Of a stretch of 64,000 bases of DNA, positions 1-64,000 are shown one piece after another. A program made the position numbers and the translations under genes. A model generated the notes under the pieces. The model was not told where the DNA came from, did no database searches, and worked only from the letters and a program-made list of their open reading frames with translations. This stretch comes from Antechinus flavipes (Eukaryota), in assembly GCF_016432865.1 (NCBI RefSeq), contig NC_067399.1, positions 2,852,001 through 2,916,000 of the forward strand. The letters run 5' to 3'. Positions within the stretch are counted from its first letter, which is position 1. Each line of letters starts with the position of its first letter.

Positions 1-1130
1 GATGTACCAGATCTAAAATTAACTTTAAAAATTATTAAATTTGGTATTTATTGAAAAGTAGAGGTTGTTCACTAGAATAGATTAAGTATGGCCCATACCA
101 ACATTAACTTAAAACTTAAATATCTTAGTGTTTGATAAATTTAAATGTCCCAATCAGTTAAGATAAGAACTCGATATTTGACGAAAAAAGAACAAACAAA
201 CAAAAAAAAACAAAAAAAACTCACTGGAAAAATAGAAAGAAATCTGGTAAAATTAAGTTCTGACAAACACTTCACAACAAATTTCAAAAATAAGTTTCAA
301 ATGAATACAAAATCTGAATATACAAGGCTACATCACAAATAAATAAAAGAAATAAAGAAGAACTTATCTTTAACATCTATGGATAAAAGAGTAGCCAAAA
401 CAGACAGAAAGGATGACAGAAGATAAAAGTGAACTTTTCAATTGTATAAAATTGAAAATTCATTTTTTTTGCACAATAAATCTGATGCAGCTTAGATTGA
501 AAGGGAAATAGTCAATGAGAAAAACATCTTTGCACCATTTTTCTCTGATGAAGGTCTCATTTTCAAAATAGGTAAGTTAGGGGCAGCTATATGGTACAAT
601 AGAGGGAGCACTAGGTCTGGAGTCAGGAGAATCTGAGTTCAAATTTGGCCTCAGATAATTAACACTTACTACCTGTGTGACCCTGAGCAAGTAACTTAGC
701 CTCAATTGGCCCAAACAAAAAACAGAATAGACAAGTTGACTGATCCATTTTAAAAGTCATTATTTAGCTGATATTAAGAGTTATGAGCAATTTTAAGGGG
801 AAAGAATCCAAGTTACCTGTAACCATATCAAAGTCATTTTTGAATGACTTACAAACTCTGATAAATTTAGTGATCAACCATGATTTCAGGAGAGCAACGG
901 TAAAGAATACTATATCCATCTTGAAAGAAAAAAATATGGGCTAATGCAGAGAATGAGATAATTAGGTTTGGACATGATTATTGTGAGCATCATTTTATTC
1001 ATTAAATTTATTAGTTATAAAGGTTCCACACTATTCAGAAATTGAAGCTGAGGAGGGGAGGGAAAACAAGAGGAGAGACAAAAAACACTTGACTCTTTTA
1101 AAAATAAGCAATTTATTTTAAAGAATCTAT
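1..1130 (+). mobile_element. Old degraded L1 ORF2 3' region / 3' end fragment
   Basis: A-rich decayed L1-like motifs (ctagtgtttgataaa, tttctctgatgaaggtctcatt, tatgggctaatgcaga); interrupted by a SINE at 580; boundaries approximate. Confidence 0.6.
580..722 (+). mobile_element. Short marsupial tRNA-derived CORE-SINE (WSINE1-like)
   Basis: Starts GGGGCAGCT, B-box GAGTTCAAAT, CORE tgtgtgaccctgagcaagtaactt, A-rich tail; degenerate TSD-like flanks (aataggtaagtt / aatagacaagtt). Confidence 0.85.
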
Positions 1131-2029
1131 GAAGTAAAAACATTTTCTCTGATCTTAGAGTGATCAGGGAGCCACTGATATTTTAGAATAGAAGAGTGAT
1201 GTGACCATGTCTGTGTCCTAGGAATAATATTTTGATGAGCCATTAAAAAATGGGGGACCCATGGCCACTTCCTGGTGATAGATCATGGCCATATGGGCTG
1301 GGAAGGGCTGAATGGTCATGATTCATGCCCACAGGCTTTCAGAATACATGAGGACATCTGGCAAATTGCCTGATCCCCAGTCATTACTAGCAGCTACAGA
1401 GCTCATTGGGCATGAGCTGCTCTTCATATTGTAGAACTGCCTTGTCTCTTGGGGAATGGAGATGCTGACTGAAATCTGTGCAGAGGAGGCAGTTGCCCCT
1501 TCTCACTTAGCACTTCTCTTGTAGATATGTGGGCAAACTAGATTGTAGCTTGTTTAGTATTTTTTTTTCAAAATCAGTGAGAAAACGCATTTCTCCCCTC
1601 AATTTCTCCTGAGGGATTTGAATTTGCTGCTCGGTCCTGCTGGCTCCGTTCCTAGGAAACATCGAAAAACATGCAATTTTTTCCCCTGGAAGCCAAAGAA
1701 ATGCTCCAAGTGGACATGAGGCTGTCTGAGAGACAGGGAAAGTTTTTGATAGCTCCTATCTCAATTTTGGATTGAAGGATTATGGAGGGATCAACAACGA
1801 ACTGGTCCCCAACCTCCTGCTGTTTCCACAGATGCCCAGGCATGCTCCTGCCACACAATGACAGACAATGGGATACTTTTGTGTCTTGCTTCTGTGAGCA
1901 TATTATTCTCTTGCCTTTGGGAGCATGGGAAAGGCCCATGACTTCTGATTCATTAACAGACTAGTGAAATACTGGATGAAAGGCTAGAATATGATGTCAC
2001 CACTTGCTTAGGAAGGAGGCTGAGAGGTT

Positions 2030-2600
2030 CAATTGACAATAAATATGAAGTGTCTGCTATATACTAGAGACTATGCTAAGCACTGGGGAGACACAAGAAG
2101 AAAAAAGATAGTTCCTGTCCTCAAATAGCTTACATCCTAATGAAAGAAACAATCTCCAAATGCTGACAAGTTATACACAGAATAAAAGGGAATAACGAAC
2201 AGAGGGGAGGTATTGGAACTTGGAGGGCTTCCTGTAGAAGGCTTTCATTTTAACTGGGACTTACAGAAAATCAGGGGGTCAGTAGGCAGATGAAAGAAGG
2301 ACAATATTCCAGGAGAGGTGTCCATGGAACACCTGTCCATGGAAGAGCCAGGAGGCTGGTGTCACTGGACCAAAGAGTATGGACCAGGCTGTCAGGAGAC
2401 TGGAAGGTGTGAAGGCATTTGAATATCAAACAGAGCATTTTGTATTTGATCCTGGAAAGAACAGAGAGCCACTGAAATTTTCTGAGTAATGGGTGACATG
2501 ATTGAACGTGAGTTTTAGGGAAATGACTTTTCTCCACTTGAATTTGGGCAACACTGCATGGTGGCTGGACTGCTGCATTTGGAGACAGGAAAAATTGATT
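2030..2600 (-). mobile_element. L2 LINE 3' fragment
   Basis: Reverse complement of the L2 terminus (ctatgctaagcactgggga...gtcctcaaatagcttacatcctaatg) followed by purine-rich L2 body. Confidence 0.7.
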
Positions 2601-2644
2601 TCAATCACAGCTTTGATCCTCACTATTGTGTGCCTTTGGGAAAC

Positions 2645-2646
<2 letters not shown>

Positions 2647-2687
<41 letters not shown>

Positions 2688-2800
2688 ATGTATCTGTCTA
2701 TCCCTCTCTGTCTCTCTATATTTGTCTGTTTCCCCCCTCTGTTCTCTGTGTGCCTCTGTCTTTGTCTGTCTGTCTTTGTGCATGAGTGCATGCATACATG

Positions 2801-2840
<40 letters not shown>
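2647..2840. repeat. Two (TG)n microsatellites (2647-2686, 2803-2840) flanking a TC/TG-rich spacer
   Basis: Seen directly. Confidence 0.95.
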
Positions 2841-2842
<2 letters not shown>

Positions 2843-3554
2843 TGGAGGAGAGAGGCAATGGGCCCTGATTCTGACCTTGGAGAGCTCCCTTTCAGACTAT
2901 TGCAAAAAAGAGGAGTTAACATGAAGCCACCGGTTCGCGCCATTCTGCAAAGTCTCTAAGGTTGAGAGTGCAGGGCATCCCTGGACACAACTTTGCACAT
3001 CAAGCCTGGATGCACCATTGATTAAATATTTAAAGAGCCACAGTGATCAGCCAAGTATATCATGTCTTCTCCATTTGCAGCTTGTCTTTGAATTCTTCAC
3101 AGCTGGCTAAGCATAGCTTCCCAAACCTCCTTCCTCTCCTGTGTGGTTTGTGGAGGTCAGGGAGAGCTTATCAAGCCCCAAGAATCTGGATTTAGAGATG
3201 CTGAAGTAAAGAAGTGATTTCAATACAGTTCAAGAGTTTGGTTCCCTCTGCTCTTGTGCCCCTTGGCCCAGAGAAAGTTTTACTCTGTGAGCTATGCTGA
3301 AGCCATCCAGTCATTTAGCCACTAGCATGGCAGACATCTGCAAAGGGTAAAGTCTCAGAAATCATCAATGCCTTGAACCCTATGTGGAATTTATATATTT
3401 GTCCAAGTGAGATCAAGAAAACCCAGCTGCTTGCCTGAACTAATATTTTAATTCTAACAATAATAATAACAAAAACTTAGGCATGTACTCTTTACCAGGA
3501 AATATTCTGCTCCCTTACCATCCCCAATTCTGTCAATGTTATCATCATATAATG

Positions 3555-3667
3555 AAAAATTATTATTATTATTATAGCTCACTATGTTCCAGGAATGGTG
3601 CTAAGTGCTTTATAAATATTATCTCATTTGATCCTCAGAACAATCCTGAGAGGTAGTGGCTATTATT
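3555..3667 (-). mobile_element. MIR/CORE-SINE 3' fragment truncated by the adjacent L1
   Basis: ctcactatgttccagg...gtgctaagtgctttataaatattatctcatttgatcctcagaacaatcctgagaggt. Confidence 0.75.
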
Positions 3668-4882
3668 CCTGAATCCCTCCCCAGATGGCAAGTAATCCAA
3701 TACATGTTAAACATGGTAAAATATATGTTAGTTCCAATATATGTAAACACATTTGTACAATTATCTTGCTGCATAAGAAAGATCAGATCAAAAAGGAAAG
3801 AAAATGAGTAAGAAAACAAAATGCAAGCAAACAACAACAAAAACAGTGAAAATGCTGTTGTGATCCTCACTCAGTTCCCACAGTCCCCTGTAGAATGGTT
3901 CTCTTCATCACAAGATCATTGGAACTGGCCTCAATCATCCCATTGTTGGAAAGAGCCACGTCCATCAGAATTGGTCATCATATAATCTTGTTGTTGCTGT
4001 GTATAATGATCTCCTGGTTCTGCTCAGTTCCCTCAGCATCAGTTCCTGTAAGTCTCTCCAGACCTTTCTGAAATCCTCCTGCTGGTCGTTTCTTAGAGAA
4101 CAATAATATTCCATAACATTCATATACCACAATTTATTCAGCCATTCTCCAGTTGATGGGCATCCACTCAGTTTCCAGTTTCTCGTTACTACAAAGAGGA
4201 CTGTTACAAACATTCTTGCACATATAGGTCCCTTTCCCTTCTTTAATGTCTCTTTGGGATATAAGCCCAGTAGAAACACTTCTGGATCAAAGGGGATGCA
4301 CAGTTTGATAGCTTTTTGAGCATAGTTCCCAATTTCTGTCCAGAATGGCTAGATCCATTCACAACTCTGCCAACAATGTATCAGCGTCCTAGTTTTCCCA
4401 CATCCCCTCCAATATTCATCATTATTGTTTCCTGTCATTTTAGCCAATCTGACAGGTGTGTAGTGGTACCTCAGAGTTGTCTTAATTTGCATTTCTCTGA
4501 TCAATAGTGACATAGAGCACCTTTTCATATGAGTAGAAATGTTTTTAATTTCTTTATCTGAAAATTATCTGTCCATATCCTTTGAGCATTTATCAATTGG
4601 AGAATGGATTGAATTCTTTTAAATTTGAGTCAGTTCTCTATATATTTTAGAAATAAGGCCTTTATCAGAACCCTTAAATGTAAAAATGTTTTCTCAATTT
4701 ATTGCTTCCCTTCTAGTCTTGTCTGAATTAGTTTTGTTTGGACAAAAAAAAATTAGCTTAATATAATCAAAATTATCTCTTTGATATTCAGAAATGAGGT
4801 TCGGTTCTTCTTTCGCTACAAATTCCTTCCTTCTCCATAGATCTGAGAGGTAAACTATCCTATGTTCTTCTAATTTGCTTTT
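3668..4882 (-). mobile_element. 5'-truncated marsupial L1 (ORF2 C-terminus + 3' UTR)
   Basis: Minus frame 3965-4279 gives L1 ORF2 C-terminus GLYPKE...NWKLSGCPSTGEWLNKLWY...LYDDQF; typical 3' UTR. Confidence 0.92.
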
Positions 4883-6149
4883 TTCTCTTGAGTTTGAAGA
4901 GAGATCAGCATCCCTCCACCTGGCTGCACAAATCTGAGGTGTGCTGCTTCATCTTCCCTCTCCCTTTTGAAATGTAGACATCTCTGGGCATTGGTCATGT
5001 AACTAAAGGCACTATTGGTAGCTCATTTCAGCTGAAGGTGTAGCTTTGAAGGGTAAGGTGAGATTTCTACAAAATCTTAGTGCTGACTTTTTCCTTTTGG
5101 TTAGCAGTGTGGGACAAATGGGGAAGGTGTCAGAACACAGAGATTCCTCCCTGTCTATTGTCCAAACCACATGTCTCAAAAAACAGGTTTCTATAGAAGA
5201 GTAATTAGGCAGAAGAAGAGTAGTTAGGGTGTCTCTTTTTTTGCTTGATCAAGTTTTATGAAAAGGTCAAAGAAAACAATCAGAGGAGTTTAGGAGGAAG
5301 AACTCTATAATGGAAAAGCTGCGAGTGATTGTGCAGCTGAGCAACCAGGACATGGTGGCTGGTATCCTGAGAGACTGCTATGTCTAAAAGAAGCAGGTTC
5401 AGGAAAGTCTTGGGAAGGAGACTGCAGATAACATTATGTGGCCTTTGTACAATTTGTAGAGTTGGTCAGGATTGTTTCAAGAGCCTAATTAGATGACAAA
5501 TATTTCATTCAGGATAGAAATCATGGGCCATCTGGCCAAAAAAATCCTATACTATATATCCCAATGTCCCAAAGGGCACAAGATGGATAAATCAAAACAA
5601 AATATATGTCCATTCATTGGCAGACATGGTTTCCATCACCCATGGATATATCATGAGGTGAGAGTTAACAGGAGAAAATCACAGGAACACACTAGGTAAT
5701 GGCTCCGGATCCCTTGCTTGGTTGATTCTTTGGGAAGTCCCATCTGGATCCAAGAAAATAGAGCTTGAGGAGCAGGAACAAGAAGACAAAGCATCAATAG
5801 CTATTTCTAACACTGATTCAAGGTCAGGGATCATCAGGTATAGGGAGTAGGCAGCCCAAGGTAAGAAATCAGACTTTTCAAATGGAAAGAAGGATTTACA
5901 CCTAGAGCATGATTCTGAGAACTGGGATCAGAGACCCAGGTGGCTCCTTCCACCCCATCCATTCTTAATGAGTTCTCTCTGAGGTTTGTTTAAAAGCTTC
6001 CAGGGAACTCCCATATTTTCTCTTCTGTCTCCCTGATATGGTCTATTCAGTAAATTAGAGATAATGGTTGGACCTAAATGAGAAAATCTGAAATGCCTTA
6101 TTCCTTCCCCACTTTTTGCTTCTCACTTTCCTCTGTACCCCCTTCTCGC

Positions 6150-6610
6150 CTCTTCTATTGCCCTTTTGGGCCCTCATCCCCTCCCATTTGGATTGCTACA
6201 ATAGCCTGAAGTGGGTTATGCCTGTCTTGAGAGTCTCTCCGTACCAGCCCATCCTCCACTTAATTGCCAATGTAAGTTTTGTAAATTCAGGCCTGATCGG
6301 GTCATCATTCCCTATCTCTTGTCCTCCCCCACACATGTAATAGACTCCTGTGACTCCCTATTACTTCCAGATTAAATATAACCATCCAAATGGTTATTTA
6401 GAACCCTGCACAATCTAATCCCTTTCTCCATGTCCACTAGTATTATTTTCTTCCTTTCACACACTTTGTCTTAGTAACATTGGCTTCCACCTTCATCCCC
6501 CTTGCCTAGAATATCCTCCTTCCCTCATCTGCCTCCTGGTGTGCTTGGAATCCTTTAGGACTCAGTTCCAGTCCACTTTCCACAGCAGATCTTGCCCAGA
6601 TCCCTCCACT
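6150..6610 (+). mobile_element. L2 LINE fragment
   Basis: ggattgctacaatagcct, cccatcctccac, cccttgcctagaatatcctccttcc motifs. Confidence 0.7.
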
Positions 6611-8019
6611 TTCTCAGAGGGAAAACGTTGAGATCACATGCCATCTACTCTGTTGTTCCCCTGTGAAAGTGGGAGTTCCAAGAGGGTACAACTTGCTTGC
6701 TTTTGCTGCATTTCTTCCCATCTTCCACATTTAGCATTTGGAGGAGTTCAATAACTGCTGAATGACCAAGCAACCGACTGGAGGACTTCCTGACCACCTC
6801 TCTCTGACCATGAGAACTGATGGTCACAGAACCTGTGTCACACTATGTGACCCTGGGCTTTCTGCTGACTCCCACAGCTGATCTCTCACCCTGCTGTGGA
6901 CCTGAGCTTTCTAGAAGTTGAGATGGTTTTGTTCTCCTTATTAAATTATGTACTCATTATCGGCAATAACCCATTTTTAAAAAGAGGGTTTTTAATAACA
7001 TCAAAGTAAGTTAGCAGTATTTTTATCGACCATAGCAGGATTCTCATGAGATCTGTAAAGGGCGGGAGGAGGTTCCACATTTGATTGATGATAACTGATT
7101 ATTCTGCAATTAGGAAAGGCCCCCCAGTGTGCGCAGATCTGCACATCCCACGTGAAGGAGGCTTAATTTCCAACCTCAGGAGCTGAATTTCTAATGTATG
7201 GAAAATAGTCGTGCTAAAAAGGACAGTGAAACATTGGAGAACTTTGCCAACAACTGCACTCGATGGGTGCTGCAGAGGGTGGGGGCAGGGGAAAGCTTCT
7301 GAGAGCTGCATCATTCCATCCCTTCTAAAGAGACAGAGAAATTGAGACCCTGGTGATGAAACCTGAGGCCTGAAGGAATGGACGATGGCCGTAGACTCCT
7401 CAGACCACAGATCCCAAAGGGGTTAAGATGTCACAATCTGACTAATGCTTTAGTGTTGTTCCTGGTCAAATCATGATTCAGGGATAAGATTTCAGAAGAA
7501 TTTCATGTGATATTGGTCTGTGGGAGGCAGAGGGAAGGGATTGTCCTGTGGGAGTTGAGAAAGGTTGGCTCAGTTAACAATTTTTCCTTAAAGGCTCAGG
7601 GAGCCAGGGTGAATTGAAAAGCTGTGAGGGTCCTCAGGGAAAGATATAAAGATTTATAGAAAAAAATCAAGGAACTATCCATGGAAAAAACATACACTAA
7701 TCCCATTAGCAAGTGGAAATAGTGATTGTCACATTGAAATAAAAAGTACTAGAGAAGAAATGAATCTGGACTTGAAATCTGCTCAGATTGACCTTTGGAT
7801 TCTTCCTGAGTTCTAGCACAATGGAAATTGGAGATTTTCACCATCCCAGTTAGTACAGGGACAGGGAAGGGTTTCACAAGTCTCTAGGTGCCTTCTACCA
7901 ATGAAAGCATCCCATTTTCTGGACTGCTTTGTGTTGTCCTTCCACACACTCACCACCACATCCTAAGTGACAGTTATTAGTGTCATTAATAATTCTCCTC
8001 TGGTGTCCTTATCTTCAAT

Positions 8020-8830
8020 CAGTTGCCAAATCTCATCCATTCTTGGCAGGGAGCCCCTCTTGGCATCTGGGGTATTTTCTTCACTCTCCAATTAAGACTT
8101 TTTAAATTTTTTGGTGGGGATCTTGCAGTAGCTTCCAACTATTCTCTTTGCACTCCCTCACCTCTAGTTCAGTCTCTTTGCCTTTCTAATGCCAAATAGC
8201 TCATCCCAAAGCCCTTGGATAATGCGAATACAGCTCCCCAAGCTCCAGAGATTCACTGGAACCTTGAGGATGCCTTAGAACTTCTTCTGCTTCTTGTTCA
8301 AACTCTTCACTTTCTTATTCCAGAAATATATTTCAATTCATCTCCTTCATGACATCTTAGACCAAATGTCCTGCTATTTTTCTCCCAATACGCGGCCATC
8401 CATCTACCTCTGTGCTTTTGCATATATTGCTTCCCATACCTTATTTACTTCCATCTTATAGGATCCTTAACTTCCATCCACACTCAGTTCAAGTTCCATC
8501 TCCTACATGAAGACTGTTCTGAGTTACCAAATTGCTTGTGTTTCACTTTGGAAATATTTTTATTTTCTGTAATTTATTTTTCAAATCAAATAGCAGATTC
8601 TTAGAGCTGGAGCACTTCATGTTGAATTTTGTATTCCTATTTCTAGGCAGCCTGGCATGTAATAGTTGGTCAATCAATAAGAATTTATCAAGAACTTAGT
8701 ATATGTCTAGCACTGTGCTAAGTAACTAGGAGACAAAGAGTCAATACACAATCTCTACCCTGGAGGAGCTCACAATCTAATGGGAGAGACAATATGCAAA
8801 TATCTAAATAACAGCAAGTTCTCAATTAAG
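8020..8830. mobile_element. Tail-to-tail L2 fragments (+ about 8020-8665, - about 8665-8830)
   Basis: L2 terminus cctggcatgtaatag followed immediately by reverse terminus tcaataagaatttatcaagaacttagtatatgtctagcactgtgctaag. Confidence 0.65.
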
Positions 8831-8893
8831 TGAATAAGAAATAGTGAACAGAAGGAAGAGATTAGAATTGAGAGAGATTGGGAAAGATTCTCT

Positions 8894-9313
8894 TTATTTT
8901 TATTATTGTTAAAGCTTTTTAGTTTTCAAAACATATGCATGGATAATTTTTCCACATTGATCTTTGCATAGCCTTGTGTTTCTAATGTTCCCCTCCTTTT
9001 CCCAACCCCCTCCCCTAGATGGCAAGCAAACCAATATATGTTAAACATGTTAAAATATATGTTAGTTCCAATATATGTAAACATATTTGTACAATCATTT
9101 TGCTGCATATCAAAAAGAAAAGAAAGTGAGTAAGAAAACAAAATGGAAGCGAACAACAACAAAAAGAGTGAGAATTTATATTATGATTCACTCTCAGTTC
9201 CCACAGTCTTCTCTCTGGGTGTAGATGGCTCTCTTCATCATTAGATCATTGAAACTGGCTTCAATCATCTCATTGTTGAAAGTCACGCTCATCGGAATTC
9301 ATCATTGTATAAC
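8894..9313 (-). mobile_element. L1 3' UTR insertion with ~15-bp TSD
   Basis: L1 3' end in reverse; flanks tgggaaagattctct (8879-8893) and tgggaaagattttct (9314-9328). Confidence 0.88.
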
Positions 9314-9789
9314 TGGGAAAGATTTTCTATAAAAGATCAGATATTATTTGTGATTTGAAGGAAGTTGGGGAAGCCAAAAGGGAGAAGGGAGAACATCCCA
9401 AGCACTGAATGAAGGAATAGATGGATGCAAAGGTACACAATTTGTTCAGGCTTTGTCTCCTCTTATTTACTCCTAGCTTTTATGTTTCTCTCTGCTTCTA
9501 CTGAGTTGCCAAGGGGGTTCTCAAAGACTATTTTGTTTTCTCCTGACTTTTAGAACATCAGGAGATGTAATTAAGTGATAAACATCAACGAGAAGTAAAT
9601 TGAAATCGCAACCCATGATTGAGATCTGGTCCACAGAGATCAAGAAAACATGAGCTCTTTCAGGCCAAGGGCTGGAGCATTTCCATGTTGCCCTTAGTAA
9701 ATGCTTAATAAATGAATTTGTAACTGGGATAGACAGAATCATGACTGAATGGAAGTGAGAGATGGCATTTTGTTCTATATTGTTTTTCC

Positions 9790-10130
9790 CCATTTACTAA
9801 TTCAGGAAGTCCCAGACTTCTATCAATATGGGCACTACATTTAGAAAGACCACTGGCAATCTGGAAAGAGTCCAGCAGTAGATGACCAAGGTTAATGAGG
9901 TGATAGAAAACCATGCTGGATAAATGTTGATCGACTGGTTGGATATAATGAGATAATCAACTGAAATGTCAAGGAATAATTTACCCTGGAGATGAGATGA
10001 TTTAACAACAAGGGAAACATACAAACTGCCTTACAATATCCAAAAGCCCTTGTGTGGAAGAGACAATAGCCTTGTTCAATTTGACCTTGGGGAAAAAAAA
10101 ACAGGGGAAATGGAGATAAGGTGAAATTGG
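9790..10130 (+). mobile_element. L3/CR1 LINE fragment
   Basis: tgggcactacatttagaaagacc...ctggaaagagtccagcag resembles the CR1 WAPHF-KD-LERVQ region. Confidence 0.6.
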
Positions 10131-10647
10131 AATTCAGTCCAACAGAATCAAAAACATTGTATTGATTAAGGATCTAAGGGGTTTTGTGTCAGATTTTGGA
10201 ACTGACAACATGGCAAAGTAATGGTCTCTAGACAAAACCCCCCAGTGGAATACTATCCAAAGCAGGGAATTTGTCAGTACCAGAGTAAATAAAGATGGAT
10301 CAATGAGAGAAGAAGACAGAAATATCACATTGCCTAAAAGCCTTATTGCCTAATCTGGAAGAATGACAATACCTAGAATTCCCATTTACTTTCCTCCCCA
10401 GTCCATTTGATATGCCAGGCTTCATAGGATTATGTTTCTGAGTGTGCTTGTGGTGGTCCCTTTCGTGTCCTCCCCATAGCAATGAGTTATTCTGAACAAC
10501 ATCTCTCTATACTTGATGAGACATGAAAAACATTGATCTTTTCAGGGCATTTAAAGAAAAGGGAATACAAGTAGGATAGTTATGTATGTCATCACAGAGC
10601 TGTCTAGAGAGGAAATTACTTCCTCTCAAGAAAGGGAACCAGAGTCA

Positions 10648-11560
10648 CAGGAAAAGATAATAACAAAAGTTGTAGGGGATATGGGAGGACTGGGACACTA
10701 ATACATTATTGGTGGAATTATGAACAGCTCCAACCATTCTGGAGAGCAATGTGGAACTATGCTCAGTTATCAAACTGTGTGTACCCTTTGATTTTGCAGT
10801 GTTTCTACTGGATTTATATCCCAAAAAGATCTTAAAGGAGGGAAAGGAACCCATGTGTGCAAAAATAATGTTTGTGGCAGCCTTTTTGTAATGGCAAAAA
10901 ACTGGAAACTGAATGGATGCCCATCAGTTGGGGAATGGCTGAGTAAATTATGGTATATGAATATTATGGGATGTTATTGTTCTATAAGAAACGATCAGCA
11001 GGATGATTAAAGAGAGGCCTGGAGAAATTTACAGGAACTGATGCGAAGTAAAATGAGCAGAACCAGGAGGTAATTGTACACAGCAACAGCAAGATTATAT
11101 GATGATCAATTCTGATGGACGTGGCTCTCTTGAACAATGAGATGATCCAGGCAAATTTCAATGATCTTGTGACGAAAAGAGACATCTGCATTCAGGGATA
11201 GGACTGTGGGAACTGAGTGTGGATCACAACATAGCATTTTCACTCTTTTTATTGTTGTTTGCTCGCATTTTTTTTTTGGTTCTGTCTTTTTTTTTAAACT
11301 GGTTTGATTTTATTTTTCTTGTGTTGCATGATAAGTATATAAATATGTATGTATATATATTGAATTTAAAATATATTTCTATTATGTTTAATATTTATTG
11401 GACTATTTGCCATCTAGGAGAGGACGTGGAGGAAGGGAGGAAAATTGGAACAAAAAGTCTTGTAAGGGCTAATGTTGAAGAATTGTCCATGCGTATGTTT
11501 GGAAAAATTTTTTTAAAAAAGCTTTAATAAAGAAAACAAACAAACAAACAAACAAAAAAC
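10648..11560 (+). mobile_element. 5'-truncated L1 (ORF2 C-terminus, 3' UTR, A-rich tail)
   Basis: ggatgcccatcagttggggaatggctg, tatgatgatcaattctgatgg, ends aataaagaaaacaaacaaac. Confidence 0.9.
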
Positions 11561-11931
11561 AAAGAGACCCAGAAAAGGAGCTGCAATTTCCTATACAGAG
11601 CTCACACTAATCAGGAACCCATCTAACTCCCACTCTTACCTAAGCTTCAGTTAAAGGTAGATTTCCTCTACTTAGGAGGAATAGTTGGTGCCACAGCAGT
11701 GAAATGAAGAGAGCCCAAATAATCAGACTGGGAGTTAGAGACCAACTGCTGGGCCTGGAGAGACAGGAAAAAAAAAAGAGCAACTAAAAGGTAAAAATTC
11801 CAAGTGAGAAAGATTGAGTAAAAACTGAGATTTCGGCATAAAAACAAACACTAAATCATGAGAATATTATAACTTGTTCTAACACATAGAATAAACATTA
11901 TACTTTGGAAAAAAGTGAAATACACTTCAAA

Positions 11932-12002
11932 TACACACACACACAGATACACAAATGCGCACACACACACACACACACACAACACACACACATGCACACA
12001 CA
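11932..12002. repeat. Imperfect (CA)n microsatellite
   Basis: Seen directly. Confidence 0.9.
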
Positions 12003-12019
12003 CCAGAACATTCTAAGAG

Positions 12020-12425
12020 AGCATTCTATGGATGTCCTTGTGAAGGAATAACAGAAAAGAAGCAAGAGAATATTGTACATGGCAAAAAGATTATGTGATA
12101 ATCTACTGTGATGGACTTGGCTCTTCTCAACAATGAGGTAATTCTAGCCAGTTCCAATAGACTTCTGATGGAGAGAGCCATCTGCACCCAAAGAGAGGAT
12201 TGTGGGAATTGAGTGTGGATCATAATATAATGTTTTCACTATCTTTGTTGTTGTTTGCTTGCTTCTTTTCTCTTTCTCATTTTTTTGTTTTTGATATGAT
12301 TTTTCCTGTGCAGCATGATAATGTGGAAATATGTATAGTAGCATTGCACATGTTTAACATATATTAGATTATTTGCCATCTAAAGAAGGGAGTGGAGAAA
12401 AATTTTGAATTATGAAAATAAAAAG
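12020..12425 (+). mobile_element. L1 3' UTR fragment
   Basis: gtgatggacttggctcttctcaacaatgagg...gagagccatctgcacccaaagagagg. Confidence 0.8.
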
Positions 12426-12699
12426 TTATTATTATATAATAGAAAAGAATTGTCAGAAAAGTATTACAAAGAAATAACTATTTTAAAAGAATCTGTTAGG
12501 CTGGAAATTAAGCATCTATCAAAGTTCTCAAGGGAAAAATACCTAGAGAAGAAAAATACTAGACTAGTAGACTTAAATTAAGAGATTCTAAAGGTCTCTT
12601 CAAAGTAGTAAGAGACTCAAAATAAAGCAGAATATTTCTCATTGAACAATACAGATGTGAAAGAAAAGCTAGTAGAAAAGAAAACAAAGATGAGACTAT

Positions 12700-14350
12700 T
12701 GTAAGGATATGTAAATTCTGTGCAGACCGAAGTGACTTTCTTTCCTATTGGCCAACAGAATGTATAGCGATAAATAAAGGATCATAGATGCTTTTAAAAA
12801 CCTATAGGGGAATGAAAATCTGGAAACAGAATGTACAAGACGTTCTGAAAGAACAAGAATTACAAGCACCCTATTAGATGAAGCAAAATTTGCAATTTAT
12901 GACAATCTAGTAAATTACATTATTTTGAAAGTAGGATATATTATGAAACAATGCTAGCACTAAAAAGTATGTGCTAAATGTCATAGTATGTAAATGAATT
13001 AACTGAAAGATAACTGAATTGAAACAGAGAAAATAATACAGTAATCTTGGAAGATATTAATGTTCCTTTTTCTTAGTAGGACAAAGTTAATGGAATGAGA
13101 AAAAGAAAGCAAAGCAAAAAAAAAAAAAATGAATGAAATGTTGAAGAAGACAGAGAAAGAAGACTGATGATGACTTCCAAATAGGAACATGAAATAACAG
13201 AAATCTTTCTCAATGAAACATGGAACATTTTTTGTGTGTGTCGTGGGGGAGAAGTTATTTGTTTTGTTTTTAACAATCAGCTATGTTACTGAGTACATGT
13301 TAATGGCACATAAGCTTTTAAAAGTAGAAATACAAAATATCCTCACAGATCATAACAGCATAAAATTATTATTAGATGCAGGAGATATAAGCAGAAATTA
13401 CAGACCTGAATGAAGGTTTCATTATATTAACTTAAATGCGTGGGTAAAAAGAAACAAACAAACCATCAAAATAATGAATAATGATATGAAAGAAAATGGC
13501 AACCACAAGAAAACATACCAACATGTCTGGCACCCAATCAAAATAAATCTTAGAGGACAAATTCTTTCTCTGAGAATATACGTTAACAAAATTGGGCACA
13601 TGGAACAGGAAGAAATCAGTTACAATGGGCATTCATTGAAGGTTTAAAACTACAACAATAACAATTAGAAATCAGAAAATAAAAAGTCCAAAATAAGTAA
13701 GACCTGTTTTTTTTTTTTTGAATAATGTCTCTCTAATTTCAAATGAGAGCATCTTGAGGGGAGGACCCGTATTTATTTTCTTCATGTTCCTAATACTAAT
13801 TGTATAACAAAGAATAAGTACCTTATAAGTGCACTCTGATTTATTACTTCAGATTAATAATCACTCAGTTAACCCGATCAAGAAGGAAACAAATGTCACC
13901 AAATTTAGAAAAAGACAAAATTACACAAAACATAGAAATGAAAATAATTAGTAGAACCTACTAGATATGGCCTAGGCTGGTATAACTGAGTATGTAAAAG
14001 AACAAGAAGATTACCTCCCAAAATATACAATTAGCAGACTTGAAACTAAAGATCTGAAAATGATTAAATTACAGAAAATGAAGGAGAATAATTTCTAAAG
14101 AAACTATTCAGGGTGGAGAAGGTGAAAAGCCTATAGTGTAATTAATTTCAAAGGTTGATTCTATCAAATATTTTACTCAATAACTATATTATACTATATA
14201 AATTGGGTTGAAAATTGATAAAGCATTATAATAAACACCTTTTGTCATATAAATAATGTTCTCATATCATAGAAGGATGAAGAGAAATAGTTTCATTAGT
14301 AGATAAAGAAACTTTTAAAATAAGATCAAATAAGATCCAATTCTAGAATA
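12700..14350 (+). mobile_element. Ancient L1 ORF2 endonuclease/RT remnant
   Basis: Frame 13213-13413 has ...EIQNILTDHNSIKL, resembling the L1 endonuclease SDHNAIKL motif; heavily decayed. Confidence 0.6.
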
Positions 14351-14361
14351 ACAATAAACCC

Positions 14362-14364
<3 letters not shown>

Positions 14365-14432
<68 letters not shown>
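14365..14432. repeat. Compound (TA)n(GA)n microsatellite
   Basis: TA 14365-14400, GA 14401-14432. Confidence 0.95.
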
Positions 14433-14434
<2 letters not shown>

Positions 14435-14679
14435 AACATACACACTGACATATGTGTGTCTGTATTTAAAAATCTTAATTATGATAAAATTTTATTTGTA
14501 CCAAGTATATAAAGATGATTCTCTATATGAATAAGTAAAATAATTTGAAAAAAATAGAAAATGCTTTTATGCATTACAAAGCACAAAATGTTATGTGTTT
14601 AATTTGACTAAAAGTACAAATCTAAAACCCAAACCTAGCATTAACTGCAATGGGTAGATATTAGAAGCCTTCCCAATAT

Positions 14680-14928
14680 TGTTTTTGGTGTTCAGTTGTG
14701 TCCAACTCTTCACTAACCCATTTGGGGTTTTCTTGGCAGAGACATTGAAGTGGTTTGTCATTTCCTTCTCCAGCTCATTGGCTAAATGAGGAACTGTAGG
14801 AAACAGGGTTGAGTGACTCACCAGGGTTCCCACTAACAAGTATCTAAAGTCAAATTTGAACTCAGGAAGTTGAGTCTTACTGACTTGAAACTCAGCACTG
14901 TGCCCACTGTATCACCTAACTGTTCCCT
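14680..14928 (-). mobile_element. MAR1-type CORE-SINE with RTE-like tail
   Basis: ccatttggggttttcttggcagagacattgaagtggtttgtcatttccttctccagctc plus reverse B-box atttgaactc. Confidence 0.85.
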
Positions 14929-15094
14929 TCCCAATATATACCAGTGTAAAGTCAAGATGTTCTGTGAGTCCATTATTGCCAGATTTAGCAATCTACATAA
15001 TACTGATAAGAAGAGAAGAGAAAATAAAGATATGAACACCAATAAAGAAAAAAATATATATTTCCTTTTGTAAGTGCCAAAAAAGTTTATTTTT

Positions 15095-18000
15095 TTTTGG
15101 TGGGGGGAAGTCCAGCCAATATGGTAGAAAGAAGCCATGAAGTAGCCTAAACTCTCCCCAGTTTTCTCAGAAAAAAATGCTGAATCATGTCTTTAAATAG
15201 ATTCTGGAATGACAAAGCCCACAAAAATTTTGAGTAAATCAAGTTTCCAGCTTAAGATATCTTCAAAGGACAACAGGAAATGGGAGTGTGGCCCAATACA
15301 GGCATAAGGTGGGGAATCTAGTGGGACACTCTTAGTCAATACACAGACCAGCAGCAGAAGCCCCTCAGTCCTGATTCAGAGGGCCATTGGTTTAGCATAG
15401 CAACTATAAGATCTCCAACCCAAGTGAAGAAGGCAAATTATGAGTTCCCAACCACTGACACAACAGGTTGTTAAACCTAGCACACTGGGGGAAACCTGGC
15501 AGAAAGCCATTGAGGGCCCTTGGCAAACTGTGAAAGAAGTTTGGGAAAATCTCCCCTGTGACCTAGGAAAAGAGCCCAACTTTTAAAAATGAGTAAATAA
15601 ATGAAAAGAGCCCTGACCATAGAAAGCTACTATGATGATAGGGAAGACCTGAAAACAAACTTAGAAGAGAACAGCAATGGCAAACTACTTACATATGGAG
15701 CCTCAAAAGGGAATATGAATTGGTCTCAAACTCAACAAGTTCAATTTGAAGAATTCAAAAAGGATTTTTTAAATCAAGAAACAGAGGTGGGCAAAAATGA
15801 GCGCTATGCAAGAGAATTATGAGAAAGTCAAGAGCTTAGAAAAGGAAGCACAAAAATTGACTGAAGAAAACAATTCCTTAAAAAATAAATTTAGTGAAAT
15901 TGGAAAAGAATCCATTGGAAAAAATAACTCCTTTATAAGTAGAATTAGCCAAATGGAAAAGGAAGCAAAAAAACTAACTGAAGAAAATAATTCATTACAA
16001 ATTAGAGTTGGACAAATAAACAAATTTTTTTTAAAAATTGAAGAAAATGAGACTTCCTGGATCAAGAGAAAATATTATAAGCAGCTAGAAAAGCAATTAA
16101 AATATTGTGGAGTCACAGTCAGAATAACAATATTTAGCAGCTTCTTCAGGAAAGGATCAGCAGACTTGGAATATGGTATGCCAGAGGGCAAAGGAGCTAG
16201 GATTACCACCAGGAATGACCTACCCAGTAATACCAAATATAATTTTAGAGGGTAAATGGTATTCAATGAAATAAATGACTTTCAAGCATTCCTGATGAAA
16301 AGACCAGAGCTGAATAGAAAACTTGATATTCAAATTCAAAATGCAAGAGAAGCATAAAAAGGTAAGGGGAAATTATCTTTATATTTATAACTCCTAAAAT
16401 CTTTCTCATTATTTGGGAAGTTAGAAGAAGCACAGATAAACAGAAAGCAGAGATATGAGTTTAAAGTGATGCTATGATTATCTAAAAAAATAAATTAACA
16501 GAAAGTGGAATGCACTGGGAGAAGGGGAAAGGGAGAGGTATAATGTGATAAATTTTCTGACATAAAAGAGACTTGAAAGAGATTTTACAGTGGAAGAGAA
16601 AATGGGAAAGCACACACGTGAGCACATGAACCTTATTCTTATTGGAACTGGCTCAAAGAGAGAGGTTTGGTGTAATAATCTATTTTTTCATACAGGAAAG
16701 TAGTAAGGAAAGGAGATAAGAAAAGTTAGGAGCTTTGTACATAGCAAGAAAAATATTATACAATGATCAATTCTGATGGAAATCGCTCTTTTTAATAGTG
16801 AAGTGATTCAGGAATGTTTCAATGAATTTGTGATGGAGAGAGTTCTGTAGGGACTGAGTATGGATCACAAGATAGTATTTTAAGTTTTTTGTTGTTGTTT
16901 GCTTGCATCTTATTTTCTTTCTCATTTTTTCCTTTTTGATCTGAATTTTCTTGTTCCACATGTTAATTGTGAAAATATATATAGAAGAATTGTGCATGTT
17001 AAACATATGTTGGATTACTTGCCAGGTAAGGAAGAGAGTGAGGGGAAGGGAGGGAGAAAAAAAAATTGAACATAAGGTTTTGCAAGGGAATGTTGAAAAC
17101 TATGCATTTATTTTGAAAATAAAAAGCTTTAATAAATGTTAAAAAAAGAAAAGTTGGGGAGCTGATAGAAGAGAGAGTAATTTGGAGAAAGAAAAATTCA
17201 ATAGAAAAACACTTTTGAGAAATTACAGGGTAAAAGGAAAGAGAGAGTAGGATAAACATGGGGGAAATAGAATGGACAGGAATACATAGTCAATTACTAT
17301 GGAAAAATATAATGAGTTTGACAAAAATTTCATTTTTCAACATATAGAAAACTGAGCCAAATTTATAGAAATAACAGTCATTCCTTAATGGCCCTTTTCA
17401 AGAGACAGTAATCAAAGCTATCTATAGTCATATGAAAAAAATGCTCTAAATTGCTATTGATAGAGAAATGCAAATTAAAACAATTCTGAGCTACTCCCTC
17501 AAACCTGTCAGATTGGCTAATATGATAGAAAAGGAAAATGACAACTGTTGAAGGGTATGTGGGAAAATTAAAACACAAATGTGCTATTGGTGAAGTTGAT
17601 TACTAATTCAACTCTTCTGGAGAGCAATTTGGAACTAAGTCCAAGGAGGTATAAAATCATGTATACCCTTTGAACAAGCTGTACCAATACTCAATTTGTA
17701 TCCAAAAGAGATGAAAAACAAGATAAAAAGGAAATATGTGTACAAAAATATTTCTAACAATTTTTTAGTAATGGCAAAGAACTGGAAATTAAGGGGATGG
17801 CCATCAATTGGGGAATGGCTGAACAAGCCGTTGTATGTGATTTTGATGGAAAACTCTTGTACTTTAAAAAAAGGATGAGAAGCATGTTATTGGAAAACAT
17901 GGAAAGACTTACATGAACTCATGCAAAGTGAAATGAAGAGAACCAGAAGAACATTGTATATAGTAACAGCAATATTGTACGATGATCTACTAGAAATAAC

Positions 18001-18336
18001 TTAGCTATTCTCAGCAATGCAATGTACCAAGACAATTCTATAGGACTTATGATGAAAGATGCTGTTCATTTTTACAGAAAGAACTGGAAGAACCTGAATC
18101 CAGATCAAAGATACCTTTTCTTTATTTTTCTTGTTGTTATTTTTGTCTGTTTTCTTTCACAGAATGTCTTATATGGAAATGTGTTTTGCATGACAACACA
18201 TGTATAACCTATGCTAAATACTTGCTTTCTCAATGTGGTGAGGGGGAGAGAAGAAGAAAATTTGGAGCTTAAATCTTTTTTTAAATGTTAAAATTGTTTT
18301 TACATTTAATTGGGAAAAATAAAATATAATTTAAAA
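15095..18336 (+). mobile_element. HAL1-like L1 derivative: 5' UTR, disrupted ORF1, spacer, ORF2 start fused to ORF2 C-terminus, 3' UTR
   Basis: ORF1 remnants MKRALTIESYYDDRED... and coiled-coil EKEAQKLTEENNSL repeats (15601-16060), ORF1 end FLMKRPELNRK (~16290); jump near 17290-17340 to ORF2 C-terminal sequence. Confidence 0.75.
16735..17147 (+). mobile_element. L1 3' fragment nested in the HAL1-like spacer
   Basis: TSD gaaaagttaggagct (16720-16734) / gaaaagttggggagct (17148-17163). Confidence 0.85.
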
Positions 18337-18339
18337 AAC

Positions 18340-20160
18340 CCTCAGAAAATCTTCAAAAAATGAAGAGAGATAACTAATATTGTCACCAAAGCAAGACGGT
18401 TCCAAATCATTAGCATTGCTAAATAGCAATAACAAAACTCAGAAGGAAATAATAAGGGAAGTCTCAGTCAAACCCACTACAAAATGCATAAAATATCCGG
18501 GAGCCAAGCTGCCAAGGCACACTCAAAATTCCATAAATTAATTTACCAAACATTGTTTAAAGAATTTTTTAAAGTTAAATAATAGGAAGAATATTAATTA
18601 TTTATGATCAAACTATAACAATATAGTTAAAATGATGATGCAACCTGAATGCATTTATCTACAGAATTATAACAGGACAAAATAAATTCTCTAGGATATA
18701 CTCCATCAAGTTAGATCAAAGAGCAACAAAATTTAATTGGGGAAACAAAAGGTCTAGAATCTTAAAGAAAAGGATGTAAATATCATCAAGTGAAAGGGCA
18801 AATTACAATACCTCCAGATCTCAAGTTATCTGACACAACCATGATCATTAAATCATTAAACATGCTGGGTTTTAAAATAAACAGATGAATGAATGAATGA
18901 ACAGATAGATAAATATGTAAATGAATGATTGGATGGATATATAGAAAAATTAAAGGAGACAAGGAGACTGACCATGATCATCTTCATAAACTCGAGATTT
19001 AGGATGCCAAGGATCATCAGTTTCTTAACCTCTCCAGTCTGGTAACGCTGGGAAAAGATTTGGCAGAAGTCAGATTCAGGCCAACATCATGCACTCCTTA
19101 TTACAGCCAGTACATCTCAAATACAAAAGGCTACCGTAAAGAATAAAGCCAGGTACTTTTCCAAATTGTGGCAAGGGGTGGGGGAATAGAAGCAAGAGGA
19201 GATGACAAAAAGTTAATTTGGTCACATGAATTTAAAAATATCTTACACGAACCAAATCAATGTAGTCAAGATTAAGGAGAGAAATTTTGCTGGAAATTCA
19301 TGAATTGAGTTTCTTTGATAAAAGTCTGATACACAAGATATATAAGAGTTAAACAAGTAGATTGGGAGTCATGTACCAATAAATAACTAGTCAAAAAGTG
19401 TGATAAATGGGTTTCAAAAGAATGGCAAATTATTTACAAGAACATGAAAAAGTGTTCCAAATCAGTCCTTATAAAGGGGATATAAATCCAAACAATGCTT
19501 CCATTCTACACACATCTCAAACTGGAAAAGAAGACAAAAGCTATAAATAGTCAATGCTGGAAGGACTACAGAAAAGCAGGAACATGAACAGACTGTTGGT
19601 GAAGCTGGGAATTGGACCAACCATTATGGAATGCAATTTGGATTTTTGCAAATATTGTGCCTTAAATGTTTGTACTCTGTTCAACATATTCTTCAAGGAG
19701 TTTAAAGACAGAAAGAGAGACCCCATATACACTAAAATACTCTAAACAACATTTCTGGGTTTGTAGTAATTTAAAAAAATACAAGAAATAAAGTTAATGC
19801 CCTTTGATTAGGAAAAGGCAAAATAAGCTTCAGTGTATGAATGCTCATCAAATAAACTGAAGTAGGGGAAAATGTATGCAATGATTTCAAAAAACCAAGC
19901 AAAAAGACCAAAAATCTGGAAATGAGCACCATAGAATTATAATGTTGAAAGGTGGCTCTAGAAGAGAGTGAAGAATATCAACTTCCTTTTTATCATTGCC
20001 AAGATGGGAATACTATAGACTTTATCAGGCATGGTTGGTACATCAGTTACTTTTGATGGTCTGTTTTTATTTTCTCTTCTTTTTTTTTAAATTCTTGTCA
20101 CAAGGGATGACTCACTGGGTAAAATAGGGGGAAAGGGATAGCTTAAAGAATGAACCTGAC
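18340..20160 (+). mobile_element. Ancient L1 ORF2 C-terminal half and 3' end
   Basis: Decayed L1 motifs (aaaatatccggg, tctgatacacaagatatataaga, ggaccaaccattatggaatgcaatttgg); boundaries approximate. Confidence 0.55.
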
Positions 20161-20234
20161 AAAAGTGTATGTGTTTTGCTTTGTTTTGTTTGTTTGTTTT
20201 GATAATGGTCTTGAATCCTTGTCAAATGGTGGTC

Positions 20235-20515
20235 AAAGGAACTAGGAATGTTTGGTCTGAGAAGATAAGATTCAGGGACCATGGCATTTGTTTTCAATTC
20301 TTGAGAGAGCTGTCCTGCAGGCACAGGATCGACTCTCTCCCTTTGGCTCCAGAGACTAGAAGCAGAAGCAGTGACAAGAGGATGGAGTTTTAAGGAGGTC
20401 CTCTGAAGCTCAATGCCAGAATGAAATGTCCTATTGATAAGAACTCTTCCCAAAGTGAACAGGCTTCTTTGGGGGTGAGAGACTTTCCTCCTTTGAGAAC
20501 TTTAGGCAAAATATA
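20235..20515 (+). mobile_element. L3/CR1 3' fragment
   Basis: aaggaactaggaatgtttggtctgagaagataagattcaggg...ttggctccagagactagaagcag. Confidence 0.7.
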
Positions 20516-22099
20516 GCTGGCTGGTCTTCAGGAATATCCCAGGTGGGGTCCTGCACAGGCTAGGTGAGGTGATTAATGAAGCTCCTCCCAACTCTCACAG
20601 TCTGCAACTGTCCTGATCCTTCAACAAAACCACATAAAACCAAGCAATTTGGTGGTATGGTAAAGCTTCATTCACAGACTCAGAGGGTGTAAGTTGGGCT
20701 CAAAAGGTCCCTCCTAGCTGGGAGGCTGTGGGAATCTCGAACCTTTCCTGGTCTAGTTCTTTATTTGGGTCAACATCAGTCAATCCACTGAGATAGGAGT
20801 GAGTCTAACCAAAATGGCATCCCTAGTGTCCACATCCTTGTACAAGGGCATTGAGCCAAGCAGTTTGAAGTGCCTCAGACCAAGGTTCCCCTCCCCAAGC
20901 AGACATCCAGCATGCCTCCAGGGAGAAGTATGCATAACTTCAGATGGATAAAATGTCTTTAAATAGCTTTACATGAAACTTGGAGAGGAAACTATAATCA
21001 TATGTGAGCTAACCACTCATTAACGCAGACAATTTAATCATAGCTGTTGACCTATCTGTTGCATTTTGGAAGTGACAGTAGGATTAATTTGTGAAGAATC
21101 CCAGGATAATTACCCAGAACCACATGCCAACAACAGGTGATACAACCAGGTATAAAAATAAAGAGCCCAATGGGAACACAGAGGCACATTCCAGGTCTCC
21201 TGTGAAAAGTGGTAGTCAGAGGTGACATGACCTTTAAAATCCCTGACAGGTTTTTGTCTAACCCTTCACAAAATCAAGGGTTGAAAAGTAGCCAACCCCA
21301 TCCCTTGGCATCTAATCCTCCCCCAGGAGACTGGAGTTTCTTTCTTTTGTGGTTCGTCGTTTTTCCTGTCACAGGGAAAATTCTGTATCTCCATAGCTCT
21401 GGTTGGAAGCTTCAGGGCTGCCTCTGTTCTCCTTCAGCTTCAGAACCCCCATTTGGAATGAAGTTCTACATAGCCATGTGCAGCCAACTCTCACTGGCCA
21501 TGACTGGATGTCTCAGGTTGACCTCCATATAGGGAGACCTCTCCTGTCTCATCAATAGTCTTTAAAAAGACTGTCCTCATGCCTTGTGACATCTTGTGAT
21601 GCTACTAAATAACCTCAAGAATATCAAGTACGTTACAGGGGCTTCCATTTCTTGTGTGAGTTAGAGTGTGGCTTCTGAGATTCCAACTAGTTCTGAAAAT
21701 CCCCTAATCCTATGAAACAGAAAACTAAAAAAATAAATAAATAACATTCCTAAACAGGATGTGAACACAAAAGAAAACATGTTATAGACAACAGAGAACA
21801 TAGAAGGATAGTATGCCCATAAAACACAATGGTATAAGTGGTAACTGAAGCCTGGGATTCTAGGACCACTCAAAGTGTTTCATGTTGGGGGCGGGGGGGG
21901 GAATCAAAGGAACGATGGACTACTGCTCATGATGGATGGTTCAGTGCTAAGAAATGATGGTGGCAAGGCTGAACTTTCTCTTTTCCTTGCCAAAGAAAAC
22001 TAGTTTCAGACTGAGAAGGGCTTACCAAAAACATTTAATGCTGAGGTAAAGCCCAAGGTAAATGGGAAGAGAGAAAGACAGTATCCAAGAAATGCCAGC

Positions 22100-22430
22100 C
22101 AGTAGAGCCAGATGACCAATAGTAGTGATTCTGAGAGAAGGGCAGATAGGACTGCTAAGCCTCTGTCAGTGACATTCCAGAAGTATTGGAGAACTGGAGG
22201 GGAGCTTCAGGATTGGAAAAGGAAAATGGAGCTGAATTTTTCCTGAAATTGAAAAGTGCAGTCTACAAACTAAGATTTCCTAAACCTGACTCCTTTTACT
22301 CAAAAAGTTGTAGGACACTTTGCTTAAAGAAAGACTTGGGAATATTTCAATAGAACAGTAGGACTCATTGGAGGCCAGCAGAGGTTTCTAATTAACTAGG
22401 CCAGAAGGTTAGGGGAATGTTCAACTTATA
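22100..22430 (+). mobile_element. L3/CR1 RT-region fragment
   Basis: Translates AKPLSVTFQKYWRTG..QDWKR, matching CR1 AEPLSIIFEKSWRTGEVPEDWR. Confidence 0.75.
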
Positions 22431-22494
22431 GAAATCGTCATCATCACCATCATCTATGTATTTTTACATATTAATAATATATATAATATATATT

Positions 22495-22700
22495 TATGCA
22501 TCTTTATCTTTCAGGTTTGATCCCCACAACAACCCAGAGAGATAGGTACTATTATTCTCATTTTACAAATGGGAAAACTGAGGCTAGAATAAGTAAAATG
22601 ACTTGCCCAGGCTCACAGAGTAAGTGTCTGAGACAGGATTTGCCCTCAGGTCTTCCTGGTTCCAATTCTAACTTTCTATCCTCTGTAGCTCCTAGCTGCC
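22495..22700 (-). mobile_element. MIR/CORE-SINE
   Basis: cattttacaaatgggaaaactgaggct...tgacttgcccagggctcacag...ctagctgcc. Confidence 0.85.
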
Positions 22701-23094
22701 TTTACCGTTTGTAAAGCAAATGAGAGTCATCTTCAAGTATCTGAAGATATGATATGTGGAATAAGGATTAGCCTTCTGTTTGTTCTCAGAGGACAAAACT
22801 AAGAGCATCAATTAATTCATTCATGTATTCATTCATTCATGTGACAAGTATTTATTAAATATATCTGTTTTGTGTCAGGTGCTATATGAGACACTGAGAG
22901 CACAGAAACAAATGAATCAGTTCCTGATCTCAAGGAGTTTTTATTCACTTTGAGGGAAGTAATGGCTAAATAGAAGAAGTGACTTGCTAACAATGGAAAC
23001 TGTCATAAAAATATACCTTAAAAATAACTTTTTCTATTTTTTATTTTATTACCATAGCTTCTTATTTACAAAATATATGGATGGGTAATTTTTC

Positions 23095-24937
23095 TTTTTT
23101 TTTATTTTAATTTTTTATTTAATAATTACTTTATATTGACACTCGTTTCTGTTCCGATTTTTTTCCCCTCCCTCCCTCCACCCCCTCCCCTAGATGGCAA
23201 GCAGTCCTTTATATGTTGGATATGTTGCAGTATATCCTAGATACAATACATGTTTGCAGAACCGAACAGTTCTCTTGTTCCATAGGGAGAATTGGATTCA
23301 GAAGGTATAAATAACCCGGGAAGAAAAACAAAAATGCAGATAGTTCACATTCGTTTCCCAGTGTTCTTTCTTTGGGTGTAGCTGCTTTTGCCCATCATTT
23401 ATCAATTGAAACTCAGGTCTCTTTGTCAAAGAAATCCACTTCCATCAAAATATGTCCTCATACAATATCGTTGTCAAAGTGTATAATGATCTCCTGGTTC
23501 TGCTCATTTCACTTAGCATCAGTTCATGTAAGTCTCGCCAGTCCTCTCTGTATTCATCCTGCTGGTCATTTCTTACAGAACAATAATATTCCATAACATT
23601 CATATACCACAATTTACCCAGCCATTCTCCAATTGATGGGCATCCATTCATTTTCCAGTTTCTGGCCACTACAAACAGGCTGCTACAAACATTTTGGCAC
23701 ATACAGGTCCCTTTCCCTTCTTTAGTATTTCTTTGGGATATAAGCCCAATAGAAACACTGCTGGATCAAAGGTATGCACAATTTGATAATTTTTTGGGCA
23801 TAATTCCAGATTGCTCTCCAGAATGGCTGGATTCGTTCACAACTCCACCAACAATGCATCAGTGTCCCAGTTTTCCCGCATCCCCTCCAACATTCATCAT
23901 TATTTTTTCCTGTCATCTTAGCCAATCTGACAGGTGTGTAGTGGTATCTCAGAGTTGTCTTAATTTGCATTTCTCTGATCAATAATGATTTGGAACACTC
24001 TTTCATATGAGTGGTAATAGTTTCAATTTCATCCTCTGAAAATTGTCTGTTCATATCCTTTGACCATTTATCAATTGAAACTCAGGTCTCTTTGTCAAAG
24101 AAATCCACTTCCATCAAAATATGTCCTCATACAATATCGTTGTCAAAGTGTATAATGATCTCCTGGTTCTGCTCATTTCACTTAGCATCAGTTCATGTAA
24201 GTCTCGCCAGTCCTCTCTGTATTCATCCTGCTGGTCATTTCTTACAGAACAATAATATTCCATAACATTCATATACCACAATTTACCCAGCCATTCTCCA
24301 ATTGATGGGCATCCATTCATTTTCCAGTTTCTGGCCACTACAAACAGGGCTGCTACAAACATTTTGGCACATACAGGTCCCTTTCCCTTCTTTAGTATTT
24401 CTTTGGGATATAAGCCCAATAGAAACACTGCTGATCAAAGGGTATGCACAATTTGATAATTTTTTGGGCATAATTCCAGATTGCTCTCCAGAATGGCTGG
24501 ATTCGTTCACAACTCCACCAACAATGCATCAGTGTCCCAGTTTTCCCGCATCCCCTCCAACATTCATCATTATTTTTTCCTGTCATCTTAGCCAATCTGA
24601 CAGGTGTGTAGTGGTATCTCAGAGTTGTCTTAATTTGCATTTCTCTGATCAATAATGATTTGGAACACTCTTTCATATGAGTGGTAATAGTTTCAATTTC
24701 ATCCTCTGAAAATTGTCTGTTCATATCCTTTGACCATTTATCAATTGGAGAATGGCTTGATTTCTTATAAATTTGAGTCAGTTCTCTATATATTTTGGAA
24801 ATGAGGCCTTTATCAGAACCTTTAACTGTGAAAATGTTTTCCCAGTTTGTTGCTTCCCTTCTAATCTTGTTTGCATTAGTTTTATTTGTACAAAGGCTTT
24901 TTAATTTGATGTAATCAAAATTTTCTATTTTGTGATC
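23095..24937 (-). mobile_element. Young 5'-truncated L1 with internal tandem duplication, inserted into an older L1 3' end
   Basis: Exact 16-bp TSD ggatgggtaatttttc (23079-23094, 24938-24953); poly-T start; ORF2 C-terminal frames (HYTPVRLAKM, CWRGCGKTGTLMHCWW). Confidence 0.95.
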
Positions 24938-25169
24938 GGATGGGTAATTTTTCAACACTGACCCTTGCAAAAGCTTCTTTTCCAACTTTTCCCCTCCTTC
25001 CCCCCACCCCCTCCCCTAGATGGCAGATAGTCCAGTATATGTTAATTATATAACTTTTTCTAAAACCACTTTTAGAAGCATCATTTGTATTAATTAAATT
25101 AATTAATTTAAAAGTTTTAATAAACTCCAAGAAAATCAGATGTAAAACAAGGATGTCCAATGACTTTAA

Positions 25170-27292
25170 TATTATTCAACATTACATTGAAAATCTTAGC
25201 AATAGCAATAAGAGAAGAAAAAGAAATTAAAGGAACCACAATGAGGAATGTGATGATAAAACTAATTTTTTTGCAGATAATATGATGACATACTTGGAAA
25301 ATCCCAAAGATGCAACCAAAAAGTTAGTTGAAACAGTATTTTTAATGAAGTAGCAAGGATATAAAATAAATTCACATAACCATAAGAATTCCTATATAGA
25401 ACAAACAAAACTCTGCAAGAATGGATGGTAAAAAAAAATTCCATTTAATATAAACTTTAGACAGTATGAAATACCTCAGAGGTAACCTAAAATAATGAAC
25501 CCATGAAGTATATAAAAACATATAAATATAAATAAAATCAGATTTAAATAATTGATGTGATATTAATTGTTCATGGGTAGGGAGGGCCAACATAATAAAA
25601 ATGGCGATTTGACCAAATTAATTCAGAAATTTAATATTACCCAAATAAAATTACCCCAAAACTACCTCACTGAATTAGAAAAATTAACAACCAAAAAAAA
25701 AAAAAAAGAATATCAAAGGAAGTAATGGAGGGAAAGTGTAAAGGAAGGAGGTTTAGCAGGACCAGATCTCAAATTATATCACGAGGCAGTAATTATCAAA
25801 ACTCTCTGGTATTGGTAAAGAAATGGAAGAGTAGATCAATAGAATAAAGTGGGCATACAATTTACAACAACAAATAAATATAATAATTTTGTATTTCACA
25901 AGGATAAATATTTTGGAATAAGAATTCATTATTTGATAATAATTCTTGGGGAATCTAGAAAGCAGTATGATAAAAAAAAAAAAAACAACTAGGCATGGAT
26001 TTTCACACCATTTACCAAGATAGGGTAAACATGAATATTAATTATCTAGACATAAAGAGAAAATTTATGAAAAAATTAAAAGAAAATGGAACATATTGCT
26101 CATTAGACTTATGGATAGATTGAACAATTATGGATAAAGAAATGATAGAGGGGCAGTTAGGTGGTGCGGAGATAGAGTTCAAATCTGGTCTCAGACNNNN
26201 NNNNNNNNNNNNNNNNNNNNNNNNNNNNNNNNNNNNNNNNNNNNNNNNNNNNNNNNNNNNNNNNNNNNNNNNNNNNNNNNNNNNNNNNNNNNNNNNNNNN
26301 NNNNNNNNNNNNNNNNNNNNNNNNNNNNNNNNNNNNNNNNNNNNNNNNNNNNNNNNNNNNNNNNNATTGATAATTCCAATTACATTAAATTTTTAAAAAT
26401 GTTTTGTACAAATAAAATATATAGTCAAGATCATAAGGAAAGAAGAAAACTGGAGAAAAAAATTGTGAATAGTTTATTAAATAAAGATCTCATATCTAAG
26501 ATTTATAAAGAACTTTGTTGGATCTACAAGAAAATGAGTCATTATCCAATTAATACATGCTCAAAGTATATGGACAGGGAGTTTTTTTAAATAAAAAATC
26601 AAAACAACTTATAGCCATATAAAAATGCTCTAAGTTATTATTGATTAGACAAATGCAATTAAAACAACCTTGAGATATTTTATACACACCAGATTGGCTA
26701 AAATAATAGGAAAGGAAAGTAGAAAATGTTAGACAGAATATGGAAAAGTTGAGACACTAATTCATTGTTGGTGGAAGTGTGAACTGATCCAACTCTTTTG
26801 GAGAGCAGTTTGAAATTATGTCCTAAAAGTTATTAAAGTACCTATAGAATTTGACCCAACAATACCATTGCTTGGTCTGCTTCCAAAACGATTAAGGAAA
26901 AACAAAAGGAACCCATATGTTCTAAAATGCTTATAGCAGCTGGCTTTATGGGGACAAAGGACTCAGTATTGCAGGGCTGACCAATAATTGAGTAATGGCT
27001 GAATATGGTATATATGATTGTGATGGAGTACTCCTATGCTGTAAATAAAAGCATGTGTACAATAATTTTACATATGTGTGGGTATACATACACCTATTTG
27101 TGTGTAATAACAATCTCTATGGTATAGGGCAAGGAAGAAAAAAAAAGAAATTTACATAATTTTGCTTTGTATTTGAAAGGAATAAGCAGCCGTACACAGT
27201 AGATTTGCAGTTTCATGTGCAATCATCTTTTTTGAACTATGTTATGGAAATGCTTGTTTTATTCCATAAATTTTTAAAAAATTAAAAAAGAA
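25170..27292 (+). mobile_element. Old L1 ORF2 RT to 3' end, with SINE fragment (26150-26196) and gap
   Basis: tttgcagataatatgatgacatacttggaaaatccc (decayed FADDM motif); C-terminal motifs; A-rich end. Confidence 0.8.
26197..26365. other. Assembly gap (N run)
   Basis: Seen directly. Confidence 1.
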
Positions 27293-27499
27293 GCGATCTG
27301 TCAAAGCCAGCATGAGTATGTCTTGAAGAAGGCTGCGGAGGAGGGCTGTGGGCCCCTGATTTGTGGAAAACCTGGTGCCTGAGGTGCTGTCCACTTCCTG
27401 ATTCTGAGAAAATTACATGGAAGCTGAGAACCTGTGGCTCCTAATGGGAGCATCAGGTCCGCAGCTGAGTAGCAACTACCTTTACCACGGACCTAGATG

Positions 27500-29200
27500 A
27501 GAGCCGTCCCATCTTGGCAGACTTCCAAGGAAGGGGAGCTCACCCCTACTACCGCAGCCCACGAAGTAGCCCCTTGCGTTGGTCCAAACGTCCTCCTGAG
27601 GTCGAGCCTAACAGCCTCTTGGCTCGTCAGTGCATCCCTCTCCGAGGTGTCCTCCGCATAGGAGACCATTTCCTGCAGGGGACAGGAACAGGGAAAAGAA
27701 GGAGTGGGGGGTGTCTCTGGGGCCTAAAGAGTTGACAGAGGATTTCCATCAAGTCAGTCTATCATTCAGCATTTATGAAGCACCCACTAGGTACCAGACC
27801 TCGTCCTAGTCACGAAGGCGCCAACAGGTACATGTCCCTGCCCGGCTCACTCCTCGGGCCAAAGAATCCGACTCCCTGGCAAACCTAGAAATCTCCCAAA
27901 GTAAAGTAGCCAACTGTCAATCGCCACCAGCTCCTTCCATGTTGCTTCCCCGTTCCGTTCCTTCCCCTTTCCCAGAATCCAGGGCCCGCGACTGGGAAGA
28001 GAGAGAACTTTCTTCACCCAAGTCCCAGAGTTCATCTATCTAGCTTTTGGCTGAGCATTTTCGTGGACAAACACCCTTTCCCTGGTGACGGGATGAAAAG
28101 GCGCCCGGATCTGGATTTCTTTGGAAAGGAGCCGATTGCAGAGGGCAGGATGCTGCATCTGAGGCACAAGTTCCCTCGGATGGGCCTTTGTTGGAGGTGC
28201 TCATCATGCGGAAGTTCCAGGGGCACTCATTCCTTTGCAGGAAGATCCGGGGGGAATCGGGGGCTGGTTCTCGAGCCAGGCTCGTCTCACAAGCACTTCT
28301 CAAACGCCTGCGTGGAGATCCCAAGGACAAAAGCAAAACCTTCCTGCCCTCAAGGCGCTTCATTCTGGGAAGCTGCAGCGCACAAGGATTTGGGAATCCC
28401 CTGTAAGGTGGGGGATCTGGGAGACCCCCGGATATGCAGAGCCGGCCGCCCTGAAAGGCTCTCCTTCCCGCCCTGCTCCGGCATGGCTGTGCGCGCGCTT
28501 GCACACCTGGGGGCTCATCCGGGCCCGCTCGGAGCACACCCGTAGGGATTCATCCGGGCCGCCCGGAGTGGCTGTGCGCGCGCTTACACACCCGTGGGGG
28601 CTCATCCGGGCCCTCCCGGCGTGGCGTGGGGCTCTGCCGCCTTCCTGCAGCTCCCCGCACTGGGTGATTCATCTGCATCAATAATGGAGCAGCCGTCCGT
28701 CTGCGCGCCCGCTCCTCGCTGTACACACTAATGATATGCATGATTGGCTATTGCTATAAAAATGCACCATAAATTTTTTAAAGATAATTCAATGACTGAG
28801 AATGAATCAATACGAGCCGCGGCCGCTCCAGAAACACTCTCTCCGGCTCTCTCGGAGTCATTAGACACTCGGCTTGGGGAGAGCAGCCCGGCTGTTAGCA
28901 CAGTGATCGGCTTCCTCCCCCCACCGGATCAGACGGACGTGCATCTCACAAGCGCCTACTGTATGCCCGACCTTGGCCCGCCCCGCAAAGGGAAGCGCGG
29001 CTTCTTCTCACGTCCGCCTCGCGAACGCTCCCTTCTTTCCCATTGCTTTGTCTGCAGACTCTCACTGCCTCCTGCCTACAGTCCTTGGGTCCTCCTCAGC
29101 TGGCCGCTGGCCTTCCCAGAAGTCTGTAGCCAGAACTGCACGTCGGGGGGACCGACCCTTCCAACCAGGGCAGTGTGGTCCCTCCGCATCTCTTTGGCTT
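27500..29200. promoter_or_regulatory. CpG island with GC-rich minisatellite and CCAAT/TATA-containing AT-rich core
   Basis: High CpG retention versus flanks; ATTGG 28743-28747, TATAAAAA 28755-28762. Confidence 0.65.
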
Positions 29201-29284
29201 TCCATGTGACACTGATGGCACAACTTGCGGGTTCAGACCAATGAGCAGTTTGGGAAACTCCATCTCAGAGGCTAGGCTTACACA

Positions 29285-29410
29285 ATCATAAAATTAGAAC
29301 TGAAAAGCATCTTAGAGACCATCCAGAATTAATTCCCTGGTATTACAGATGAGGAAACTGAGACCCCGGGAGGGGGATATCCCAGGGGTGCAGTGAAGAA
29401 GTGGCAGATG
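29285..29410 (-). mobile_element. MIR fragment
   Basis: cttagagaccatcc...ttacagatgaggaaactgagac. Confidence 0.7.
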
Positions 29411-30059
29411 TGACTGAAATCCACATCCTTCTTCTTTACATGGAACCCCAAAATATGAGGGTCAAAGGGCCTTGCTGGCCTCTTGGCCAATCCCTTCCAG
29501 AAGGAATTTCCAGGATAGGAAACCTGCCAGATGGTTGGAGCCATTCTCTGCTGCCTCCTTGGCAAACTTCTGGGGGCCCCGAATTCCCTTGGAAAGCCTT
29601 CTTCCAGGCTGCAGGGAAGGAGGAACCCTCAAACTTTGGGCTGGAGTGGAGAGTCACAGAATTCTCTCCTTCTCCAGTTGTGGGCAGTTTTGCTCCTCTG
29701 TGTCCATGCTCCGGGGCCCCAGAACTGCTCCTAGTCATTGCCCAGCTCCAGCTGGGATCTGTTAGCCACGGCCATGAACTCGGTGTTCACACAGGAGAGC
29801 TCCTTTATCCTAGAGCTGCGAGGGGGCATCTGGGGCTGGGGAGGGGGAGGGTGACAGGGATCCATGTTCTAAGGAAACCACCTTGTTAACTGAATGGAGG
29901 ATAGAGTGAAATGAAGTGAGACTTCAGGGGAGGGGACCAATTGAGAAGTGATTGCTGTGGTCCAGGTGAGAGGGAATGAGGCTGGAGAAAGGGATGAATG
30001 AGAGAGGGTGTTGTCATAAAGAGATGGAGAGATCCAGGGACTTCCTGGGGGGGGGGCAG

Positions 30060-30250
30060 GAACTAACACACCCATTTATCTGACAGACTAAAAAGCTTCC
30101 CTATTATTTGCCCTCACAGTCCTTGGAGGTAAGTGCTAGGATGATCCCCAACTGACAGAGGAACAAATTGAGGCAAACAGAGGTCAAGGAAATTGCCCAG
30201 AGGAATGCAGCGAGGACTGATCTGGATTGGATTTGAAGATTTGAACTCCG
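30060..30250 (-). mobile_element. MIR/MAR-type SINE fragment
   Basis: gacagaggaacaaattgaggcaaacagaggtcaaggaaattgccc...ggatttgaa. Confidence 0.7.
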
Positions 30251-31169
30251 TGTTGTTGACTGCAGGGCTCTCCCCCGAGTACCTCAAGATGATGAGTGAG
30301 GGCGCGCCAAGTGGAACACGTAAGCTCGTGAAGGTAGGGAAGCCCAGGTGAAGGGGAGACCTGTGAAGCAGGAAGGCCGGGAGGGCCTGGGGAGCTGTGG
30401 TTCCATGATGTGAAAGCACCGTGGCCAGCTCAGGCTTAGCTCAGAGGAACATTCTGAAAAGCAGCCTAGAAACCAATGGACCAATAATTACAGAAAGAGG
30501 CCTCGGCTCCAGGCCTGGCTTCCTGAGCCTCAGGAAGGACTTTCCTGTGCTTCTTTCAGTGACTACCTACCTTCTGCAGACTGCTGATGAAAGGCCCATG
30601 GGCCCTCAGCTCTTCAAGGCGGTCATCACGTCCAGATGTCCAGGAAGACAGGGCTACCCTTGGCAGGGCCTCCAGCCAGCAGTAGCATCCTCTGCCCATT
30701 CCCCAATACCCATCCCCCAAGTCACTCACACCATTTGGGGACAGAGTGAGGAAATCAAGGGAGAAAGGCAAGCCTATTTCTGAATAATACATTATTAAGG
30801 ATTGATAAATCACGAAAGGCAGTGACTTTATTAGCTTATAAAGCGCACGGGCCAGCCTTAAATTGTTAACATGTCCTGTTGCTTCCCACACTGTCCCTAC
30901 CTGAGACAGCCGTGTGTCATCTTAATTCATGGTCTCATTATCATTTTGTGGCTGGTTACAGAGCATGGCTTGGGGTGTGATGGTGGGCAGAAGAGGAGTG
31001 TGGAAGTAGGGGGAAGATGGGCAGCGCCTTCCCAGGAGCAGGAGAAGAAATGAGGATGGAATTAAGAGACCACAGACTCCAGCTCCTGGGAAAGTGGGAG
31101 CTACATCACTCCCTTCACAGTTTAATTCAGCCCATCCAGCACTTATTAAGCCCTTTATATATGTATGAG

Positions 31170-31316
31170 AGGGAGGAGAAAGAAAGGGAGAGGAGGAGAC
31201 AGAGAAACAGAGATAGAAAGAGAGGAGGGCAGAGAAGCGGACAGAGTGAGAGAACAAGAGTGAAAGAAGGAGAAAAAAGGAGAGGGGGAGGAAGAGAGAA
31301 AAAAGAGAAAAAGGGG

Positions 31317-31385
<69 letters not shown>
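31170..31385. repeat. GA-rich low complexity ending in (GA)n
   Basis: Seen directly. Confidence 0.9.
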
Positions 31386-32599
31386 TGAGAATTAATTTAG
31401 GTCACATCACAGTGAGGATTCTCTTCATAGATAAGTCAGACTAGGTGGTCACTGAGGTCCCTTCTGACTCTCAAATTCTATAGCTTTGAGTCTCTGAAAA
31501 TAGCAGGACTTCTGAAAACACACCCTTTGATTGATCAGGCTGGTAAGTGCACAAGACAGATATGTACCAGTCATGGATGACACAGCTTGTTCCACTTCCC
31601 AGCTCAACCAGCTGTTGACCCTTATCTTCTGGGATTATCTTCTATGTCCTCTGCACATAGCTCATGTGCTCCTAGCTATTTACATGATGTCTCCCCCACC
31701 ATTACTTGAAGGAAAGGGATGTTTTTGTCTTTCTTTCCCCCACACTTAGCACAATGTTTGCAATACAGAAAGCACTTAATAAATGCTTGACTAATAGTCA
31801 CACAGAATTCTCTCTGTTGACCACCTATCATTTAATAGATACTGTGCATATTACTAAGGCATTGGAGATTTAAAAGGAAGACAGGACCTGACATTGTTCT
31901 GAGAATAAAATGTATGTATAGAGAAGTTAATACAAGACATAAACTAAGTTCCAAGAGGTATTGGTTAGGGAATAAGCAGAAACTGGATAACGAGCCCTGT
32001 TCTCAAAGAAGTTACAACCTAAATTGGGAGGGTCCCATGGCAAGGGGGAAATGGAGATAAGAATCACAAGAGAATGAGAGGACATAGGATGGGGCAATGG
32101 GGTCTGACCTTAACATGCGTAGGGAACATTCACGCTCCTGAGGCTGGCAACATAACTCACTCTGGTGTTCTATGGGACTTGTCACAGTGCTCTCCATTAG
32201 ATGTTCCACTCAGAGCTTGCGATAAACACAGCTATTAATGTTTTGGAGTGCTAACTTACACAGCAGATGTCAGAGCCCGAATCCCAAAAGTTCCATAGTC
32301 AGTCACACTCACCTAGAAACTACAGATCATTTCCTCCTCCCGGACCATGTCTGTATCAGTTACATTTTCTTTTCTATTCCCAGGGTTATTCACAAATAAA
32401 ATTGTAGAATAATAACCCCAGGGAACATGCGTTTATATTTTGTAGTTTGAGATGGACTTTGTCATGGATATGGGCAAATCACAAGATATGCCCAGAAACC
32501 TAAGGCTGGAAGACTCCAACCCTGGAACCCGAGGCCCAGAAAAAGAAAGGATTTCAAAAAAAACCCCAGAAATTGAGAGTTGTAAGGGACCATAATGCT

Positions 32600-32910
32600 C
32601 TTCTGTCCAAACAGTGCACAAAAACAAAACTTGCTATAGTACATCCAACATGTTTCCCAGAACTGCTATCTATATGCTGCCATATTTGGAGAGTTGGGTT
32701 TTTGTACCAAGGCAAGACTTTACATTTCTCTATGTTGAATTTCATCTTGACAACTTTGGCTCAAGACTCCAACTTGTCAAGAACTTTTGGGATTCGGGCT
32801 CTGACATCTGCTGTGTAAGTTAGCACTCCAAACTTTGAGTCATCTATGCATTGGATGAGCATGCTGTCTCTGTTTTTATGTAAGCCATTGACAAAAATTT
32901 GAAATGAGGC
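32600..32910 (-). mobile_element. L3/CR1 RT C-terminal fragment
   Basis: Minus frame MKFNIEKCKVL matches the CR1 KFN..KCKVL motif. Confidence 0.75.
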
Positions 32911-34099
32911 AAGACAATATACAGAGATTACGGGGATATTTTAATGGGAGAATGTCAGCTTGAGATGACCCAGAGAAAGTTGTAGGAGACAAACCGAACC
33001 CAGCAAAACCAAACATACTTCAGCATTTCAGATTCACAATGACAACATTCACAAGGCTAGTACCATTCAAAATGATATTTGGGAGTAAGTCCTCCAAGTT
33101 CACATGGTATTTTTATGGATTTGATACCAAAATATTCCTTAAGGAAAGAGGAATATAATGAATTCAAGAAATATGCATTCATCGTGGATGGATCATATCA
33201 GTATAATCATGACTATGTTATCATTGTTAATTTACAGAATTATTGCTATGAAAAACTAACAGAGACCTAACTTTGAAAAATGAGATATAATAATATAAAA
33301 TGCATTGGAAGGTACAAATGATCTAAATTATCAAAGAAAAGAATGAAAAAGCTAGGAAGTCAAGTCAAGAAATACTGATTGTATATCTCCAATATGCTAG
33401 GCATTGTGCTAAATGTTGGAATTCTATGGGTTGAGGGAGTAATAGTACTTTCAGACCTCAAACAATATTTTAAAGTAATAATTATCAAAACAAGTTGTCA
33501 GTAATTAAAATAGAAAATTATTATAGTAATGGAAGGGGCTAAATGAGAAAGAAGGAAAAAATGAGGAATTCAACCTAGAGTTTGACAAACCTGAAAACAC
33601 AATTACTTATAAAAGAACTCCCTATTAAATATAAACTGCTAGGAAAACAGGAAGATGGTCTGGCAGAAATAAGGATTAGACCAGTATCTTGTACCATATT
33701 ACACATACGATTCATAGAGATTCATAGAGATGTGTGAATGTTAAATATCCTGAATATTAAAAATCCCATTTCTTAAAATAGAAGTACATCAATTCTTTTT
33801 GCAACTATAATCAGTAAATAGATTCCCCCAAAATTAATGTATATAGCTAATTATAAAAACCTTAACAGATCATTTGAACACATGAAATTGAAAAGCTTTT
33901 TTAAAAATATGCTATAACCTTACTCATATAGAGATGATGGACTCAAATGCTAAATGAGAATTTATTTTTAGGACATGGTAATTGTCAGAAACCTCTTTGT
34001 TTTATTAAGCATATTTGTAATAAAGCTTATTTTGTTTTTTCTTTTCAATTGGAAGGTAATGGTGTGAGAAAGGGAAAGTCGATTTTTGTTCATTAAGCC

Positions 34100-34460
34100 A
34101 CTCTAGTTTCTCCCTATTACTTCCAATATAAAATATAAAATTCCAGGTTTGGATTTCCTAGCCTTTCATAACCTGAGATTTTTCCACTCTTCTCACACTT
34201 CAGTTGTGTATAATACTCTTCAATCCAGTGACATCAGCCTTCTTGTTTTGATTACACATAATACCCATTTCTCTGCCTCATGAATTTTCAAAGACTGATA
34301 ATTTTGCCTGAAATTCTCTTCCTCATGATCTCCATCACTTGGACTTCCTTACTTTTTTCAGGTCACAATTAGAATATCACCCTCTTCAAGAATCCTTACA
34401 AGTCCCTTTTTTCATCTTAGTGCCTTCCCTTTATTGATTATCTCTTTTTTTCTTGTATAT
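34100..34460 (+). mobile_element. L2 fragment
   Basis: ctccctattacttcc...ttgcctgaaattctcttcctcatgatctcc...ttattgattatctc. Confidence 0.65.
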
Positions 34461-34479
34461 TCATCTTGTCTATACTTAA

Positions 34480-35520
34480 TTGAAAAAATAATGAAAATAA
34501 AAAATATATAAAAATAAAATTAAAATGGCCAAAAAAGGAAAATATCTTACATATAATTAATTCATATAGGTATAAGAAAAAGGGAAGTTTTTTAACATGG
34601 GAAAAAGTTTTTCTATCAGCTGTCTCTGATAAAAGTTTTATACTCAATATATAGAGATAACTAAGAGAAATACGTTAGCATAACATCCATTCACCAATAT
34701 AGAAGACACCAAGGAAGCAAAACATAGAGTACTTAAATTAGTTGCAAATTATGAATAAGTTCATGGAAAAATTTTCACTTCACAGTGAGAAATGAAATAT
34801 ACATTGAAACAATGCTGAGATTTCATTTCATATCCTTCATCCCCTTATATCTAGAGTTCCCACTGCTAGACAAGATGCCTCAAGGAGATGGCTGGCAATG
34901 ATGCAAAGTATTTATAGAAATACTTTTATAATAACAAAGGATTGGAAACAAAAGTAGATGCCCATCAGTTGGAGAATGGCTAAAGAAATTGTGCAGAAAT
35001 ATAAAGGTATTACTCTGTTGTAAGAGAGTTCTTAAATTAGTTGCAAATGATGAATAACTTCATGGGAAAACTTCACTTCACAGTGAGAAATGAAATATAC
35101 ATTGAAACAATGCTGAGATTTCACTTCATATTTAGAGAGATGGCAAAGTAACCTCTTAAAATAGGAATATTCAACATTAGCAGGGTTGTTAGAAAAGAAG
35201 GAATATTAATGAAGTGATGGGACTAACAATTGGCACAAACTCTTTTGGAAAATGATTTGGGATTATAAAAGAGGGTATGACTAGAATGTCTATACTCATA
35301 AATAGAGTTCCCACTGCTAGGCAAGAAGCCTCAAGGAGATGGCTGGCAATGATGCAAAGTATTTATAGAAATACTTTTATAATAACAAAGGATTGGAAAC
35401 AAAAGTAGATGCCCATCAGTTGGAGAATGGATAAAGAAATTGTGCAGAAATGTCAAGTTATTACTCTGTTGTATGATGAAGATTATGAATAAAAAGAAGT
35501 CAAGCAAAATCTGCATGAAT
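34480..35520 (+). mobile_element. Ancient L1 ORF2 C-terminal fragment with internal duplication
   Basis: gatgcccatcagttggagaatgg present twice; acaatgctgagatttca present twice. Confidence 0.7.
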
Positions 35521-36972
35521 TGATATGAGTCAAGGAATCTGTCTCTGACTCTGTCTCTTTTTTTTTTATCTCTGTGTCTGTCTCTACATTTCTGTTCTTC
35601 CCTGTCTATCTGTTTCTCTTTCTCTTATACACACACATGCGCACACATGGCCCATGAAGAGCTGCTTTATCTCCTGGAAAATGCTGAGCTTGAGCCAAAT
35701 CCCTCACCCCTGTCTCACCTGTCAGGCATCCAGAAGACTGTCCTGAACACTCCCCCTTCTGAGCCTTCCACATTATATTTCTCCCCAACTAGGAATGAAG
35801 AAAGATCCCCAGCAGTCTCTGAAATATGACTCTTGTCGTACTATGGAGGGAAATGATGCTCCTGTCTGCTTTGGAGATGTGGAGTGCATAGACAACTAAA
35901 GCAAGGAGATGGTCCATGATTGCTCCTATTACAGACTTCTTGGAGGAAATTTCCTCTGCAGACAGAATCACAGAGTAGCCACTCTCATGACCTGGAGAAG
36001 GTTTAGTATTGTTCCGCCTTTCTAAAGTCTTGTTCTCTCGTACCTTCAGGACCAAATTTAAAATATGTCATTTAGTACCATGATTGAAAAAAATCCCTTC
36101 CTTCTATCCACTCTGCCACCCAGCTGCCTCTAAGGTATAAGCTGATGGCTCACAATACTCAGTTGAAGGTGTTCAGCCTGGAAAGGAGAAAGCTGGGGAT
36201 TGGGGGAGGGGAAGTTGATTTAAAAAAGGTTTATGGAAAAGGGATGTGACTTACTTACTTTGCATCAGAGGGAAGACCCAGAGACAAAGAGAAGAAATCA
36301 CAAAGCCCAGAGATCAGCACATTTTCTAAAGTAGAATATTCTTCTCCAGAGGGACCACCTCCCACCTCCCCACCCCAGCCACCACTTCAGTGGAGGTCTG
36401 CAAACAGAGGTTAGAGGATTCTTTTTTGGGGGTGTTATAGAGATGAGGTATGTTCCATTAGGAGATGAACCTAGTTCCCTGGAAGACTGTTCCCACTCTG
36501 AGCATCTGCAGCCCTGGCAACAAACGGGTGGGCTGCTGTCCAGAGTGTTTTTCTGTCTCTCCGGACTTAGGGAGAGAAAGGCAAAGTGTTGCATCCCCAT
36601 GAGCAGGATTAGCATTCTAGTCATTTTAATAACTATAATTTTTAGCAGAGACCATTTTTCGTTCTTTTAGAAACACATAAAATCCTTCAATTCAGGAAAA
36701 AGAAAAATGAGCCTGAGTCTCCATTAGCAATGAGCTCTCCATGAGGTTCTGTGTTGGGGGTTTAGGTCGGAGAGCAGAAACACATTAGAAACATCCGTCA
36801 CCATGAGCTCTGTGCAGGCTGGGCAGCCGCCAGGACCCACTAGGCATTTCCATCTGTTCTTTCTAATTTCTTGATGCAGCACAATGGAGAGCGCCAGAGA
36901 GGGTCAAATTCATAGCCTCAGAAAAGTCCTCAAGACATTTATTTGTATTAAGCTTGTGTGGATGTGCTTGTT

Positions 36973-36981
36973 TGTGTGTGT

Positions 36982-37024
<43 letters not shown>

Positions 37025-37062
37025 GGAGAAAAGCAGGGGAAGAGAGAGAGAGAGAGAGAGAG
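36973..37062. repeat. (TG)n followed by (GA)n
   Basis: Seen directly. Confidence 0.9.
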
Positions 37063-37429
37063 GCAGCAGAGGGGGAGGATCTAATGATATTTTCAGAGAG
37101 AACCAGATGCTCCCTAGTGGTTTTACCTCCATGAAGGTGGTGAGAGGATGATAAGAATTGGAGGATAGCCTATACAAAGGAAGAAAGACAGGAAATGAAA
37201 TATTGTATCTCAAGCCTAGCAAGAAGGCCAGTTCGGCTGAATGGTAGATTGTCTGAAATGGAGCAATTCGTACTGGCTCTAAAGGCACGTCAAAAGCAGA
37301 TTACAAAGGCCTTAAAAGGCCAAACAGAGGAAGATCCATTTGATAGTATATCAAACATCTTTAGTAGGGGCAATGGAAGTCACTGGAGATATTGGATAGG
37401 GGAATGACATGGTCAGCTAGCTGACCATT

Positions 37430-39720
37430 TTTAATCAAGTACCCACCACACGCCAGGCACCGTGTTTAATTCTGGGGATACAAAGGGGAAAAACATCTCT
37501 GCTCTCAAGGAGTTATGGAGACAAGCAACCTGAAAATAACTGGGCACAAAAAAGAAGTTGGAGAAATTGTGGATAGTCTCCAGGGAGAGGCACTTGCATT
37601 AAATATAGGTCTATAGATCTATCTCTATGTCTATGTCTATATCTACATATCTGTATCTATATCTTTCTTCCTATTTTTCTATCTATCTGGCATGAGGAAT
37701 AGTGAATGAAAAGCAGGGTCTGGGGACAGAATGTGTCTCCTGTGAGGACCAGAAGAGGCTGATATCATTGGATCAAAGAGCACAGGTAGGTGAAGAAGGG
37801 GTAAAACTGGAAGATTGAGGGGATATGTTATGAAAGGATCTGAATATCAAACAAAGCTCTTATGTATGTTCTTGAAGGTACTAGAGAGCTGCTAAAGGTT
37901 GTAGGAAGATGGATGGAGAGTAGATCACAGTGGAGAGAAACTTGAGCAGGCTGCCTCACCAATAGCTCCTGCAATAATCCAGAGGTTAGGTTAAAGGAAC
38001 TTGGAGCAGAACCATGGTCATATCGGAGGGAAGGGGCTTGTATATTAAAGAAAAGCTTCAAAGGCAAAATTGACAAGTCTGGGCAATAGGAGATGAGGGA
38101 CATACACAGAGACAGAGACAGACAGAGACAGAGACAGTGGCAAAGAGACAGATTNNNNNNNNNNNNNNNNNNNNNNNNNNNNNNNNNNNNNNNNNNNNNN
38201 NNNNNNNNNNNNNNNNNNNNNNNNNNNNNNNNNNNNNNNNNNNNNNNNNNNNNNNNNNNNNNNNNNNNNNNNNNNNNNNNNNNNNNNNNNNNNNNNNNNN
38301 NNNNNNNNNNNNNNNNNNNNNNNNNNNNNNNNNNNNNNNNNNNNNNNNNNNNNNNNNNNNNNNNTCAACAGAAATTGGGAGCCTGGAGAGTGAGAAAGAT
38401 GGGGATATCCTCACTAGTAATTGGGATGTTGGGAAAAGACTTAGGATTAGGGGAAAATATAACAGGATTAGTATTGGATATTTCAAGAATAAGATCTCTG
38501 AGGATATTAAGTTCAAGGGACAGAGGAAGCTCTGGAAGGGAAGAGGGGAGCCCTGGAAGCAGCAGCTGAGCCCTCTCCCATCCTTGCCCATGGCTGCCGA
38601 GCCACTGCCACTGCCCATTGGCAGGGAATGGGGGTGGTTTGGGGATCACTGAAGCTCTGAGCAGGCCCCTGTCAGTGCTGGACTGAGTTCTTTGCGGTCT
38701 TCAAATGGCCTTTGGGTCTCTGACGTATTCTGGAGGTAAAGACCATTCCCAGTGTTGGGCAGCAATAGTCAGCTGAGATGCCAAAGTGGAAATCAGCTGA
38801 GAAGTTTGCATCAGATGGGTTGGTTTGAGAACTATCACCATAGGGAGGATTTAATCCATGAGAATTTATGAGACCACCCAATGAGGCAATGTGGAGAGAG
38901 AAGAGAAGAGAAGAGGAGAGTTCTAGTCTTGAAGGATCCCTACAATCAGTAGGTGTAACCTGAAATAAAGTTTCAGCAAGGAGGCTGAGAAGGAGCCATC
39001 AGGTAGAGAGAGAGCCAGGGAAAATAGCATGCCAAAACCTAGAGAGGAGAGTATTTGGGAGAAAAGAGTGACCAGTGATGGAGAAAAGACCATTTGGTTT
39101 GGTGATTGATTACTCAACTTCAGACAGAGCAGCTTTAGTTGAATGGTGAGTACAGAGAGCTGAGAGTGAGAGGAAAAGAATAGGAACACTGATTGTAGAT
39201 GGTCTTTTCCTAAAAAAGGGAGAAGAGGTAGAGCACAGGGGCTAGCAGATGGATGGCTTAAGGGAGGACATGTTTTTCAAGTTGCAGATACCTGGGCATG
39301 TACCAGTAAATAGATAAGCAGTTGGTAATGGAGAGGTTGAGAACAAGCAAGAAAGGAGGGATGATGGAGACTTAGGAAAATGACTTTGGTGTCTGGCTGA
39401 GACCAGAGAGAGATGCAGCGAGGACTCTGGGGGAGGCAAGAGGGGATGAGAGCCTGAGCTAAGGTGTGGCCTTGTGAGAGAGGAGGACACAAGGAAGAGG
39501 CATTCTGGGAAAACTCTGCAGCTGACTGGGGCTGGGGCTGGGCAGGAGGGAAGAGTCAAGGGTAGCTCTGAGCTTGCAGACTTGGGCGTTGAGGGTTGCC
39601 TGCATTCTCCCCAGAAGTTTGGAAGAATGGTAGATTGTGCTGGGGGTGTGAATGTCTGGATATGTTGAACATGAGATGGCTGCAGCCCATCCAGTCAGGA
39701 TGCCCCAAAAGCACTGATGA
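37430..39720 (-). mobile_element. Long L2 LINE remnant interrupted by microsatellites, a gap and a 249-bp local copy
   Basis: Reverse L2 terminus (ccaggcaccgtgtttaattctggggata...ctcaaggag) and purine-rich L2 body motifs throughout. Confidence 0.7.
38155..38364. other. Assembly gap next to GACAGA-type repeat
   Basis: Seen directly. Confidence 1.
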
Positions 39721-41900
39721 GAAGGCAGTGTGTTGCAATCATCTGCATCTGCTTGCTATGAGGGAGCCCATGAGGGAGGGCTTGCCTAAGGGGGGCTGGG
39801 CTGGGCTGGTTAGGGTGGCAGCATTCTCCCTGCTTTCCTGGCCTGGGGACAAGTGGGGACAACAGCAGAGGCGTCCAAGGGAGCAGAAGTGTCCAGTGGA
39901 AGAGAAGGGACCGTTCTGGCCCATTCGCCTTGGACAAAGGTACAGAGTGTGGGCTCTGACTATAACGGACGGGCCCAGACCAGGGACAGAGGAAGCTCTG
40001 GAAGGGAAGAGGGGAGCCCTGGAAGCAGCAGCTGAGCCCACTCCCATCCTTGCCCATGGCTGCTGAGCCACTGCCACTGCCCATTGGCAGGGAATGGGGA
40101 TGGTTTGGGGATCACTGAAGCTCTGAGCAGGCCCCTGTTGGTGCTGGACTGAGGTCTTTGTGGTCTTCAAATGGCCTTTGGGTTTCTCTGACGTATTCTG
40201 GAGGTAAAGGCCATTCCCAGTGTTGAGCAGCACCCCTAAATGCCACCTGCATCAGCAGCCTCTGCCAGCCAGCATTAGTGCCCTCTACCTCCCTGGTGCC
40301 CGATACCAGCAACGGACCGTCCAGCATGGCCAGCTCACCCTAGTGCCCCCCACCTCCCAACCATGAGCAGGAGCAGCCTCCACTCAGGGCCAGGAAGGAA
40401 GGACTGAGCCAGAGCAGCCACAGGACTCTGGATCTGGGGCGGACGGCCCTTGCTCCCGGGCACTCGGCTCCAGGAAGCAACAGCGGGCTTCAGCAAGGAC
40501 CAAGGCAGGGACTCATTTCTCTAGAAGTCACTAATAAATAATCATTTTAAAAGTCCGATAAATGAAGGCAAGGCCCTGGAGGGAGGGACCGTTCATAACT
40601 CTATCCCCTCCTCCCTGACAGTACTGGCAAACAGCCTGGAAGTTGGCGGGTTCTCAGCCATCGGACCAAATTGGCTCCATTAGTCCACGGTCAGCCAAGA
40701 TACCTCCTCACTCCCTCCAAGGAGAATAATAAGTCAATAATCACTAAACATTAAGTGCCTGCCGTACATTTACTAAGTGCTGAGGGTACAAATACAGAAA
40801 AGAAAGATGGTCCCTGCTTGGCACCTAATGGGGGAGAAGGCTGAAATGGAGGGCATGGGAGCGGGTGGGATGGGGTTGGGGTGGAGAAGGGAGGTCCAAG
40901 CCTTGTGAGAAAGCACATGTGCATCAGCCGGACCAGAAATGGGGCGCCTGGGGGGATGTCTGCCCTGTCCCCTCCCCTTCCCCACGGGCTCCCGCCAAAT
41001 GGCGAGCTGCAGCTGTAGCACGGTCATTGTCGGTGGTACTGCACGATCGATCCCGATGGCGCCCACCATGGAACCTGGCCAGCTCTAAAGTGCTGCAATG
41101 AGACAAAGGCCTTAACAAGGGGGTACGATGGCAGATGCCGCCTTCCTGGGCCTTGAAGACTTGGAGAGGAGAGCCGGGGCGGGCATCGCTGCTGCTATTT
41201 GTTTCTCGGTTCTTAAAGCAACTTCCTTAATTGATTTTGTTGTATTCCTTGTTTTGCCCAAATCCCATTTTGCAAGGCTGAGCGCACCCCCTCCCCACTG
41301 CAGAGACTGCCTCTTCCTTGGTGAGATTTATGGGCTCTGTTTGCAAATTTTGCAAACATGGATTTTCTTCTAGTTCAACAAAAATACATTTCTCTGGTTT
41401 ACATACAAATAAAGCATCTATTCAAGAGCAGGCTTATTTATAACCCTAATGATTTATGGGCCCCACAATTTTCCTACTCAAGAGGCCTTCCATCCCATCC
41501 TTCCATTGGAAGGCCAGATGGTGGCCCCATCCCTCTTCCCCCCGTTTCCCATGGAGGCTGCAGCCCGGGACTCTGCTTTGTCAGCTCTGTGCTCTGGTGG
41601 ATGTAAGAACCAGTATCGAACTGCTTGCTGCCAGCCTGTATCGTTTGGAACTTAGAGTCTCTTAATGGACTTTTAGTTTTTATGCTCAAGTTTTTACCCA
41701 TAAGACGGTCTGAGGGACAATATCTGAGTTTCCCCCAAGATCAAAGCCATCCCCAAACATCCAACTGAATTAGGAGTTTGATGGTTCCCTGATCGAACAA
41801 TGGAAGGGGGTTGGATGTAGATTGTGATCATAATTTAGAGACATCTTGATGATCTATGAGGTCACACACTGCCCTGCCCAGATTATTACCTATGTAATAG

Positions 41901-42385
41901 TGATGCGGGAAAGCTTCCTTTCTAGATTCCCACCCTCTCCTACTTAATAATGTAAATTGCCCTTTAACTCAAAAATCCTGGTCCTTTTGAATTCCAATAG
42001 AAGATCTGACCTGTTCCCAGCCCCACCCGGATATGAGCCAACTTTGGGGCTACACCCGAAAGCCCCTCGAGCTAAGTCTCCTATTATAAAAAGGCCATGC
42101 TGGGAACCCCTCTTTGCAGAGATTCCAAACATGGCTACCATGTGAGGACCCTCTGTCCACTGGACCCTCTGTCCAGTGCCCTCCTTATCTCTACCTTCGC
42201 CTATACTTTAACTTTGCTTATCTAATAATAAACCTCTTTTATCAATCTAGCTCTCTGGGCCAATAAATGCTTTTATTGGGAACTCGCGCCGCTACTAGAC
42301 CACCTTGCGCCGAATCTGTACCCCAAACCTGCCACTAGACCTTAACCCTAATTTCATTTAGGTACCCCAAAGCTAGACCTCAACA
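41901..42385 (+). repeat. 5' LTR
   Basis: TGATGCGG...CTCAACA; TATAAAAA 42085-42092; AATAAA 42227-42232 and 42262-42267; 14-bp direct repeat GGACCCTCTGTCCA x2. Confidence 0.97.
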
Positions 42386-42387
42386 TT

Positions 42388-42405
42388 TGGTTCCCTGACC
42401 GGGAA
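42388..42405 (+). other. Primer-binding site complementary to tRNA-Glu 3' end
   Basis: TGGTTCCCTGACCGGGAA, 2 nt after the LTR; complement of tRNA-Glu ...UUCCCGGUCAGGGAACCA. Confidence 0.9.
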
Positions 42406-45400
42406 CCAACACCGGAAGCTAGATAATTTGGCGATCAAACTGGATCAACCTTTTCGGGGCACTCGGAACCAATCTGGGTTTTGAGCTGTTCAGGCAGTAT
42501 TCTTCCGGGAAGAATCTGCGTTCTTTCTTTGGTCTCACTCTATCTCTAAACGTAGTGGGGAGAATATCTGTGTTCTGTCTCACCCTACTTCCATTTCAGG
42601 TGAAAAGGCTTCTTTGATCTAGACACTCCCCTGCCTCTAAAGTCTTTTCCTGGAGCAGATGCTTTGCTTGAAGAAACTCCCTTTGACTAAATCCTTTGGA
42701 GAGAGAAAGGCCCTTCCTTTGCATCTCAATGCATTTCTAATCTTTTTTTTTTTTTCCGTCACCAGATAGTCCTGCTCTCCAGCAGGAACTGTTGAGACAC
42801 GAGAGGAAGTGTCTCTTTAACACCACCCCAGACCAAAGAGTGGTCATGTGGCTGTTCTGGGGACCCCACCCCTCTCGGGGGTCCCAGGCCAGCGCTCTCT
42901 TTGCTCTGTTCTGGGGAGATAGCCGGAGAAACATAAGAGGAGCTGTGTTTGAGCCCTTCTCCCACGCCACTGTTAAATGCAATGGAGTCTCTAATGGTCA
43001 GGCTGTAGCCACGAGGAGAAAGGTCACTGAATTGGGGTGAGTTTAGAGAATGTCTCTGCCCACGGCAGCTACTCCCTGGACAGGGGTAAGCGGTCTTCCC
43101 TTCAGGTTTTGCTCTCCCAGCAAGATTTGGGGGCTTAGATGAGCTGCCCCGCCTTCAAGTTCCAGCGTGGAATCGCCAGAGGAGCCCTCGCCATTCAAGA
43201 CGCACTGCGCTGGGTAAGATGGCATCTCTTCCTCCCCCACCCTCGTTCTGGCCTTTCCTCCCCCTTCTTCCATGGAGTGGGGAGTGTAGAATTCGAGGCC
43301 TGGTTCGGACCTCTCCCATGTGGCCTGGCAACCTGCAGTTTAAATGCTCCTATCCTGTCCCCTTCTTGGGGTTACTGTACAGTGGGGAGATTGGGGACTC
43401 AATCTTAATCTTCTCAAATCTCCGGAAAGGTTGTCACCAACTTTTAAAATAGAAATTTGCTAGCAATTTGGACAAGTGGGCCGTGCCCCTTCCAGACCTC
43501 TACCTGGCTCTTAAAGCCGCAGCTTGTAGCCCTCAGGACGTGTGCTCGTCCTATACATTTAAACGGGACTCAGTTTCCCTGATTTGGTCATCCTGTGTCT
43601 GTAGAAGCCTCAGAATTACGCTTTCGCATGCTCACAAGGCTGTCTACAAAGACGGGATTTTAAACTGCTCTCGGTTTTTTTTTCTTAGCCTCAGGGCAAT
43701 ACTTAAAACTTTCTTAGCTGCTTGTGGAGAGATAACCTAGGTAATGCAGGCTAGGTCTGTCTGTCTCACACTTTCCTACCTAACCCTACAGGTGGGAACT
43801 CTTGCTACTAATTTTCTTAGTCCTAAAACCTTTTGCTCTTAGTACACTCGGTTCTGGTTCTATTCTTTTCTGGATTGGCATTCTATGTCCCTGCCAACAA
43901 AGGGTTTTTTCCTGGGCTCCAACCCTGGCCAGGTTGCAGCTTCAAGAAAGACCTTTGGAATGATGGCTGGGGAATAAAATTTTAGGTCAAGGCAAATTAA
44001 ATTCTTTGAGAAGTTACTGAGGGACTAAGATGGGATAGTTAACCTTCCTACTTAGATGGTGTGTTTTCTAGAGGTATTGGGTAATTTGTAACTGAGTTAT
44101 GCCTTAAAATTTGTCATCTCTGTTGGGAATTATAAGTTATATGAAGTTTGGTTCAATTACTTGTGAACTTCAAGATCTGTGTAATGTTAAATTTAAAACT
44201 GTCTACTTAGATAAGAAAGATAGCTGTAGAAGCTGTAAACCCTTTACTGTGATTCTTGAACTAGTCCATCCTTTATGTAGAAGATAAAATCCTTTGGGAC
44301 TGCAGCTAATATTTGCTGGGAGTTTTGAGTTCAGGTGTGATTGCATAGACCAGAAGTAAAACTGCCTTAAGTAGCTATTGTAATTTGTGGCCACACTATG
44401 GTTGCTGCTAAGCTTTTTTTACTTCCTGGGGCTAGAGTTTCTTTAAGGTTTACTTCGCCCAGGTACTTGGGGCCACTCCCACCTTGCCTTTTGAGAAATC
44501 TGGGAATCTCATGGCCCTGATTAGGCTTGGGCCTATAGCCTTTTACACTGTATGTTGATGGAAAGCAGGGCTAGGCCCCTGACTTGATGCTCAAGGAGCC
44601 CAAGGCTATAGAATATGCAGACTGTCTAGTGTTAAGAGAGGAGCTATTGAAAGGAGAACACACCCACTCCTACCACATCTCTCCTTTGCTACCTTGCCCT
44701 CAATGTTGGTGGCCCTCTTAGGAGGTTTCCACTGAGGCAAACCCACCATGTCAAGCTTCTATAACGGGGGCGGCTCAAATGCCCGGGCTAATTTGAGCTC
44801 GCGGGGAGACTCTTGGCAGTCTTGGGGGGATTTGTCGCTCATAGGACGCTGTGAGGTCGAAATCCTGTTTTTTTTTTGGCAAACGGTCCTCTGGGAGGGC
44901 CCTTTGTGACACCTTCTAGAGACGTCTAGGAAGGTTACGTTATAGAATGCGAAAGTTTTCGGGTTTTGCCATGAATTAGCTTTCTTAATTCTGGACAAGG
45001 TAAAAGACTTTTTCTCCTTCCTTATCTTGCAGTGGACACCCAAAGCCCTCCGGTCGGGCTTGGGTCGTCGTTGGGAGCTCTAAGCTCTGGCACAATTCTT
45101 TTAAGAATTGCTGCGGATTGACAAAAGGCCTTCTTTTGTCGGCTCTATCTCTAAGAGATACGAGGGAGGCTGCAAGGATTTGGAAGAATAAAAGTTTTTT
45201 ACCTGTCCACACCCCATCCCTATGGAGATTTTAAGCTTTCTCTTAATGCAGAGACAAACACTGGGCTTGAGAAAAATGCCTCATTCTCAACACCTGAACT
45301 CTGAATAGATTAGCTGAATTCCCAATCTCTCTGGACAAGTCCATCCTTTAGCTTTTTTTCTTTCTAACCCTGGGACTGATTAACACTTATGCCCTCAGGC

Positions 45401-46685
45401 AAAAACGGTGAGCCAAAACACACCCAGCACTCTTGTCTCTTTTAAAGCTGAAAGACTCAGCCTAGTGAAACCTAGGACCCACCCACCACCTCAACTTTTT
45501 CGGGGTCCAAACCTCAATGTTTCTTGCACTCTGCTGCTAACAGCTGTTGGTTTCCCTTTAACTCTAACCTGAGACACTGAGCTCTTTTCTTCTCAGAGCA
45601 ACTTCTGCCTCCTGTAAAAACATTTGGAGCTTCTTAATACAAATCTCTCCCAGACTTAGGCCTGTAGGTGCCCTGGGAACTGTCCGAGGAGACCCTAGTC
45701 TCTGTCCTGAGTTCGAGCAGGAGGAACAACGGAGAAACTGTGTCACACCACAGGGGCTGAATTGGCCCCCGGTCCTGCTCCCCGGTAGGGAATTGGGGTC
45801 TGGCCCTGTTTCCCTTTTTATCCCAGGACAGTCCCAACACCTCAGGGGCCGGTAAGCTGGGTCGGCAGTGCTGAGATACTTTGTACTCCCTCTGACCCCT
45901 TCCACCCCTCCCCCATAAGAGTGGGGAAAGTGGGGGGAAGGCTTAGGATCTTTGCTTATTGAGGAACCAACTCTTTTTAAAGAAAGGCAGCACAGTTAAA
46001 ATATTTCTAAGAGCTTAAATTGCATTCTTATCTTAATTAGACATATAGTCCTCCAGTTTTCTCCTGACTTCTTAAGTCTACACCCTGGACCAACACCGGG
46101 AGAAATTAGCTTTCCTGGAAATTAAGAGTGAAAGGGCTAAATTCGAGGCTACTTAACACTTTTTACTATAGACAAATAATCTTTTGCTCCCAGCATTTTC
46201 TCCTATTTCTCCTTGTTAGATGGGCCATCAGCATTTTACAGGCAGCCCACAGGAGGGATCTGATGCATCTCCTGCTGTCTCCATCTCCACCGTGGATGAC
46301 ACCCGGTTTTAACCTGCTCCGGAGATCTGGGCTTCAACCTTTGGACTCTTCAAAGGCCCTTCAGCCTGGAGAACATGGGACAACTGACTGGGAATGACTG
46401 ACCGGGACACACACCCCTTAGATGCACACCTGTCATCCCCAAACCCCACACCTCATGCCTCACCTCCTGGCATGAACCCCCAAATCTCTACGACCCTTGC
46501 CAGCTCGAAGCAGTTAAGAGGAGATCGGCGCCCCTTTTCCCACATGCCTTTGGAGGTGACTGCTTGAGGGGGGATGAAGAGGGGACCCCAAACTTGGAAA
46601 ATCCTGGAAGGAGAAAATCTTCAATTCTGTCTCAAGAGACTTTGCCCTATTTCTTTTTCCTTAAATGAATTTAAGTTCCAACTGC

Positions 46686-46697
46686 TTGAGGGGGGAA
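46686..46697 (+). other. Polypurine tract
   Basis: (TT)GAGGGGGGAA immediately before the 3' LTR TG. Confidence 0.9.
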
Positions 46698-47182
46698 TGA
46701 TGCGGGAAAGCTTCCTTTCTAGATTCCCACCCTCTCCTACTTAATAATGTAAATTGCCCTTTAACTCAAAAATCCTGGTCCTTTTGAATTCCAATAGAAG
46801 ATCTGACCTGTTCCCAGCCCCACCCGGATATGAGCCAACTTTGGGGCTACACCCGAAAGCCCCTCGAGCTAAGTCTCCTATTATAAAAAGGCCATGCTGG
46901 GAACCCCTCTTTGCAGAGATTCCAAACATGGCTACCATGTGAGGACCCTCTGTCCACTGGACCCTCTGTCCAGTGCCCTCCTTATCTCTACCTTCGCCTA
47001 TACTTTAACTTTGCTTATCTAATAATAAACCTCTTTTATCAATCTAGCTCTCTGGGCCAATAAATGCTTTTATTGGGAACTCGCGCCGCTACTAGACCAC
47101 CTTGCGCCGAATCTGTACCCCAAACCTGCCACTAGACCTTAACCCTAATTTCATTTAGGTACCCCAAAGCTAGACCTCAACA
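46698..47182 (+). repeat. 3' LTR
   Basis: Same sequence as the 5' LTR by eye; offset 4797. Confidence 0.97.
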
Positions 47183-47259
47183 ATAGTACCTATTACCTCT
47201 GCTCCAGACAAGACAGAGCTCAACGTGTTTGGTAACAGCAGTGGGGATTATTCCCCATC

Positions 47260-47262
47260 ACA

Positions 47263-47321
<59 letters not shown>

Positions 47322-47530
47322 GCCACAGCCCTGGGTGTTTCCCCTGGGACTCTCCCACAGGTACCTCCCAACAAGAGCTCTCTGGACTTTATCCTCCATC
47401 TTCCATGCATCCTTCTTTCTCTCTCTCTCTTCTCTCTCTCTTTCTCCCCCTCCCTTCCTATTTCTCCTCCTATCTTTTCTTTCCTTTCTCCCTTCTCCCC
47501 ATCTCTGCTCCCTCTCTCTTTCCCCATCTG
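47260..47530. repeat. (CA)n followed by CT-rich low complexity
   Basis: Seen directly. Confidence 0.9.
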
Positions 47531-47988
47531 CTTTCACCAATACTCAGGCTTGTCCATCACTCCCAAAGCAAGCTTCCAACCCCGTGGTGTCGGAGCCTGA
47601 CCAGGGAGGCCAGAGGTAGGGTTCAGAGGTGGGGTTTCGGGGGCATGGGACGCAGCCATTGGCGAGTAAATGCTGTGAATTGGTGAGGGATGGAGAGAGC
47701 GCTAACCTGAAGTCCGAAGATCTAAACTGAAGATTCCCCCTCTTGCACTTACTACCAGGACAAGCCCAGGAAGGACTCGTGACTCCATTCACCAAGCCCG
47801 CTGCCAGCCATCTGGCCACTCAAGCCCGGCTCTGGCCTGGCTGAAGGCTTGGAGAGGGGAGCCCCGGTCTTAATTTGGCTGCTACTGGTTCCCTGCATGA
47901 CATGGACACTAGTATGTGTGGATTTACCTAGACAGAGATCTAGATGTCCCTCTACACAGAGATGTGTGTCTATACAGAGATGTGTGTC

Positions 47989-47989
<1 letters not shown>

Positions 47990-48026
<37 letters not shown>

Positions 48027-48200
48027 CAGACGGGTATAAGGAGAGAGTACAAATGATAGATAGAGATAGATGGTAGAAAGGTGATATATGATAAAGAAAT
48101 AGATGGATAGAGTTGGGGAGGCTGGATAGGTAGATGACAGAGGTAGAGGAGTGACAGAGAGAAAGAGGGAGGACAGAAAGATAGACGAATGGATGGATGG
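47990..48200. repeat. (CA)n(TA)n and GATA/GGAT-like low complexity
   Basis: Seen directly. Confidence 0.8.
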
Positions 48201-49600
48201 AGGTAGAAAGTGCTTTTGCAAGGCCCCGTGTGTAAGGCCCTGAAAGAGATGAGCTCCTTTTAGCCTCCTGGGCTTGTTTGTCCTGCTTTCCTCAGGAGGA
48301 CCAATGGCATCAGCAGAGGGATTTCTAGACTGGCAAGTGAGGCAGGGTTGGGCAGCCACCGGTCTCACTTCCTCCTCCAGGGCAAGACTTGGGTCTTTTA
48401 CGAAAGCTTAGGAACAATGTGGAGACCTGAGGTCCAGCACAGTTCCTTCTTCTGCAGCTTCAGGGAGCTTATTTTAGATGAAACGTGCAGGTGACTCTGG
48501 GCCCTCAGGAAAAGTTCTGCATTTAGGCAATCATGCTGATCTGGAGCCGGAGAAAGGAAGGCAGGGACCTTGCCCAGCCCCCCTCACACTAACCCGATTC
48601 AGTGGCAGGTCATGGAATCCCCTCCCTGAGGTCATGGTCTTCTTCCAGGACAAACAACCTTTGCTGGGCTGTCTGATTGCCTTTACATTCGCATTTATCA
48701 CGAGTTAACCCCTGGCCTCTTTGGGTGAGCCAAAAGGAAATCTTACTGGAAACCTTTGGGTTATTCAATGATGGATTACATTACAGTGTCTGGAGAGAGG
48801 GGTAGAGGAGCCGGGGTTGGAAAGGAGCCAATCTCTTCTTGGAAGGAGCCTCCATCCTTGCATAGGGAGGTGATCTGGAGCCTTCTTCTTCAGGGAGACT
48901 GAGGACCTTCCTCAGTGCCCCTTCCATTAATCTCTCCAGCGGTCCTGATCTGGAGCCAGATGGCCCCGGAGGAGAGAATGAGGCAGGTGACCTTGCCCAG
49001 CCCTCCCTCACCCAAACCCAGTTCACATCTCCTCCCTATTGCCACGGTCTTCTTCTCGATGTGGCTGCCTTCCCATAATCAGTCCACCTCCGCCTCCCAG
49101 CAGCCCCCTGTGCTCGATCAGTGCCTCCTGGAACTTCCTTTGGGGGGAAAGTGTCCGATTCAGGCCAGCTCCCTCCCTTATGCCGCTCTGGATTCTTGCT
49201 CCTCCAGCTCCCCAATGCTCCTTCACCGGTACTGCCACCCTGATTTCCTGCTCCCTGTTAGCTGCCCCCTTTGGAAGGGAAGCCCCGTGAGCACAGGGAC
49301 CGCCGAGTGCATGTTTTGTATTCACAGAGCTTGGGTGCAGCACTTAGTAAGGATGGAATAAAAGCTTCTGAACCTAATTTTTCTTTTCCAGCGGCCCCAG
49401 GAGTTGGGGATCCTCCTTCAGCCCCTCTCTTTTCCCTCAGGATCCCCTGGTAGTTCCGAGATGACTCTTTCCTCTTCTAAAAACTCCTTAGGGAGGGACC
49501 AAGTTCTCTCACTCAAAGGATTTCACTGATTTGAGGAGGATTTGTACAGATCCCATCGTGATTGATTTACTCAGGGACCAGGTGCCCTTTAAGGGTCAGC

Positions 49601-61375: not shown

Positions 61376-64000
61376 CCCTCTTGGTTTAGGACTCTCCATT
61401 TCTCTCAGGGAGTGTGGCCCCAAGCCTTCAGGGTCTCTGTTCTAGACTTTTCCTGCAGGTTTCTAGGACACTCCAAGCCCAGTTTCTCAGGGAGCTGAGG
61501 AAAAGAAGAAACTGGACACCATGTTCAAAATCCAGGACAAGAAGTCGCCTTCTTTTCCTCTCCTCCTGCAGAAGAAAGGCTAACTACGGGTAGATGTGCT
61601 GTGGTGGGGATTCCTCTAGGGATGGAGGGCTGCTAAGATCCTTTCAAATTTCCAAATTCTGTTGCTTTGTGATTATCCCATGTCTCCACCCTGCCAAGCC
61701 TTCCTGCTCTATTCATCCAAGTCTGAGGATTTCCTTACTTGGAAAGGAACACAGAAGGAAATATGGCTTGAGTCATGCTTCCTTCTCTCCTCCTCCTCCT
61801 CCTCCCTCTCGGAGCAGCTGCCACAGTCTGGTTCTTTTCTTTCTCTTGCCTGCACCCCCAGCCCCTGATTTCATCTTTACCTTTTCACTTATGTGTCCCT
61901 CTTCACGTTCCTTAGACTTGTATTCCACCGAGGGACAGGTTTCCTCCCTGGCTATGGTTCCACCAGTCTCAGGGGCAGCCTTGAGGTCAGCCCCGCTTCC
62001 TTGGGTGGAGGAGCATCCCTCCATTTTTCTGCCAGGGAAGGGGCACCTGCCTTTGACTATGGCCCCATCTTGGGTTCTTCTCTCCAGTACGCTCCTGAGG
62101 CTGCCCCTAAATCCCCTCCAACCATGGGCACACCTGGAGTCATCCCCGGCAGGTGCTTTGGGAAGCTTTGTGGGCATCTCTCTCTCTGTACATCCACATG
62201 GCTTACAGTCCCCAAATGCCCCCACGTATAGGCTGTGTGTCCTTTGTCAAAGCTCTCGAGCTTTCTGGGCTTGGCTTGAGTGATCTTGGGGGTGATCTCA
62301 GGGGCGATTTCTGGGGCAATCTCAGGGGTGATCTCGGGGGTGATCTCGGGGATGGTCAGGGCTAAGCTGCCTCTCCCAAGAGATGGTTTCTGAAGCCAGG
62401 GAAGGGGGAAGGCTGTGTGACAGCATAGCAATCTCTGCCATTCTTAGTGGGCTGACGATGAGACCCATGGAAGCAGTAACATATGGACCCTCTTGCCTTT
62501 GCTCCCAGGCTCCTGCTCTCTACCTCCGGGTGCCTCCTTTGCATTTGTACCTGGAAATAAGTTGTCTTTGTAGCGCCAGCTCGGCGCTGCCTTCTCAGGA
62601 ACCTCCACTCTAGATGTGATTTCTCTCCTCTGGACGAACCCAAGACCAGCAACCTTCTCCGGGCCAGAGCCCCCCTTGCCTCCCTCTGATTATCGGCGCT
62701 CGTGCCATCTCCTCTGGACAAGCGGATGTTCCTGAGAGCAGAGACCATCCCGGTGGCCCCTCGGTCTCCCGGAAAGCCCAGCACTACCTCTAGCACGCAG
62801 GCGATATTCGATGAATGACTGACACGGAAGAACACTGAGGCGCGACCTCTCTCTGCTAGCTCTGTGAGCTCACTGGGAATCTTCTGTGAGGTTTTGTGCC
62901 CACCTGCCTGGCCTCTCCACCCAATGGCCCCTTTCTCTGCAGCCCCGGGGCTTTCAGGGAGGCACCCGCTCCCCCCCTTACTTCTTATGGAGGCCTTGGG
63001 AATTCATCAGAGCCCACAAATCAGGGGTCGCTCATGAGCCGGCTCCTTCTGTCCAGCTTGTTCAGGTCTGTTCGCAGTGAATGCGATCCAGGGGGTCCCA
63101 GCATCTGCCCCTCCCTCCCCCTGTTTCTCAGCCTGTTTTCCCAGAAGGAATCTAAGCTCTTACTCAAGCTTTGACCTCCCCCTTACTTCTCTCAGTCCTT
63201 AAGGGGGATGATCAGGCAGGAGAAATCGGGGAGCCAGATTTGGTCTCCATGGATGGGCTGGAAGGAAATGGACTTTTGGACAAGTGCAGAAAGCCAGAGA
63301 CTCCTCTGAGAGGTGGCGAGTCACCTCTGGCTGTGGTGCTTCAGGAGGACAGGAAGTGCTCACTTGCCAGGGAGTTGGTGAGGGTGTGGGGGAGAGGGGC
63401 ACGGTGCCTGAGGTGGAGGAGGGCCTGGATAACCCAGGGAGTCACCTCCCCTCGGAGACAGCCCGGGAGGTGCTCTTCGTGCCCCGGCCTGGAGATGATG
63501 GCCATGGGAAGGAGTCTCATGAGGGTGGGCAGCCAGGGTGGGCGTCGTCCCGGGCACCGCTCCCACGATGCCTTCTTGGGGCTTTGTTTTCAGTCCCAGA
63601 GAAGTCGGGGCTATTTTTATCTCCTACCTGGGAGTCGGAGGCACTGCTGCCTAGCAAGGGGAGGGTGGTGGAGTCTGAACAATGCACAGCGTGAATTATT
63701 AACTGCGGCTCTCCTTGCCCCCTCCTCCCTTCCTGTGGAGCAGGAGGTATCGTCAGCCCATCACTTATCCCACCTGAGAGGCCCCCTCCTCCCCCAGCCA
63801 GGGCAGAGCCCATGCCCGACCAAACGGCCATCTCCGGGCAGGATCCGAAGGGGAGAGGTGGGGCTTAGTGGGGGAGTGACCCCGGGCTGTCAGCTGTCTG
63901 ACCTGCAGCAATCTGCCCGCATTGATTTGTTCTAATTCTTCAGCATCACTAATTGGTCCCCAGCTGATTAGCAGTTCGCATTCAGAAGAGCAGCCTTGAG
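61376..64000 (-). pseudogene. Candidate decayed large exon plus a downstream ~190-nt exon of an unidentified Pro/Ser/Gly-rich protein gene
   Basis: GT-AG intron candidate 61738-61566 (CCAA|GTAAGG ... cctttcttctgcag|); long stop-sparse frames broken by TGA/TAG/TAA; repeat varying mainly at synonymous sites; no homology recognised. Confidence 0.35.
62281..62352 (-). repeat. Six copies of a 12-bp tandem repeat (PEIT/PEIA on the minus strand)
   Basis: tgatcttggggg / tgatctcagggg / cgatttctgggg / caatctcagggg / tgatctcggggg / tgatctcgggga. Confidence 0.9.

Follow-up and report, generated by a model that had tools for sequence, protein, structure and literature searches.

The 64,000-nucleotide stretch of Antechinus flavipes DNA that was analysed (the window) carries a provirus at positions 41901 to 47182. 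Its two LTRs begin with TG, end with CA and agree at all 485 of 485 positions on exact alignment, as the preliminary description had judged by eye, and a TT spacer lies between the 5' LTR and the primer binding site. The intact target-site duplication, tRNA-Glu primer site and polypurine tract of that description also stand: ATAG is found on both sides, the tract ends at 46697, and the 18/18 site matches the last 18 nucleotides at the 3' end of tRNA-Glu as encoded in this same genome, for CTC and TTC genes alike. Thus paired TG..CA LTRs, a 4-bp duplication, a tRNA primer site and a polypurine tract, structural features by which a non-autonomous class I ERV is recognised, are all present.

Features of the provirus and its target site (window coordinates)
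Feature	Position	Strand	Remarks
Left target-site duplication, ATAG	41897..41900	+	Single ATAG in the empty allele
5' LTR, 485 bp; TATAAA at 42085; AATAAA at 42227 and 42262	41901..42385	+	
Three boxes in U5, each 10-11 nt long and antisense to tRNA-Glu (nt 6-16, 23-32 and 9-19)	42294-42304, 42307-42316, 42331-42341 (span 42294..42341)	+	
Terminal U5 unit: decayed integrase end, TT, shortened primer-site relic, 7-nt box, present integrase end	42346..42385	+	Compared with sister LTR units; homology by eye
7-nt box in terminal U5 unit, antisense to tRNA nt 9-15	42373-42379	+	
Primer binding site, 18/18 to tRNA-Glu	42388..42405	+	
Second copy of U5 end, decayed, directly behind primer site	42416..42431	+	Read directly: 8-mer of 42370-42377, then TTTGG
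Non-coding leader	42432..44705	+	42454-44006 is 75-78% like old relative L216
Leader captured from the coding ERV family primed by tRNA-Ile; it starts at a primer-site relic and stops just short of gag; predicted packaging signal	44706..44976	+	
Env tail (decayed) with 3' UTR and, at 46561-46574, an older polypurine tract; related to tRNA-Ile-primed coding family	46326..46582	+	
Polypurine tract in use	46682..46697	+	Core same as in tRNA-Ile-primed coding ERV family
3' LTR	46698..47182	+	Same letters as 5' LTR
Right target-site duplication, ATAG	47183..47186	+	

Coding content and captured pieces of the interior

In the sense direction, no stop-free stretch of the interior exceeds 120 codons. 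There is no Pfam family above cut-off in 13 interior stretches, no tblastn match under E 0.03 to 52 natural stop-free stretches from gag loci, and solely a weak env-tail match (E 0.07) in tblastn with two coding families' gag, pol and env frames. Rfam finds no RNA family on the element (best E 0.05). The earlier statement that the interior lacks recognisable gag, pro, pol and env therefore holds for gag and pol, and the pol or gag matches that had been named as counter-evidence did not appear in either the Pfam or the tblastn searches. At the DNA level, however, a leader and a decayed env tail can be recognised.

The leader at 44706-44976 is 69% identical over 293 columns (E 5e-32) to that of a coding ERV family with a tRNA-Ile primer site, and the region of the env tail, 3' UTR and older tract is 61-69% identical to the same family (E 8e-9 and 7e-30). 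Neither homology is present in the 8 other coding ERV loci compared. Leader identities of 69-80% indicate that the capture is old. The old relative of the interior, L216, has a tRNA-Ile-type primer site.

Packaging signals of the gammaretrovirus type feature a pair of GACG-loop hairpins in the leader ahead of gag. Such a pair exists in the captured leader, with loops at 44845-44848 and 44921-44924 that are 76 nucleotides apart, and these are the only two stem-bearing GACG sequences of the entire interior. Hairpin 1 exhibits a paired change relative to the coding family, and the fold z is -3.0. The captured leader is no better kept than its neighbours (6.6% versus 4.0-6.6% mismatch among 10 old siblings).

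The family and its candidate helper

There are 92 exact junctions of LTR (U5) and primer site, and 58 exact junctions of tract and U3. The copy count that had been proposed as a check thus reveals a large family. Its median interior is 4472 bp, a perfect 4-bp duplication flanks 27 of 31 pairs, and its copies are dispersed with the same interior, indicating that they were amplified as such. Among 45 paired copies, 44 lack any gag, pol or env match and the exception contains a nested opposite-strand insert, which bears out the earlier assignment to the non-autonomous class I ERVs; the family is likely to be copied in trans by helper proteins. The interior of the window copy is a mosaic, wherein 44831-45430 has 0 differences from L111/L112, and 45731-46630 has 0, 2 and 2 differences per 300 nucleotides from L084 where L111/L112 have 7-14. 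We found no description of this family, or of a U5 built from primer tRNA, in the literature; the family may already bear a name in Repbase or Dfam.

The most compelling helper candidate is the coding class I family with a tRNA-Ile(AAT) primer site. In two of its copies the LTRs are identical, the duplication is 4 bp and the pol and env frames are long; gag is broken or shortened in both of these young copies. Its pol is of the MLV type according to the best solved-structure matches. The tRNA-Ile(AAT) primer site and MLV-type pol are also characteristic of HERV-I-related ERVs, to which we presume, as a lead only, that this family may belong. The LTR ends, spacer, tract and duplication length of the element family are the same as those of the tRNA-Ile family. 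The gammaretrovirus-like helper that was postulated earlier is therefore upheld insofar as there is a class I coding candidate; its LTR differs from that of the element, and its use of another tRNA argues against the link. Nevertheless, the shared sequence features suggest that this family is the likely helper.

Alternatively, a coding ERV that shares the LTR and the tRNA-Glu primer might be the helper, having been missed or being absent from the assembly; the tRNA-Ile leader would then be just a passenger. ETn and its helper MusD do have LTR and primer in common in the account of PMC7472051, polymorphic helpers need not occur in the sequenced individual, and the captured leader is not unusually conserved. 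However, the search for a coding element with the window LTR, as had been suggested, returned none among the 91 junction loci that were fetched, another 20 perfect tRNA-Glu sites and 20 long gag loci (of 151 gag matches). Given also the agreement of ends, spacer, tract and duplication length with the tRNA-Ile family and the tRNA-Ile-type site of L216, we consider this arrangement unlikely. A third kind of particle is suggested by 12 loci where a betaretrovirus-like, tRNA-Lys-primed ERV contains 2.5 kb of the element family, which implies that other particles can meet the family RNA. One tile of the window copy is even nearest to this 12-locus group. That such a virus is the main mover of the family is nonetheless very improbable, because the duplication at L224/L037 is 6 bp rather than the 4 bp seen in 27 of 31 family pairs; duplications of 4 nt for MLV and 6 nt for MMTV are given in PMC12789967.

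Primer-site forms and the origin of U5

There are 78 sibling junctions, of which 43 have a gapped 12-nt primer site, 23 a perfect site of 18 nt, 4 a site of 24 nt, 6 a long tRNA copy and 2 some other form. Because most siblings are gapped, the 18/18 site of the window copy was probably copied anew from the tRNA when the element last replicated. On a tree of 75 rows the 18-nt label changes 15 times, and at least 4 of these changes are forced by well-supported branches. The gapped site is found in 13 of 13 of the oldest tree copies versus 21 of 50 young ones (p 1e-4), and simple 50:50 resetting does not explain this excess.

Primer read-through is recorded at 13, 24, 33, about 60 and over 70 nucleotides. 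Since tRNA-Glu is reported to be under-modified at position 58 in human cells (PMC5066629), read-through special to this tRNA was considered, but it is not supported, because tRNA-Lys sites run on too. Specifically, 31 tRNA-Lys-type sites continue to 24 nt, and 10 of 10 inspected consist of an LTR-like end followed by 35-76 nt of tRNA-Lys. A further control, biased by a fixed letter that left out long read-throughs, gives 169 sites as a lower bound. There are 0 tRNA-Ile read-through sites, but few such ERVs exist.

At least two antisense tRNA-Glu boxes occur in 0 of 1000 shuffles, and there are 265 end-primer-end units genome-wide versus 0 in the control. Apparent intermediates are also preserved: L061 and L062 carry an LTR, a tRNA piece, a new U5 end and a target duplication, and L121 carries an LTR, a whole tRNA-Glu and an inverted LTR, with the duplication AATA. 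The switch point of L121 falls at the edge of box 3, which is not beyond chance with four boxes in 117 nucleotides. U5 thus combines antisense pieces of tRNA-Glu with integrase ends that are duplicated, and these sequences suggest that the patchwork likely arose by repeated primer-tRNA capture. Neither the tRNA-derived U5 nor the captured leader appeared in the preliminary description, and both are new here.

Perhaps the boxes also function within a multipartite primer site, one that would hold tRNA-Glu by its D arm and anticodon stem; this would offset both the gapped 12-nt site and a helper favouring another tRNA. By sequence, U5 does contain regions complementary to the primer D and T arms, as in the sites of Ty1 and Ty3. 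The fold program, which treated U5 pairing apart from primer-site pairing, predicts that U5 pairs with 27-39 tRNA nucleotides at about -28 to -31 kcal/mol versus -13 to -19 for shuffled sequences; in each of 8 cases, none of 100 shuffles reached so low a value. In addition, boxes 3 and 4 are retained from the oldest subfamily to the youngest. However, sequences captured from the tRNA are complementary to it because of where they came from, and this fold result is therefore expected without any function; the non-box part of U5 is retained equally well in a low-power comparison by eye, box 1 is shorter in most siblings, and box 3 is imperfect in sister LTRs. A priming role is thus a tentative proposal that we think is more probably wrong than right. 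According to PMC4974528, Ty1 combines a 10-nt site with stretches complementary to its primer's T and D arms, and in Ty3 and gypsy a short primer site is likewise joined by stretches complementary to further arms of the tRNA (PMC4974528, PMC1635307). Those extra regions, as these sources describe them, lie downstream or at the 3' end and are shown to work, whereas the boxes predicted here lie upstream in U5.

A more far-reaching version is speculative and, in our estimation, rather doubtful. In this scenario, a marsupial ERV parasite that is still moving gave up tRNA-Ile as its primer in favour of tRNA-Glu, and its U5 grew through a primer-capture ratchet. The boxes would act as a Ty1-like multipartite site by which the element carries its own primer into a helper particle adapted to a different tRNA, and the gapped site would shield it from silencing by tRNA fragments. 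[quoted passage not shown]

Age of the insertion, proposed mechanism and related systems

The insertion site is empty in all five runs from other sequenced animals, two of them from the nearest organism. The empty allele is observed in X1, X2, X3 and X6, with the left-flank letters as a loose end, and in X5, where it is shown by a contig overhang. The single ATAG found in each of the five answers the earlier proposal to genotype the empty site, and the claims of recent insertion and polymorphism are borne out accordingly: the insertion is young and likely polymorphic in this lineage. It is the empty sites that support calling it very young, because LTR identity alone is insufficient; 0 of 485 differences is compatible with an age of up to 1.3-2.4 My. 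Moreover, identical LTRs are common in the family (8 of 27 dated siblings), so the window copy is typical rather than singular. Since the LTRs were read from the assembly alone and 0 of 485 differences dates them weakly, their identity might instead have been produced by misassembly or gene conversion in an element that is older and fixed. That possibility is hardly tenable, and is already largely refuted by the empty sites. In addition, both LTRs carry letters at 41943, 41972 and 42302 that are rare among family contigs in the same runs, and hence they are not a family average.

Collectively, we favour, with a probability of about 0.7, the following reading. The provirus is a young insertion, absent in the five other sequenced animals, and belongs to a large non-coding class I ERV family primed by tRNA-Glu. 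The coding ERV with the tRNA-Ile primer likely copies this family in trans, the family has captured the predicted packaging leader of that ERV, and the family's own U5 likely arose from repeated primer-tRNA capture. The family RNA would be packaged via the leader with the GACG hairpins, and two different family RNAs may be co-packaged and then recombine; we infer this co-packaging and helper copying from the mosaic interior and the leader held in common with the coding family. During plus-strand synthesis the primer would be copied, usually for 18 nt, which would reset a gapped site to a perfect one. Sometimes copying would go further into the tRNA, and an occasional jump back to the U5 end would add a heritable unit of end, TT, tRNA piece and end.

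Rodent VL30 and the human MER4-group internals are non-autonomous class I ERVs that, by description, also have LTRs, a primer site, a tract, a 4-bp duplication, a non-coding interior of 4-5 kb and dispersed copies. Unlike these, the present family has a second leader captured mid-interior that links it to a candidate helper, and a U5 of primer-tRNA pieces. The mouse ETn/MusD pair is similar in that the non-coding element outnumbers its helper, and the commonest primer site is mismatched with perfect sites recurring across the tree, which PMC7472051 ascribes to tRNA copying. In that account ETn is class II and shares its LTR and primer with MusD, whereas here the element is class I and both differ in the candidate helper. 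The koala PhER/recKoRV case, as described in PMC11599104, is another in which a non-coding marsupial ERV replaces the middle of an unrelated retrovirus, as in the 12 betaretrovirus chimeras, although the partner in these chimeras is a betaretrovirus-like ERV that has taken up the element's 5' portion.

Delayed second-strand transfer in HIV-1 offers a parallel for read-through, wherein reverse transcriptase passes primer position 58, with 7-54 nt of tRNA remaining at the junction of a deletion (PMC12657518, PMC8599865). The HIV-1 proviruses in these reports are all defective dead ends in body cells. In contrast, the copies here are in the germ line, hold up to a whole tRNA, and have related units inherited in LTR subfamilies. 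The family thereby provides a genomic fossil series for primer read-through, otherwise known mostly from defective HIV proviruses, that apparently became inherited LTR sequence. Other retrotransposons are reported as silent in dasyurid-type marsupials (WSINE1, PMC4408412), and the present element is a retroelement that moved recently in such a genome. Its empty and filled sites constitute a ready presence/absence marker.

A gene-less class I ERV, its family and its age

The window copy is a real, young and likely polymorphic non-autonomous class I ERV of a known kind. It stands out by the captured leader of a candidate helper, a recombinant betaretrovirus-like ERV and, above all, a U5 that is probably built from tRNA; in the article text searched (repeat libraries and supplements aside), neither this family nor a U5 of this type is described. 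The two LTRs agree at 485/485 bases, ATAG is present at both flanks, and the primer site matches the 3' end of the genome's tRNA-Glu genes at 18 of 18 positions, which bears out the preliminary description of LTRs without difference over 485 bp and of an intact target-site duplication and tRNA-Glu primer site. Genes for tRNA-Glu with a CTC or TTC anticodon occur in all five loci scanned out of the 23 genome places that match a pattern built from two window motifs. There is no long reading frame in the interior, no Pfam family was found there, and gag, pol and env gave no match of weight. The claim of an interior lacking these genes therefore stands at the level of protein matches, but a permissive alignment does show an env tail. 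The 10-nt match to the 3' end of tRNA-Glu in the 3' untranslated part is possibly due to chance; when the interior was scanned in 36 windows, one match of this kind turned up.

Coordinates of features in the window and in selected loci
Feature	Sequence	Positions
5' LTR	window	41901-42385
Primer site	window	42388-42405
Stretch shared with candidate helper	window	44706-44976
Candidate-helper family's env tail, 3' UTR and tract	window	46326-46582
10-nt tRNA-Glu match	window	46398-46407
3' LTR	window	46698-47182
LTR joined to primer tRNA	L121	229-1222
Young gammaretrovirus-like provirus	L157	419-9063
Old interior relative	L216	100-5460

An LTR search of the genome (3.19 Gb, with six contigs between 265 and 727 Mb long and another of 87 Mb) gave 2332 first-look candidates, a figure that is not a copy number. 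Towards the count of genome copies proposed earlier, exact junction patterns gave 92 LTR-primer places and 58 tract-LTR places; sequence was retrieved for 91 other LTR-primer places and nine tract places. Perfect 4-bp duplications flank 27 of the 31 delimitable LTR pairs, whose interiors have a median length of 4472 bp. LTRs lack any difference in 8 of 27 copies and lack substitutions in 10 of 27, and the window copy is among the youngest in the family. In its interior, segments close to different siblings alternate as a mosaic, as would be expected if RNAs from two loci were copied together. Retroviral protein matches are absent from 44 of 45 pairs formed by a looser rule, which indicates amplification in non-coding form and agrees with the non-autonomous ERV1-like element first proposed. 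Target preference is lopsided: at the second position beyond the right duplication 24 of 27 copies have A, and at the second position ahead of the left one 14 of 27 have T. The LTR nearest to that of the window in the genome (99.8% identical) is a solo LTR, L003, without a clean 4-bp duplication.

If marsupial DNA changes at 1.27 x 10^-9 or 2.35 x 10^-9 per year, the rates given in PMC13247528, identical LTRs allow an age of up to 2.4 or 1.3 million years, respectively. Empty sites in other animals are better evidence of age. Sequencing runs X1, X2, X3 and X5 each have one contig of single-copy depth that tracks the left flank to 41901 and then continues in non-LTR letters, and in each of X1, X2, X3 and X6 one right-flank contig runs out, across a single ATAG, into left-flank sequence. 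The empty site is present in all five runs examined, although contigs lose rare alleles. The suggestion of a recent, possibly polymorphic insertion is upheld accordingly, polymorphism being likely. Over 1002 flank bases, X1 and X2 (organism A) differ from the window at 1 and 3 positions, X3 and X5 (organism B) at 17 and 19, from which organism A would appear to be the window's species.

Candidate helper and captured leader

Twenty short gag loci have nothing in common with the window element. Among 20 longer loci with gag, nine resemble it in a stretch immediately upstream of that gene. Permissive alignment widens this stretch, which then reaches from a relic of the candidate helper's primer site almost to the start of gag, and brings in the second candidate-helper segment in the table. 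The family of these nine loci has an MLV-like pol, and in its LTR ends, spacer and tract it differs little from the window element. The gammaretrovirus-like helper proposed earlier thus has a candidate, but one primed by tRNA-Ile(AAT), not tRNA-Glu. Two young copies of this class I family, L173 and L209, are 98.7% alike. In both, the LTRs are identical, a 4-bp duplication is present and the frames of pol and env are long, but gag is either shortened or split in two. Their primer site has a one-letter insertion relative to the tRNA.

Pairs of GACG-loop hairpins are a gammaretroviral packaging signal. Two such hairpins lie in the shared leader core (fold z-score -3.0), and of the interior's five GACG motifs no others are carried on a stem; both hairpins are kept in most of 62 siblings, and hairpin 1 shows a paired change. 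Counting against the helper link, the captured leader is no better conserved than the neighbouring interior, and of 151 gag matches the search for a helper took in 20 at length. Eight other coding loci share no sequence with the interior. L216 lacks the captured leader and has a tRNA-Ile-type primer site, which fits an origin in the tRNA-Ile group. A 50-base gap follows that site, and the U5 nonetheless carries tRNA-Glu-like boxes; L216 is possibly a primer switch.

Primer read-through and a U5 probably built from tRNA

In the U5 of the window copy, three boxes, each 10-11 nt long, read antisense to tRNA-Glu within its 5' half, and two such boxes arose in 0 of 1000 shuffles. Sister LTRs point to their origin: there, U5 consists of as many as five stacked units, each an integrase end, TT and a tRNA piece; the genome-wide pattern for one unit has 265 matches, compared with none in the control. 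The last 40 bases of the window LTR look like a shortened unit. Five siblings record the capture step. L061 has 13 nt of tRNA and then a new end, and L062 has about 59 nt of the CTC tRNA followed by 27 nt of U5 end and then the target duplication. The tRNA sits at a deletion or inversion junction in L077 and L072, and in L121 a whole TTC tRNA, called as a tRNA gene by ARAGORN, lies between two inverted LTRs with the duplication AATA. In predicted folds 27-39 nt of tRNA-Glu pair with U5, but captured copies would pair in this way anyway, with or without a function.

Defective HIV proviruses likewise document read-through of the primer (PMC12657518 and PMC8599865). In this genome read-through is not special to tRNA-Glu: tRNA-Lys-primed ERVs account for 31 such places, and all ten inspected have an LTR-like end and a long tRNA copy. 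The inheritance of its products looks like the distinctive mark of this LTR lineage. ARAGORN calls tRNA genes in L121, L231, L237 and L238, in each case on a complete or almost complete copy of the primer tRNA attached to an LTR. Such fossils could inflate tRNA gene counts, and they resemble a proposed starting point of tRNA-derived SINEs.

With the window copy, 12 chimeric loci and a single junction of no clear class left out, the primer-site forms at the other 78 junctions are 43 gapped 12-nt forms, 23 perfect 18-nt forms, four of 24 nt, six long tRNA copies and two others. The gapped form is basal in a tree of 75 leaders. It occurs in 13/13 of the oldest rows versus 21/50 young rows, a contrast that simple 50:50 resetting of the site does not explain. 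The 18-nt form requires 15 changes on this tree, at least four of them forced by strong branches, with bootstrap values not settled. The 18- and 24-nt forms would be the expected product if a tRNA copy anneals to the gapped form where the two briefly match. For ETn and MusD, Cullen and Schorn report this same pattern of primer-site forms (PMC7472051).

A recombinant betaretrovirus-like ERV

Twelve betaretrovirus-like loci (L037, L039, L050, L054, L058, L071, L080, L086, L088, L106, L107 and L126, with upstream parts in L224-L228) have LTRs of their own (length about 425 bp; identity 97-99% across five pairs checked), a tRNA-Lys-type primer site and, in L224/L037, a 6-bp duplication. In place of their middle part they carry about 2.5 kb from the tRNA-Glu-primed non-coding family. 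This is a recombinant that itself spread, with a design like that of recKoRV. The provirus in L157 belongs to a different family; its LTRs, of 454 bp, are identical, the frames of gag, pol and env are long, and it sits in a solo LTR of the sister family.
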